Positions 1 through 64,000 are shown, counted from the stretch's first letter. The stretch: 64,000 nt of DNA from Methanocaldococcus sp. 28A (GCA_049852185.1 CP187540.1), one strand, 5' to 3'. A program made the numbers and translations. The notes: a model not told the origin generated them from the sequence alone.

Positions 1-87
1 GAGGTGGGTGAGACAAACATAACTTTTATATACTCGAATTAATAAACTAACTTATGTCCCCGGTCCAAGTTATTAATGGGTGGGGTT
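1..87 (+). mobile_element. Partial second copy of the IS605-type omegaRNA mini-element (promoter and 5' part only; left end lies before the window)
   Basis: 1-87 is near-identical to the reverse complement of ~14469-14556. Similarity stops at GGGGTT, where IS701-like transposase sequence begins. Confidence 0.85.
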
Positions 88-611
88 AAACCTAAACTAT
101 CGATAAGTTTTAAGTTATCTTTACTTGAATACCAACTATCGAAACAGATATATCTAATATTTAATCCTTTATCCACTAAAGACTTTATTATCTCCCTACA
201 TAAATTATTTTTCGTCTTTCCATCTCTTGGTCTGTCATATACTCTAAAATCGATTGGAATAATATGTTTTCCATTTGTAATTATGCAATCAACAATATGT
301 ATGCCTTTAATTACTCGTTTATGTAGATTACTCCAACAATAATAAGCAAATTCAGTCGATTTAGAGTAAATTTTATCTATAACAAAGTCATCTATAACGA
401 CAATATTATAATCAGGAGTGATAAAATCTTTAACGAAATTAAAAAGCTTTTCTTGTGGGAAGATTCCTTCTTCCCAAAGTATTCTATTTATTGTATCGTG
501 AGATATGTCGATTCCGAAAATACGCAACGTTTTCGATAACTCTACACACGAATTAATCTCTGAAAGTAATATAAAAAGCATATAAACGATAGTCCTCGAC
601 ATTTTTAGCAT
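39..611 (-). pseudogene. IS701-family DDE transposase, C-terminally truncated
   Basis: Two catalytic Asp motifs are present and the third (Glu) region is missing. The last ~15 codons come from the adjacent mini-element. Confidence 0.75.
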
Positions 612-717
612 ATTTTCCCCAAAATAAACTTTTGTTTCGAAAAATTATAATATCTGATAAAAATAGATTATCATGAAATATTATAATAAATATTTAAATA
701 TGCTTGCAAAAGTCCTA
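88..717 (-). mobile_element. Truncated IS701-like insertion sequence (left TIR plus N-terminal two-thirds of a DDE transposase)
   Basis: ORF 611->39 has VIDDFVIDKIYSK and CFDSWYSS DDE motifs. TIR-like TAGGACTTTTGCA at 717-705 (minus). Confidence 0.75.
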
Positions 718-853
718 GAAGTAATTTAGTTTTTATGGCTCGAATAGTATTATAAACTATGACTTTACAGTATATTTCGTTTAATATTGCGTTGTAATTT
801 TTACATGACTACGTATATTACCTCGATTTTGACTCTAAATCGATAAATATTCT

Positions 854-945
854 TAGGATTTTCACACCATATATATTCCATAAAAAATATTATTTCTACA
901 TTCAAACAGTTATACCTTTTAATATTTATTTCTGAGAAAGTCCTA
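854..945. repeat. MITE family A (TIR TAGGACTTTCGCA), degenerate copy
   Basis: TAGGATTTTCACA ... TGAGAAAGTCCTA; the 3' part matches 1434-1474. Confidence 0.65.
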
Positions 946-1334
946 CACTGTGAATCTCATTTCTTTTCCTATATATAGTTGATTTCAATGACATGTCGTT
1001 GGATTTCAAATATCTTATATATGCTCTATCTGTAAGATTTAAATATCTTTAATATAATTAATAAATATAATTAATATATAATTTAATATAATTAATACTG
1101 CTATTGCTCTTGGATTACAACATAGTCTCCTAGTCTTATTGTTCTTTAATCTATATAGAAGCTCTCCATGACTTCGTATTCGTTATAATAGTTCTCTTTC
1201 AATTTTTTTTTGCTTCATATTCATTTATCTCTTCCTTATTTTTGTTATTTATCATTTATACTCTTTTTGTCCAAACTCTAGATAATTTTAAATTTTATAT
1301 ATTTCCATTAGCATTATAAGGTTGAGTTTCAAAA

Positions 1335-1497
1335 TAGGACTTTTGCACCTTATATATTTAATGCGGAAATAATATTTTTATGAAATATATGAAGCCATTG
1401 GCTTCAAAACTACATAAATATATATAAAAAGTGCATTCAAACCGTTATACCTTTTAATATTTATCCCTGCGAAATAATATCTACCTTAAAAGTTCTA
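1335..1497. repeat. MITE family A copy with internal palindrome
   Basis: TAGGACTTTTGCA ... TGCGAAA..AAGTTCTA; internal TGAAGCCA-T-TGGCTTCA. Confidence 0.7.
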
Positions 1498-1525
1498 TTT
1501 GAAAACTAACTTTAGTGGTGATAAA

Positions 1526-3499
1526 ATGAGTGAAACTCTATTTAAAGAATTTAAAGAACATTCAGTAGCTGAATTTTTTAGAAAAAATAAACACATGCTT
1601 GGATACAGTGGAAAGATTAAGAGTTTAACAACTATAATTCATGAATTGGTTACAAACAGCTTAGATGCTTGTGAAGAAGCAGGTATTTTACCAGATATAA
1701 AAGTTGAGATTGAGAAGTTGGGAGCTGACCACTATAAAGTGGCGGTTGAAGATAACGGTCCAGGAATACCTTTAGAATTTATTCCAAAGGTATTTGGGAA
1801 GATGTTAGCTGGTTCTAAGATGCATAGGTTTATTCAATCAAGAGGACAACAAGGAATTGGAGCTGCGGGAGTTTTGTTATTCTCTCAAATAACTACTGGA
1901 AAGCCATTGAAAATAATAACATCAACTGGAGATGGCAATATTTATGAAGTTGAAGTAAAAATGAATGTAGAGAAAAATGAAGGAGAAATTGTTTCAAAAA
2001 AAGTTAAAAAAGGAAAGTGGAGAGGAACAAGAGTAGAGGGTGAGTTTAAAGAAGTTAGCTACAATAGAGGAGAGTCTGGACCTTTTGAATATTTGAGGAG
2101 AATAAGTTTAGCTACACCACATGCAAAAATTATATTAAAAGACCCTTATGGAGAGGTTGTATTTGACAGGGTTGTTAATGAATTACCAAAAAAACCAGAG
2201 GAAATGAAACCCCATCCTTACGGTTTAACTACTGATGAACTTTTATACATTGCAAGAAAGACAAAATCAAAGAAAGTTTCTTCAATGCTTGTCTCTGAGC
2301 TTTCAAGGGTTACAACAAAAAGAATTAAGGAGCTTTCTACTTATATGCTTAGAGATTTGATATTAAAGAAATTTAAAGACAGTATATTTTGGAGCATGGT
2401 AGTTTCCTGTTATTTAGATATTGATATTGAGGGATATTTAAGTAAATTTAAAGATTATATTAGTAATGATGAGATAGATACAGTTAAAATGTTAATTAAA
2501 AATCTTCCAGAGAGCTTAGATGAGTTAAAGAGATATGCTTTAAAATATGTAACTATGGAGTATTTATTTAATAAGCTAAGTGAAGAAGAAATTAATAAAA
2601 TAAAGAATCAGTTTAAAAAAATTCCAGAGAACTTTATGGAATGGGCTGAAAAGAACTATTTATCAGCTACAGTTGTTGATGAATTAAACAAAAAAGTTAA
2701 AAACATTGTAAAACCTCCAGAAAATTTTATTGCTGAAATAAAAAATAAAGGGTTAATATCAGATGAAGAACTAAGAAAATTTGAAGAAGAGGTTAAAAAA
2801 ATTTTAAATAAAAATCCTAAGGAATTAACATGGGATGAGGCAGAGATGATTGTTAATTGCCTACAGAGTATGGAGTTCATGGCTCCACCAACAGCTGGCT
2901 TAAGACCAATAGGAGCAGAGAATATAGAAAAATCATTAAAAGAACTTTTACAGCCAGATTTTGTTAAGGCAATTACAAGAAATCCAAAAACCTATAAAGG
3001 AGGAATACCATTTGCTGTTGAAGTAGCAATAGCTTATGGTGGTAATGCAGGAAGGCAGAGTGATGAAGGAAGAAGAATGGAGATTATGAGATTTGCCAAC
3101 CATGTTCCTTTGCTATATGATGCTTCTGCTTGTGGATTAACTAAAGCTGTGAAAAGCATAAACTGGAAGAGGTATGGGTTGAGGGGAGAAGATGCTCCAA
3201 TAACAGTTTTTGTTAATTTAATATCCACCTTTATACCATATACTTCTGCAGGAAAGCAGGCAGTTGCTTGCAGTGAAAATGAAAATGAAGAGATTTATAA
3301 TGAAATTAGACATGCATTAATGATTTGTGGTAGAGAATTAGAGAAATATTTATCAAGAATTAGAAGAGAAGCTGAAGAAGAGAAGAAAAGAAAGTATGTT
3401 ATGAAGTATGCAAAAATATTTGCTGAGGCATTGGCTAATATACTAAATAAACCAGTTGATGAGATTGAGGAAAAAGTTGTTAAGTTGTTAGAATCTTAA
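1526..3499 (+). CDS. top6B: DNA topoisomerase VI subunit B
   Basis: GHKL motifs [23 protein letters not shown]; RFANHVPL and [13 protein letters not shown] at 1526 follows RBS GGTG. Confidence 0.97.
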
Positions 3500-3593
3500 A
3501 ATAGATTTTTTCTTAATTTTATTTTTTATGTAAAAAATTGTAATAATTGGTTAATATCTGATTTTTATCTGATTTTAAAAAAGTTTAAGTATT

Positions 3594-4141
3594 GTTTTCA
3601 AACTCCGTATCAGTCTTATTTTAACCAAAATTCAAATTATTTCATACATGATTTTTTAAGTGAATGTTTCCATACCGAATCGGTCTTATTTTAATAATAC
3701 TTGCGAATGAGATTAACAAGCTAAATGAGATACATACAGAACTCGTTTCCATACCGAATCGGTCTTATTTTAATTTGAGATATTAGCAACAAGAATTAGT
3801 TTTTTTTCGAGAATTTTACGAGGTTTCCATACCGAATCGGTCTTATTTTAATGGACTAATAATTGGTATAGATTACGATAGCGATATAGACGTTTCCATA
3901 CCGAATCGGTCTTATTTTAATGAGGTGGATTTTAATATAGATTTAGATAACAAAATGATTAGAATGTTTCCATACCGAATCGGTCTTATTTTAATCAAAG
4001 GAAGAATATGAAGTCCTCAATGGATTGTTTAGTTTCCATACCGAATCGGTCTTATTTTAATTAAAATAAAAGAATTTTCGATTTTAAAAACAAATAATTA
4101 TTTCATATTATGTTTCCATACCGAATCGGTCTTATTTTAAT
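3594..4141 (-). CRISPR. Orphan CRISPR array; repeat ATTAAAATAAGACCGATTCGGTATGGAAAC (30 bp); 7 intact repeats, 1 degenerate terminal repeat, 7 spacers
   Basis: Identical repeats start at 3666, 3745, 3823, 3892, 3966, 4032 and 4112, with a degenerate copy at 3594-3625. Spacers are 36-50 bp. Orientation inferred from the GAAAC 3' end, the degenerate distal repeat and the leader position. Confidence 0.97.
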
Positions 4142-4500
4142 AGGAGGCATTTTTTGAATTAAACGAAATTAAGCATTTTTAAATCTTTATTTTATAGGGG
4201 TTATATTACAACCCCCCAATTACCTGATTTCTTTATATACCCTAACTAATATAAATACTTTACGGTATTGTATTAATTAGAACAATAAAACCCCTAAATC
4301 TAAAAAATCAAATTATCTATCGGGGAAATCTAAATATAAAAATAATTATCTAAAATCTCCTAAAAATCTTACTAATTTAATACATCTAAATAAGTAAAAT
4401 GTTAAAAATAAACTACCCTTAGAAATTAGCTAAAAATCCTCAAAATAAAAAAATATTCCTTTAAAAATTTCTAAATTAAAAATAAAAAACTTTTAGCGTG
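4142..4500 (-). promoter_or_regulatory. CRISPR leader (extent approximate)
   Basis: AT-rich non-coding stretch next to the non-degenerate end of the array; TATA-like TTTATAT on the minus strand near 4250. Confidence 0.65.
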
Positions 4501-4580
4501 ATAACATTATACACTAAAAGTAATATAAATAAATCCATATAATTTATTTTACTTTAAGAAAATTTAAAGAGTGAAAATTT

Positions 4581-5405
4581 ATGTTTAAACATAAAAAAAG
4601 ATTGGGGCAATGTTTTTTAATAGATAAAAATTATGTGAATAAAGCAGTTAAGGCGGCAAATTTAACAAAGGATGACATAGTTTTAGAGATTGGATTAGGA
4701 AAAGGTATTTTAACAGAAGAGTTATCTAAAAATGCTAAAAAGGTCTATGTTATTGAGATTGATAAAAATTTGGAGCCTTATGCTAATAAATTAAAAGAAA
4801 ATTATGATAATATTGAAATTATATGGGCAGATGCAGTAAAAGTTGATTTAAATAAGCTAAATTTTAATAAAGTTGTTGCAAATCTTCCTTATCAGATTTC
4901 ATCACCAATAACATTTAAATTATTAAAAAGAGGTTTTGATTTAGCTGTTTTGATGTATCAGTATGAATTTGCCAAAAGGATGGTAGCAAAGGAAGGTACA
5001 AAAGATTACGGAAGGTTGAGTGTAGCAGTTCAAGCAAGAGCAGATGTTGAGATAATAGCTAAAATTCCTCCAAATGCCTTTTATCCAAAACCAAAGGTTT
5101 ATTCAGCGATAGTTAAAATAAAGCCTAATAAAAATAAATATCATATAGAGAATGAGAATTTCTTTGATAATTTTTTGAGGGCGATATTTCAACACAGAAA
5201 TAAATCTGTTAGGAAAGCTTTAATTGATTCATCTAAGGAATTAAACTACAGCAAAGATGAGATGAAAAAGATATTAGAAGAATTTTCCAATACTAACTTA
5301 GAACTAAAAAATTTAATAAATAAAAAGGTCTTTAAACTTTCAGTAGGAAGTATCGTTAAGCTTTCAAATGAATTTTATAAATTTTTGCAGAAAAGATTGG
5401 GTTAG
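4581..5405 (+). CDS. rsmA: 16S rRNA dimethyladenosine transferase KsgA/Dim1
   Basis: [34 protein letters not shown]. Confidence 0.95.
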
Positions 5406-5411
5406 ATAGTT

Positions 5412-5852
5412 ATGAAGGTTGTAGTTGGAGGAACATTTGATATTCTACATAAAGGTCATAAAGAACTTTTAAAATATGCAGCTTCTTTAGGAAAATTGAC
5501 TGTAGGAATAACAAGTGATGAGTTTGCCAAAAAATATAAAACACATGAAATAAATGACTTAAAAACAAGAATAGAAAATTTGAAAGATTTTTTAGATAGC
5601 ATAGGGGCTGATTATGAAATTAAGGTTATAGATGACGCTTATGGGGATGCAATAACTGAAGATTATGACGCTATAGTTGTTACTCAAGAAACATTAAAAA
5701 ATGCTGAGAAAATAAATGAAATTAGAAAACTTAGGGGATTAAAACCATTAAAAATTATTGTTTTTAAGCATATAATAGCTGAGGATGGAAAACCAATATC
5801 TACAACAAGGATTAGGAAGGGAGAGATAGATGAAGATGGAAGGTTAAAGTGA
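5412..5852 (+). CDS. coaD: Phosphopantetheine adenylyltransferase (archaeal/eukaryotic type)
   Basis: [11 protein letters not shown] and ISTTRIR nucleotidyltransferase motifs. Confidence 0.85.
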
Positions 5853-5856
5853 TATT

Positions 5857-6771
5857 ATGGATGTCGTTCTAATTGTTTTAATTTTAGTTTTAGTAGGATA
5901 TTTTTCAAAGGTATTTGAAATTTTAAGAGAAGAGCATGCAAAAATTTTAAACAATATAGTTATCTATATAGCTATGCCCTCAACGATATTTTTAACTATA
6001 TTAAAAAATGTCTCTTCTTCTCAAATATTGGAGTTTTTAAAACTTCCAGTGGTTATTTTTCTATCTTGCTTATTTATTGGAATTTTAGCTTATTTTCTTG
6101 GAAAACATATTTTTAAACTAAAAGATGAAAAGCTTGGTGGGTTAATATTAGTTTCAATGCTTGGAAATACTGGATTTTTAGGATATCCTGTAACTTTGGG
6201 AATGTTTGGTGAAAGTGGTTTAGCAAGAGCAATATTTTGCGATTTGGGTGGAGTTTTTGCTACAATGCTATTGGGAACTTATGTTGGAATAAAGTTTGGA
6301 AAGAGTAAAAATAAAAATATTTTAAAAGAGATGGCTAAATTCCCTCCTTTAATAACTGGGATTTTTACAATATTATTAGTATTTTTTGGTTTTAGATTGG
6401 AATATATTCCTAATTTTCTCTTAAAATCTTTAAATTATCTGTCTTCAGCAACAGTTCCATTGATTATGATGTCTTTAGGTTTATCTCTCTCACCAAAAGC
6501 TTTAAAGTTTGGGGTTTTTTGGGGTATTGTAGCTTCTATATTTAGGTTTATTGTATCCCCAGCAACTGCCTTTACATTATCTGAACTAATCAATATAAAG
6601 GGATTAGATAAAAATGTTTTATTAGTTGAGAGTTCTATGCCTTCAGCAATGATGTGCCTTGTTTTAGGAACGTTGTATGAGTTAGATGTTAAGTTGATAG
6701 CTTCATCTATATTTATTACAACAACTTTATCTTTATTAGTAATTGCTATCTGGGGAGTGATATATGGATAG
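5857..6771 (+). CDS. AEC (auxin efflux carrier) family membrane transporter
   Basis: About 10 TM segments; GNTGFLGYP and SSMPSA motifs. Confidence 0.85.
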   Translation: MDVVLIVLILVLVGYFSKVFEILREEHAKILNNIVIYIAMPSTIFLTILKNVSSSQILEFLKLPVVIFLSCLFIGILAYFLGKHIFKLKDEKLGGLILVSMLGNTGFLGYPVTLGMFGESGLARAIFCDLGGVFATMLLGTYVGIKFGKSKNKNILKEMAKFPPLITGIFTILLVFFGFRLEYIPNFLLKSLNYLSSATVPLIMMSLGLSLSPKALKFGVFWGIVASIFRFIVSPATAFTLSELINIKGLDKNVLLVESSMPSAMMCLVLGTLYELDVKLIASSIFITTTLSLLVIAIWGVIYG

Positions 6772-6809
6772 ATTTAAGTTATATATAAAAAATCTAATTG
6801 CTTATTGTT

Positions 6810-6869
6810 TATATTGTGTGCAAACTATCTGCCCTTATAAAGGTTTATTTTATTTTGAAAACAACTATA
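6810..6869. repeat. MITE family B (TIR TATAGTTGTGTGCAAAA), short degenerate copy
   Basis: TATATTGTGTGCAAA ... TTTTGAAAACAACTATA. Confidence 0.6.
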
Positions 6870-6976
6870 GTTTGTTTATTAGTAGTTTTATAGTAATAAT
6901 TGCTTAACTGAATTTCCATTGTTTATTAGTTGTTTATATTCTCAAAGTCTTTATTTGCTTGGTAGAGGGAGTAGAA

Positions 6977-8038
6977 ATGCCAGAAGAAAAAGTAAAAAAT
7001 TATCTTGTTCTTGTTGTTGATATTGATGACGATATTGGGAGAAAAGCTGGCTTAAATACACCAATTTTGGGAAGAGAAGAGAATATAAAGGCATTGATAA
7101 AATTGGGTTTGGCAGACCCTGGAGATAGTGATGTTAATGCAATTCTTGGGGGTGTTAAGATTTACGATGAGTTAAAAGCCAGTGGAAAAGATGTAGAAAT
7201 AGCTATAATTTCAGGATATGTTGATGTTGAATCAGAGAAGTGTGCTTTAAGATTAAAGGAGCAAATAGACTTTCTACTATATTTGTATAATCCAGATTTT
7301 ATTTATTTGGTATCTGATGGAAAAGAGGATGAAATGATTTTAAAATACTTAGAATCAAAAAATGTTTTTGTTTGGAAAAAGAGAGTTGTTGTTAAACAGA
7401 GTGAAACCTTAGAATCCACCTACTATTTGATTCAGGAATTTATAAAAAAGACTATGGAAGAATACATCCCTTTAATTTTAACATTTATAGGTTTTTCTTT
7501 GATACTGTATGCAATATTTGCAGATATTGGATGGAGGATTGTTGTTGGAATTATTGGATTGTATATATTATCAGAGGGTGTTGGTGTTAGAAAGTTATTA
7601 GTTGAGAAAATTAAAAATAAAGAAGAGTTTTCTGTGGGAAGAGTTTTCCCAATATCAGCAACTATATCTCTATTTATATTAATTATTGGATTTACATACT
7701 CAATAAGCTCAACGCATCAATTAACAACACTAAATGAGTTTATAGGAAAATTTTTACTACATTTCGTGGATTTTATGGTTTTAGCTTTGCTAATTTTAAT
7801 GGTTGGGAAGTTTGTAGATAATGTTATACATTCTGAAGAAGAACTATTAAATATATTTAAAAAATATTTTTTCTATCTAATAGGTATATTCATTACAAGA
7901 GAACTAATCATTAATGGCGGAAACTATTTGTTGGGAAAAATTGGATTTATATCATTTGTTATATGTATTATACTCTACATCTCTATTACAATTATCCTTT
8001 CCGTCATATTATTTACTAAAAGTTCAAACAAGGATTAA
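6977..8038 (+). CDS. DUF373 family membrane protein
   Basis: N-terminal VDIDDDIG..DPGDSDVN motif followed by a multi-TM C-terminus. Confidence 0.8.
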   Translation: MPEEKVKNYLVLVVDIDDDIGRKAGLNTPILGREENIKALIKLGLADPGDSDVNAILGGVKIYDELKASGKDVEIAIISGYVDVESEKCALRLKEQIDFLLYLYNPDFIYLVSDGKEDEMILKYLESKNVFVWKKRVVVKQSETLESTYYLIQEFIKKTMEEYIPLILTFIGFSLILYAIFADIGWRIVVGIIGLYILSEGVGVRKLLVEKIKNKEEFSVGRVFPISATISLFILIIGFTYSISSTHQLTTLNEFIGKFLLHFVDFMVLALLILMVGKFVDNVIHSEEELLNIFKKYFFYLIGIFITRELIINGGNYLLGKIGFISFVICIILYISITIILSVILFTKSSNKD

Positions 8039-8066
8039 ATTTAATTAAACATTACAAAGGGCTAAC

Positions 8067-9020
8067 ATGATTACAGTAATTGCTATAACTAAGGATGGTA
8101 GTATTGTTGAGCCAAAATTTGATGATATTAATTTTGAAGATTATAAACTTATTTGGATTGATAGTTATGACCCAAAAGATGAAGAGCTATATAAGCTCTC
8201 TAAAAAAATTGGCATTCCAGTTTCTGATTTACAAATTGGTTTAGATGAACAGGAAATTCCAAGGGTAGAGGAAGATGAGGATTTTTATTTAATTATTTAT
8301 AAAGCTCCATTATTTGAGGAAGATATTACTACCACATCTCTTGGAATCTATATCAAAGATAACGTATTGCTAACAATTCACACAGATAAAATAAAGGCAA
8401 TTGGAAGATTACATAAATTGATATTATCAAAAAAACCAAGGATTATGTTTGAGAGAGGGATAGGCTTTTTGTTATATCATATACTAAATGAGATTACAAG
8501 AAGTTATTCAAGAATTTTAATTGGTTTAGAGGATGAATTAGAGGAGTTGGAGGATAAATTATTGATTGGATATGATAGAATAGTTATGGAAAATATATTA
8601 AGTTTAAGAAAAACTTTAGTTTATTTTCACAAATCTTTGATAGCTAATAGAGATGTTTTAGTTTTGTTAAAGAGGAAATATCTTCCAATAACTACAAGAG
8701 AAGATAGAGAAAACTTTGAAGACCTATACTATGACACTTTACAGTTGATTGATATGTCAGCAACTTATAGAGAGGTTTTGACATCAATGATGGATATAAC
8801 TCTCTCATTAGAAAATATAAAAATGAACCAAATTATGAAAATTTTAACTATGGTTACTACGATTTTCGCTATTCCTATGTGGATTACAGGGATATATGGG
8901 ATGAATTTCACTTATTTACCTTTAGCAAACAATCCTCAGGGTTTCTGGATTATACTGGCTTTTATGATAATTATTATCCTATCATTTGTCTATATATTCA
9001 GAAAGTCAGGATGGATTTAG
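8067..9020 (+). CDS. corA: Magnesium/cobalt transporter CorA
   Basis: YGMNF signature between two C-terminal TM helices. Confidence 0.95.
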   Translation: MITVIAITKDGSIVEPKFDDINFEDYKLIWIDSYDPKDEELYKLSKKIGIPVSDLQIGLDEQEIPRVEEDEDFYLIIYKAPLFEEDITTTSLGIYIKDNVLLTIHTDKIKAIGRLHKLILSKKPRIMFERGIGFLLYHILNEITRSYSRILIGLEDELEELEDKLLIGYDRIVMENILSLRKTLVYFHKSLIANRDVLVLLKRKYLPITTREDRENFEDLYYDTLQLIDMSATYREVLTSMMDITLSLENIKMNQIMKILTMVTTIFAIPMWITGIYGMNFTYLPLANNPQGFWIILAFMIIIILSFVYIFRKSGWI

Positions 9021-9029
9021 AGGGAGATA

Positions 9030-9302
9030 ATGATTATTTGGCCAGCATACATTGACAAAAATAAAAGTAGGAAAGAGGGTAGAAGAGTTCCAGAAGATTT
9101 AGCTATAGAAAATCCAAAATTGGAAGATATTGAGAAAGCATTAAAAAAACTTGGGTTAGAACCAATGATTCATAGAGAAAAGAGATATCCAAGACAACAT
9201 TGGGAGATATGTGGATGTGTGGAAGTTGATTATAAAGAAAATAAACTGCAACTGTTAAAAGAGATTTGCAAAATCATAAAATCCTCAAGAAAAAATAGAT
9301 AA
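9030..9302 (+). CDS. srp19: Signal recognition particle protein SRP19
   Basis: IIWPAYID..SRKEGRRVP..KRYPR. Confidence 0.95.
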   Translation: MIIWPAYIDKNKSRKEGRRVPEDLAIENPKLEDIEKALKKLGLEPMIHREKRYPRQHWEICGCVEVDYKENKLQLLKEICKIIKSSRKNR

Positions 9303-9316
9303 ATAAGAAATATTTT

Positions 9317-10150
9317 TTATTGTGGTTTCTCCATCAATGCTTTTTTACTTAATCTTTTTCCATCTCTACTGTGTGGTTTTCTGCTAACTGCATCCATTGC
9401 TTTCTCCAATTCTCTTGCTTCATCTACCAATTTGGCAGCATATCTAATCATTTCATGAGCAGAGGCAACAATTGGAATATATTTCTCTGCCTCTTTTGTC
9501 ATAAAGCATCCTTTAACATCAACATCTCCAACTTTTTCAGCAATAACAAATGCCGCCATTGCCTTTGCCTTTGCGTAAGGGTTGGTAAATTCCATTGCCT
9601 CTACTGCTTTTTCTTCATTGATTACAATTCTTGGAAGCTCTGGCTCTTTACCTTCTTTAATTGCATCAATAACCTTATCTATAGCCTCCTGGACAATTCT
9701 TAAAGCTCCAGTACCTGCTACAACTCTTATAACATCTGCATTAAACATCGCCATTTCAACAGGGTCTAAAAACTCTCTTCTTGCACCTATCATTGGGTCA
9801 CATTTTACAATTATATATCCTAATCCCTGCTGTTCCATCTCATCTTTAACTCTCAAACCTGGAGCATCACCAATAATTATTGTAGGAATTCCTGATTTAC
9901 TTAAAATTTCTCTTGCCTTTTTTGGACCAGGTGCAGCTGGATTTGGGCCAATATATATAATAAAATCAGGTTTAATGTCTTCAACCATCTTTTTAGTAAC
10001 TTCTTCAACTGACTCTGGGTCCATTTTAGCTCCACTACCTAAAACTCTAACTGCTATATCTTTCCTATCAGCTCTCTCATCTAATGCCAAATCAATAACT
10101 GGAGAGACACCTATGTTACCACATTTTATTATTCCTATTTTTACTACCAA
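9317..10150 (-). CDS. mtd: F420-dependent methylenetetrahydromethanopterin dehydrogenase
   Basis: KCGNIG..DERADR..GSGAKM; DPMIGARREFLDP. Confidence 0.97.
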   Translation of the reverse strand: MVVKIGIIKCGNIGVSPVIDLALDERADRKDIAVRVLGSGAKMDPESVEEVTKKMVEDIKPDFIIYIGPNPAAPGPKKAREILSKSGIPTIIIGDAPGLRVKDEMEQQGLGYIIVKCDPMIGARREFLDPVEMAMFNADVIRVVAGTGALRIVQEAIDKVIDAIKEGKEPELPRIVINEEKAVEAMEFTNPYAKAKAMAAFVIAEKVGDVDVKGCFMTKEAEKYIPIVASAHEMIRYAAKLVDEARELEKAMDAVSRKPHSRDGKRLSKKALMEKPQ

Positions 10151-10520
10151 AATATCACCTCTTTTAATAAAATTATGTATATTAGTATTATTAATACAAA
10201 GTCCAATAAATATTTTTTTATTTATGATATAAATATTTATTGAAGAATTATTATTAGAAATTATATATTAGTTTAATAAATATATGACATTAGAAAGTTT
10301 AATGTAGCAGATTAAAATAAAAATCTCTATAAGTTTTATATCACTTATTTACCAGCATTTATTACAATCTTAAGATTTTTATTGCTATGTATATTAGATA
10401 AATTTTAGCATATTTGCTCTGTATCTAAGGTTGTCGAAAAATTGAATTTGGTTGGATAATTAGAAAGAGTTTTAAAAATGCACTAAACAAAAACTATCTA
10501 AAATAGAAATAGGAGGACTT

Positions 10521-10604
10521 TATAGTTGTGTGCAAAATGCAATAAACTTTTATAATTATAAATACCTTATTATTTTATTTAAAATAGTTTTGCACACAAC
10601 TATA
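10521..10604. repeat. MITE family B
   Basis: Perfect 17-bp TIRs TATAGTTGTGTGCAAAA / TTTTGCACACAACTATA. Confidence 0.85.
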
Positions 10605-10673
10605 ATTTTTTACATACTTTTTTATATAAACAAACCAAAAAATAAAAATACGTTGGGCTTTTACATTTTTAAA

Positions 10674-10765
10674 TAGGACTTTCGCACTTTAATATACTTA
10701 ATAAGGAAAATATGATACCAAAAACATTAGACCTACCTTTAATATTTATTTCTGCGAAAGTTCTA
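10674..10765. repeat. MITE family A
   Basis: TAGGACTTTCGCA ... TGCGAAAGTTCTA. Confidence 0.85.
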
Positions 10766-10786
10766 TTTAGTTAGCTGGTGGTTGTA

Positions 10787-13700
10787 ATGGTTACTTTGGA
10801 AAAGATAGAATTAAAAAATTTCAAATCATTTAAAAAATTATCATTGGATATTCCAACGGGATTTACAGCTATAGTAGGGCCAAATGGTAGTGGGAAATCT
10901 AACATAGTTGATGCCATCTTATTTGTGCTTGGAAAAACTTCTGCTAAAAAGTTAAGAGCTAATAGGTTTAGTGGATTAATAACATATCATAATGGAAAGA
11001 GAGCAGATTTTGCTGAGGTTTGTTTATATTTCTCAAATGAAAATAATGTTTTCAATATTAACGCTGAGAGAGTAGGAATTTTAAGAAGGATAAAAAGTAG
11101 TGGAGAGACGGATTATTATTTAGTTTGGAAAGAAAATAATAAAGAAAAGAGAAAAAAGATGACTAAGCATGAAATTATTGATTTATTTAGAAGATTGGAA
11201 CTTTTAGGAGATAATGTAATTTCACAAGGGGATTTATTGAAAATTATTAATATCTCACCTATTGAAAGAAGAAAGATTATTGATGAAATTAGTGGGATAG
11301 CAGAGTTTGATGAAAAAAAGAAGAAGGCAGAGGAAGAGTTAAAAAAAGCGAGAGAGTTAATTGAAATGATTGATATAAGAATTAGTGAGGTTGAGAACAA
11401 TTTAAAGAAGCTTAAAAAAGAGAAAGAAGATGCAGAAAAATATATTAAATTAAATGAAGAGCTAAAATCAGCAAAATACGCTTTAATATTAAAGAAGGTT
11501 AATTATCTAAATATGCTCTTAGAAAATCTCCAAAATGACATTAAAAACTTAGAAAACCTTAAAAATGAATTTTTAGGAAAAGTTAAAGAAATAGATGGTG
11601 AAATAGGTAGTTTAAAATTGAGATTAAATAACATTATAAATGAACTCAATGAAAAAGGTAATGAAGAAGTTTTAGAGCTTCATAAATCAATTAAAGAGCT
11701 TGAAATTGAAATTGAAAACGATAAGAAGGTTTTGGAAAGCTCAATAAATGAATTAAATAAAATTGAGATTGAGATTGAAAATAAAAAGAATGAAATTGAA
11801 GAAACTCAGAAGAAGATTATTGAGAATAGAGATAGAATTATTGAAAAGGAAAATAAGATTAAAGAAATAGAGGAAAAAATTAAGGACTTAAATTATGAGA
11901 AAGAGAGATTAAAAGAGGTAATTTCTGAAAGTGAAAATATTATCAAAAATTTAAAAAAATCTGAAATGGAAATTGTAGATGAAATAGCTAAAAATCAAAA
12001 TGAGCTTTACAAATTAAAAAAAGAATTAAATGAGTTAGAAAATCTAATAAACAGAAAGAATTTTGAAATTGAGAAGAATAACGAGATTATTAAAAAATTA
12101 AAAGAGGAGCTTGAATCTTTTGAAGATGTTGATACTAAATCATTGTATTTAGAGCTTGAAAACTTAAATGTTGAAATTGAGTTTTCAAAGAGAAAAATTA
12201 AAGAGCTTGAAGAAAAAAAGAAAAAATTGCAAGTTAAATTAGATGAGTTACATTCTGAATATGTTAAAGAAAACACGAGAATTAAAGCATTAAAAGAGAT
12301 GGAAGAGCTATCTATGGATAGGGCTATCAAAGAAATCTTAAATGCTAACTTACCAGGAGTTATTGATATTGTTGGAAATTTAGGAAAAACAAAGATTGAA
12401 TATAAAACAGCCGTTGAAGTAGCGGCTGGGAATAGGTTGAATCATATCGTGGTTAAGAGAATGGATGATGCTGTTAGAGCTATAAAGTATCTAAAAGAGA
12501 GAAAGCTTGGGAGAGCTACATTTTTGCCACTGGATAGGATTGAAGGTAAAGAGGCAGAATATATAGATGAGGAGGGAGTTATTGGGAGAGCTATTGATTT
12601 GGTGGAATTTGACACAAAATACAAAAAGATTTTTGAGTATGTGTTTGGAAATACTGTAGTTGTTGAAAATATAGATATAGCAAAAGAATTGGCCAAAAAA
12701 TATAGAAAAGTAAGGTTTGTAACCTTGGATGGGGAGGTTATAGAGCCGAGTGGGGCAATGATTGGAGGAACTTTTAAGAGCAGAGCAAAGATAAAGGTCG
12801 ATATTGATTTAAGTAAGCTAAATAGAATAGCAGATGAAATTATAGACATTGAGAGTGAGTTGAGGAATATAAAAGATGAGATTGAGAGATTAAATGAGAT
12901 AATAAAGAAGAGCTCTGCCAAAAAAATGGAGATTGAAAATACCTTGGAAATAATTAAAAAGAATGAGATGAGAAGAAGAGAAATAGCTGAAAAGAACACT
13001 ATGAAAATAAAAGAGTTAGAGCTAAAAAATAAAAAGATTTTAGATGAGTTGGAAGAGCTAAACCTTAAAAAAGAGGAAATTTTAGATAGAATTAATGGGA
13101 TTGAGAATAAAATAAATGAGTTAATTGAAAGAAGGGAGAAGATAATTAATGAGCTGAAGGAATATGAAAGTGACGAAAACTTAAAGAGAATGAATGAAAT
13201 TGAAGATGAATTAAAAATTTTAGAAAAAGAAAAAGCTAAATTAAAAAATGAAATTGACAAAGGATTAACTTTAGTTAAAGAGATATTAATCCCAAAGATT
13301 GAAGAATTAAATAAAAAGGTCTATGAGTTGATAAATAAAAAAGCCATATTAGAAAAGAATATCTCATTCTATAAAGAGAGTATTGAAAAAAATTTATCCA
13401 TATTGGAGGAGAAGAGAAAAAAATATAATGAGTTAACTAAAAACCTAAAAGAACTTACTACAAAAAAAGAAGAACTTGAGAAAGAAATAGAAAGTTTAGA
13501 AAGAGAAAGAAAGGATTTATTAAGAAAAATTAGAGATATTGAAAATAAAATAAATGAACTCATGGTTGAAAAGGCAAAGTATGAGAGTAAGTTGGAGGAA
13601 GAGGAGAGAAAACTCTACCTATGTGAGAAAGTAGATATAAGTGAAGAACTTGAGAAAAAAGATATTGAAGAGCTTGAGATATACATAGGAGAGCTTGAAA

Positions 13701-14296
13701 ATGAAATAAAAAAATTAGAACCAGTTAATATGAGGGCTATTGAAGATTATAATTATGTTGCTGAGAGATATAATGAGCTTATAGAAAAAAGAGAAGAATA
13801 TGAGAGAGATGAGAAAAAATATATCCAATTGATGGAAGAACTTGAAAATAAAAAGAAAGAAGTATTTATGGAAGTTTTTAATAAGATAGCTAAGAACTTT
13901 GAGGAAGTGTATAAAGAGATTGGAGGAATTGGAAAACTAAGCTTAGAAAATGAGAAAAATCCATTTGAGGGAGGTATTTTAATAGATGCTTCTCCAAGAG
14001 GTAAAAAGCTTTTAAGTTTAGATGCTATGAGTGGAGGAGAAAAGAGTTTAACTGCCTTAGCATTTTTATTTGCCATTCAAAGGTTGAATCCTTCACCATT
14101 TTATGTATTGGATGAAGTTGATGCTGCCTTAGATGTAAAAAACGTCTCTTTAATTGCAGAAATGATTAAAAACGCCTCTAAGGACAGCCAATTTATAGTT
14201 ATAAGTCATAGAGAGCAGATGGTTAGTAAGGCAGATGTTGTTTATGGAGTTTATATGGAAAATGGATTGAGTAAGGTTGTAGGTATTAGAATATAA
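10787..14296 (+). CDS. smc: Chromosome segregation protein SMC
   Basis: Walker A GPNGSGKS, coiled coils, hinge GRATFLPLD, signature MSGGEKS, Walker B LDEVDAALD. Confidence 0.98.
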   Translation: MVTLEKIELKNFKSFKKLSLDIPTGFTAIVGPNGSGKSNIVDAILFVLGKTSAKKLRANRFSGLITYHNGKRADFAEVCLYFSNENNVFNINAERVGILRRIKSSGETDYYLVWKENNKEKRKKMTKHEIIDLFRRLELLGDNVISQGDLLKIINISPIERRKIIDEISGIAEFDEKKKKAEEELKKARELIEMIDIRISEVENNLKKLKKEKEDAEKYIKLNEELKSAKYALILKKVNYLNMLLENLQNDIKNLENLKNEFLGKVKEIDGEIGSLKLRLNNIINELNEKGNEEVLELHKSIKELEIEIENDKKVLESSINELNKIEIEIENKKNEIEETQKKIIENRDRIIEKENKIKEIEEKIKDLNYEKERLKEVISESENIIKNLKKSEMEIVDEIAKNQNELYKLKKELNELENLINRKNFEIEKNNEIIKKLKEELESFEDVDTKSLYLELENLNVEIEFSKRKIKELEEKKKKLQVKLDELHSEYVKENTRIKALKEMEELSMDRAIKEILNANLPGVIDIVGNLGKTKIEYKTAVEVAAGNRLNHIVVKRMDDAVRAIKYLKERKLGRATFLPLDRIEGKEAEYIDEEGVIGRAIDLVEFDTKYKKIFEYVFGNTVVVENIDIAKELAKKYRKVRFVTLDGEVIEPSGAMIGGTFKSRAKIKVDIDLSKLNRIADEIIDIESELRNIKDEIERLNEIIKKSSAKKMEIENTLEIIKKNEMRRREIAEKNTMKIKELELKNKKILDELEELNLKKEEILDRINGIENKINELIERREKIINELKEYESDENLKRMNEIEDELKILEKEKAKLKNEIDKGLTLVKEILIPKIEELNKKVYELINKKAILEKNISFYKESIEKNLSILEEKRKKYNELTKNLKELTTKKEELEKEIESLERERKDLLRKIRDIENKINELMVEKAKYESKLEEEERKLYLCEKVDISEELEKKDIEELEIYIGELENEIKKLEPVNMRAIEDYNYVAERYNELIEKREEYERDEKKYIQLMEELENKKKEVFMEVFNKIAKNFEEVYKEIGGIGKLSLENEKNPFEGGILIDASPRGKKLLSLDAMSGGEKSLTALAFLFAIQRLNPSPFYVLDEVDAALDVKNVSLIAEMIKNASKDSQFIVISHREQMVSKADVVYGVYMENGLSKVVGIRI

Positions 14297-14298
14297 TT

Positions 14299-14500
14299 AA
14301 CTATAGGGCTTCGCTTTTATGACGGCTCTCCGCCCTAAAGGGCGGAGTTTCGAGAGAGCGAGCCTAAGCTCGCCCTCTCCGGCCCCGCCAAAGCCACTAT
14401 CCCTATCCCATTTGGGATTCGGGGCTACGCTTTAACCATTTCTATGTCCCCAGCGGTGGAGTTTTCGATAACCCCACCCATTAATAACTTGGACTGGGGA
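14299..14500 (-). ncRNA. Putative TnpB omegaRNA (scaffold ~14500-14319 plus flank-derived guide ~14318-14299)
   Basis: GC-rich with several hairpins (TATGTCCCCAG/CTGGGGACATA; GAGAGGGCGAGC/GCTCGCTCTC). TATA TTTTATATA lies ~25 nt upstream and the 3' end coincides with the IS right end. Confidence 0.55.
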
Positions 14501-14650
14501 CATAAGTTAGTTTATTAATTCGAGTATATAAAAGTTATGTTTGTCCCACCCACCTCCCCTATCTCCTTGCTTCGCAAGGAGAGTAATGAAATCTGAAAAA
14601 TTTCATCTGAATTCATCACCGCCCTAAAGGGCGGTGCTTTCTTAGCGACA
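14319..14650 (-). mobile_element. Non-autonomous IS605/IS1341-type mini-element carrying a putative omegaRNA, with no tnpA or tnpB
   Basis: Subterminal hairpins (CA/CT)CCGCCCTTTAGGGCGG at both ends. TTTAT lies immediately 5' of the left end (14655-14651, minus) and the right end finishes ...GAGAGCCGTCAT. Confidence 0.8.
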
Positions 14651-14967
14651 ATAAATGGTAAAATCTCAGTGTTCATATAAGAACCGCCCATGGGTAAATC
14701 AAGAATTGATTTTAAAACACTTTTTCCTGGAAATTGATATCTTGATAATGCATATCCAATTGGTATTGATGACAAGAAACGTTGAGATTGAAGAGGTTAC
14801 AATTGATAGCTTTAAAGAATAAATCATTTCTTCAGTTTTTAATGAACTAATAACTTCTGAAGGATTAGGAATTAGAAACAATGATGCAATCGCTAAAAAT
14901 AATAAAAAAGCAAATAAAAATGATAATAAGATGCAAAAACCCTGAAAATAATATATTTCATTAACAT
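14651..14967 (-). pseudogene. Molybdate/tungstate ABC permease ModB/WtpB remnant
   Basis: YSLKLSIVTSSIST and IPIGYALSRYQFPGKSVLKSILDLP are in different frames. Has an internal deletion and is cut at the mini-element. Confidence 0.75.
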
Positions 14968-14981
14968 CACCTTAAAACAAT

Positions 14982-15567
14982 TTATTGATTACATGGGATA
15001 AAACCCCATTTTCTCCAAATTTCTTTTGGTTCATCACTTGAAATATAATTATTAAATGCCTCAGCAACCTCTAAGTTATTGTCTTTTTTGGCATAGATTG
15101 TTACAGCTGTTGGAATTGTTTTTATAATGTTTTTATCTTTTGGAATTCTAATAACATCAATTTTTCCTTTACCTTCTGCCCAAGTAACCATATTCTCCCA
15201 TATAATTGACGCATCTGCTTGATTTGTTACTAAATAGATAAGAAGCTGATTAACTGTTGGTGTTTTAACAATAATATTTTTGCTAACAGTATGCTCCCGG
15301 AATGAAAACATCTCCTCCTGTTGTTGTTAAGATTCCAAACAATTCCGCACTACCTCCATAATGAACTTCCACTTTAGCCCCTGTTTTATTTTCAAAGTTC
15401 TGTATGAGTTCATTCATTGGCTTCATTAATCCAGCTCCACATAAAACAGTTATTGTCTTTCCTTCATAAGGTTTGTTTGTTGAAATTAGTTTATTTTCAT
15501 TCAAACAACCACATAAAACTCCAAATATGAGCATTAAAGAAACAAAAAGGTAAATTTTACCATTCAT
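14982..15567 (-). pseudogene. modA: Molybdate ABC substrate-binding lipoprotein ModA, frameshifted and internally deleted
   Basis: Lipobox LCGC and CGAGLMKP..YGGSAEL..GDVFIPG in ORF 15567-15283. C-terminal ADASIIWE..IWRKWGF is in another frame (15311-14982). Confidence 0.8.
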
Positions 15568-15711
15568 ATTTTCACATCCCCTAAGCCTTCTATTAATTAT
15601 ATATGGTTATTATTTATCCCCCATGTTAATTAAAATAGATTAACAAAAGATAATGATTTATACACTATAAAAATAAAATAAAAAGGATAGGTTGTATGAG
15701 GAAGAGATATT

Positions 15712-16518
15712 ATGTTAATATTTGGCACTGCTGGAGTTCCAATATCTGCAGAGGACGAATTTAAAGGAGTAGATGTTTTAAGAAAGTTAAATTTGGGAGC
15801 TATGGAATTAGAATTTGTTAAAGGAGTTTATATGAAAGAGGATTATGCTAAAAAGTTGAAAGAGTATGGAAAAGATATTATTTTTTCTGCTCATGCACCC
15901 CATTTTATAAATCTTAATGCAAATGAAAATGAAAAAATAGAGAATAGTATAAGGAGAATTATCAAAACAGCTAAGGTTTTAAACAATTGTGGTAGAAATT
16001 TAGTTTTTCATCCTGGATATTATTTGAAAAGAAGTAAGGAAGTAACTTACAATAGAATAAAGTCAAATATTCAGAGAATTTTGGATAAATTAGAGATTTT
16101 AAATTTAAATATTATGTTAAGACCTGAAACTACTGGAAAAACTTCACAATTTGGTGATATTGACGAGATATTAAAACTTTGTTTTGAATTGGATATTTTG
16201 CCATGTATTGATTTTCCCCATATTTATGCAAGAAGTAGAGGGGCTATAAATGATTATAACTCTTTTTATAAAGTTCTTGAAAAGATTGAAAATACCTTAG
16301 GAAAAAATGCTATAAAGGATATGCACATTCATTTATCAGGAATAGAGTATGGAAAGGGAGGGGAAAGGAGGCATTTACCTTTAAATGAATCTAATTTTAA
16401 TTATAAAGATGTTTTAAAAGTTTTAAGAGATTTTGAAGCCTCTGGAACTGTAATATGTGAGAGTCCAAGGTTGGAGTATGATGCTGTTTTGTTGATGAAA
16501 TGCTATAATGACTTATAA
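15712..16518 (+). CDS. Endonuclease IV-like (AP endonuclease 2) TIM-barrel protein
   Basis: SAHAPHFINL, FHPGYY, ETTGK, HIHLSG, CESP. Confidence 0.85.
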   Translation: MLIFGTAGVPISAEDEFKGVDVLRKLNLGAMELEFVKGVYMKEDYAKKLKEYGKDIIFSAHAPHFINLNANENEKIENSIRRIIKTAKVLNNCGRNLVFHPGYYLKRSKEVTYNRIKSNIQRILDKLEILNLNIMLRPETTGKTSQFGDIDEILKLCFELDILPCIDFPHIYARSRGAINDYNSFYKVLEKIENTLGKNAIKDMHIHLSGIEYGKGGERRHLPLNESNFNYKDVLKVLRDFEASGTVICESPRLEYDAVLLMKCYNDL

Positions 16519-16594
16519 AATCCTAAATTGATTATTTTATATAAAATGAAACAAAAATTAATTAAATTAATTATTAGTAAAATTGGTGTTTAAG

Positions 16595-17518
16595 ATGATA
16601 GGTGAAATGGACATTATAAAAGAAACTTATGAAAAAATCAAAAATATGGAAATTAGAGGAGCTGGAAGGATAGGGAGGGCTGCAGCTAAGGCATTGAAGG
16701 AATATGCTCTAAAAATTTTTCATTTAAGTGAAGAAGAATTCAAAAATAAAATGAGAGAAGCTGGAGATTTATTGATATCTGCAAGACCTACAGCTGTTTC
16801 TCTACCAAATGCTGTAAAGTATGTATTAAAAGGATTAAATGAAGAAAATCCAAAAGAGAGGATTATAGAAAGGGCTGATGAATTTATAAGCTCTTCATTA
16901 AAGGCAATTGAAAATATAGGAAAGTTTGGGGCTAATAGAATAAGGAATGGAGACACTATATTAACTCACTGTAATTCTGAAGCTGCTATAAGTGTTATAA
17001 AAACTGCTTATGATAAAGGAAAAGATATTAAAGTTTTTTGCACAGAAACAAGACCAAGAAACCAAGGTTACATAACAGCAAAAACTCTCTATGACTACGG
17101 AATTGATGTAACTTTAATAGTTGATTCTGCAGTAAGATACTTTATAAAAGATGTTGATATTGTCATTGTGGGAGCTGATGCCATAACAGCAAATGGATGT
17201 CTTGTAAATAAAATAGGAACTTCTCAAATTGCTTTAATAGCTAATGAGAGTAGAGTTCCTTTTTTAACAGCCGCTGAAACTTATAAATTCCATCCAAAAA
17301 CTATAGTTGGAGAACTAATTGAAATAGAAGAAAGAGACCCAGAAGAAGTTACAACATTTGAAGATAAATATAAAGGTATAAAGATAAGAAATCCAGCATT
17401 TGATGTAACTCCTGCTAAGTATATAGATGCCATAATAACAGAGATTGGATTAATTTCTCCACAAGTAGCGTGGTATATTATAGAAAAGTTCTTTGGTTGG
17501 GGCCGTTTCCTTAAATAG
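16595..17518 (+). CDS. Ribose-1,5-bisphosphate isomerase (eIF-2B alpha/beta/delta family)
   Basis: EIRGAGRI, ARPTAVSL, THCNS, ETRP, VGADAI, NKIGT, NPAFDVTP. Confidence 0.9.
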   Translation: MIGEMDIIKETYEKIKNMEIRGAGRIGRAAAKALKEYALKIFHLSEEEFKNKMREAGDLLISARPTAVSLPNAVKYVLKGLNEENPKERIIERADEFISSSLKAIENIGKFGANRIRNGDTILTHCNSEAAISVIKTAYDKGKDIKVFCTETRPRNQGYITAKTLYDYGIDVTLIVDSAVRYFIKDVDIVIVGADAITANGCLVNKIGTSQIALIANESRVPFLTAAETYKFHPKTIVGELIEIEERDPEEVTTFEDKYKGIKIRNPAFDVTPAKYIDAIITEIGLISPQVAWYIIEKFFGWGRFLK

Positions 17519-17759
17519 AACATACAAAACAAATCTATACTTTTGTTTTTATAAAATACCATCCAAAATTTTAAATAATAATTTTAACGATATATTATAA
17601 CGTGGCAGTCCCGATATGTAGGGGAAACTAAGCCCAATGGGACTGCTATTAAGTCGAAGATGTGGGGAGTTCTTGTTCCCCCGATTGCCAGCCGATGAAG
17701 TTGGGAGGCTGGACTACGATTCGTTCGATATGTTCCATTTGTAGCGGAGAACCAGAACG
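17503..17759 (+). mobile_element. Non-autonomous IS607-like mini-element 1 (left end CCGTTT, AT-rich promoter region, omegaRNA-like region, right end CCAGAACG)
   Basis: Starts CCGTTT like the ends at 18043 and 62093. Contains tnpB 3'-end remnants (..PICRG.. and KMWGVLVPP). Confidence 0.55.
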
Positions 17760-17780
17760 GGTCTGTCCAATATGGACAAA
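17602..17780 (+). ncRNA. GC-rich structured RNA, putative TnpB omegaRNA (HgcC/sotRNA-like)
   Basis: Stem 17602-17612/17639-17649 has G-U pairs valid only on the + strand. Also stem GGGGAG/TTCCCC, K-loop CCAGCC-GATGA..GA-GGCTGG, and TATA-like TTTTAAATA ~25-30 nt upstream. Confidence 0.65.
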
Positions 17781-17980
17781 CATCCATATTGGACTTGGGC
17801 GTCATCAACCCTCTGGGTTCATTGGCTTAGGTCTCTGCCCCTGTCATGGACATAAAAACCTTACGGTTTTTAAGTTCTCGTCGCTTCGCTTTGAGAGACT
17901 ACCTACCCCTCTCATTGGTTAAATTGATAATAACTGCCCTTCTTGACCCCTCATTTTCTCCCACATCTGGGGCAGTTATA
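17740..17980 (-). ncRNA. GC-rich structured RNA, second putative omegaRNA, convergent with the first
   Basis: Closing stem ATAACTGCCC/GGGCAGTTAT; 12-bp hairpin GTCCAATATGGA/TCCATATTGGAC; K-turn-like AATGA-ACCC..GGGT-TGA; TATA-like TTTATAGA just upstream. Confidence 0.55.
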
Positions 17981-18043
17981 TTTTAGTAATGAAAATCTAT
18001 AAATGTCTATATTTGCCTATGAAAAATTAAACAGTTTAAACGG
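17758..18043 (-). mobile_element. Non-autonomous IS607-like mini-element 2 (left end CCGTTT with ~10-bp direct repeats, omegaRNA-like region, right end CAGACCCG)
   Basis: Minus strand CCGTTTAAACTG..ATAGGCAAAT-ATAGACATTT-ATAGATTTTC; CPRCG zinc-finger remnant; left end repeated at 62036-62093. Confidence 0.55.
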
Positions 18044-18224
18044 CAGAATATACAACAGTTACATAGGAATTCCTAAAAATGATAAAACATAAGAAACAGA
18101 TATGATATAAAACACCGTAATAAATTGTGTAGTTATTAAGTTCTCTTCATCTTTAATGTTAATAACAACCTCATTAGTATCTCTATATTTCTCTACCTCA
18201 ATATATTATTTTTTGGTGTAAACA

Positions 18225-19418
18225 ATGCTAAATCTTCCATATTTAATTTTAGGCATAATATGTGGTACTATTACAGGTTTATTTCCAGGAATTCATCCAA
18301 ATAATATAGTAGCTTTGTCATTATTAATTTTGCCATATTTTGGAATAGATAATTACGTTCTATTTTTAATTGGTTTAGTTATAACACATTATTTTATAAA
18401 TTTTATTCCTTCAGCTTTTTTAGGTGTGCCAGATGATGAAACTGCAACATCAGTTTTACCAATGCATAGATTAACATTAAATGGAAAAGGTTATGAAGCT
18501 GTTGTATTGGCTGGATTTGGAAGCTATTTAGGTGTTATTTTTTCAATAATTATTACTTTATTTTTAATTTTTATATTAAATATAGATATTAACTCTTTTT
18601 ATTATTCAGCAAAGCCTTTTATTCCTTTTATTTTAATTACTTTAGTTCTATATCAAATTTTAACATCAAAATCAATCTGGGAAATTTTGGTCATATTTTT
18701 ATCAGGAATTTTTGGAATAGCAGTTTTATATTGCAATGATGCTTACAATATAACATTAACAGCAATATTTACTGGAATGTTTGGAATTCCTTTACTTATA
18801 AATAATTTAAAAACCTACAAAATAAAAAGTCAAATAATAACGTTCCCTGATTTTGATATAAAGTTTTTAAAATCGTCTTTTTTTGCTTCTATTGTAGGAT
18901 TTTTTAGAATATTTTTGCCAGGTATGAGTGGAGCTCAATTAAACTATATTTTGAGTAAAATTTTAAATGAAAAGGATTTGAAGAATTTTATTATTTCTCA
19001 GGGAAGTATTATTTTGTCTAATGAAGTTTTTTCTTTACTCTCTATAATATTTATAGGAATTGGTAGAAGTGGAGTTGCAAGAGCGATACAACATTTGCAT
19101 GCAAATATTAATTTGAATATAGCAATATTTTCTATTCTAATTTCTTCTACAATTGCATTAGTTATTCTAATAAATTTATCCAAATACATCCTTCTTTTTA
19201 TTAGAAAAGTTAATTTTAAATATCTATCTCTATTTTTTATAATGTTTTGTTCCTTTATTATAGTTATCGGAAGCTATAACACATATTTAAGTTATCATAT
19301 TATTGTATATTTAACATCAATTTGTATAGGGCTTTTAGCATTAAAAAGTCAATCAAAGCTATCAAATATGATGAACGTCTTAATATTCCCAACGATATTG
19401 TATTTCTTATGGGGATAA
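18225..19418 (+). CDS. Tripartite tricarboxylate transporter TctA-like membrane protein
   Basis: GLFPGIHPN and IPSAFLGVP motifs; multi-TM. Confidence 0.75.
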   Translation: MLNLPYLILGIICGTITGLFPGIHPNNIVALSLLILPYFGIDNYVLFLIGLVITHYFINFIPSAFLGVPDDETATSVLPMHRLTLNGKGYEAVVLAGFGSYLGVIFSIIITLFLIFILNIDINSFYYSAKPFIPFILITLVLYQILTSKSIWEILVIFLSGIFGIAVLYCNDAYNITLTAIFTGMFGIPLLINNLKTYKIKSQIITFPDFDIKFLKSSFFASIVGFFRIFLPGMSGAQLNYILSKILNEKDLKNFIISQGSIILSNEVFSLLSIIFIGIGRSGVARAIQHLHANINLNIAIFSILISSTIALVILINLSKYILLFIRKVNFKYLSLFFIMFCSFIIVIGSYNTYLSYHIIVYLTSICIGLLALKSQSKLSNMMNVLIFPTILYFLWG

Positions 19419-19419
19419 T

Positions 19420-20376
19420 ATGGATTTAAAACGTCATATTTTTAATAAAAGGACGATACTTTCTTTTATAATATCTTTGGGAATAGTTCTATATATCTTT
19501 TCAAAGATAGATTTGGATAAATTAATATTAATTTTAAAACATACAAAAATTATTTATTATTTTTTTGCAATAGCAATGTTCTATATTTCAATATTAATTA
19601 GAAGCTATCGTTGGAGAATTTTCTTAAAAAATGTGAATATTATTTTAAAGTTAAAAGATGCTTTTATATTGTATTATCTTTCAATGTTTGTAAATTCATT
19701 AGTTCCTGCTAAGTTAGGAGATATTTATAGAGGATACTTATTAAAAAAGAAAACTAATAAGTCAATATCATTGGGATTTGGAACTGTTTTTATTGAAAGG
19801 GTTTTTGACTTGATAGCGATGATTAGTTTATTATTTATCTCTGCTTACTTATCATTTAAATCAGATATTCCAAAGGAAATTCTTTATTCAATAAAATGGG
19901 GAGCTATTATAATTCTATTTTTGATTTTTCTAATTTTTGGTTTTTTAGTGGTTAATAATAAGTTAAATTTAAAAAATAAAAAATTAGAGGCAATATTGAT
20001 TAACTTTGAGAAAGGATTAAAAGCCGTAAAACTAAATACTTTCCCTTTATTGATTATTTTATCATTTATTGGGTGGTTTATTGAGGGATTAACTATTTAT
20101 TTTATATTTTTAGCATTAAATCTAAATTTAGAAATATCATTTGGAGTATTTTCTGATTTAGCGTCTTCTTTATTAACTGCAATTCCTATAACACCATCAG
20201 GATTGGGTATTGTAGAGTATGCATTAATTTATATATTAAAACTAAAAAGTATAGATGAAAATAAGGCCTTTGCTGTTCTTATTTTATATCGTTTAATATC
20301 ATATTTTTCAGTTGTTTTGTTTGGGGCGATAATGTTTTATATCGTTGAGGGAAATATTCTAAAAGAATCTAAATAG
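19420..20376 (+). CDS. UPF0104 / LPG-synthase TM (flippase-like) membrane protein
   Basis: RSYRW, PAKLGDIYR, ERVFD, PSGLGIVE, LYRLIS motifs. Confidence 0.85.
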   Translation: MDLKRHIFNKRTILSFIISLGIVLYIFSKIDLDKLILILKHTKIIYYFFAIAMFYISILIRSYRWRIFLKNVNIILKLKDAFILYYLSMFVNSLVPAKLGDIYRGYLLKKKTNKSISLGFGTVFIERVFDLIAMISLLFISAYLSFKSDIPKEILYSIKWGAIIILFLIFLIFGFLVVNNKLNLKNKKLEAILINFEKGLKAVKLNTFPLLIILSFIGWFIEGLTIYFIFLALNLNLEISFGVFSDLASSLLTAIPITPSGLGIVEYALIYILKLKSIDENKAFAVLILYRLISYFSVVLFGAIMFYIVEGNILKESK

Positions 20377-20410
20377 GACTTTTCTATATATATCATTCAA
20401 TGAATAATAA

Positions 20411-20504
20411 TAGGACTTTTGCAGTTTAATATAATTAAATTTAGAACATTGACACCTTTAGGTGTCTATATTTAATTAAAAAATTTATTCCTGCGAAAGT
20501 CCTA
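20411..20504. repeat. MITE family A, plus an extra solo TIR at 20374-20383
   Basis: TAGGACTTTTGCA ... TGCGAAAGTCCTA; internal GACACCT-TT-AGGTGTC palindrome. Confidence 0.85.
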
Positions 20505-20560
20505 TTTCAAAAATTTATCTTACCTTTTCAAAAACAATAAAATGTTATTGGTGATACAAA

Positions 20561-22126
20561 ATGAAACTTACATTTGACTTAGATGGGAAAATAATATTTG
20601 GCAAGGAGTTAAGTGAGGATGCTAAAAAAGCAGTCGAAGAGATTTTAAAAAATGCTGACCAAATATTTTTAAGAGGAGTTCCAAAGGGTAAAGAAAATGA
20701 GGCTTCAAAAATAATAAGCTATGAGTTTGAAGGAAATACATTAAAATTAAAAATTGTATCTGGAACTTATACAAGAGCTCATGAAGGTTTAATGAGATTA
20801 AGAAAGCCGTTAGCTGAAAAATTAGGAAGAAACTTTAGAATTGGAGTTAGAGGAATTGAAATAGATAATTATGTAATAACTATTGAAACAGAAGATGATA
20901 AAGCTAAAAAATTAGAGGGCATTAAAGTTCCAGAGTGCGAAGCAAAAGTTGAAGGGAATAAAATTATATTAACATTTAAAGACATTGGAGAGAGTGAATT
21001 AAAGAGAAATATTATTGATAGAGCAATAAAGTTTGTAAAAACAGAGTTAGAGAAAGAAGAAGAGGATTTGACATTTAAAGTTTGTAAGATTCCACCAGGG
21101 ACAATAGTTAGTAAATATAAAACTAAAAGGAAGATAACATTTGACAAAGACCCAACAGATGTTGCTGAAAAATTAGGATGGGTTAAAAAATTCCCTGGAA
21201 GAGGGCAGTGGTTCTATGCTCCACCAATAACCGCATTGTTTAGAGCTTTAGAGGAGTTGATAGTTGAAGAAGTCGTTAAAAAAATAGGCTTTGAAGAATG
21301 TTTATTCCCAAAACTCATTCCATTGGAAATTATGTATAAGATGAGATATTTAGAGGGTTTGCCAGAAGGAATGTATTATGTATGCCCACCTAAAAGAGAG
21401 CCTGAACTTTTCAAAGAGTTTGTAAATGAAATGATGATTAAAAAGGAGATTCCAATTGAAAAATTAAAAACTCTACTTAGAGACCCTGGCTATGTATTAG
21501 CTCCAGCTCAATGTGAGCCATTCTATCAATTCTTTGAAGGGGAGGTTATAGATGTTGATAAACCAATAATGTTCTTTGATAGAAGTGGATGGACATATAG
21601 ATGGGAAGGAGGAGGAGCGAGAGGTTTAGATAGGGTTAATGAATTCTTGAGAATTGAGTGTGTTTGGATTGGAAGTCCAGAGTTTGTTGAAGAAACAAGA
21701 GATAAAACATTAAAATATGCTGAAAAATTAGCAGAAAAACTTGATTTAGAATATTGGGTTGAGGTTGGAGATGATCCATTCTATTTAGAAGGTAGAAAAA
21801 AAGAGGATAGAGGAATCGAATTCCCAGACGTGCCAAAGTATGAGATGAGGTTAGCTCTTCCATATATAAAAGATGAGAGAAAAGGAGTAGCTGTAACATC
21901 AGCAAATGTTCATGGAACACACTTTGTTGAGGGCTTTAGAATTAAGGATTACAAAGGTAGAAAAGTTTGGACAGGTTGTACTGGATATGGAATAACAAGA
22001 TGGGTTGTTGGATATTTAGCCCAATATGGGTTTGATTTTGATGATTGGCATCCTATTATAAAGAAAAAGATAAAAAAATTGCCTGAAGTTCCACAATTAA
22101 TAACGTGGCCTAAAAAAGATGAATAA
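20561..22126 (+). CDS. serS: Seryl-tRNA synthetase, methanogen (type 2) form
   Basis: RAHEG N-terminal domain, [22 protein letters not shown]. Confidence 0.95.
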
Positions 22127-22177
22127 ACTTTTTTTACATTTTTTTAACTGTTTGGTGATAAAATGGAATTCTACTAA

Positions 22178-22343
22178 CCATAGGGCTTCGCCCTATTGGG
22201 ATACCCGGGATGCATTATCTCGCTTCGCTCGATAATGCCTCTTCTTTATCAAGAAATAAAAAATATAAAACTTCAGGGGTATACCAATAGGGGGCTCTGC
22301 CCCCTATGGATGTATTGCCTCGCTTCGCTCGGCAATGCCTCTT
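22178..22343. repeat. Composite palindromic element family C (CCATAG-hairpin-CTATTGG-ATAC units plus TCGCTTCGCT-loop hairpins)
   Basis: Two inverted CCATAGGG..CCCTATTGG units and two direct copies of a hairpin with compensatory changes. Confidence 0.8.
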
Positions 22344-22363
22344 AATATGTAAAAGGTGAAACT

Positions 22364-23428
22364 ATGAGATTTTTCGATAGAGAAAAAGAACTCAACTATC
22401 TAAAAACCTACTGTCAATTAGAGCCGAACTCCATATTATTCGTTTATGGACCAAAATCATCAGGTAAAACTAGAGTAATGCTCAAAGTTATAGAGGAGTT
22501 AAATAAAAGAGACAATATAGTATTTTTCTATTATGACTTAAGAAGGTATGCAACACCTACAAAGGAAGAGTTTTTAAAAATATTTTTTAAAAAAGGAGAT
22601 AAGAAATATATTTTAAATAAATTTGAAATAAATTTAAAAATCTTTAGATTTGGTATAGAAGAGAATTTTGACTTTAATAATTTATCTTTAAATGATGTTT
22701 TTGACAAAATCTATGAAAGTATTGAAGCAGTTATAAAAGAAGGTAAAAAACCAGTTTTAATTATTGATGAGTTGCAGAAATTGAAAAATATCTATTTTAA
22801 CACTGAAAATCAAAGATTTTCAGCGTCTCCTTCGCTTCGCTTCGGAGATGGAGGTAAATCCTTATTAAATGAGCTATTTAATTTATTTGTTCATTTAACA
22901 AAGGTAAGGCATTTATGTCATGTTATCTGCTTAACCTCTGATACTTTATTTATTGAAGAGATTTATAGGAATTCTACATTAGAAAATGCTGCAAAATATT
23001 ATTTGATTGATTGGTTGGAGAAAAATAGCATTAGAGAGATTTTAAAAGAAGATGGTTTTAGTGAGGAGGAAATTAATTATTGCTTAAAATATCTTTCTTT
23101 GCCTTATGAAATAGTTGATTTGATTGAGAATAAAAAATTAGGAATTTCCGTTGAAGAAACTATAAGGCAGTGGATTAATATAGATGCGGATAAGATAAAA
23201 TATTTAATAGATACTTCCGATTTAAATGAAGAAGAGATTTATAAAGTTCTTTCTAAGTTTAAGGATAAAATAAAAATTAACTATAAAACAGATGTAAAAA
23301 AAGAGGAAACGAAATATATAAAATTTTTAATTGAGAATGAGATTTTGTTTTATGATGTTGTTAATGGGATAATTAAACCGACATCAATAAAAAAATGGTA
23401 TGCCATAAAAGAAATTTTAGAAAAATAG
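22364..23428 (+). CDS. Archaeal (MJ-type/STAND-like) ATPase, ATPase_2 family
   Basis: FFDREKE, Walker [10 protein letters not shown], Walker [18 protein letters not shown]. Confidence 0.9.
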
Positions 23429-23436
23429 GTGATTTA

Positions 23437-24876
23437 ATGATAATTAAAAAAATAAAAATGGATATCTCTCCATTAGATGTTTATGAGCAAATTAGAGGAG
23501 AGAATACATTTTTGTTGGAATCAGCTGAAGGAGTTCCAAAGGTTGCGAGATATTCAATATTAGGAAAAGCTGAAGGAAAAGTAATATTTAAAAATAATAG
23601 GTTAAAAGTTGAAAGCTTTACAGAATTTGGAGATAAAGTTAAAGATTTAGAAGGTAAATATGATTGCCCATTAGAAGCTTTAAGGGATGTTAGAAATAAA
23701 TATCTCAAATATATAAATATAGAGAACATTGAGCCAATACCAAGATTTAAGGGAGGTTTGGTTGGGTATTTAAGCTATGACATTATCAGATATTGGATTG
23801 ATTTATCTAATATTAATCTAAAGCCAATTAATGATTTAAAATTCCCAGATGCAGAGTTTTTTATTGTTAAAGACTTTATTTCATTTGATTTAAAAGAAAA
23901 AGTAATCAATTTAATAGCAGAAAATAGAGAAGGAATTAAAGAACTTGAAAAAATTATTGAGAATGCAAAAATCAATAATAACGAGAAGAAAAAAGAAAAA
24001 ACTGAAGAAAAAGAAAATAAAGAATTAAAAATAAAATCTAATATGAGTAAGGAAAAATTTATTGAAGCCGTTAAAAAAGCTAAGGAGTATATTTTTGCAG
24101 GAGATATATTCCAGGTAGTTTTATCAAGAAGAATAGAGATAGATTTAGACAACTTAGATTATTTAGAAATATATAAAAAAGTTAGAGTGATAAATCCCTC
24201 TCCATATATGTATTACTTAGATTTTGGTGATAGGAAGATTATTGGTTCATCTCCAGAGATTTTGGTAAGAACAGATTACAAAGATGGAAAAAGATTAGTT
24301 ATAACAAGACCTATAGCTGGGACAATCAAAAGGGGAAGAACAGAAGAAGAAGATAAAGAGTTAGAGAAAAAGCTATTAGGAGATGAGAAAGAAAGAGCTG
24401 AGCACGTTATGCTTGTAGATTTGGCAAGGAATGATATTGGAAAGATATCAAAATTTGGAACTGTCAAAGTAACTGATTTCATGGTAATAGAGAAATATTC
24501 TCATGTTCAGCATATTGTAAGTAATGTTGTTGGAGAGTTAAAAGATAATTATGACTCTTTCTTAGCTGTAAAAGCTACTTTCCCAGCGGGAACTTTGAGT
24601 GGAGCTCCAAAAGTTAGGGCTATGGAGATAATTGAAGAACTTGAAAAAACATATAGAGGACCTTATGGAGGAGGAGTAGGCTATTTTGGATGGGATGATT
24701 TAATGGACTTAGCAATAACAATCAGAACCTTTGTAATCTCAAAAAATAAAGGCTATATTCAAGTAGGAGCAGGAATTGTAGCTGATTCAATCCCAGAAAA
24801 TGAATGGGAAGAGACAGAGAGAAAGGGAATGGCTAATGTTAAAACCATTGAGAGTTTAATTAGAGAAAAAACATAA
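23437..24876 (+). CDS. trpE: Anthranilate synthase component I
   Basis: [53 protein letters not shown]. Confidence 0.95.
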
Positions 24877-24924
24877 GATTTAATTAAAATTAAAAATTAA
24901 ACATAAATACCTTTGGTGAATAAA

Positions 24925-26019
24925 ATGAAATTTTTTAACAGAGAAAAAGAGATAAAAGAAATTTTGTCCATTATAGAGGGGGAACCTAATTTTATTTATT
25001 TTATTTTTGGTCCTATAAACAGTGGAAAATCGACATTGATAAGAGAGATAGTAACAAATAGATTAAATAAATCCAAATACATTCCATTTTTTATTGATTT
25101 TAGGACGAGAAATATAGTAAATGTCGATAACTTTATTGAATGTTTATTTGAAGTGGATGAGAAATCGAAGATAGATGATTTTAGAGAGTATGCAAAAAGT
25201 TTGGCAGAGATGTTAGCTAAAGGTTCGGAAGAGATTAGTAAGTATTATTTAGGTATGCCAATAATGATTCCTAAATCATTTTTTGATAAGATATTTAATA
25301 AGAATGGTAAATCAGGAGACGTTTATCAATATATAGAATACTTATTTGCTAAATTAAATGAAAAAGGTAAAAAACCTATATTAATTTTTGATGAACTCCA
25401 AATGATTAAAGAAATTACATTAAACGGTAATAGATTATTGTTATGGAGTCTATTCCAATTCTTAGTAGCATTAACTAAAGTCCAACATCTCTGTCATGTT
25501 TTTTGTATAAGCTCTGATAGTTTATTTATTGAATATGTTTATAACGCTGGGGAATTAGAAGAGAGGGCAGATTATATATTAGTAGATGATTTTAATAAAG
25601 AAACGGCCTTTAGTTTTATGGACTTTTTAGCTAATGAGATATTAAATAAAAGTCTCTCTAATGAAGAAAAAGAATTAATTTACTCTTACGTTGGTGGGAA
25701 ACCAGTATCAATTTATAAAATTATTGACAAAATGAGGTATAAAAAATTAAATAAAATCCTAAATGAAATGTTAAAAATAGAAACTTCAAAATTGAAATAC
25801 TTTTTAGAAGAGGTTAAAGAGGATGACAATGAATTATATAATGAAGTAGTTAAGGCATTGTCTCTATTTAAGGAAAGTTATATAATTGAGTGTGATAAAA
25901 TACCTAAAAAAATTAGGGAGTTCCTAATTAAAAGAAATATTTTATTTTTAAATCCAATAGAAGATACTCTAAAACCTCAATCTTTCTTAGTTTGGAATGC
26001 TATAAAAAAAGTCTTATAA
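24925..26019 (+). CDS. Archaeal (MJ-type) ATPase, paralogue of 22364-23428
   Basis: [27 protein letters not shown]. Confidence 0.9.
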
Positions 26020-26067
26020 ATTATTATTGTTATATTTATAAACTTAATATAAAAGGAGGGGATAAAC

Positions 26068-26961
26068 ATAATTAAAAAACTAATTGAAAGTTTAAAACAA
26101 GCGCAAGAGGAAGATTTTAAAATATTAAAAATTATAGAACTGTCAATGAGATATCATGAGTGGGTGCCATTAGATGAGATTGTTAGAAAAGCAAAGATGC
26201 CAGAAAAGGATGTGTTATATAGATTAAAAAGATTAAATAAATTTGGATTTGTTGTTAGAAGCACTTATGGTTATGCAGTCTCAATGGGAGGTTATGATGC
26301 CTTAGCTGTAAATGCATTTTTTAAAAAAGGTATCTTAAAAGCTATAGGCAATAAGTTGGGAGTTGGTAAGGAGGGGGATGTTTATAACGTATTGTTAGAG
26401 GATGGTAGAGAGGCGGTTTTAAAATTCCATAAACATGGTAGGACGTGCTTTACAAGAGGAAAAAGATATAGGGGATATTTAGCTGATAAACATCATATAA
26501 GCTGGCTCTATGTTTCAAGATTAACAGCTCAACAAGAATTTGAGATATTAAATGAGCTCTTTCCAACAGTTAAAGTTCCTGAGCCAATAGAATGGAATAG
26601 GCATGCTATAATTATGGGAAAAGTTGTTGGTGAAGAGCTAAAGAGATTAGATTTATCAGAATTTATGAGTAAAGAGGAAATTAAAGATATATTCTGGAAG
26701 ATTATTGAAGAGGTTAAAAAAGCTTATAAAATTGGCTATATACATGGTGATTTGAGTGAATTCAATATCTTATTAGATGAGAGTGGAGATTTTGTTATTA
26801 TAGATTGGCCTCAAGCAATACCTACATATCATCCAGATGCTGAATTCTACTTAAAGAGAGACATTTGGAATGTTATAAGATACTTCAAAAAGTATAAGAT
26901 TGATAAAGAGGATGAGAGAATTGATGTTGATAAAATTTTTAAATATATAACTGAAAAATAA
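26068..26961 (+). CDS. rio2: RIO2-type serine/threonine kinase (proposed ATA start at 26068; first ATG is at 26146)
   Basis: HEWVP winged helix, GVGKEG, IHGDLSEFN, IDWPQ. The frame is open 26 codons upstream to an ATA after RBS GGAGGGGA. Confidence 0.9.
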   Translation: MIKKLIESLKQAQEEDFKILKIIELSMRYHEWVPLDEIVRKAKMPEKDVLYRLKRLNKFGFVVRSTYGYAVSMGGYDALAVNAFFKKGILKAIGNKLGVGKEGDVYNVLLEDGREAVLKFHKHGRTCFTRGKRYRGYLADKHHISWLYVSRLTAQQEFEILNELFPTVKVPEPIEWNRHAIIMGKVVGEELKRLDLSEFMSKEEIKDIFWKIIEEVKKAYKIGYIHGDLSEFNILLDESGDFVIIDWPQAIPTYHPDAEFYLKRDIWNVIRYFKKYKIDKEDERIDVDKIFKYITEK

Positions 26962-27029
26962 AGTATTAAAAAAGAGTGATTTCTATGAATGTTAGAGAAA
27001 TTAAAATAAAAATTATTCCATTTTATTAA

Positions 27030-27126
27030 AGCATAGAGTTAAGAGGGCATCTTCAAAAGACCAAACAGGTTCATAACCTAAATATTTTTTAGCGTTATTT
27101 AAATCTGCCTGTGTAAAGTCTTGATA
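27030..27126 (-). pseudogene. C-terminal remnant of an NAD-dependent sugar epimerase (HldD/GalE-like)
   Basis: Minus frame reads YQDFTQADLNNAKKYLGYEPVWSFEDAL and abuts the IS end. Confidence 0.6.
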
Positions 27127-28312
27127 CAGTATCTACGAATATGCATAGGTATACACAACCAAGTATTACGCATAACCATGATTGAATAATCAAACTCATC
27201 TAATAACTTAGTAATTTCGACGATGGAGAATTTTAAAGAAATACATTCTTTTTTATTACGAATTTTAATCCATAAGTTATGAATAACGCATTTAAGCATA
27301 AAAAGGAACAACCTAACTTTTAAAGAGGTTGATTTCGTTTTTATAACTGCATCTTTAAGCATTCTAAATTGTGTTTCAATATTCCATCGTTTTTTATACA
27401 TTTTTATGTAAGATTCTTGATTTTCAAAGTTGATATTAGTTAAAAAGGTATATTATACCTTTTTTCTTTCGTTGTTTGTAATTATTTCGTCCTCAGCAAT
27501 AACTAATTTAGGAATAGTATTTTTATCAATAACATAATCAAATTTCCATTTTTCTTCTTTTTTATATTCATCCTCAAGATAGTATTTAACTTTATCATTT
27601 TTCGGAATAAAGCTTATGTAATTACATCCGTATTTTTCAAAAATTTTTATTATTTCAAAATTTTTAAACTCTCTATCGGTAAGTACTACAATATTAGATG
27701 GATTTATTTCTAAATCGTTAATAGTAAAGTCCATAAATTCCTTCACATGATTAAGCAACGAATATTCCTTAAAAAGAATATCACAATAGATTATTAACGA
27801 AAAATCTTCTGTATGTAAAGTAGCAGCTATATATTTATACGAACCAGTACTGCCCCTCTCTTTTCTATATTCGTGAATTAATTCTAAATCTAAATTATTA
27901 CCATAATAATGCGTATCTATCGATAGGCAAAAATTTCTATTATTTTTTTTAAATCATTGAATATATTTTTAACAAAAGATTTATAAATTTCTTTAAACAT
28001 AGAATTACCTGCCTTATTTATATATCGATAGTAAAAGTCTGCCGATGGATAATTTAGCTTGCTAATGGTCTCTAAATATGTATTATATTATTCGACATCG
28101 CCTCTATAAATCCTCTTGTATAATCTTCAACTCGATAAATCCTTGGACAAATTTGAAGAACATTGTTTATGAATTCGTTAAATTCATTAAATGATTTTAT
28201 AGCCAACAATCTTATGTCGTTCATTGTTCTACATCCTCCTATTTTTTTAATAACTATTCGATATTATGAAATATTAACTTTTTTATTTATTTTATGATGT
28301 TCGGAGATACTG
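27127..28312 (-). mobile_element. ISH3/IS4-like insertion sequence with a fragmented transposase
   Basis: TIRs CAGTATCTACGAATAT / CAGTATCTCCGAACAT. Fragments LSIDTHYYG, VLTDREF, YKKRWNIETQFR. ATG at 28224 with RBS AGGAGG. Multiple frameshifts and no target duplication seen. Confidence 0.85.
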
Positions 28313-28344
28313 TAAATAATTGAATAATCGAGCTCATCTAATAA

Positions 28345-28435
28345 TAGGACTTTCGCACTTTATGTATTAGTTTGGAATTTAGACACCTTTAAGGTGTCCA
28401 TGTTCAATAAAAAATTTATTCTTACGAAAGTCCTA
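28345..28435. repeat. MITE family A
   Basis: TAGGACTTTCGCA ... TACGAAAGTCCTA; internal GACACCTT-T-AAGGTGTC. Confidence 0.85.
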
Positions 28436-28437
28436 TA

Positions 28438-28564
28438 AAAAAGAATGTATTTCTTTAAAATTCTTCATCGTCGAAATATGTAAGTTATTAAATGAGTTCG
28501 ATTATTCAATCATGGTTATGCGTAATACTCCGTTGTGTATACCTATGCATATTCGTAGATACTG
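28438..28564 (+). mobile_element. Right-end fragment of a second, inverted copy of the ISH3-like element
   Basis: Reverse complement of ~27127-27253 with scattered mismatches; ends in TIR TTCGTAGATACTG. Confidence 0.85.
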
Positions 28565-28585
28565 TTTTATGTTCTAAGGGATAAT

Positions 28586-29305
28586 ATGAAGATAGTTTGG
28601 TGCATATCTGGAGCGGGACATTTATTAAGAGAGAGCTTTCAAGTAATGAAAAAATTGAAAGAAAATATTGAGGGCTTAAAAGTTACTACTCTAATCTCAA
28701 GGGCTGGAGAGGAAGTTGTAAAAATGTATGGTTTATTTGAAGAATTAAAATATATCTCTAATGGAAATTATTATGAAGAGTTAATTTTAGAGAGAGAGCA
28801 TCCTTATTCATCTCCAATTACTGGTAGGTTAAGTTTAGGGAAATATGATTATTTAATATCCTCTCCAACATCTGGAAATACTGTTGCTAAAGTAGTTAAT
28901 GGCATAGCCGACAGTTTAGTAACAAATGCTATAGCTCAGGCTGGAAAAGGTTTTGTTAAATCAATAATTGTTCCGGTTGATTACAAAGAGGGAATTGTTA
29001 TTACTAAACTTCCATACTCAATAGATAGGGAAAAATGCAAACTATGTTTAAAATGCATAAAAGTTTGTCCTAATGGAGCTATAATTAAAAGAGATAACTT
29101 TGTTGAAATCTACTTATCAAAATGTGTTGGCTGTGGAAAATGTAAAGAAATTTGCCAATATAATGCAATAATTGAAGGAAAAGAGATTAAAATGAGAGTT
29201 AGAAAAATAGATGCTGAAAATACTAAAAAATTAAAAGAATTAGAAGATGTCATTGTGTTAAAACATCCTTATGAGATTTTAGACTTTTTTGGAATTTATA
29301 AGTGA
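28586..29305 (+). CDS. Archaeal flavoprotein (AfpA/DmrX-like dihydromethanopterin reductase) with 2x[4Fe-4S] insert
   Basis: WCISGAGH, PTSGNTVAKVVNGIADSL, two CxxCxxCxxxC motifs. Confidence 0.85.
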   Translation: MKIVWCISGAGHLLRESFQVMKKLKENIEGLKVTTLISRAGEEVVKMYGLFEELKYISNGNYYEELILEREHPYSSPITGRLSLGKYDYLISSPTSGNTVAKVVNGIADSLVTNAIAQAGKGFVKSIIVPVDYKEGIVITKLPYSIDREKCKLCLKCIKVCPNGAIIKRDNFVEIYLSKCVGCGKCKEICQYNAIIEGKEIKMRVRKIDAENTKKLKELEDVIVLKHPYEILDFFGIYK

Positions 29306-29309
29306 AAAA

Positions 29310-29771
29310 TTATTGCTTTTTCTTTAATTTAATAATACAAGTTTCAGCAGGTTTTAGATTTATTTGATATCCTAAATTATACTTTAAAGTTTCATTTATA
29401 AATCCTATCAACAACCCTCCCCAGGGGCATGCAGTCCCTTCAAATTCATAGCCACAAATCCTTTTTGGGCAGATATTGCATTTTAATATCTTCACAATAA
29501 TCTCATCACCCTCTTCATTTATTTCAATATTTGCAAAATCTAACATGTTAAAATATCTTTCAACATCATTAATATCTTTAAATTCATGGCCATTATTCAT
29601 TGCATAAATTGCCAATTCCTTTCCAGCATAAGATCCTGCTATGTTACTTAAGCTTTGAGCTCCAGATCCAGTAATTAATTTTAACCCCACTGAATATCCT
29701 ATAATTATGGCAGAGGCTATAGAAGGGCATGGAGTATTTTTTGTTCTTATAATCTTATGTAGATCCATCAT
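29310..29771 (-). CDS. Hypothetical V4R-like Cys-containing protein
   Basis: CNICPK..GTACPWGG..C pattern; RBS-like GTGA upstream. Confidence 0.6.
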   Translation of the reverse strand: MMDLHKIIRTKNTPCPSIASAIIIGYSVGLKLITGSGAQSLSNIAGSYAGKELAIYAMNNGHEFKDINDVERYFNMLDFANIEINEEGDEIIVKILKCNICPKRICGYEFEGTACPWGGLLIGFINETLKYNLGYQINLKPAETCIIKLKKKQ

Positions 29772-29782
29772 ATCACTTTATT

Positions 29783-29896
29783 TATAGTTGTGTGCAAAAC
29801 TATCTTAAATAAAATAAGGAATTAGTGAATGCCTTCCTTATGGAAGGCTTTCAAATTGTCCTTATAAAAGTTTATTTTATTTTGCACACAACTATA
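29783..29896. repeat. MITE family B, full length
   Basis: Perfect TIRs; internal TGAATGCCTTCC/GGAAGGCTTTCA palindrome. Confidence 0.88.
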
Positions 29897-30002
29897 ATAT
29901 TTATAAACATTATATTAATTATTTTCTATTACATATTTTTTTGAACAATATAAAGAATTTTAAAATATTTTATTTATAAAATTAGATTATTGAGGGATTT
30001 TC

Positions 30003-30410
30003 ATGGAAATTGTTATCAAAGCTAAGGGACATAAAAATGTCTCAGCAACTCATAAAACAACCTTAGAGATTACAAAAGAAAACTATCTAACTCCTACTGG
30101 ACATTGCATTATAGGAATAGGGGCAGATAAATCTATGGCTGATTTTAGTGAAGAATTTAAAGAAAAACTTAGAAATGCTAAAAAAATAATTGTAGAGATT
30201 GAAGTTGAAAGAATAAAAGAGGTTATAGTTGGAGAAGGACATAAAGATTTAATTTTAAACCATCCAACAGACATTGTTATTAGAAAGAGTAATTATATAT
30301 GTCCAAGAACGTTAATGATTAATGCAAATAAATCAGCAAAAGATATTAATAAAGAGATAGTAAAAAAATTAAAAAAAGGGAAAGAGTTAATTTTTAAAAT
30401 AATTGTATAA
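30003..30410 (+). CDS. DUF371 family protein
   Basis: GHKNVSATHKTTLEIT..LTPTGHCIIG, IVIRKS. Confidence 0.85.
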   Translation: MEIVIKAKGHKNVSATHKTTLEITKENYLTPTGHCIIGIGADKSMADFSEEFKEKLRNAKKIIVEIEVERIKEVIVGEGHKDLILNHPTDIVIRKSNYICPRTLMINANKSAKDINKEIVKKLKKGKELIFKIIV

Positions 30411-30419
30411 GGTGAAAAG

Positions 30420-31466
30420 ATGAAAATAAACGTTGGTGTCTTAGGAGCTACTGGAAGCGTGGGGCAGAGATTCGTTCAATTATTGGCAGAGCATCCAATG
30501 TTTGAATTAACTGCCTTAGCTGCATCAGAGAGAAGTGCTGGAAAAAAGTATAAAGACGCATGCTACTGGTTCCAAGATAGAGATATTCCTGAAAATGTAA
30601 AAGATATGGTTGTTATTCCAACAGACCCTAAGCATGAAGCATTTGAAGATGTTGATATTGTCTTCTCAGCTTTACCATCAGATTTAGCTAAAAAGTTTGA
30701 ACCAGAATTTGCTAAAGAAGGAAAGTTAGTTTTCTCTAACGCATCAGCTTACAGAATGGAAGAAGATGTTCCTCTTGTTATCCCAGAAGTTAATGCAGAC
30801 CATCTTGCTTTAATAGAAATTCAGAGAGAAAAGAGAGGATGGGATGGAGCTATAATAACAAACCCTAACTGTTCAACTATCTGTGCTGTCATAACATTAA
30901 AACCAATAATGGATAAATTTGGTTTAGATTCAGTAATTATAACAACATTGCAGGCAGTTAGTGGAGCAGGTTATAATGGCGTTCCTTCAATGGCAATCTT
31001 AGATAATTTAATTCCATTTATTAAAAATGAAGAAGAAAAAATGCAAACAGAGAGTTTAAAGTTATTAGGAACTTTAAAAGATGGAAAAGTTGAATTTGCT
31101 AACTTTAAGTTAAGTGCTTCATGTAACAGAGTGCCAGTTATTGATGGACATACTGAAAGCATATTTGTCAAAACAATTGAAGGAGCTGAGCCAGAGGAAA
31201 TAAAAGAGGCTATGGATAAATTTGACCCTTTAAAAGATTTAAACCTCCCAACTTATGCTAAACCAATTGTTATTAGGGAAGAGATAGATAGACCTCAACC
31301 AAGATTAGATAGAAATGAAGGTAATGGAATGAGTATTGTTGTAGGTAGAATCAGAAAAGACCCAATATTTGATGTAAAATATACCGCATTAGAGCATAAC
31401 ACAATTAGAGGAGCTGCTGGAGCGAGTATATTAAATGCTGAATACTTCGTTAAAAAGTATTTATAA
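30420..31466 (+). CDS. asd: Aspartate-semialdehyde dehydrogenase
   Basis: [30 protein letters not shown]. Confidence 0.97.
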
Positions 31467-31471
31467 TGTGT

Positions 31472-32887
31472 TTATTCTCTTTCCAATATCTTTTCAAAAT
31501 TAATTTCTGTTGGATATTTTCCAGTTACACAAGCTAAACACAAATCTTTTCTACCTATTGCTTTAATCAATCCTTTCAATGATAAATATCCAATAGAATC
31601 TACTCCAATAGCCTTTTTAATCTCTTTTTCTGTTTTGTTTGAAGCAATAAGCTCCTTTTTAGTGGCCATATCTATACCATAATAGCAAGGAGATATAATT
31701 TTAGGACTACCTATTCTTAAATGCACTTTTTTAGCTCCTGCTTTTCTAACAATATTTACAATTCTTCTTGAAGTAGTTCCTCTAACAATACTATCATCAA
31801 CTAAAACTACTCTCTTTCCTTCTAAAACACTTTTTACTGGGCTTAATTTTAATCTAACAGCTAATTCCCTCTCATTTTGAGAAGGTAAAATAAAAGTTCT
31901 TCCTACATATCTATTTTTTATTAAACCTTCATAATAAGGAATTCCTGATTCCTCAGAAAACCCTAAAGCAAATGCAACTCCTGAATCTGGGATTGGGGAT
32001 ACTACATCAGCATCTACTGGATGTTCTTTAGCTAAAATTTTTCCAATTCTCTTTCTAACCTTATAGACGCTAATACCATCAATTGTTGAATCAGGTCTTG
32101 CAAAATACACATACTCAAACATACACGTTGTAGCTCCTTTATATATTGAAGGCATATCATTATTCACAGGATTGTATTCAGGAATTTCATAATCCAATTT
32201 ATGAGATATCATTTCTCCATTTTTAATTTCTATAATCTCTCCTGGCTCAATATCTTTAACAAATTCAGCATCTAAGGTAGTTAATGCACAATCCTCAGAT
32301 GATATGTAAATATTGCTATCATCTCTTCCAATACACAATGGTTTAAATCCCCAAGGGTCTCTAACAGCAATTAAAGAATCATTAAACATTATTAAAAGTG
32401 AATAAGCTCCAACAAGTTTTTTCAATGTATTTTTTATTGCTTCAATCTTATCAGATGTTTTCAACAACTCTCTAACTAAAAGTTGAGCTATAACTTCAGA
32501 ATCTGTTGAGGATGTGAATATATGCCCTTTCATCTCTAATTCTCTTCTTAATTCATTTGAATTTACTAAATCTCCATTATGGGCTATGGCTATATTGCCA
32601 AATGAACTTTTAACAACAAACGGCTGACAGTTTTCAACAGCCTTTCCTCCAGTTGTTGAATATCTTACATGTCCAATTCCTATATATCCAAATAAATTTT
32701 GCAATGTCTCATTTTTAAAGACATCTGTAACCAATCCAATATTTTTATAGTAGTGTATGTTTTTTCCATCACTTGTAGCAATTCCAGCACCTTCTTGCCC
32801 TCTATGTTGTAAAGCAAACAATCCATAATAAATTCTCTTAGCAACGTTCATTTTTTCGTAAGAATATACGCCGAATATCCCGCACAT
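31472..32887 (-). CDS. purF: Amidophosphoribosyltransferase
   Basis: N-terminal [27 protein letters not shown]. Confidence 0.97.
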
Positions 32888-33030
32888 ATTAAAAACCCAA
32901 TTTATTTTTGTTTTTTAATTTAGTAAATATATGCAGGAATAAATGTTTTAAGGCATCTAAATACAGAGAATATATAAAAAGAAACTAAGAAAAAATTAAG
33001 AAAACTAAAAAGTTAAAATCTATCCTCGAT

Positions 33031-34083
33031 TTACTCTAATATAATGAACTTATCGTTGTATTTAACAACTGATTTACCTACAACTTTTTTTCCATTAACT
33101 TCTAAGCTATCTACAACTCTACCTATTATCTGAGCTGGGATATTATATTTATTAGCTATTTTTATAACTTTGTTAGCATCTTCTTCATCAACAATTACAC
33201 AGAATCCAATACCCATATTAAATGTTCTAAACATCTCTTCATCTGGAACATTTCCTAATCTCTGGATTTCTTTAAATATTGGTAATGGTTCTGGAAGGTT
33301 ATTAATATAGTAAATTACTTTATCATTCAACCTCTTAAGTTTTCTAAAGCTACCTCCAGTTATGTGGGCTAAACCTTTAACATTAATATCCTTATCTCTA
33401 ACCATCTCTAAAACTGGTTTTACATAAATCTTTGTTGGTGTTAATAGCTCTTCGGCAACGGTCTTTCCATAAGAGAGCTTGTCATTAATATCTAACTTAG
33501 CTATGTCAAAAAATACCTTCCTTGCTAAAGATAACCCATTACTGTGTATTCCTGAGCTTCTTAATCCAACAATTACATCTCCTGATTTAACATCTTTTCC
33601 ACTTATAATTTCATCTTTTTTAATTATTGCTAAAACAGTTCCTGCCAAATCAATTCCTTTAATCATGTCTGGTAAAGTGGCTGTTTCTCCACCAACAATA
33701 TTTATATTTGCCTCCTTAGCTCCTTCATTTAATCCCTTTCCAATTTGCTCAGCTATCTCTTCAGTTATATGCCCAACTGCTAAGTAATCAACCAATGCTA
33801 TTGGTTCTGCTCCTATACAGATAGCATCATTTACATTCATAGCTATCATATCTATTCCAACTGTATCAAACTTATTAGCCATCTCTGCAACTATCATCTT
33901 ACTTCCAACACCATCAGTAGATAAAACTAAATAATAATCTCCAAACTCAACAGCTCCTGCATAATGCAATCCTAACTCAGCGGGCTTTATATCTTCCCTT
34001 TTAAATGTTATCTGTGAAACTAATGCCTTAATTACTCTATCTTCATGTGATATATCTACTCCTGCATCTTTGTAAGTAACCAT
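33031..34083 (-). CDS. purM: Phosphoribosylformylglycinamidine cyclo-ligase
   Basis: YKDAGVD, TDGVGSK, GGETA, HSNGLS, HITGG, TFNMG. Confidence 0.97.
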   Translation of the reverse strand: MVTYKDAGVDISHEDRVIKALVSQITFKREDIKPAELGLHYAGAVEFGDYYLVLSTDGVGSKMIVAEMANKFDTVGIDMIAMNVNDAICIGAEPIALVDYLAVGHITEEIAEQIGKGLNEGAKEANINIVGGETATLPDMIKGIDLAGTVLAIIKKDEIISGKDVKSGDVIVGLRSSGIHSNGLSLARKVFFDIAKLDINDKLSYGKTVAEELLTPTKIYVKPVLEMVRDKDINVKGLAHITGGSFRKLKRLNDKVIYYINNLPEPLPIFKEIQRLGNVPDEEMFRTFNMGIGFCVIVDEEDANKVIKIANKYNIPAQIIGRVVDSLEVNGKKVVGKSVVKYNDKFIILE

Positions 34084-34120
34084 AATAATCTCCTCAAATT
34101 ATTTTTTTTCTAAGAGATTT

Positions 34121-34999
34121 TTACCTTTTTAACAATACATTATCTCCTACATTAACACCAATGTTCTCAGCAACTGGCTTACATTTTGCCTTCAATATAT
34201 AATAAACTGGCTTGTCTATCCTATTTTCATATTCTGTTAAACTTTCATAATTGCCCATTCCTTTTGCTATAATTAAATCAGCACTTTCAAACTCTTTTAA
34301 AAATTCTTCTGAACACTCTTCTAAAATAATTCCTATAATATCTGAGCCTGTTGTTATTACTTTAGCTATCTCATCAATCTTTGCTATTTTTGCATCCTCT
34401 AATGTAGCATCATTTAGAATTGGTTTTCCTTTAACAACTGCAACAATATCTTTGTTATATTTTTTAATCTCTTCCATTAAAATCCTATCAAAAATAATCT
34501 CTCCAGCGTTATCACATATATATAAAATCTTTTTTATGTTTTTATCTTTTAAATCATTTAAAAGCTCTTTGCTATTATCTATCTTTAACTCCCCATTTAA
34601 TGTATCTTCAATTAACTTTTCAATATTTATCCCTGTGCTGTAAGCCCCAAAGTCAATAACATTCCCTGCTATTGTTGCTAAAACCTTCTTTCTCAATCTC
34701 TCAATTTCATCTTCTATATTACTCATTTCTCTAACTTTATCTAAATACTGCAAAGCTATTTTGTTTGCTTTATCTTTTAAATTTTTATAAGGGTCGTTGT
34801 TATTGCTAATTTTCTTTAAATATCTATGAACTATAGTTCCCATCCATGCTGGAACTGCACTCTCACCATAAACATCTTTAATAACTTCCATAGTACTTTT
34901 TATTAATCTAAATTGCTCTTTCTCATCAGCGGTTATTTCATTGACAGCATCAACAACCTGCCTTATTATACATATAGCACATTCTGGCTTTAGTTTCAT
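34121..34999 (-). CDS. DUF89 (ARMT1-like) damage-control phosphatase
   Basis: ECAIC, GNVIDFG, DNAGE, KGMGNYE. Confidence 0.9.
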   Translation of the reverse strand: MKLKPECAICIIRQVVDAVNEITADEKEQFRLIKSTMEVIKDVYGESAVPAWMGTIVHRYLKKISNNNDPYKNLKDKANKIALQYLDKVREMSNIEDEIERLRKKVLATIAGNVIDFGAYSTGINIEKLIEDTLNGELKIDNSKELLNDLKDKNIKKILYICDNAGEIIFDRILMEEIKKYNKDIVAVVKGKPILNDATLEDAKIAKIDEIAKVITTGSDIIGIILEECSEEFLKEFESADLIIAKGMGNYESLTEYENRIDKPVYYILKAKCKPVAENIGVNVGDNVLLKR

Positions 35000-35082
35000 A
35001 ATTATCCCTCCACGACATAAGTTTTGTGTAAAGGTGATTATAATTAAATTAAGTAATAAAATTATATCATAAGGCGATAGAT

Positions 35083-35565
35083 ATGATTAACCTCGAAATA
35101 TTTAAAGAATTTCTACTAAACCTTATAAAGGATTATGGATATTTTGGCATTTTCTTAGTGGGATTTTCTGAACCAATATTTCAACCTTTTCCAACAGAGA
35201 TATTTATTGCCGCTGGATTATTAGCTGGATTAGATTGGAGGTTGGTTTGGATTATTTCAACAGTTGCTTGCAACTTTGGGGCTGCAGTTACCTATTATCT
35301 TGCAATGACTTATGGAGAAAAATTAATGTTAAAGTTATTTGAAAAGGAAAAAATAGAAAAAAGTAGATATTATATAAAAAAGTGGGGTATTTTAGGCGTT
35401 ATTATTCTAAGTTTTACCCCTATACCTTTTGAAGTAATTTGTTGGGTGTGTGGAAGTTTAAGGATGCCATTTGATGAATATATGGTAGCAGTATTTTTAA
35501 GTAGGCTAATTAGGCATGGGATGGTTATTCTACCATTTGTTTTAAAAAATCACATTCATTTTTGA
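35083..35565 (+). CDS. DedA/YqaA (VTT domain) membrane protein
   Basis: FSEPIFQPFPTE, TPIPF, RLIR. Confidence 0.85.
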   Translation: MINLEIFKEFLLNLIKDYGYFGIFLVGFSEPIFQPFPTEIFIAAGLLAGLDWRLVWIISTVACNFGAAVTYYLAMTYGEKLMLKLFEKEKIEKSRYYIKKWGILGVIILSFTPIPFEVICWVCGSLRMPFDEYMVAVFLSRLIRHGMVILPFVLKNHIHF

Positions 35566-35566
35566 G

Positions 35567-35678
35567 TATAGCTTTGTGTAAAAGTTTTTATGAAAAAACG
35601 GCATTAATGAATATCTTTTCAAAAGGAAGGCATTTAAATTGTCCTTATAAAGTTTAATTTATTTTGCACAAAGCTATA
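35567..35678. repeat. MITE family B, variant TIR
   Basis: TATAGCTTTGTG ... CACAAAGCTATA. Confidence 0.8.
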
Positions 35679-35731
35679 ATACTATAAACAAAAAATTTCA
35701 TAAACAGAATTTTATATTAAAAACTATTATC

Positions 35732-35843
35732 TATAGTTTTGTGCAAAAGTATTTATAATGAATAAGGCATTAATGAATGTCTTCCTTTTAGAAGACATTT
35801 AAATTTTCATTATAAAGTTTATTTTGTTTTGCACACAACTATA
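35732..35843. repeat. MITE family B
   Basis: TATAGTTTTGTGCAAAA ... TTTTGCACACAACTATA. Confidence 0.85.
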
Positions 35844-35859
35844 TTTTTGGTGATGAAAT

Positions 35860-36108
35860 ATGTGTTTGGCTATTCCATGTAAAGTTGTTGAGATTATAGA
35901 GGAAGATGGAGAAAAATATGCAATAGCAGAATATAAAGGAGTTAAACAAAAGGCAAAATTAACACTCTTAGATAAAGAGGTTAAAATAGGAGATTATATA
36001 TTAATCCACACTGGTTATGCTTTAGAGGTTTTAAGTGAAGAAGATGCCAAATTAAGTTTAGAAGCTTGGGAAGAGCTATTTAAAGCATTAGAAGAAATGG
36101 AACAATAA
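35860..36108 (+). CDS. hypC: Hydrogenase maturation chaperone HypC
   Basis: [17 protein letters not shown]. Confidence 0.96.
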
Positions 36109-36149
36109 AAAAGCAAATTTTACAGAAAAGAATTGAAATTTTTACTCTT

Positions 36150-36338
36150 TTATTCTGGTTCAACTTTTACAGCTCCTGTTGGGCAGACATCTTCACAAAC
36201 TCCACAATAAGTGCAATCCTCTTCTCTTGCAACAACTACTTTATCCCCATCAATTTCAAAAACTTCCATTGGGCAGTTATTTACACACTCTGCACACTCA
36301 GCTCCTTTGCATATATTGTAATCAATTGTTACAGCCAT
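36150..36338 (-). CDS. 2x[4Fe-4S] ferredoxin
   Basis: CKGAECAECVNNCP and CTYCGVCEDVCP. Confidence 0.93.
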   Translation of the reverse strand: MAVTIDYNICKGAECAECVNNCPMEVFEIDGDKVVVAREEDCTYCGVCEDVCPTGAVKVEPE

Positions 36339-36433
36339 TATTACCACCTCTAACACTTAATAATAGATTTAAATTATGGTTTCTATTTTCAGTATAAATA
36401 ATTATCGGAAAAAATGTTAAAAAAATAAAAAAA

Positions 36434-37378
36434 TTAAAACCTTCTAATATTTGGATTAACTATCGTTCTCTCTATATTCCAAACTTCATTTAGCACATTT
36501 GAAGACATGGCAGTTCTTAAAAAAGGAACTTTGAAACTAACAGATACATGTGCAAATGATGAGTTGTTTCCAAATATTACTGGATAAAGCCCTTTGTCCA
36601 TAATGTAATTTATATAATAATACATCTCAGTTATTGTTCCCATCTCATAAGGGTAAATTTTAACAAAATCGCCTTCTTCATAAATGCTATCTGTGCATAG
36701 GAATCCATCAAATTCTACAGGCTCTTCAACCTCTAAATAGTCAATTTGAGATAAATCCTTATCTTTAACAATCTCTTTTTTAGAGCTAAGTCCTAATAAA
36801 ATATCTAAATCTTCATCTTCTTTGATTTCATCTATTAAATCTCTAATCTTTGGAATCTCATTAAATATATCTTTGCAAATATATGAACCATTAATATTTA
36901 TAATGTCATAATCTTCTGATAAAATATCTGTAAGTTTTAAATACAAATTAACAATATCCTCTATAGATTCTGCCATAACTATTGGAATTAATTCATTGTT
37001 ATTTTTATCAACCAATATTCCAGAGGCAACTATAGGTAAGTCAGTTGTTAAAGCCCCTCCTAAGAATTTAAACAAAGGAATATCTAAGCTGTTTGAAGCT
37101 GCTCTTGCTACGCTAATAGAGATACCCATTGCTACAGTAGGATTATCAACTGATGTTTCACAAATTAATGTATCGATGAAATCAATATCTGTTGCTGGAT
37201 AACCTATAAGTTCTGGGGCTATGACATTTTCAACATCCGCTATTGCTTCCTCTGGATTATTCACTTCAATGATGTCATAGCCAATAGATATGTTTGTCAT
37301 TGTTGTAATCATTACCTTAATTTTAGCTCCTTTAAAAACTTCTTTTGCACTTATTTTTTCAATAATAACATTTGTCAA
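36434..37378 (-). CDS. Degenerate enolase-like protein
   Basis: Enolase N-domain pattern ISVARAASNSLDIPLFKFLGG; shorter than enolase; TTG start after RBS GAGGTG. Confidence 0.7.
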   Translation of the reverse strand: MTNVIIEKISAKEVFKGAKIKVMITTMTNISIGYDIIEVNNPEEAIADVENVIAPELIGYPATDIDFIDTLICETSVDNPTVAMGISISVARAASNSLDIPLFKFLGGALTTDLPIVASGILVDKNNNELIPIVMAESIEDIVNLYLKLTDILSEDYDIININGSYICKDIFNEIPKIRDLIDEIKEDEDLDILLGLSSKKEIVKDKDLSQIDYLEVEEPVEFDGFLCTDSIYEEGDFVKIYPYEMGTITEMYYYINYIMDKGLYPVIFGNNSSFAHVSVSFKVPFLRTAMSSNVLNEVWNIERTIVNPNIRRF

Positions 37379-37445
37379 TTACATCCACCTCAATTAAAAA
37401 ATAATTATAATTTTACGCTTTTGCAGGTCTTATTGGCTTTAATGG

Positions 37446-37505
37446 CATAGAAGCAAAGCTTCTATTGCTATACTTCAGAGCAGGGTTCACTACATTCAGC
37501 CCCAC
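37446..37505. repeat. Family C palindromic element between two copies of the rpoK 3' end
   Basis: CATAGAAGC-AAA-GCTTCTATTG-CT-ATAC, matching the CATAG-hairpin-CTATTG..ATAC pattern at 22179. Confidence 0.65.
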
Positions 37506-37522
37506 TTTTTAGTTAAAAGAGT

Positions 37523-37696
37523 TTATACCTTCATAGGTCTTATCGGCTTTAATGGAACTTTTCCTTGTTTAATTTCTTCATATGCTATTTTTAATGAAGT
37601 ATCACATTTTATTTCTATTGTTGCATAAGCCCCATTAGATATTTGCAAACTCCTCGCCCCCAATATTCTCGCAATCTCAAATTTTGTTAATTTCAA
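37523..37696 (-). CDS. rpoK: RNA polymerase subunit Rpo6/K, 57 aa (not in the ORF track)
   Basis: TTG start after GAGGTG; MKLTKFEIARILGARSLQISNGA..IAYEEIKQGKVPL. Confidence 0.93.
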   Translation of the reverse strand: MKLTKFEIARILGARSLQISNGAYATIEIKCDTSLKIAYEEIKQGKVPLKPIRPMKV

Positions 37697-37724
37697 TCTC
37701 TCACCTCTAAAAATAATATAATAT

Positions 37725-37801
37725 TAGAACTTTCGCAGAAATAAATGTTGTTTATACGGAATATGGATGCTCTATCAATATATAAAAATGCGAAAGACGT
37801 A
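37725..37801. repeat. MITE family A, degenerate, opposite orientation
   Basis: TAGAACTTTCGCAGAAATAAAT ... TGCGAAAGACGTA. Confidence 0.7.
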
Positions 37802-37812
37802 TAAAAATTAAA

Positions 37813-37889
37813 TGGTGGGGCCGCCGGGACTTGAACCCGGGTCGCACGCCCCCCAAGCGCACAGGATGTCCAGGCTACCCCACGGCCCC
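37813..37889 (-). tRNA. tRNA-Pro (anticodon most likely GGG), CCA encoded
   Basis: GGGGCCG acceptor stem, anticodon loop TTGGGGG, TTCAAGT T-loop, ACCA end. Confidence 0.93.
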
Positions 37890-37906
37890 ATCTAAAAATT
37901 AATAAG

Positions 37907-38128
37907 TTATAAAAGCTTTTCATCGTGAGCTATTATCTCGTCAATAATCTCTTTTCCATCCTCGCTTATTCTATAGGAGATAAACATCCTCCTACAGCAA
38001 TATTTTTTAATTCCCAAATCATCTAAAACATCTTTTGGACTCTCTCCTTTTAAAATTCTTTCTTTATACTCTTCAAAAACCTCAGCAATAACATTACCAC
38101 AGGAAAAACATCTAATAGGAAACATCAT
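37907..38128 (-). CDS. rpoN: RNA polymerase subunit Rpo10/N
   Basis: PIRCFSCG..YCCRRM. Confidence 0.96.
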   Translation of the reverse strand: MMFPIRCFSCGNVIAEVFEEYKERILKGESPKDVLDDLGIKKYCCRRMFISYRISEDGKEIIDEIIAHDEKLL

Positions 38129-38185
38129 ATTTCTCACCCAAATAGAAAGAAAAAATAATATTTTTTCCAAAAAATAAAAATGGAT

Positions 38186-38596
38186 TTATCTGTATGACTT
38201 TTGTCTCTTTGCTCTTGGCCCTTTTGTAGATCTACTTGGTTTGTGAGGCTCTGTTCTTCTTGCATCGCTAACTAATAATGTTCTATCGTAAGCTAAGAAT
38301 TTATCTCTCAACTCTTTGCTACCTGTAAATTCAACAATTGCCTTACCAATAGCTGTTCTTGCAGCATCCATTTGACCCATTACTCCTCCGCCTTTAACTG
38401 TAACATCAATATCCATTTGGCTAATAACTTCTTCTCCAGCTAATAAAATTGGTTCCATTAACTTCATTCTTTTATATTTAGGCTCAATTAACTCAATAGG
38501 TATTTTATTTATTCTTATTCTTCCCTTCCCTTCTCTTGCAACTGCTCTCGCAATAGCTCTCTTTCTTTTACCAACTGTCATGACAATTTTTCCCAT
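38186..38596 (-). CDS. rps9p: 30S ribosomal protein S9
   Basis: [23 protein letters not shown]. Confidence 0.97.
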
Positions 38597-38605
38597 TTAA
38601 TCACC

Positions 38606-39019
38606 TCAGAACTTCGCTCCTAAGTGTTTGCTTAACTCAGCTAATGTTATATATTTTGTAGTGTTTAATTTGTGGCTTATTTTTTCATCAACTGTTAAGT
38701 TTTTAGGGTTTCCTACATAAACTTTAACTCTCTTAAATGCTTCTCTTCCTTTTGGTTTTTTGTAAGGTAGCATTTTTCTGATAGTTCTTCTTAATATGTC
38801 ATCTGGCCTTCTTGGGAATTTAGGTCCAAATCTTCTTGGGTTAGCAACGTTTTTCTTTTCCCTCTCTTCTTGGTAAGTTTTTATAATCCAATCTCTATTT
38901 CCAGTTATAACTACCTTCTCAGCATTTACTATAACAATTTCTTCTCCTCTCAAAACTCTCTTAGCAACTTCTGAAGCCAATCTTCCTAATATCGCTCCTT
39001 CAGCATCTATTACTGTCAT
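38606..39019 (-). CDS. rpl13p: 50S ribosomal protein L13
   Basis: IDAEGAILGRLAS, MLPYK. Confidence 0.97.
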   Translation of the reverse strand: MTVIDAEGAILGRLASEVAKRVLRGEEIVIVNAEKVVITGNRDWIIKTYQEEREKKNVANPRRFGPKFPRRPDDILRRTIRKMLPYKKPKGREAFKRVKVYVGNPKNLTVDEKISHKLNTTKYITLAELSKHLGAKF

Positions 39020-39034
39020 TATTATCACCGTGTT

Positions 39035-39397
39035 TTATGCCATAATTTTTACATTTGAACCTTTTGGATTTCTTTTTATTAATTCTTCTATTGTTATTGC
39101 TTCTCCACCAGCTTCTTCAATCAATTTTTTAGCCGTTTCACTAAATGCAAATGCTGCAACAACAACTTTATGCTCTAACTTCCCAGCCCCCAAAACTTTA
39201 CCAGGAACTAAAACAACATCTCCTTCTTTTGTGTATCTGTTTATCTTACTTAAATTTACTTCTGCTCTCCTTCTTCTTGGTTTTGCTAACCTTCTTGCAA
39301 TATCCTTCCAAATCTTTGCCTGATTTTTATAACTTTCTTGCTTTAATATCTCAATTAACTTAATTAATCTTGGGTTTGTAGCTGCTATTTTTCTCAT
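39035..39397 (-). CDS. rpl18e: 50S ribosomal protein L18e
   Basis: TNPRL, VNLSKI, VPGKVLG. Confidence 0.96.
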
Positions 39398-39472
39398 AAT
39401 CTCACCGTGTTTTCCTCCAAACCTTTTATAATTAAAGGTTTGATTGATAATTTAAAATAAAAGAATATTTCA

Positions 39473-40045
39473 TTACTCAATTAGTTCAAGCTGTTGTAAG
39501 AAACTTTCAGTTTTATTTTTTAGTATCTTAACAGCTTCTTCTAATATTTCTTCTGCTTCCATCTGTCCAAATGTTTCAACAAAAAACTCAACTTCATCTT
39601 CAGCAATTTGTTTATAGACAGCATTGCATGGTTGCCATTTTGCATGAATCTTTCCAATGCCTGGAATTGCTTCACATTCAATCTGTATTCTCTGCCCATT
39701 TCCTAATCTAACAATTGGGATGTTTTTGAAAGCAACCTCCCCATTATCAGATTTTAAATCTGATGAATAAACTGTGCAAGGACCCTCTTTTTCTAAGGTG
39801 AATGTTATAACTTCATTCTCTAAAAGTGGTTTTCCTTTAATAGGTATTAAACCTAATCTGTGTGCTAAAATCTCATCATCCATTGATGATGAGTTCTCAT
39901 ATATATAAACATCTTCAATAGCATAGGTTGGAACTTCAGAAATCATGATTCTTCTAATGGCATTAGAAAACGAAATTGGGGCTTTTAAAGAAAAAATAAA
40001 TTCTTCCCCAATTCTTGTCTTTTTCTTCTCTTTGATTGTAATCAA
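39473..40045 (-). CDS. rpoD: RNA polymerase subunit Rpo3/D
   Basis: NAIRRIMISEVP, DEILAHRLGLIP, HAKWQP. Confidence 0.96.
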   Translation of the reverse strand: MITIKEKKKTRIGEEFIFSLKAPISFSNAIRRIMISEVPTYAIEDVYIYENSSSMDDEILAHRLGLIPIKGKPLLENEVITFTLEKEGPCTVYSSDLKSDNGEVAFKNIPIVRLGNGQRIQIECEAIPGIGKIHAKWQPCNAVYKQIAEDEVEFFVETFGQMEAEEILEEAVKILKNKTESFLQQLELIE

Positions 40046-40056
40046 AGATTATCACC

Positions 40057-40446
40057 TTATTTTTTGAACCTCTTCTTAGGTGTTGTTCCATCATGTGGAA
40101 CTGGGGTAACGTCCTCAATTCTCCCAATTCTTAATCCTGCTCTTGCTAATGCTCTAATAGCTGCCTGAGCTCCAGGTCCAGGGTTTTTCTGCCCACTACC
40201 TCCTGGAGCTCTAACTTTTATGTGTATATTTTCAATTCCCCTTTCTTTTAAAACTTCTGCCAATTTGAATGCTGCCTGCATTGCTGCATAAGGAGAGCCC
40301 TCATCTCTCTGATTTTTTGTAACCATACCTCCAGAAACTCTTGCAATAGTCTCTGCTCCCGTAATGTCTGTTGCATGGATTATTGTATTGTTGTATGATG
40401 AATATATATGAACTATTCCCCATTTTTCCTTTTTTTGTTCTGCCAT
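40057..40446 (-). CDS. rps11p: 30S ribosomal protein S11
   Basis: [26 protein letters not shown]. Confidence 0.97.
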
Positions 40447-40465
40447 AGTGTTTCACCTTTAATTA

Positions 40466-41026
40466 TTATTTCTCTTGCACCTGTGTTTCTTCTGAGACTA
40501 ATCCAATGATTTTTGCTCTTTCTGGATGGTTTTCATCGTTGAATGGGGAGTTTTTAGCATAGCTGATTTTGTCTTCTTCTTCAACAGTTACCAGGTAGCT
40601 TGGAGCAGTAACAACTCTACCATTAACTGCTATATGTCCATGAATTATTAACTGTCTTGCCTGTCTTGGAGTTCTTGCCAATCCTTTTCTAAATACAAGT
40701 GTTTGTAATCTTCTTTCTAAGACGTCCTCAACAGTTAATGATAAGACATCATCAAGTGTTGGGTTTTCAATTCTTAAAATACCATATTTTTTCAATACGT
40801 TAAATAACTGAACAGCCTCTTTAGCTCCCTGCTCTGTTCTATCGCCAATTAACCTTCTTGCTTGTCTTCTGTATTTTCTTAAAATTGTCTCCGCTTTCCA
40901 AACTTCTCTTTTTCTTCTTAAACCATACTTTCTACATAATTCTTTTTCTCTTTCAATTCTCTCTTTAATCCATGGATGGTTTGGTGTTTCATATGTCTTT
41001 TTAAATCTTCTCCTTGGATCTCCCAT
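40466..41026 (-). CDS. rps4p: 30S ribosomal protein S4
   Basis: [21 protein letters not shown]. Confidence 0.97.
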
Positions 41027-41080
41027 CTAATCACCTTCAATAATTTTTTAACTGTTATATTGGGTGTTTTATATAATAAT

Positions 41081-41545
41081 TTATTTCCTTCTTCTTGAAA
41101 CCCCAACTGTTTGTCCTCTTCTAAATGTACTTCTTGTTCTCTGTCCTCTACATGGTAATCCAAGTTCGTGTCTAATTCCTCTATAACATCTAATTCTCTT
41201 CAATCTGTTGATGTCTTCTTGTTTTATAATAATTAACTCACTTTCAATAACGTGTTTATCTTCTCCAGTAGTATAATCTTTTCTTCTATTGAACATCCAT
41301 GATGGAATTCCAAATTTAGCCGGATCTGCTAATATCTCTTCAATTTTCTTAACTTCTTCATCTGTTAGGTAACCAGCTAATTTGTTAGGGTCTAATTTAG
41401 CAACTCTTACAATAGCTCTTGCCATGGCTTCTCCAACACCATAAATGTCTTGAAGAGCCATTACTAACTTTTTATTTCCGTCTAAATCTGTCCTTGAAAC
41501 TCTAATTAAGTATTTAAATTCAGAATTTTGCATATTCTCGGTCAA
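41081..41545 (-). CDS. rps13p: 30S ribosomal protein S13
   Basis: [19 protein letters not shown]. Confidence 0.97.
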
Positions 41546-41604
41546 GATTGCACCTCCATATTCGTGTTTTATAAAATAATATTAAAAAATAAAAAAATAA
41601 GTGA

Positions 41605-41690
41605 CGCGGAGGGGGGGATTTGAACCCCCGCGGGGCAAAGCCCCATGGGATCTCCAGTCCCACGCCGTAGCCGGGCTTGGCTACCTCCGC
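41605..41690 (-). tRNA. tRNA-Ser (GGA); followed by TCA rather than CCA
   Basis: GCGGAGG acceptor stem, anticodon loop CTGGAGA, long variable arm GGGGC-TTT-GCCCC, TTCAAAT T-loop. Confidence 0.95.
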
Positions 41691-41902
41691 ACTAAAACGT
41701 GTTTTATCATTCCATATACTCAATGTTATGATTAATTGTAGGTATAGTTATATATTATTTTCGGTTTTAACCACATGTTTGATATCAACTATAAATTTAT
41801 AAATATATTGATTAAGTAGAATTATGTAGCATATTCATAATAATATTAAGCAATAATTATTCCAAAGTCATATTTAAAAAATTTTATGAGGAGGATGACA
41901 TT

Positions 41903-42700
41903 ATGTCAGTAAAAGTTTCTGAATACATGACAAAAAAGGTTGTTACAGTTTCAAAGAATAATACTGTTAAGGATGTTATTAAATTACTGAAAGAGACAGG
42001 GCATAACTCATTTCCAGTTGTAGAAAATGGAAAATTAATTGGAATTGTCTCAGTTCATGATATTGTAGGAAAAGATGAAAATGAAAGAGTAGAAAATGTG
42101 ATGACTAAAAGAGAAGATATGGTTGTTACAACACCTGATGCTAATATAATGGATGTTGGAAGGATTATGTTTAGAACAGGTTTTTCAAAATTGCCTGTAG
42201 TTGATGAAGAAAATAATTTAGTTGGTATTATATCAAATATGGATGTTATTAGGTCTCAAATAGAAAAAACTACTCCTAAAAAGTTAGAAAATATTATTAA
42301 TACCTATAAAAATTTAGGATATAATTTAAAAGTTAAGAAAGAAGAGATTGATGTTAATAAGTTAATGCCTACTCAAAACAAAATCCACGCTGATGAATTA
42401 GTTGGGAGAATGTATGAACTAAAGAAGGGTTTAGCTGAACCAATAATTGCAATAAAAACAAAAAGAGGAGATTATTATATATTAGTAGATGGGCATCATA
42501 GGGCAGTTGCTGCATATAAGATGGGAGTGCCAAAGTTAGATGCTTATGTTATTTACTTAGATACTGATAAAAAGCTTGGGATAGAGAAGACAGCTGAGAT
42601 TATGAATTTAAAATCATTGAAAGATGTTAAGATTGTTGATAGCGATGATGAGAATAGTGTTAAAGTAATAAAATACAACAAAAATGGAGTGTTGGGATAA
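41903..42700 (+). CDS. CBS-pair plus ParB/sulfiredoxin-like domain protein
   Basis: Two CBS repeats; PTQ..DGHHRA. Confidence 0.88.
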   Translation: MSVKVSEYMTKKVVTVSKNNTVKDVIKLLKETGHNSFPVVENGKLIGIVSVHDIVGKDENERVENVMTKREDMVVTTPDANIMDVGRIMFRTGFSKLPVVDEENNLVGIISNMDVIRSQIEKTTPKKLENIINTYKNLGYNLKVKKEEIDVNKLMPTQNKIHADELVGRMYELKKGLAEPIIAIKTKRGDYYILVDGHHRAVAAYKMGVPKLDAYVIYLDTDKKLGIEKTAEIMNLKSLKDVKIVDSDDENSVKVIKYNKNGVLG

Positions 42701-42702
42701 TT

Positions 42703-43140
42703 ATGATAATTAGAGGAATAAGAGATGCAAAGATAAATAATGATATCTTTAATTTGGGTTTAAAGTTTCAAATTTTAAATGCTGATTTAATAGCCACAAA
42801 GAAACATGTTTTACATGCTATAAATCAAGCAAAGACAAAAAAACCTATAGCAAGGAATTTCTGGATGGAAATTTTAGTTAGAGCCTCTGGACAGAGGCAG
42901 ATAAATGAGGCTATAAAGATTATTGGAGCAAAAGATGGAAATGTATGTTTAGTTTGTGAGGATGAAGAGACATTTAAAAAAGTTCATAAATTAATTGGTG
43001 GAGAGATTGATGATTCTGTTTTAGAGATTAATGAAGAAAAAGAAAAATTGATTAGAAAAGTTTTTGATATCAAAGGTTTTGGAAATGTTATTGAAAGAGT
43101 TTTAGAGAAAATTGCTCTAATTGAACTAAAAAAAGAATAA
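42703..43140 (+). CDS. cgi121: KEOPS complex subunit Cgi121
   Basis: EILVRASGQRQINEAI, LEKIAL. Confidence 0.9.
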   Translation: MIIRGIRDAKINNDIFNLGLKFQILNADLIATKKHVLHAINQAKTKKPIARNFWMEILVRASGQRQINEAIKIIGAKDGNVCLVCEDEETFKKVHKLIGGEIDDSVLEINEEKEKLIRKVFDIKGFGNVIERVLEKIALIELKKE

Positions 43141-43151
43141 TTGGTGAAACA

Positions 43152-44360
43152 ATGAAAATTATTGATGGTGGAGTTGTAGCTCCAAAGGGTTTTAAAGCTA
43201 ATGGGTATAAAGAGGGCAAATATGGAGTAGCAATAATTATCTCTGAAAAAGAGGCAGTAGGTTCTGGAGTTTTTACAACTAACAAAGTTGTGGCTCATCC
43301 AGTAGTTTTATCAAGAGAATTAATAAAAAATAGGGATAAATTTAGAGCAATAGTAGCAAATAGTGGGAATGCAAACTGCTTTACAAAAGATGGTATGGAA
43401 AATGCTAAAGAGATGCAAAGATTAGTAGCAGAGCTTTTTAATATTAAAGAGGAGGAAGTTTTAGTAGCATCAACTGGAGTTATCGGAAGGAAGATGGATA
43501 TGGATATCATCAGGAGTAGAATAAATAAGGTCTATAATTTGATGAAAGAAGGAAACAGTTCAATAAATGCCGCTAAAGCTATAATGACAACAGATACAAA
43601 ACCAAAAGAAATAGCTGTAGAGTTTGAAGTTGATGGAAAGACAGTTAGAGTAGGTGGAATAGCAAAAGGAGCAGGAATGATTGCTCCAAACATGTTACAT
43701 GCTACTATGCTTTGCTTTATAACAACGGATATTGAGATTGATAAAAAAAGCTTAACAGAAGTTTTGCAGAGAGTTGTGGATAAAACTTTCAACAATATAT
43801 CTGTTGACGGTGACACTTCAACAAATGATACTGTCTTTATTTTAGCTAATGGATTGAGTGGAGTTTATTATGATAAATGCAAAGAAGAGTTTGAAAATGC
43901 TCTATTGTATGTTTGCAGAGAACTTGCTAAGATGATTGTTAAGGATGGGGAAGGAGCTACAAAGTTTATGGAAGTTGTTGTTAAAGGAGCTAAAAGTGAG
44001 GAAGATGCTATTAAAGCATCAAAGGCAATAGTTAATTCTTTATTGGTAAAAACTGCAGTGTTTGGAGGAGACCCAAATTGGGGAAGGATTGTTGCAGCAG
44101 TTGGATACAGTGGAGCTGATTTTAACCCAAATATTGTTGATGTTATATTGAGCAATTATGAAGATGAAGTTTATTTAGTTAAAAAGGGGATTCCATTGGC
44201 TGATGAAGGTTCTAAAGAATTAAAAAAAGCTGAAAAGATTATGAAATCTGATGAGATAAAGATAGTTGTTGATTTAAAAATGGGAGAGTTTGAAAATGTT
44301 TGTTATGGATGTGATTTAAGCTATGAGTATGTAAGGATAAATGCTGAATATACCACTTAA
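43152..44360 (+). CDS. argJ: Glutamate N-acetyltransferase (ornithine acetyltransferase)
   Basis: NSGNAN, KGAGMIAPN..ATML, DTSTND, DPNWGR. Confidence 0.97.
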   Translation: MKIIDGGVVAPKGFKANGYKEGKYGVAIIISEKEAVGSGVFTTNKVVAHPVVLSRELIKNRDKFRAIVANSGNANCFTKDGMENAKEMQRLVAELFNIKEEEVLVASTGVIGRKMDMDIIRSRINKVYNLMKEGNSSINAAKAIMTTDTKPKEIAVEFEVDGKTVRVGGIAKGAGMIAPNMLHATMLCFITTDIEIDKKSLTEVLQRVVDKTFNNISVDGDTSTNDTVFILANGLSGVYYDKCKEEFENALLYVCRELAKMIVKDGEGATKFMEVVVKGAKSEEDAIKASKAIVNSLLVKTAVFGGDPNWGRIVAAVGYSGADFNPNIVDVILSNYEDEVYLVKKGIPLADEGSKELKKAEKIMKSDEIKIVVDLKMGEFENVCYGCDLSYEYVRINAEYTT

Positions 44361-44394
44361 ATTTTAAAATTTTAAAAAATTTTATTTTATAAAT

Positions 44395-45798
44395 TTATTT
44401 TTTTCTGTATTTTGGATGGTATTTCTCAATTAATTCTCTATCAACTCTTTTCAACTCTTCTTCTGGTAATATAGCTAACAACTCCCACAACAAGTCAAGA
44501 GTTTCTTCAATACTTCTGTCTTCATCTTTACCTTGTCTAACAAACTTATCTTCAAACTCATCTGCAAATCTTAAGTATGCTCTATCTCTATCTGTCAATG
44601 CCTCTTCCCCAACGACAGCAACTAAATCTCTTAAACTTCTACCTTCTGCATATGCAGCATAAGCCTGATTAATAACTTTCTTGTGGTCTTCTCTTGTTTT
44701 TCCTGGACCCTGTCCGTTTCCAGCCAATCTTGATAATGATGGAAGGACATCAACTGGTGGATAAATCCCCTTTCTGTGCAATTCTCTTGAGAGAACAATC
44801 TGTCCCTCTGTAATATAACCAGTTAAGTCAGGAATTGGGTGGGTAATATCGTCATCTGGCATTGTTAAGATTGGAATTTGGGTGATTGTTCCAACTCTTC
44901 CCTTAACTCTACCAGCTCTTTCGTATAAAGTTGCCAAGTCAGTATACATGTAACCTGGGTAACCCCTTCTTCCTGGAACCTCGTTTCTTGCTGCTGAAAT
45001 TTCTCTTAAAGCCTCACAGTAGTTTGTCATATCTGTTAATATAACGAGAACGTGCATATCTTTCTCATAAGCTAAGTATTCAGCAACAGTTAAAGCAATT
45101 CTTGGTGTTAGAATTCTTTCAATTGCAGGGTCGTTTGCCAAGTTAATAAAGACGACTGCTCTTTCTAAAGCTCCAGTTTTTCTAAATTCTTCCATGAAGA
45201 AGTTAGCTTCCTCTGATGTAATACCCATAGCTGCGAAAACTACTGCGAATTTCTCTCCTTCTCCTCTAACTTTTGCCTGCCTTGCAATCTGAGCTGCTAA
45301 TTGGTTGTGTGGCAAACCAGAACCTGAGAATATCGGTAATTTCTGCCCTCTAACTAATGTGTTCATTCCATCGATTGTTGAAATACCTGTTTGGATGAAA
45401 TCACTTGGAACCTTTCTTGAAACCGGGTTTAATGGATAACCGTTAATATCTAACTCTTTCTCAGGAACTATTTCTGGTCCTCCATCAATTGGTTTTCCTC
45501 TACCATTAAATATTCTTCCAAGCATTTCCATTGAAACTCCAATCTTAGCAGTTTTTCCTGTAAATCTTACTTTTGTTTGGTTTGTACTCAACCCAGTTGT
45601 CCCCTCAAATACCTGAACAACTGCCAAGCCTTCTCTTGCCTCTAAAACTTGCCCCATTCTCTTCTCTCCATCTGGAGTAATAACTTCAACAATCTCCCCA
45701 TAAGCTGCTCCTTCAACACCTTCAACAATTAACAAAGGTCCTGCGATACTCTTAACTGATGAATATTCTATTGCTGATGTAGTTGCTGCCACTTTCAT
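44395..45798 (-). CDS. atpB: A1AO ATP synthase subunit B
   Basis: [27 protein letters not shown]. Confidence 0.98.
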
Positions 45799-45879
45799 CA
45801 CCTCAATAAAAAGTTTGTAAAGTTATATGGGAGGATGTTAAAAGGAAATTTAGTTTTTAGTTAATTGGTATTAGCAAAT

Positions 45880-47643
45880 TTAGTTTAATGAACCTAATTC
45901 ATTCTTAACTTTCTCCATTATCTCTTTTGATTTAATATTTATGAATTCATCGTGTGGGATATATTTCATTCTTGCAATATCTTGCTTAACTGAAACTTTC
46001 AATATTTTAGCTGGGTCTACTCCTCTTTCCACAGCTTTCAATGCCTCTTGGTAGAATGTCATAATTATCTTTAACATTAAGTATTGCTTCATTGGAGGGC
46101 AGTATGTATCTACTTCATCAAATGCATCTTGCTGTAAGAAATCTTCTCTTAGCATTCTTGCTACTTCTAAGATAACTCTCTCCCTATCTGGCAATGCATC
46201 TGGCCCAACCAACTGAACAATCTCTTGCAACTCTGCTTCTTTCTGCAATAATCCCATTGCTTCATCTCTTAACTGTCTCCAATCTGGTCCAGTATTTGTG
46301 TTCCACCACTCTGTGACATCATCAATATATAATGAATAACTCTGCAACCAGTTAATAGCTGGGAAGTGTCTTCTTCTTGCTAAGTTAGCATCTAACGCCC
46401 AGAATACCTTAACAATTCTTAGTGTGTTTGATGTAACTGGTTCTGAGAAGTCTCCTCCTGGTGGTGAGACTGCCCCAACAATTGAAACGAACCCCTCTCT
46501 ATTATCTTTTCCTAAACAGATAACTCTTCCAGCTCTTTCATAGAACTGAGCCAATCTTGAAGCTAAGTATGCTGGATATCCTTCTTCCCCTGGCATCTCT
46601 TCCAATCTACCAGAAATTTCTCTCATAGCCTCTGCCCATCTTGATGTTGAATCTGCTGTCAATAACACCCCATAACCCATATCTCTAAAGTACTCTGCAA
46701 TTGTAATTCCTGTATAGACAGAAGCTTCCCTTGCAGCGACAGGCATGTTTGATGTGTTTGCAATTAATACAGTTCTATCCATCAATTTGTTTCCTGTTTT
46801 AATATCCTCTAAGTGTGGGAATTCTTCAATAACCTCTGTCATCTCGTTTCCTCTTTCTCCACATCCAATATAAACGACAACGTCAGCATCACTCCACTTA
46901 GCTAATTGATGCTGAGTAACTGTTTTTCCAGAACCGAATGGACCAGGAATTGCTGCTGTTCCTCCCTTAGCTAAGGTGAAAAAGGTATCTTCAACTCTCT
47001 GTCCTGTAATCATTGGGATTTTTGGAGGTAACTTCTCTTTATATGGTCTTCCTTTTCTTACAGGCCATTTTTGCATCATTGTTAATTCTTTTCTTTCTCC
47101 ATTCTCTAATTCAACAACTGCAACAGTCTCCTCAACAGTGAATTTTCCTTTTTTTATTTCAACAATTTTTCCTTTAACTCCAACTGGAACTAATATTTTA
47201 TGAACTATTGAAGGGGTTTCATCAACAGTACCAATGATGTCTCCTTCTTCAACATAGTCCCCTTCATTTACAACTGGCTTAAATTCCCATTTTATATCTC
47301 TTGGTAATGCAGGGACATCAACACCTCTTGGGATAAAGATTGAACCAGTTTTCTCTTCAATTGCTGTCAAAGGTCTTTGTATACCATCATACATCGCTCT
47401 TAACATTCCCGGACCCAATTCAACTGATAATGGAGCACCAGTCCCAACAACAGGCTCTCCTGGACTAATTCCAGAAGTTTCCTCATAAACCTGAATGACA
47501 GCCCTATCATCTTGCAACTGAATGATTTCTCCAGTTAATTTCTCTTCTCCTACCTTAACAACCTCATACATCTGAGCTCCTTTCATTCCTTCTGCAACTA
47601 CAACAGGTCCAGCAATTTTGATAATCTTACCAACAACTGGCAT
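45880..47643 (-). CDS. atpA: A1AO ATP synthase subunit A (no intein)
   Basis: [28 protein letters not shown]. Confidence 0.98.
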
Positions 47644-47725
47644 ACTCTCTACCTCACAGTCTATGTTTTATCCAACATTAAGATTTAAAGTATTATTTAT
47701 AAGTTATTAAAGTTTGTTATTTCGA

Positions 47726-48022
47726 TTATTTCATTGAAACTCCAACAGCTTTTCTTATTAACTCCCTAACTGGGTCTATTCTATCGAGTTTACCATATTT
47801 ATCTGGAATTTCAACAATAACTTTATCTATATTTTTTATTTTATCTTTTATACTTTCAGCAATCCTTTCTGTGATAATTATAAAGGCAATATTTTCATTG
47901 TTTGCAAGCTCATTAACGGCTTTAACTGCTTCTTCATCATTCTTAACTTCATAAACATCAGTTAAACCAGCCAATCTGAAACCAATGGCTGTTTCTCTAT
48001 CGCCAACAACACCTATTTTCAT
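47726..48022 (-). CDS. atpF: A1AO ATP synthase subunit F
   Basis: GDRETAIGFRLAG, RKAVG. Confidence 0.95.
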   Translation of the reverse strand: MKIGVVGDRETAIGFRLAGLTDVYEVKNDEEAVKAVNELANNENIAFIIITERIAESIKDKIKNIDKVIVEIPDKYGKLDRIDPVRELIRKAVGVSMK

Positions 48023-48031
48023 TTACCTCAC

Positions 48032-49231
48032 CTATAAAGATATGAGCAAGCTTCTAATTTCTTCTGGCTTTAAGTTTTCTATTTTACCTTTAATTATTGC
48101 TTTAAGGTTTTTAACTTCAAGCTCTTTGCTAACAATTAAACCAATAATTGGTCCTACACCAAATGGTTTTCTTGTTGATAACTTTTTACCTTTTTCTAAT
48201 ACAAATTTATCCAACGCCCTTTCAAATGCATAAATTGATTTGGTTTTTTCAAATTCTTCCATAGCTTCAGATAAAACTTCAGCATAGCTTGTTCCTTCTA
48301 AACCACTTAAAACTCCCTCTATTCCACCAGCACTCATTAAATCTTTTAACTTCCACTCAGCCAATTCATAGCCAGTTAGAAATACATATTTACTGAGCTC
48401 ATCTGCTGACAAACCATCTGCTTTACCTTTTAATATAACTTTTAAGTTTTCTACATCAATTAATGTCCCTATAAATTCTCTAAATAAGTCCTCTTCCTTA
48501 CCTTCAGTCATTATTGTTTTTCTTAAGCTATCTAAGTAGTATTTATCTAATGCCAACTCAAATCCTATTATGTTAGATGTTTGTTCATAGTTTGACAGTT
48601 CCTCTTGCAATACCTTAAAGTATTCTGTTCCATCTAAACCTCTAACAACTTCCTCAACTGTTTTAACTTCACTAAGCTCTTTTAATTTTTCGACTGGTAT
48701 GTTTCCTAATGGAATTAATAAGCTGTATGTTTCTTCAGCATTTAAACCTACAAACTTAGCTCTTATTAATGTTTTTATATTTTTAATGTCAAACTTCTTA
48801 GTAAAGGCTTTTAAAACTTTCTTTGCCCCATCTGGTGATATTCTGAATATTAAAGCATACAAGTCAGCCAAATACATGTCTAATGCCTTTTCAACAGCAA
48901 CAGGGTCTTTTAATTCATTCATAACCTCTGCAACATACTGCCCATAATCAGTATCTTCTAACAATCCAACTAACTCCTCTAAGCTCCCAGATTCAATTAA
49001 TTCATTTAACTTGGCATCATCAAGTAATCTAGCTTCTCTGCTTCTTATTCTCGCATTGACATAAGCGTAAGGAGCTAAATCAATAACCATCTTTGTAATC
49101 CATACAATTACAATAAGAACAATGATGACCGTTGTTATAACAATGAGCAATGTTAAAGGATTATCGAAATATGTCATTAATGTTGAATACAATGTTTTTA
49201 AATTCAATAAAGTCTCTATATTTATCGCCAT
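48032..49231 (-). CDS. atpC: A1AO ATP synthase subunit C
   Basis: YAYVNARIR, EVKNLKAI; operon position. Confidence 0.93.
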   Translation of the reverse strand: MAINIETLLNLKTLYSTLMTYFDNPLTLLIVITTVIIVLIVIVWITKMVIDLAPYAYVNARIRSREARLLDDAKLNELIESGSLEELVGLLEDTDYGQYVAEVMNELKDPVAVEKALDMYLADLYALIFRISPDGAKKVLKAFTKKFDIKNIKTLIRAKFVGLNAEETYSLLIPLGNIPVEKLKELSEVKTVEEVVRGLDGTEYFKVLQEELSNYEQTSNIIGFELALDKYYLDSLRKTIMTEGKEEDLFREFIGTLIDVENLKVILKGKADGLSADELSKYVFLTGYELAEWKLKDLMSAGGIEGVLSGLEGTSYAEVLSEAMEEFEKTKSIYAFERALDKFVLEKGKKLSTRKPFGVGPIIGLIVSKELEVKNLKAIIKGKIENLKPEEIRSLLISL

Positions 49232-49243
49232 CAGGCATCACCT

Positions 49244-49855
49244 TTAGAATAACTTCTCTGTGATTCTCGCCCTAATTACATTTAAATTCCTATTAAATAT
49301 AGCTTCTAAACTGTTGTCTAATGATTTTAATCCATCAATAGTTTCTATTATACATCCTCCAATAATATCCACAGGTTCTCCCTTTTTCAGTACAGTTACT
49401 TTTTTTGTCATATTTTCAACTTCTTTTTCTAAATTCCATAATGTCACATCATCAATAATTTCCATATCTCTTTTATTTAATCTTACAACTAATTCGCCTC
49501 CTCCTAATGAGATAGCCCCCTCTTTTATTAATTTTATTAATTTATTTTTATAATCTGGCTGTTCAGGCAATTTAACAAGTTCTTCTTTTAATTTTTCTAT
49601 TGCTTTTTCTATAATTTCTTCTTTAGCTTTCAATAACTTTTTCTTTGCTTCTAATTTTGCCTCTGAAATAATTCTACTTTTAGTTAGTTCTGCTTCTTTT
49701 TCTCCTTTCTTTAATATCTCTGCTTTTCTTTTCTCTGCCTCTTCTCTTGCTTTCTCTAATATTTTAGCTTTTTCTTCTTCTGCCTGTGCAATTATTTTAT
49801 TAGCTTCTGCTTTAGCATCTTCCAATATCTTTGATTTTATTTTATCAACTCCCAT
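49244..49855 (-). CDS. atpE: A1AO ATP synthase subunit E
   Basis: N-terminal coiled coil, IIGGCII..DNSLE. Confidence 0.93.
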   Translation of the reverse strand: MGVDKIKSKILEDAKAEANKIIAQAEEEKAKILEKAREEAEKRKAEILKKGEKEAELTKSRIISEAKLEAKKKLLKAKEEIIEKAIEKLKEELVKLPEQPDYKNKLIKLIKEGAISLGGGELVVRLNKRDMEIIDDVTLWNLEKEVENMTKKVTVLKKGEPVDIIGGCIIETIDGLKSLDNSLEAIFNRNLNVIRARITEKLF

Positions 49856-49934
49856 CTATTTCACCTAATTAAAATTAAATTTAAAAATTTTTTATAAAGT
49901 TCAAAAAAAGGCTTGCTTGGTTAATTTAGTTAAT

Positions 49935-50591
49935 TTAGACCATGAGCATGATTAAGATTGCTATCAACAAACCAAAGATAGCGAAGGTCTCTGGCATAAC
50001 TGCTAAAACTAAACCTTTACCCATTGCTTCTGGGTCCCTTGCAGTAGCTCCAATAGCTCCTGCAGCAGTAATACCCTGCCCAATACCTGAGAGACCAGCA
50101 AACCCAACTGCAAACCCTGCCCCTAAAGCTGCTATTTCAGTAGCTCCTGCTCCTTTAAAGACACCAACTAACAACAAGATAGCGATTAACAAACCATAGA
50201 TAGCCTGGGTCTCTGGAAGGACAGAGAAAACCATTGCTTTACCGAATATACTATTATCTTCAGCAACAGCACCTAAACCAGCTGAAGCAGCTATTCCCTG
50301 ACCAATAGCTGATAAACCAGCTAAACCAACAGCCAAACCGGCTGCGAACATTGCCCAAGGTGAAGCATTCTTAAATACAAATAAGATAAGAATTGCTACT
50401 AAGAACCCATACAAACCCTGTGTCTGTGGAAGTGCTTGGAAAACAATAGCTGTACCAAATTTGTTGGGGTCTTCTGCAACAACTCCTGCTCCACTAGCTC
50501 CAGTAATTCCTGCCCCAATTCCTGAACCTAAACCAGCAATACCTACTGCTAAACCTGCACCAATAGCTCCTAAGATTAAAGAATCTACCAT
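49935..50591 (-). CDS. atpK: A1AO ATP synthase subunit K (c), triplicated proteolipid
   Basis: Three hairpin repeats with PQTQ, PETQ and PETF. Confidence 0.95.
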   Translation of the reverse strand: MVDSLILGAIGAGLAVGIAGLGSGIGAGITGASGAGVVAEDPNKFGTAIVFQALPQTQGLYGFLVAILILFVFKNASPWAMFAAGLAVGLAGLSAIGQGIAASAGLGAVAEDNSIFGKAMVFSVLPETQAIYGLLIAILLLVGVFKGAGATEIAALGAGFAVGFAGLSGIGQGITAAGAIGATARDPEAMGKGLVLAVMPETFAIFGLLIAILIMLMV

Positions 50592-50740
50592 AATATCACC
50601 TCAATTTTATTAAGTTTTTAGTTGTATTTTTTGTTTTTATATTTTATTATTGAATATTCAATACCCACAGGTGTTAAAGTTCTTCATTAACGATATAGAA
50701 AGAGAAGACATTAAAAAGATTTAAATAATCTTAAGAGGAA

Positions 50741-52777
50741 TTAAGCGATGGTATATTCCCTATTTGCCTTAAATGGCCTAAACTTTTTACCTCCACCTTC
50801 ATAGAACTGACTGAAGAACTCTACATAGTGTAATCTTAGAGAGTGTATAAAAGCTCCTAATCCATTCATTACAAAGTTGAATATGTGACCTCCTAATAGG
50901 ACAATTATCATCAAAATTATCCCAACTACTGGAATGGATTCTCCAACAATCTTAGCCATAATATTTACAGCCATTGCTAAACCTCCAGTAGCCAAACAGA
51001 GAGCTAACAATCTTGCGTAAGATAACACGTTTCCTAAGAATCCTGTTATATCCATAGCTCCTAAAATAGAACCCATAAATCCATTTTCTTTGAATCCTTT
51101 AATTGCACAGACAACTATTGCAATTAACGCAGCTACTCCTATTATAGCTCCAGTTATTATCATATTTGATGTTGTTATGTAGAGAATTACTCCTACTATT
51201 ATTGATAAGATTAATAAAATCCAAATTCCTTGGTTTATTATAGCATCTCCTGTATTTCCTTTTTCGATATTCTCTTTAAATCCTACAATTAATCCAATTA
51301 ATAAATGCAATAAACCAACAGCTATAGAAAACCCTAATATCGCTATTGGACCATTAGCTAAGTATTTACTCTCACCTAATGGATTAACTAATGCCAACCC
51401 ATATTTATAGATGTTAATTTTTAGGAATTCCCATAAGAAATCTCCCAAGTAACCCCCTGTTATAATACCCATTATAATTGTTGATATTCCTGCTAATGTT
51501 AAGATATAACCAAGCTTGTTAGCCCCTTCACTAACTTTACCTATCTTTTTCCACATACATAAACCAACTATAGTCAACAATAAACCATAAACTGCATCTG
51601 TTAGCATAATTCCATAGAACAACAAGAAACCAGGAACTAACAATAATGTTGGGTCAACTTCATTGTATTTTGGTAGTGCATACATCTCTGTAAGCATCTC
51701 AAATGGTTTAATTGCTTTTGGATTATCTAACAATACTGGAATCTTCTCCTCAGGTTCATCTGGTTCACTTATTTCAACAAATGCAAAACCATCTGCTGCA
51801 TTTACAATTAAATTCTTTGCTTTTTCAGCATCTCTTGCAGGAACCCATGCTTCTATATAGTAGGTTCTATTTGTTCTACCAAATTGTGAGTATGCATCCC
51901 CTCTTGCCTTCTCTATACTCAGGAGTTCATAGACAGCCAATAACTCTTTCTCCCATTTTTCTGCTAAAGCTTTTAATTTCTCTACTAAGCTATTTCTTTC
52001 TGATTCTATTGATTTTAATTCACTCTCTATCTTTGATAAAGCTTCACTTGGAGTCCCTTCCACACCACTGATATCATATCTCTCAAATTCGAACTTTCTA
52101 ATCTCTGATAAAACATTTTCAAGTTTCTCTTTCAATGTAATAAATACAATTGGGACTCTAATCTTCTTATCTTTTTCAAATTCATTTCCAGTAAATACTT
52201 CAATATATCCATCTGCTACTTTATCGAGCTCTGCTTTTAATTCAGCAACTTTTTCTTTAGGTACACTTCCAGCTCCAATAAACACATACTCTCCAGAACC
52301 AAGATATTTTAAGTCAAACTCTAAACCTTTTAAGTAAGATATTTGCTCTTTTAGTTGCAATAACTTAGATTTTTTATTATCTAACTCTGATAATTTTTCA
52401 GCTGGTCCATCGACATCTTTGCTAATATCACTTAATACCTTTTCGGCATATTCAATAACTTCTTTATAAGAGTTGAATGAAACTTTTTTCTTTTCAATAG
52501 GTTTTGGATTCAAAATATCTTTTATACTTGTCTCTTTCTGGCTAACACTTGAAAACATATCTAATAATCTACCAGCTTTTATCATCAATGATGTAACATT
52601 TCTAACATAATCAGCTGATGATGATTGTGACAACAGTGTTTTCCATTCTACATCTTCCAATTTTTCAGATAAATCACAAAGTTCAACAATTCCTGCTTCA
52701 TGTAGACTTCTTACAACATTATCAATTTTTTCATCCAATATCACCGCTTTTAATTTCTTCATTCTTACAGGTCTCAC
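50741..52777 (-). CDS. atpI: A1AO ATP synthase subunit I (a)
   Basis: LSYARLLAL, HSLRLHYVEFF; GTG start at 52777. Confidence 0.96.
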   Translation of the reverse strand: MRPVRMKKLKAVILDEKIDNVVRSLHEAGIVELCDLSEKLEDVEWKTLLSQSSSADYVRNVTSLMIKAGRLLDMFSSVSQKETSIKDILNPKPIEKKKVSFNSYKEVIEYAEKVLSDISKDVDGPAEKLSELDNKKSKLLQLKEQISYLKGLEFDLKYLGSGEYVFIGAGSVPKEKVAELKAELDKVADGYIEVFTGNEFEKDKKIRVPIVFITLKEKLENVLSEIRKFEFERYDISGVEGTPSEALSKIESELKSIESERNSLVEKLKALAEKWEKELLAVYELLSIEKARGDAYSQFGRTNRTYYIEAWVPARDAEKAKNLIVNAADGFAFVEISEPDEPEEKIPVLLDNPKAIKPFEMLTEMYALPKYNEVDPTLLLVPGFLLFYGIMLTDAVYGLLLTIVGLCMWKKIGKVSEGANKLGYILTLAGISTIIMGIITGGYLGDFLWEFLKINIYKYGLALVNPLGESKYLANGPIAILGFSIAVGLLHLLIGLIVGFKENIEKGNTGDAIINQGIWILLILSIIVGVILYITTSNMIITGAIIGVAALIAIVVCAIKGFKENGFMGSILGAMDITGFLGNVLSYARLLALCLATGGLAMAVNIMAKIVGESIPVVGIILMIIVLLGGHIFNFVMNGLGAFIHSLRLHYVEFFSQFYEGGGKKFRPFKANREYTIA

Positions 52778-52795
52778 TAAAATCACCCTGTTAAT

Positions 52796-53110
52796 TTAGA
52801 TTTCAAGAATCTCTGATAACTTCAACGAGAGTATCTTAACCTTAGCAATTGATATAATCTCTTTAATCTCTTTTTCTGTTTTTTCAATAATCTTCTCAGC
52901 TTCTTTTTTAGCCTCTTCCTCAGCTTTTTTAATCATTTCTTCAACAAGTTTTTTTGCTTCTTTTTCAGTTTCAGCAATTAATTTTTTTGCCTCTTCAATT
53001 GCTTCTGCCTTTATTTGCTCGGCTCTATGTTTTGCTTCTTCTATTTCTTTAACTGCCTGCTCTTCAGCCAACTTTACCTCTTTTATTGCATCCATAACAC
53101 TAACACTCAT
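52796..53110 (-). CDS. atpH: A1AO ATP synthase subunit H
   Basis: A/E/K-rich coiled coil; first gene of the operon. Confidence 0.85.
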
Positions 53111-53198
53111 ACTTCCACCTGCAGTTATTGGTAATATTTTAAAAATAGAGCAGGTATATAAAATTTTTTATCTTCAGTTCTATCACTATTTTTAGATA

Positions 53199-53708
53199 TC
53201 AGAGAAATTTGGTATAAGTGTGTATGATAGCTGGAATACAGCCAATGGCTGTGCAAGTTTCTAAAGACACTCTCTTTTCGGTTATATCTAAATGGTAAGA
53301 GCATGATTCCATTATATCCTTTGGCAAACCATGTCTACCTAAACCAACATAAATTCCAATTGGCTTCTTTTTTAATAAATAGACAGTGTTTAATGGAGTT
53401 ATTACCTTTTTCTCATCTGGCTTAGATGTTGAAGCAATTGGAATTCCAAATTGAGGAAGAAATTTATCAACAATGAAAAATCTATTTTTTTCAATTAATT
53501 TTTCTAAGTATTCCCCAGAATTACCAATGGTTGTTTTTATATTTAAAATATCTTCCATCTCACATGGAAAGTCCATTATAGCCAAGTTGCAATCAAACGC
53601 ATAACATATTGGAGCAGCTCTTGCAATAGCCCTCTTATGAGCTTCATGCCACCTTATTTTATCATAGGAATTATATAAAATCATTGTCATTCTCTTTAAC
53701 TTTTTCAT
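53199..53708 (-). CDS. DUF531 family protein (SPOUT-like)
   Basis: NSYD..EAHKRAIARA, GLGRHGLP, SLETCTA. Confidence 0.8.
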   Translation of the reverse strand: MKKLKRMTMILYNSYDKIRWHEAHKRAIARAAPICYAFDCNLAIMDFPCEMEDILNIKTTIGNSGEYLEKLIEKNRFFIVDKFLPQFGIPIASTSKPDEKKVITPLNTVYLLKKKPIGIYVGLGRHGLPKDIMESCSYHLDITEKRVSLETCTAIGCIPAIIHTYTKFL

Positions 53709-54050
53709 ACTTTACCTCAACTATTTCTATTTAAAGTTGAAAAATTAAATTAGGAGGATGTCTATGTAGCATTATTATATGATAACACTCCGCTTAAAGT
53801 AGAGAATTAAAAAACATCAACATCCAGGGTTGCTTCACAGTTATTTTATATCTTTCTATTCTTTCGCTAAATGTAAAATCTATTCTTATCTTTTATCTTT
53901 CTTAAAACATAACAAGTCCCTGCCTATCTCGCTCTATTTGTGTTTATATATATGAATTTTGTAGAAATAAATATATATTTTTATGAAGAACTTCTGAAAG
54001 TGATAATGTTCTAAATTTATTAATATAACCTATAAAAGTTTTATTAAAAT

Positions 54051-54896
54051 CTATTTTTCTATTTTCTTCCTTTCAGTTATTTTTTCATTAACAATATCTA
54101 AATACTCTTTTAACCTTTCTTTACTCTTCACAGCATCTCTAACATTCTTATTTTCTATACTTATTATTCCATCATATTTAATATCTTTTAACTTGTTAAG
54201 AACTTCAACAAAGTTGATATTTCCATCTCCTATTTTTAAATGTTCATCATCATAGCCATTGTTGTCATGGGCATGGACATGAATTATACCAATTCCAATA
54301 TTCTGAAGTTTTTCAACAAATTCAGCAGGATTTCCTACAGTATTTGCATGCCCAATATCAAATGTTATTCCTAAATTCTTTGAGTCAATGTCTTTAACAA
54401 TCTCCAATAATGATTCTGGAGTTATTCCCAATAATCCTCTAAAGTTTGGCATATTCTCTAAACCAATCTTTATTCCATAATCTTCAGCTATCTCTACAAT
54501 CTCAGATAGTGTTGAAAAATTGTTATCCAATATATCATTTACATAGTTACTCCAAAGCTCTGGAATATAGCCGGGATGCACTACAACAACTTCAGAATCA
54601 AGTTCAAAAGCTCCCTCTATAGCATCTCTAATACATTCAACCGTTAATCTTCTAACTCTCTCATTCATTGATGCTGGGTTTAAATCTGAAAAAGGTGCAT
54701 GCACTATAATATCTACATCATCATACTTATCTCTCAATTCCATAAGATACTTTATATTCTTTGGAGATAGATAATGAGTTCCTTCACAAACAATTTCCCA
54801 TGCATCAAAGTAGAGCTTAGCTATTTTTTCCATTGAAGAAGTTAAACATTCTGGTAAGAAAACTAATGATGAAACTCCAAATTTCATATTTAACAC
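54051..54896 (-). CDS. Sugar phosphate isomerase/epimerase (AP endonuclease 2 TIM-barrel) family protein
   Basis: HAPFSDLN, LENMP, DIGHA, HAHDN..DEHL. Confidence 0.85.
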   Translation of the reverse strand: MLNMKFGVSSLVFLPECLTSSMEKIAKLYFDAWEIVCEGTHYLSPKNIKYLMELRDKYDDVDIIVHAPFSDLNPASMNERVRRLTVECIRDAIEGAFELDSEVVVVHPGYIPELWSNYVNDILDNNFSTLSEIVEIAEDYGIKIGLENMPNFRGLLGITPESLLEIVKDIDSKNLGITFDIGHANTVGNPAEFVEKLQNIGIGIIHVHAHDNNGYDDEHLKIGDGNINFVEVLNKLKDIKYDGIISIENKNVRDAVKSKERLKEYLDIVNEKITERKKIEK

Positions 54897-54933
54897 CCAT
54901 TTGATTCTTTGTCCTAATTTAATTTATAATATA

Positions 54934-56307
54934 TTATTCTCTTCCCCAATCGTCATTAAATCTAACGATATCATCCTCCTCCAAATACTCTCCAACTTGA
55001 ATTTCAATAACTTCCAAAGGAATTTTTCCAGGATTTTCTAATCTATGCTTTAAACCACTTCTAACAAAAATACTTTCTCCACTTCTAACGAACTTTTCTT
55101 CTCCTTCAATAGTTACTTTTGCCATTCCCTTCACAACTACCCAGTGCTCACTTCTGTGATAATGCAATTGATAGCTTAACTTTTTTCCCGGCAATACAGT
55201 TATCTTTTTGACCTTATAAAACTTCCCTATTTCTAAAACCTCATACCATCCCCAAGGTCTATACACTTTTTTATGATATAGAATTCTTTCATCATTTTTT
55301 TGTTTTAAATATTTAACTATATTCTTAACCTTCTGACTATCTCCTTTATTACAAATTAATAAAGCATCTTTTGTATCAACAACAATTAAATCATTTATAC
55401 CAATTAAAGAGACTAACTTTCCATTATATGAATATATTAAATTATCTTTTGAATTTAATAAAATAGTTTCTCCATAAATAACATTTCCATTATTATCTTT
55501 ATCAAAAACATCATATATAGCATCAAAACTACCTAAATCACTCCATTTTATACTTAATGGAATTACAGCTACTCTATTAGATTTCTCCATGATACCATAA
55601 TCTATAGAGATGTCAGGGACTTTTTTATAAATTTCATTAATATCCTCTTCTTTAAAAGCTTCATAAACTTCAGGGCAATATTTTTTAACTTCTTCTTCAA
55701 AAATATCTGTATTAAATAGAAACATTCCACTGTTCCATAAATAACCTCTTTCAATATATTTTTTAGCAGTTTTTAAATCTGGCTTTTCTTTAAATTCATC
55801 AACTTTATAACCAATATTTAGCTTCTCTCCAGGTTTTATATATCCATAACCAGTGTGTGGTTTATTTGGCTTTATTCCAAATGTTATTAAATAATTATCA
55901 GCTAATTTTTCTCCTTCTTTAACCGTTTTTATAAATTCATCTACATTCTCAATTAAATGGTCTGATGGAAATACAGCTATATTATCATCTCCATATCTCT
56001 CTTTTATAACCTTAACTCCATAATAGATTGCTGGTAATGTATTTTTTCCTATAGGTTCCACTAATATATTACTTTCTTTAAAATTATAACCCAATTCCTC
56101 TATTTGCCCTAAAACCAAAAACTTATGATTTTCATTGGTTATTATGTATATATCCTCTATATCTGATACTTTTAAAGCTCTCTCAAAAGTTAATTGGAAG
56201 AGAGATTTTTCAAATGCCTTGAATTTTATAAACTGTTTTGGATAATATTCTCTACTTAATGGAAATAATCTACTCCCAACCCCTCCAGCTAAGATTAGTG
56301 TTTTCAT
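54934..56307 (-). CDS. manC: Mannose-1-phosphate guanylyltransferase / mannose-6-phosphate isomerase
   Basis: LAGGVGSRLFPLSR..PKQF, EKP, WNSGMF, WSDLGS; cupin RPWG..HYHRSEHW. Confidence 0.95.
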   Translation of the reverse strand: MKTLILAGGVGSRLFPLSREYYPKQFIKFKAFEKSLFQLTFERALKVSDIEDIYIITNENHKFLVLGQIEELGYNFKESNILVEPIGKNTLPAIYYGVKVIKERYGDDNIAVFPSDHLIENVDEFIKTVKEGEKLADNYLITFGIKPNKPHTGYGYIKPGEKLNIGYKVDEFKEKPDLKTAKKYIERGYLWNSGMFLFNTDIFEEEVKKYCPEVYEAFKEEDINEIYKKVPDISIDYGIMEKSNRVAVIPLSIKWSDLGSFDAIYDVFDKDNNGNVIYGETILLNSKDNLIYSYNGKLVSLIGINDLIVVDTKDALLICNKGDSQKVKNIVKYLKQKNDERILYHKKVYRPWGWYEVLEIGKFYKVKKITVLPGKKLSYQLHYHRSEHWVVVKGMAKVTIEGEEKFVRSGESIFVRSGLKHRLENPGKIPLEVIEIQVGEYLEEDDIVRFNDDWGRE

Positions 56308-56379
56308 TTTCTCACCTTAAAAATTATATTCACAAATATTATGGTATAAATTATAAATAATTAATCTCTCTAAAACCAT

Positions 56380-56916
56380 TCATTCTTTTTTAAACAAGAA
56401 CATAAAGAATGAAACCAATCCAACTCCAATTAAAACCATAACTTGACTCAAATAATCATAACTCAACAAATTAAAGTATTGCCAAAAGATAAAAATTCCC
56501 AATATAACAAACCCTATGGGAATAATAACTCCTCTTATATCTAATTCTTTATAAAAAGCATTAAATAATAGGTATAAAACTAAAATAAAAAACAAATACT
56601 TATAAAAATAACTCAACAGTAACATAAATGCAACAATAGTATTTTGATGATTTTCATCCTCTTTCAAAATATCTCCTAAAAAAAGTAGATGTGGAATTAC
56701 TACAAAAAATATTACTTCCCAATTTGTATATAAGGATTTAAAACTAACTAAAAACCCAATAGATAAAAGATACAAAACAAAAACAAATAAAGATAGATTT
56801 TTATTAAAATTCTTTAAAACATAAACACATACAAGAAAAATTGGAGCATAAAAGTTAATAAACAATCCTCCAACAATTGCACTAATTAAAGAGGTTAAGT
56901 TTATCTTTATTTTCAT
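56380..56916 (-). CDS. Hypothetical multi-pass membrane protein
   Basis: Hydrophobic ORF overlapping the upstream gene's stop (ATGA coupling). Confidence 0.7.
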   Translation of the reverse strand: MKIKINLTSLISAIVGGLFINFYAPIFLVCVYVLKNFNKNLSLFVFVLYLLSIGFLVSFKSLYTNWEVIFFVVIPHLLFLGDILKEDENHQNTIVAFMLLLSYFYKYLFFILVLYLLFNAFYKELDIRGVIIPIGFVILGIFIFWQYFNLLSYDYLSQVMVLIGVGLVSFFMFLFKKE

Positions 56917-58211
56917 TTTATGTCCTCCAATATATTATCAATTAAATCTCCAGGACCTATATCTAAAATAGGGCAGAGAGTGCTGATTTTTCTAAGTGAC
57001 TTTTCCCTCTCAACAAATCTCTTGTAGAGTTTTGGGATATTATATTCATCCAATCTATCCTCATCAATAAACAGTATAGGATTTAGGGATAAAATATATA
57101 TTTTAACATTTTTCTTTTTAAGATTATTAATAACTCCTACCAATTCTCTCCATCTTAACCCAATATCAGTTATTATTATAACTGAACTATTTGGTTTTAC
57201 TTTATTAGATGCTAATGTAATTCCACTAATGGAACCCCTCAACAATGGAGATATAGATTTTAAAAATTTTAAATTTATTTTATTCTCAAAAGAAATTTTT
57301 AAACTTGGAATTCCCTTTGAAGACTTAAGTTCTTCAATAAAATTTTTTATAACTCCATTTTTAGGATTACTTATTGTCTTTTTAACTCCAACATTATCAA
57401 AGAATATTATCTCAAAGTTTATATTTTTTGATGTGATGAAATAAGTTAGTTGAGATATAAGCAAACTCAAATAATCAATCTTTGATTTTTTTGAATTAAT
57501 TTCTTTTAGAAATTCCCTACTGACATCAACAAGAATATAAATATTTCCCTCAAATTCTCTTAAAAACTCTTTTATTATCAATCTCCCAGTTCTTGCAGTT
57601 GCCTTCCAATCAATATACTTAGCGTCATCTCCTATTTGATATTCCCTTAAAGTATCAAACTCTAAACTTCTTATACCCATTTTTAGTGAAGTTAATGTAT
57701 CTTTGCTAAGTTTTATATTTCTATCTCTTATAAGACCATTTTTAATACTATCGATAGATGGATATACATTTACAGTAAATTCCTTTTTTATAAAAATGTC
57801 TTTGCAGTATATTTCATAAACATCATAAACCCTCAAGATAAATTCTTTAATTTTAAAACTACCCTTTTTCTTAGGTTTTAATTTAACCTCAATCTCTTTA
57901 CTCTCCCCAGCATTTAACAACAAATCTGGAACCTCCCAAAAAAAGTTATCATCACTCTCTAAGATCCTAATTTTTAGAGGAATTTTTGACTTATTCTTTA
58001 TTTTAAAGATAAACTTTATTTCCTCATTTTCAACAACATCAGTATTTAGAATTTCAATATCACAACTAACCAATGGGTTAAATGAAAATCTCACTGCCAA
58101 TAAATATAAAATAATCCCAAGTCCAAGTAATGGCGGAATTATATTAATAAATAAATATCCCTGCACAAAGAGCAAAATACTCGTAAAAATTAACAAATCC
58201 TCCTTATTCAT
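56913..58211 (-). CDS. DUF58 domain protein (MoxR-associated, vWA-like)
   Basis: EFDTLREYQIGDD..IDWKATAR, DVSRE. Confidence 0.9.
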   Translation of the reverse strand: MNKEDLLIFTSILLFVQGYLFINIIPPLLGLGIILYLLAVRFSFNPLVSCDIEILNTDVVENEEIKFIFKIKNKSKIPLKIRILESDDNFFWEVPDLLLNAGESKEIEVKLKPKKKGSFKIKEFILRVYDVYEIYCKDIFIKKEFTVNVYPSIDSIKNGLIRDRNIKLSKDTLTSLKMGIRSLEFDTLREYQIGDDAKYIDWKATARTGRLIIKEFLREFEGNIYILVDVSREFLKEINSKKSKIDYLSLLISQLTYFITSKNINFEIIFFDNVGVKKTISNPKNGVIKNFIEELKSSKGIPSLKISFENKINLKFLKSISPLLRGSISGITLASNKVKPNSSVIIITDIGLRWRELVGVINNLKKKNVKIYILSLNPILFIDEDRLDEYNIPKLYKRFVEREKSLRKISTLCPILDIGPGDLIDNILEDIK

Positions 58212-58221
58212 AATATCAACA

Positions 58222-59151
58222 TCACTTTGGAACTTCAGTGTTTTTTAATATATCCTCAATAACTTCTTTTACACTAACACCCTCCATCACATACTCTGCC
58301 TTAACCTTAATTCTATGATTTAAGATATACAATGCAAGTTCTTTAACATCATCTGGAATAACATAGTCCCTTCTATTTAAAAAAGCCAAAGCCTTAGAGG
58401 CATAGAGAAGATGTTCAGATGCCCTCGGGGAAGCACCATAAAGCAATCTATCATCAGTCCTCGTTGCATTAACAATATTAACTATATATTCCAAAATCTC
58501 ATCACTTACATGTACCCCCTTAACTCCAATATAGGCATACTTTAAATCAATCTCCGATATTACAGAATTTACTTTCCAAAAATTATCTAAATGTTTCTTT
58601 TTTAACATTTCAATTTCTTCATCCTTCTTAGGATACTCTAAATTAATCTTAAACATAAACCTATCCATCTGTGCCTCTGGGAGCTCATAAACCCCTTCAT
58701 GCTCTATTGGATTTTTTGTTGCTATTAGCATAAATGGCTTTGGGATTTCAAAAACTTTTCCTTCAATAGTAACTTGTCTTTCTTGCATAGCCTCCAACAA
58801 TGCAGATTGTGTTTTTGGGGAGGTTCTATTTATTTCATCTGCTAACACAATGTTTGCAAAAATTGGGCCTTTTTTAACTTCAAAACTCCCTGTTTTTTGG
58901 TTGTAATAATATATTCCAATAATATCACTTGCCATTGTATCTGGAGTTAGTTGTATTCTTGAAAATTTTAAGCCAAATACCTTTGCGAAGTTTTTAGCTA
59001 TTGTTGTTTTTGCTATTCCAGGAAAACCTTCCAATAAAACATGTCCATTGGATAATAAAGCTATTGTTAAAAGTTTTATAACATCCTTTTTTCCAACAAC
59101 ACATTTTTCCATTTCTTTCTCTATTTTTTTAAGAAATACTTTTCCTTCCAT
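58222..59151 (-). CDS. moxR: MoxR family AAA+ ATPase
   Basis: HVLLEGFPGIAKT, LADEINR, ALLEAMQE, LPEAQMDRF, GASPRA. Confidence 0.95.
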   Translation of the reverse strand: MEGKVFLKKIEKEMEKCVVGKKDVIKLLTIALLSNGHVLLEGFPGIAKTTIAKNFAKVFGLKFSRIQLTPDTMASDIIGIYYYNQKTGSFEVKKGPIFANIVLADEINRTSPKTQSALLEAMQERQVTIEGKVFEIPKPFMLIATKNPIEHEGVYELPEAQMDRFMFKINLEYPKKDEEIEMLKKKHLDNFWKVNSVISEIDLKYAYIGVKGVHVSDEILEYIVNIVNATRTDDRLLYGASPRASEHLLYASKALAFLNRRDYVIPDDVKELALYILNHRIKVKAEYVMEGVSVKEVIEDILKNTEVPK

Positions 59152-60121
59152 ATTTTCTACCTGCTCTAACCATTTCAATGAACTCTTTTAATTTCTCATA
59201 TTCAATATTGTTTTCTTCAGCAATTTTTTTAATATCTATCTTATTATTCTTTCTATTTAAAACCCTAACTAATCTATTAAATATCTTAACATATAATCCA
59301 CTTTCATTTAAAAATCCCAAAACTATTATAACAAAGAATATTAGAAACATTTTGTTTTTTGATACCGAACTATGTAAATAAACTACTCCAATATCATATG
59401 GACTGAATCCAGCATGATGAACCTCATCAAAATAATAAGTCCCAGCGTTTATATGTTCTAAAAAATATTTCCAAAATTTACTATTAAATTTATACATCCC
59501 ATTTATAAAAATGTCTGGATCTGAAATTATAACAATCTTTCCGTTTGAATAGTTTGTTTCAACCATTATTGGATAAGCCTTTTGCTTTCCATTGCTAACA
59601 GAAACGGAACTTGTTAATATTATTCCATTATTTGAGTTAATATATGCTGGAACATTCAATGTAACATTTCCATTGAAATTTTTAACTTTGCATGTTACTA
59701 TTAAATTATCATTTTTATAATAAAAGAGGTCATTAACCTTAGAATTTGATATTCTCATTGACAAATTTAAACCTTTAAGGATTTCATTTGCAGTACCAAA
59801 ATCATCCGCTATAACCACTGTATTTCCATTATTTAAAAATTCTTTTATTTTTTCAATCTCATACGTAGAAAAATCAAGATTTGGCCCAATAATAAACAAA
59901 ACTCCATTCATTTTTGAAAAATCATACGTGTTGTAGGGAGAGATTAAAGGAACTATATCTCCCCTCTTATAAACCATCTTAGCAAATTCTGAACATCCAT
60001 TCCATTTTGTATTAAATATACTATAATCAGAGAATGTTTTTATTGTAGGGACCCCAATAGGTAAAGATAACAAAGCCACACCAATACATGCTAAAACCAC
60101 ATATTTCAAATACTTATTCAT
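59129..60121 (-). CDS. DUF4350-like exported/membrane protein
   Basis: N-terminal TM, SIFNTKWNGCS, IADDFG, SDPDIFIN, FDEVH. Confidence 0.75.
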   Translation of the reverse strand: MNKYLKYVVLACIGVALLSLPIGVPTIKTFSDYSIFNTKWNGCSEFAKMVYKRGDIVPLISPYNTYDFSKMNGVLFIIGPNLDFSTYEIEKIKEFLNNGNTVVIADDFGTANEILKGLNLSMRISNSKVNDLFYYKNDNLIVTCKVKNFNGNVTLNVPAYINSNNGIILTSSVSVSNGKQKAYPIMVETNYSNGKIVIISDPDIFINGMYKFNSKFWKYFLEHINAGTYYFDEVHHAGFSPYDIGVVYLHSSVSKNKMFLIFFVIIVLGFLNESGLYVKIFNRLVRVLNRKNNKIDIKKIAEENNIEYEKLKEFIEMVRAGRKYGRKSIS

Positions 60122-61922
60122 TAATTTCCCCCAAGATTTTATTTATTCTTTTAAAAAACTCTTCTCTTAAATGGGCATTAATTTCAATTCCTTTATAAAC
60201 ATAATTTTCATGAATTTTAGTTATAATATTTAAATCATCATATAAATCAGGTTTTTTCTCTTTTATAATGTTGAGAAGTTCTCTTGGAGTTAGATTTTTT
60301 GGTAAATTATATTTTGAAGTAATTTTGTTGAAAATAAATTTATAGGCTTCTTTAATATCATTAGGTATTTCTTCATCTTTTTCATTTACTTCTTTAGTTT
60401 CTACAATATTCTCTTCACTCACTTCAACAACGATTTTCTCTTTATCATACTTAGACTGTTTAAATACTTTATTTTTATAAAGATAACCAATTATTAATCC
60501 CAATGCTACAATCCCCAATATAATAAATATTATAGGAGAATTTTCTTTAACATGAATTTTTATAATATTAGATTTACAACCTTCATGATATTCATCTCCT
60601 CTATAAATTGCATAAACTACATAATCTCCCGAGGAGTTAAAGAATATGTTTGTTTTGAAAGTTCCATTGGTTTTTATTATTTTATATAAATTGTCATTAA
60701 CAAATATACAAACGTCAGAAGTTCTATTTAATCCCTCAACATTTCCATAAATGATTAAAGGTTCATTAACAGAGACGTTGGTTTTATCAGTATAGATAGT
60801 TATTTTTACAGGATACTTTAAAAACTCAACATCTACTGTTTTATTAGCAGGTTTATAAATTTCATTTCCTTTATATACTAAATTAATGAGTTTCAATAAT
60901 GATTTTGGGGAAAACTCAACTATAGTAAATGTTCCATTATCATCTACATGTATAATTTTATTATTAGCAAAGATTGTAGTATTTTTTATAGGATTTCCAT
61001 AGTAATCAATTAACTTTCCATTAATCTTTATTTCCTCACCAACATAAGCTGTGTAGTTATTATCTACAACCATGTAACTTGGAATCCTTGATACATTAAC
61101 ATAAACTATGTTAGATGTCTTACCATTCTGTGTGGCATATATTTTATAGATTCCTGTCCTATTAAAGCTATACTTCATTAGAAATAAATTATTTTTTACT
61201 GTTAGATTGTAGGTTTTATTTTCTTCATTATTTATATGTATTATAACGTATCCATTCTCTCCAATTCCATATATTGTTATATTTTCAAATAATATAGGAT
61301 TTTTATTTGATACATCTATTGTTAAATTTGTTATTGTTATGTTTCCATATTTTGAAAACTTTTTCTTATATAATTCCAAATATTTTCTAACATCTGAGGT
61401 ATTAAACTTTAACGTTTCATTTCCTTTTTTTAATATAGAGATATTATCTATTTCATCCAGCAGTGTTTCCATATTATTTATTGTTTCATTTATTTCAACA
61501 ATCCTTAACCTTGCATTATACAAACTGTAAGTTGTATTTTTAGCTAAATCATCCTTTAACTCTTTATTCAACTCACATAAATGCATAAGCTCTTTTGAAA
61601 ATTCATAAAAAGGATTTATGATATATTCTGAAGGACTCTCTATATTTTTTGACTTATATATTAATATTACCGTCCTTGTTTTCTCAACTTTTTTAAAAAC
61701 ATATATTGAATCATTAAAATAGTCTGGATTGTCAAAAACCATCTCATTCAAAACATCTGCAAATTCTTTAATAATATCATTAAAATATTTGTAGGTAAAT
61801 TCATCATCATCCACTAACTCTTCTGGATTTATATGATTTTGGGCATTGGCTATAGATAAAGATAAAGCAACAAAAATGATGAAATAATATTTCAACCTAT
61901 TCAGCATCACTTCCACCTTCAC
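60114..61922 (-). CDS. Secreted membrane-anchored Ig-like repeat protein with DUF4129-like C-terminus
   Basis: Signal peptide, beta-rich repeats (YKGNEIY, YRGDEYH), TM segment, LTPRE motif. Confidence 0.7.
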   Translation of the reverse strand: MKVEVMLNRLKYYFIIFVALSLSIANAQNHINPEELVDDDEFTYKYFNDIIKEFADVLNEMVFDNPDYFNDSIYVFKKVEKTRTVILIYKSKNIESPSEYIINPFYEFSKELMHLCELNKELKDDLAKNTTYSLYNARLRIVEINETINNMETLLDEIDNISILKKGNETLKFNTSDVRKYLELYKKKFSKYGNITITNLTIDVSNKNPILFENITIYGIGENGYVIIHINNEENKTYNLTVKNNLFLMKYSFNRTGIYKIYATQNGKTSNIVYVNVSRIPSYMVVDNNYTAYVGEEIKINGKLIDYYGNPIKNTTIFANNKIIHVDDNGTFTIVEFSPKSLLKLINLVYKGNEIYKPANKTVDVEFLKYPVKITIYTDKTNVSVNEPLIIYGNVEGLNRTSDVCIFVNDNLYKIIKTNGTFKTNIFFNSSGDYVVYAIYRGDEYHEGCKSNIIKIHVKENSPIIFIILGIVALGLIIGYLYKNKVFKQSKYDKEKIVVEVSEENIVETKEVNEKDEEIPNDIKEAYKFIFNKITSKYNLPKNLTPRELLNIIKEKKPDLYDDLNIITKIHENYVYKGIEINAHLREEFFKRINKILGEINE

Positions 61923-62035
61923 ATTTTTTGAAAGTGTGGTATCCCGAAAATATTTCGCATCTATAAATAATAAAAAAGAGGTTGATATAACTATAATCCC
62001 TAATTTTTTATATATACTTTCATATAAATCTTTCT

Positions 62036-62093
62036 GTAATGAAAATCTATAAATGTCTAATCTGTTTATGAAAAATTAATCTGTTTCAAACGG
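62036..62093 (-). mobile_element. Solo IS607-like left end
   Basis: GTAATGAAAATCTATAAATGTCTA..TATGAAAAATTAA..GTTT..AAACGG, closely matching 17986-18043. Similarity stops at the CGG. Confidence 0.6.
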
Positions 62094-62263
62094 AATTTAA
62101 ATAATGTAATAACTACAGGTATCGTTAAGAAGGAAAAAATTGAAAGAGAACATTTCTTTAAAATTAAAAATCCTAAAAATATTGTTAAATAATAATCTAC
62201 AGAGAGAAAAGTCTAAAAATTATTTCAAGATGATTTACCTTCGTAGTTATATTGGGGATTTTT

Positions 62264-63265
62264 ATGGATTTATATGCAATAGTTGAACAAATAGTAATGA
62301 ATTATGGATACTTAGGAATATTCATAGTATCATTTACAGAGGCGTTTATACAGCCAATTCCACCGGATGTATTTATAATAGGAGCATCTTATTTTGGTTT
62401 GAATCCAATAATTTCTGCGATAGTTGCTACCATTGGTTCAACCTTAGGAGGATTGTTTGGCTATTTTTTGGGGGATAGATTGGGGCATCCAATATTTATA
62501 AAACTTTTTGGGGAGAAATATCTATATAAAGGAGAGAAGTTTTTTAACAAGTATGGTGTTTTTGGAGTAATTATAGCAGGTATCTCTCCATTACCCTATA
62601 AAGTTATTGCATGGCTTTCAGGAATTTTTGAAATGCATAGGCTATTATTTACAATTGGGACAATAATTGGAAGATTACCAAGATTTTTAGCTGTAGCTTA
62701 TTTTGGAGATATTTTAGGAAATGTAAATAAATTGTATGAGTTTAATATTTGGCTATTTTATTTAATAAACTCTCACTACAATTCTATCCTTGATACAATT
62801 ATGATATTAATCTCTAAAACTGTATATCCAATAATTGCCATTTCAATTCTAATAATCTTAATAAAAAATAGAAAATTTGGTATAAAACTAATTTTTGTTT
62901 TATTTTTAGCTACCGTGATTGCATTCTCTTTAAAATATTTAATAAATGAACCAAGGCCTTATTTGGTTTTAGGGAATGTCCATTTGTTGTGCTACGAAGG
63001 ATATGAATCAAGTTTTCCAAGTGGGCATACTACTTTAGCATTTACATTAGCAACATCTTTCTTATATTACTCAAGAAAAATAGGATTATTGTTTTTAATT
63101 TGGGCAATTCTTGTAGCTTATAGCAGAGTTTATGTAGGGGTGCATTATCCTTTTGATATTATTGCAGGCATGATTATTGGAGTCCTTTGCGGATTCCTAA
63201 TAAAAATTGATAAATCTAAAGTAAGAAAATTCATAAATAAGCTAAGGTTAAAAATTAAGCTTTAG
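62264..63265 (+). CDS. DedA/VTT - PAP2 phosphatase fusion membrane protein
   Basis: N-terminal [10 protein letters not shown]; C-terminal [27 protein letters not shown]. Confidence 0.9.
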
Positions 63266-63271
63266 AAATAT

Positions 63272-63362
63272 TATAGTTGTGTGCAAAATGAAATCAACTT
63301 TTATAAGGACAATTTGAATGCCTTCCTTAAAGAAGGCATTCACTAATTCCTTATTTTAATAG
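63272..63362. repeat. MITE family B, one TIR lost
   Basis: TATAGTTGTGTGCAAAA plus a body matching the reverse complement of 29810-29896. Confidence 0.8.
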
Positions 63363-63494
63363 AAATTTCTTCGTAGATTTATATTTTTATAATGGCACTA
63401 TTATTTACAATTTTCTGTTTAAATTTTCTAATAACACTAATTAAAAAAGTTAATAACAAAGAATAAAAAAGAAAATAAAATCTATATCTCAAAT

Positions 63495-63950
63495 TTATTT
63501 CTCCAACAAATTAGCAATTCTATCTAAATTCTCTGAGATTTTAATTAATATCTCACTTTGTTTATCGATTTTAACATTCAACTCTTCTAATGAACCAAAG
63601 ATTAATTTTATATACTTAACACCCTCATCCAACTTTTTATTTAACTCTAACAAATCATCTGCTGATATTCTATTAATCCCATCTGGAAACTCAATGTATG
63701 TATTTAGTTCTCTCTCTTCAATCCTTTCTATTTTTATAAGGTTATCAACCTCTTCTAATTCTTTAATTAATTCTTTAAACAATCTTTTTTTTCTTTCTGA
63801 ATCAAAGTTTGCTAAAATTCTAACAGTCCCATCTTTGTAGTTATAAATAATTCCATTAATGCCTAAGCCCCTACCTATGTGTTCAATCCTATCTATAAAT
63901 CCAACATGTTGAACCTTCCCATAAATGATTATCTCATAAGTCGTTGCCAT
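63495..63950 (-). CDS. Acylphosphatase-domain protein with C-terminal coiled coil
   Basis: [17 protein letters not shown]; heptad-repeat tail. Confidence 0.8.
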
Positions 63951-64000
63951 AACAATCACCACAAATTATACTATAATCTAAATATCCATAATTTGGTTCT

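Follow-up and report, generated by a model that had tools for sequence, protein, structure and literature searches.

Three families of protein-less IS200/IS605-type mini-elements with tnpB-derived, putative omegaRNA bodies in a Methanocaldococcus genome

Three GC-rich islands (I1, I2 and I3) lie within 4 kb of one another in a 64,000-nucleotide stretch of Methanocaldococcus sp. 28A DNA (the window), and each is a member of a separate repeat family with definable boundaries in a Methanocaldococcus-like host genome. The families are unrelated to one another, all show homology to tnpB and to IS ends, and in I1 and I2 a conserved TATA box stands at start-site distance from the body. This supports the view, already put forward in a preliminary description of this DNA, that the islands are IS200/IS605-type derivatives that have lost tnpA and tnpB and kept the left end, the left-end promoter, a body derived from the 3′ part of tnpB and the right end. 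Taken as a whole, they are probably PATE/MITE-type mini-elements of three families carrying omegaRNA scaffolds that are used in trans. The features concerned are as follows.

14319..14657, minus strand: I1, a complete protein-less IS200/IS605 mini-element of 339 bp, one of three near-identical copies
14658..14661, minus strand: TTAC, the target and likely TAM, adjoining the I1 left end on its 5′ side
14617..14636, minus strand: subterminal hairpin of the I1 left end (CACCGCCCTTTAGGGCGGTG), with the same sequence in the autonomous IS
14525..14532, minus strand: I1 TATA box TTTATATA, with the first bases of the stem 21-23 nt away
14319..14503, minus strand: predicted I1 RNA body, an omegaRNA-like scaffold running to the right end ...GCCGTCAT
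14328..14347, minus strand: subterminal hairpin of the I1 right end (CTCCGCCCTTTAGGGCGGAG), which is helix 7 in alignment A1
14299..14318, minus strand: would-be I1 guide flank (AAAAGCGAAGCCCTATAGTT), set by the right-end boundary and just past the smc stop codon
about 17501..17760, plus strand: I2, a degraded protein-less cassette family member, placed by family alignment
17570..17577, plus strand: I2 TATA-like box TTTAAATA, predicted start 1-3 nt ahead of the stem
17600..17760, plus strand: predicted I2 RNA body, with 5′ and middle hairpins homologous to tnpB
about 17759..18044, minus strand: I3, a degraded protein-less cassette family member adjoining I2 right end to right end, with 1-3 nt ambiguous
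17761..17977, minus strand: predicted I3 RNA body, 5′ hairpin from tnpB zinc-finger codons and middle from the last 34 tnpB codons
17996..18003, minus strand: TATA-like box TTTATAGA of I3, lying within its left end
C1:829.3-831.46 kb, host genome: single autonomous tnpA+tnpB element sharing ends and left-end promoter with I1
C1:829713-830903, host genome: tnpB of the autonomous element

GC content is 0.47-0.60 in the islands versus 0.15-0.35 around them (100-nt windows), the mean of the whole stretch being 0.297, and since each island has a family of repeats in the host genome they are not chance features. Island limits were set by aligning genomic copies with their flanks and fall at most about 8 nt from those first proposed. 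The common layout is borne out in all three: a left end of IS200/IS605 type is followed by a TATA-like box, then by a predicted structured RNA body, and a right end closes the element. The sequence strings quoted in the preliminary description are all present. No protein-coding gene was found inside the islands, which measure 260-340 bp and are overlapped by just short mechanical ORFs. A closing stem of 10-11 bp had been described for all three; it measures 10-12 bp in I2, 9-10 bp in I1 and about 8-9 bp in the window copy of I3.

In its own genome the I1 family comprises three full copies at 97-98% identity, a further half copy and, from a full IS, the two ends, with the other two full copies (C1:741683-742021 and C1:360160-360499, 97-98% identity) set in unrelated flanks. 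I1 is inserted 3′ of TTAC and target duplication is absent; the same tetranucleotide precedes I1-type left ends at six of eight sites in the host genome and in 8/8 clear cross-species cassettes. One I1 copy was compared with an empty site, but only approximately, because a 12-nt indel lies at the joint. The ends of I1 match those of the autonomous IS at 91% (left) and 76% (right) over 115-123 nt, and the only Y1 transposase (Y1_Tnp) match in the host genome lies within that element. With three copies at 97-98% identity and matching TnpA and TnpB in the same genome, I1 looks currently active.

TATA boxes were judged by the promoter rule given for M. jannaschii, TWTATATA with the start 23±2 nt beyond the 3′ edge of the box (PMC2699501). 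By this rule the predicted I1 start coincides with the first bases of the stem. Of 12 cassettes from six genomes, 10 have the box without change and two have it with a single mismatch; it is homologous to a left-end segment of the autonomous IS, whose left-end G-box and TTTTAT(A/G)T segment are kept in I1. The I1 body folds with a minimum free energy of -96.7 kcal/mol (z -6.89; 0/200 shuffles as good). Across the 12 I1-type cassettes 97.8% of alignment cells are paired and 9/46 pairs show a compensatory change, values reached by none of 500 shuffles. These changes include internal helices other than the transposase hairpins, and in 2/12 sequences the right-end helix 7 has gone from CC/GG to AG/CT, a double compensatory change. 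RNA pairing is conserved, strongly so for I1 only.

The last ~115 nt of the I1 body show homology to the 3′ end of tnpB together with the right end, with 87 nt of the right-end match falling on tnpB C-terminal codons. The 5′ hairpin aligns with tnpB nt ~425-487 (codons ~142-162). The origin of this hairpin is the tnpB interior, not the region known for omegaRNAs. The 5′ arms of all three closing stems had been read as CPxC codons; by homology that holds for I2 and I3 and fails for I1, because its hairpin aligns with this interior segment. I1-type cassettes with identical internal joints occur in six genomes, so that the three separate deletions first proposed did not take place at this locus; they would have occurred once per family ancestor, with subsequent spread.

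The I2 family has four further long copies in the host genome at 75-82% identity. In the window its left end gives an IF-2B-family gene its last codons and stop, while in congeners lacking I2 this gene finishes ...YFGWLEK*. A TTTAAATA-type box is found 23-27 nt ahead of the stem in 7/10 family copies read. The 5′ hairpin aligns with the zinc-finger codons CPICGCKLDPNGQ of a tnpB from a congener (G005), with a two-tier fold common to both and a score of 41 against a maximum of 27 in 500 shuffles; the middle hairpin aligns with the last codons of the same tnpB, again scoring above all shuffles. Compensatory changes affect 3/41 pairs and covariation is not above controls; the fold of the window copy has z -1.74, with 14/200 shuffles equal or better. 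A 10-nt deletion in this copy takes out the 5′ arm of the right-end helix. The ends of I2 are defined from family copies only, and a related right-end tip ...AACGG is seen on a 442-aa tnpB element. No close cognate tnpB was found in the I2-bearing genomes, the best match being 32-35% identical, and the family is present without a close tnpB in 4/17 genomes.

For I3 there are six further long copies in the host genome (72-86%). Its left end is common to a tnpB-bearing element at C1:1519091-1520553, and the right ends are related. The I3 5′ hairpin matches tnpB codons TCPICGSKMESQEGQVV; within tnpB itself these codons fold into an 11-bp hairpin. The last 34 tnpB codons are retained at 77%. Immediately ahead of the zinc-finger hairpin lies the tnpB promoter segment (AAATATGAGT plus TATA box), also common to the tnpB-bearing element, and the right-end hairpin is GTCCAATATGGA...TCCATATTGGAC. 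AT-rich coding linkers are gone and GC-rich stems retained. The body has z -3.42 with 94.7% of cells paired, and covariation is not above shuffles. Missing from the window copy are the usual TATATATA box of the family, some 40 nt of the family promoter segment and, in the loop of the right-end hairpin, some 10 nt. Its predicted start lies within the 5′ arm of the stem, while sister copies place the start about 10 nt upstream, making the promoter geometry doubtful and off by several nt. The suggestion that a promoter sits at the omegaRNA 5′ end accordingly agrees with the predicted box spacing in I1 and I2 and is ambiguous for I3. The window copies of I2 and I3 look like decaying family members. 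For these two families no clear fixed insertion motif could be derived from the copies, and no transposase with I2- or I3-type ends was identified in the host genome. A link to IS607, also raised earlier, is contradicted by the host genome, in which there are no serine recombinase matches.

No Rfam family reached threshold on any of the islands. The suggested HgcC (RF00062) orthologue was not recovered: the model scores 24.8 and 16.7 bits on I1, below the 50-bit gathering threshold, with only the left-end hairpin giving the 24.8-bit match; I2 and I3 give no match and the host genome none over the cut-off. In congeners, 6/7 aligned HgcC loci have an I1-type left end (with or without G-box) and a TTTTATATA box ahead of HgcC. 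At one such locus (G005_L127) the first position of the model lies 25 nt past the TTTTATATA box, and the model extends about 12 nt beyond the right-end motif GGTCAG. Judged by sequence, the Rfam HgcC RNA is the body of a sister cassette with an I1-type left end and promoter. HgcC RNAs have been reported by northern blot and dRNA-seq in other archaea, with some start sites inside transposase genes and some unlinked to them (PMC4247193).

Only this genome has the insertions seen in the window, and the sites are not conserved, the elements being absent from the same loci in 14/14 congeners for I1 and 11/11 for I2/I3. No second genomic match with two or fewer mismatches was found for the first 16 nt of the I1 guide flank, and no second exact genomic target for the 16-nt guide positions except the mutual I2/I3 ends. 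Since the right ends of I2 and I3 meet, the RNA of the window I2 would bear a guide identical to the tips of I3 copies. This would-be guide has an exact 16/16 match at C1:1226546, the tip of another I3 copy, and I3 RNA would likewise bear a guide matching I2 tips.

The following course of events would account for the cassettes. Internal deletions in an ancestral tnpB-bearing element would have joined the left end and promoter to GC-rich scaffold parts of the tnpB 3′ region, with the right end retained, after which the families multiplied. Archaeal RNA polymerase would start about 23 nt past the TATA box and transcribe the scaffold into the flank, giving an omegaRNA with a guide from the DNA adjoining that end of the cassette. 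This RNA may be loaded by a TnpB encoded elsewhere, which for I1 would be that of the element at C1:829-831 kb, and once TnpA has excised a cassette this TnpB would cut the empty TTAC-plus-flank site such that repair restores the cassette (selfish retention). Several of the results weigh against this account: the Rfam scores below threshold, the I2 and I3 covariation no higher than in controls, the interior origin of the I1 5′ hairpin, the doubtful I3 promoter geometry, the deletions in the window I2 and I3 copies, the non-canonical RuvC residues of the cognate TnpBs described below, the failure to find a transposase for the I2 and I3 ends and the approximate nature of the empty-site comparison.

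It is unlikely, although with appreciable weight, that the islands are instead inert relics, that is, remnants of non-autonomous transposons in which structure is inherited or serves as DNA hairpins for the transposase and no functional RNA is made. In keeping with such decay are the deletions in the right-end helix, hairpin loop and promoter of the window I2 and I3 copies, the I2 fold matched or bettered by 14/200 shuffles, I2 and I3 covariation no higher than in controls, the private insertions and the I2-bearing genomes whose best tnpB is 32-35% identical. Decay alone does not readily explain why internal, non-transposase helices of I1 carry compensatory changes in six genomes with the TATA distance fixed, why I3 shed AT-rich linkers yet retained GC-rich stems, or why related HgcC RNAs are described as expressed in other archaea (PMC4247193).

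Other readings give the RNAs a role beyond transposon retention. Cognate TnpBs have non-canonical RuvC residues, one position being altered per clade: G replaces the RuvC-II Glu in 6/6 orthologues of one, and in the I3-cognate clade all 14/14 intact orthologues (58-89% identity) carry Q where ISDra2 has D361 in the alignment. The cassettes may then be dispersed promoter-driven guides for RuvC-altered TnpBs that might bind DNA and not cut it, an improbable proposal which, if true, would have cassette families targeting one another in an RNA-guided conflict between mobile elements or, alternatively, provide the host with a programmable silencing layer. Still a little less probable is a domesticated repertoire of many trans-acting guides for TldR-like, non-cutting TnpBs that regulate or silence targets. 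Cassettes outnumber intact tnpB genes, the D361-aligned Q is invariant in the I3-cognate orthologues and the I2 family persists in 4/17 genomes without a close tnpB, all of which would suit domestication. Against it, the tnpB genes are multi-copy in IS contexts, not fixed single loci, insertion sites are not conserved, guides have no second exact target except other cassette ends, and conserved RuvC substitutions of this sort, including E to G and archaeal RuvC-III branches, are read in PMC10691335 as rearranged and probably active. The selected, dispersed CRISPR-like guide repertoire of the preliminary description is not supported, because insertions are private, I2 and I3 copies partly degraded and guides without a second target. 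The least probable reading is that the cassette RNAs are regulatory by themselves, independently of TnpB, as once proposed for HgcC/PATE RNAs before omegaRNAs. Overexpression of a PATE-derived RNA and sotRNA was reported to improve H. salinarum growth (PMC4615843), but nothing in the analysis points to an mRNA target, and each of the three bodies has homology to 3′ portions of tnpB from which, in the systems studied, omegaRNAs are formed.

On the favoured reading, trans-acting omegaRNA mini-elements, the islands may provide three clean archaeal examples of an omegaRNA scaffold surviving without its nuclease gene, with a left-end promoter fused at start-site distance to structured tnpB 3′ parts alone, and the long-orphan HgcC family of Methanocaldococcus is tied to the same cassette design. 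They would be a compact natural template, from a hyperthermophile, for predicted short promoter-driven omegaRNAs, while I1 with its single TnpA/TnpB partner would suit tests of trans-complemented transposon retention.

No new kind of system is revealed. That palindrome-associated transposable elements (PATEs) encode omegaRNAs needing TnpB in trans was stated by Meers et al. 2023 (PMC10055086), who named the kind of element, and HgcC/sotRNA work foreshadowed it. Like PATEs as described there and for H. salinarum VNG_R0052 (PMC4615843), the islands have no ORF, are multi-copy with unrelated flanks, share subterminal-hairpin ends with an autonomous element and have a tnpB-3′-homologous body that would need TnpB in trans. 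They differ in being new families from a hyperthermophilic methanogen, in the fusion of a left-end archaeal promoter to the scaffold at start-site distance, in the I1 5′ domain from the tnpB interior and in the clustering of three unrelated families within 4 kb, two abutting right end to right end. HgcC/sotRNA cassettes of congeners resemble I1 in left end, TATA box and right-end hairpin, with HgcC as the body, but the islands of the window do not belong to HgcC, their best score being 24.8 bits where 50 are required.

A TldR-like domesticated system was considered and is ruled against by the multi-copy tnpB genes, the unconserved cassette sites and the lack of second targets. TldRs are nuclease-dead TnpB-like RNA-guided transcription factors (PMC10705468) and share with the cognate TnpB clades substitutions at RuvC catalytic positions; here, unlike in TldRs, just one catalytic position is changed per clade, a pattern described as rearranged, not dead, and the genes are transposon-borne with no conserved target or partner gene. 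The ISDra2/ISGst omegaRNA (reRNA) resembles I2 and I3 in its source, the 3′ end of tnpB with the hairpin that encodes the zinc finger, resembles all the islands in stopping at the transposon right end with the guide expected from the flank, and has a counterpart of its TAM in the TTAC at the I1 left end. Unlike it, the islands have no tnpB in cis, their scaffold appears shortened by loss of coding linkers, and a predicted upstream promoter of their own would replace processing from tnpB mRNA.

On sequence grounds, the three GC-rich islands I1, I2 and I3 are protein-less IS200/IS605 cassettes carrying predicted promoter-driven scaffolds of the omegaRNA (TnpB guide RNA) type, whose expression, TnpB loading and function are presumed. 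In a window with a mean GC of 0.297 the islands reach 0.47-0.60 (100-nt windows) and each belongs to a separate repeat family within the 1.556-Mb genome, the limits of each being set by alignment of genomic copies plus flanks. The islands, their copies on contig C1 and the sole tnpA+tnpB element of this genome are as follows:

14319-14657, minus strand: I1, starting CATTTATTGTCGC immediately after TTAC, terminus GCCGTCAT
~17501-17760, plus strand: I2, terminus CCAGAACGG
~17759-18044, minus strand: I3, starting GCCGTTT, terminus GGACAGACC(C)
C1:741683-742021 and C1:360160-360499: the two full I1 copies beyond the window copy, 97-98% identity
C1:36119, 1360500, 216176 and 162223: long I2 copies, 75-82% identity
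C1:1265364, 638522, 889501, 1226564, 957094 and 1512830: long I3 copies, 72-86% identity
C1:~829.3-831.46 kb, minus strand: the tnpA+tnpB element (tnpB at C1:829713-830903, Y1 tnpA at C1:830884-831318)

I2 and I3 abut by their right ends and have 1-3 bases in common. A truncated I1 copy (window 1-88; C1:1407895-1408088, plus strand), 98% identical from the left end to mid-helix 2, crosses the window start, and a solo I3-type left end (TCCGTTTGAAACAGATTAATT...) without an RNA body lies at 62028-62094 (minus strand), with at least eight such solo ends dispersed across the genome. Another 4-copy repeat, starting CGCTGACTCC(A/G)CGGGTGTTTCCATAAATAGATTATATA, occurs at C1:54776, 635246, 1013815 and 1479481. 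The window also holds a CRISPR array of seven repeats matching Rfam CRISPR-DR13 (3666-4141, minus strand) and a solute-binding protein gene (SBP_bac_11; 14982-15567, minus strand) that is broken into ORFs of 94 and 109 aa overlapping each other and is probably frameshifted.

The first stem of I3 is the DNA for TCPICGSKMESQEGQVV in a 419-aa tnpB at C1:632 kb, where it already forms an 11-bp hairpin inside the gene. Compared with this tnpB, I3 lacks ~95 nt of AT-rich coding linker, retains the final 34 codons at 77% and lacks another ~190 nt ahead of the right-end hairpin; its left end and AAATATGAGT-plus-TATA segment are common to a tnpB-bearing element at C1:1519-1520.5 kb. No parent element of I2 was found in its own genome, and a tnpB upstream in the right orientation was found in none of 16 I2-bearing loci, just two unrelated 3' fragments being present. 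The I2 5' hairpin aligns to a tnpB of the congener G005 (312 aa) at codons CPICGCKLDPNGQ (score 41; maximum of 500 shuffles 27), both forming the same two-tier hairpin with outer arms that differ yet are complementary, and the middle hairpin aligns to the final codons of the same gene (score 61; shuffle maximum 34). By homology, the derivation of the 5' stem from zinc-finger CPxC codons put forward in the preliminary description thus holds for both I3 and I2. I2 is carried by four of 17 genomes, from which a close homologue of the G005 protein is absent (best match 32-35% identical). At C1:1022659-1022740 (minus strand) an I2-type left end begins immediately after ...GGGAAACGG, with which the element bearing a 442-aa tnpB terminates on its right side, a junction hinting that I2 and this element form one transposition group. 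GGG was considered as the I2 target-adjacent motif (TAM) and dropped, as a congener empty site assigns the G-run partly to the gene and partly to the left end.

The same CPxC origin had been proposed for the 5' stem of I1 and is wrong there, since this hairpin unexpectedly corresponds to tnpB nt ~425-487 (codons ~142-162; 76-78%) in three of six orthologous elements, a fourth having a 15-residue insertion exactly at the matched point. The genome holds matches to the TnpB zinc-ribbon family (n=8), OrfB_IS605 (n=5) and Y1 transposase (n=1), and no serine recombinase was found in it. I1 shares with the tnpA+tnpB element a left end (91%, hairpin identical), a G-rich box with a TTTTAT(A/G)T promoter segment, and a right end (76% across 115-123 nt, 87 nt of which overlap the final tnpB codons). 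TTAC directly precedes I1-type left ends in six of eight cases in this genome and in all eight clear ends in congeners; IS608 likewise uses TTAC. The I1 copy at C1:741683-742021 is missing from two congeners, the joint being blurred by a 12-nt indel that leaves the empty site short of base-exact resolution. Within the autonomous I1-type IS, the tnpB 3' end is duplicated in tandem over ~317 nt (C1:829348-829767), leaving a second ORF of 124 aa ahead of the right end.

TATA-like words are frequent in such AT-rich DNA, so that conservation rather than presence is what counts. In M. jannaschii the TATA box is TWTATATA and its 3' edge is reported to lie 23±2 nt from the start in 126 of 134 promoters (PMC2699501). 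The I1 box TTTATATA is exact in 10 of 12 cassettes and places the predicted start at the first stem bases, and TTTAAATA lies 23-27 nt ahead of the stem in 7/10 I2-type copies. The I3 geometry is ambiguous, with the stem-proximal box predicting a start inside the 5' arm, the upstream box of some copies one ~10 nt before it, and the usual family box missing from the window copy.

I1-type cassettes with identical internal joints occur in six genomes, with variable extra hairpins at loop positions. Across 12 aligned sequences, 97.8% of cells pair and 9 of 46 pairs show two-sided changes, values that were matched by 0/500 shuffles (slid controls gave at most three such pairs) and that are favoured by scoring the structure on the alignment from which it was derived. 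The folding z of the window copies was -6.89 for I1, -3.42 for I3 and -1.74 for I2. In I3, 94.7% of cells pair with covariation no better than shuffles, and the 5' stem originally drawn for it falls outside the RNAalifold consensus, a direct count giving 82.9% paired and zero two-sided changes in the alignment used. The I2 alignment has compensatory change in 3/41 pairs, and the window copy is without 10 nt of the right-end helix.

The catalytic residues of the partner TnpB proteins were judged by alignment to solved TnpB-family structures. In the I1-cognate TnpB the RuvC-II Glu position is occupied by G, as it is in 6/6 orthologues. The I3-cognate clade has N/D-R-Q at ISDra2 D359-R-D361 in all 14 intact orthologues (58-89% identity), DRD being retained in two distant paralogues; D361 is a catalytic residue in ISDra2. 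A Q-variant TnpB of this genome is encoded at C1:632370-633590. The third type, of 442 aa, has canonical residues. Clades in which an E-to-G change is accompanied by a compensating Glu, and RuvC-III variant branches in archaea, have been described and interpreted as rearranged and probably active (PMC10691335), and on that account the suggestion that both cognate TnpBs are dead was softened. Contig C2 (10,393 bp) carries three identical TnpB zinc-finger-like fragments at 3,896-bp spacing (704, 4600 and 8496), from which the contig seems to be a ~3.9-kb unit in multimeric form.

The islands had been proposed to form a selected repertoire of trans-acting guides, and the insertion sites argue against this. 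The I2/I3 pair is missing downstream of an IF-2B-family gene in all 11 congeners having the locus, and I1 is missing after smc in 14/14. Among 24 right-end-bearing sites, a second exact 16-nt match to the guide position was found only for the window I2 and I3, whose guide positions are each other's tips and hence match other copies. Recent selfish insertions fit these data better than fixed regulatory guides. A synteny break coincides with the I2/I3 pair, where the final codons of the IF-2B-family gene are replaced by the I2 left end. Downstream of this gene, 10 of the 11 congeners carry a TATA box and then an RNA-like, GC-rich stretch of ~375 nt (e.g. L161:1901-2300) that has no Rfam match; in the present genome the stretch lies at C1:1140952-1141346, 285 kb from the IF-2B-family gene (window 17490-17518), so that the pair marks a rearrangement breakpoint. 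The smc 3' site seems prone to insertions, with different GC-rich structured inserts just past the stop codon in G005 (L176) and G012 (L179), and at two further loci (L174, L181) part of the smc 3' end recurring after a short insert.

At gathering thresholds no Rfam family matched I1, I2 or I3, and at E<=10 just sub-threshold hairpin matches to HgcC (RF00062) and chance matches were seen. HgcC is above threshold in 8/17 genomes of the genus, the present one not among them. In 6/7 aligned loci the RNA lies downstream of an I1-type left end (G-box present or absent) and a TTTTATATA box, the Rfam model starting 25 nt past the box at the G005 locus L127 and ending ~12 nt beyond the right-end hairpin plus GGTCAG. 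This arrangement makes HgcC the RNA body of a cassette that is sister to I1. HgcC RNAs are backed by northern blot and dRNA-seq, with three starts reported within transposase genes in sense and two without a transposase link (PMC4247193). A right-end-like tetraloop in HgcC has been noted before, as has an expressed RNA of a palindrome-associated transposable element (PATE; PMC4615843), and a literature search confined to the articles themselves found no paper describing HgcC as a cassette-borne omegaRNA. Protein-less IS200/IS605 cassettes with an omegaRNA are a kind of element already reported (PMC10055086), and what is new here is the families of I1, I2 and I3 rather than the kind.
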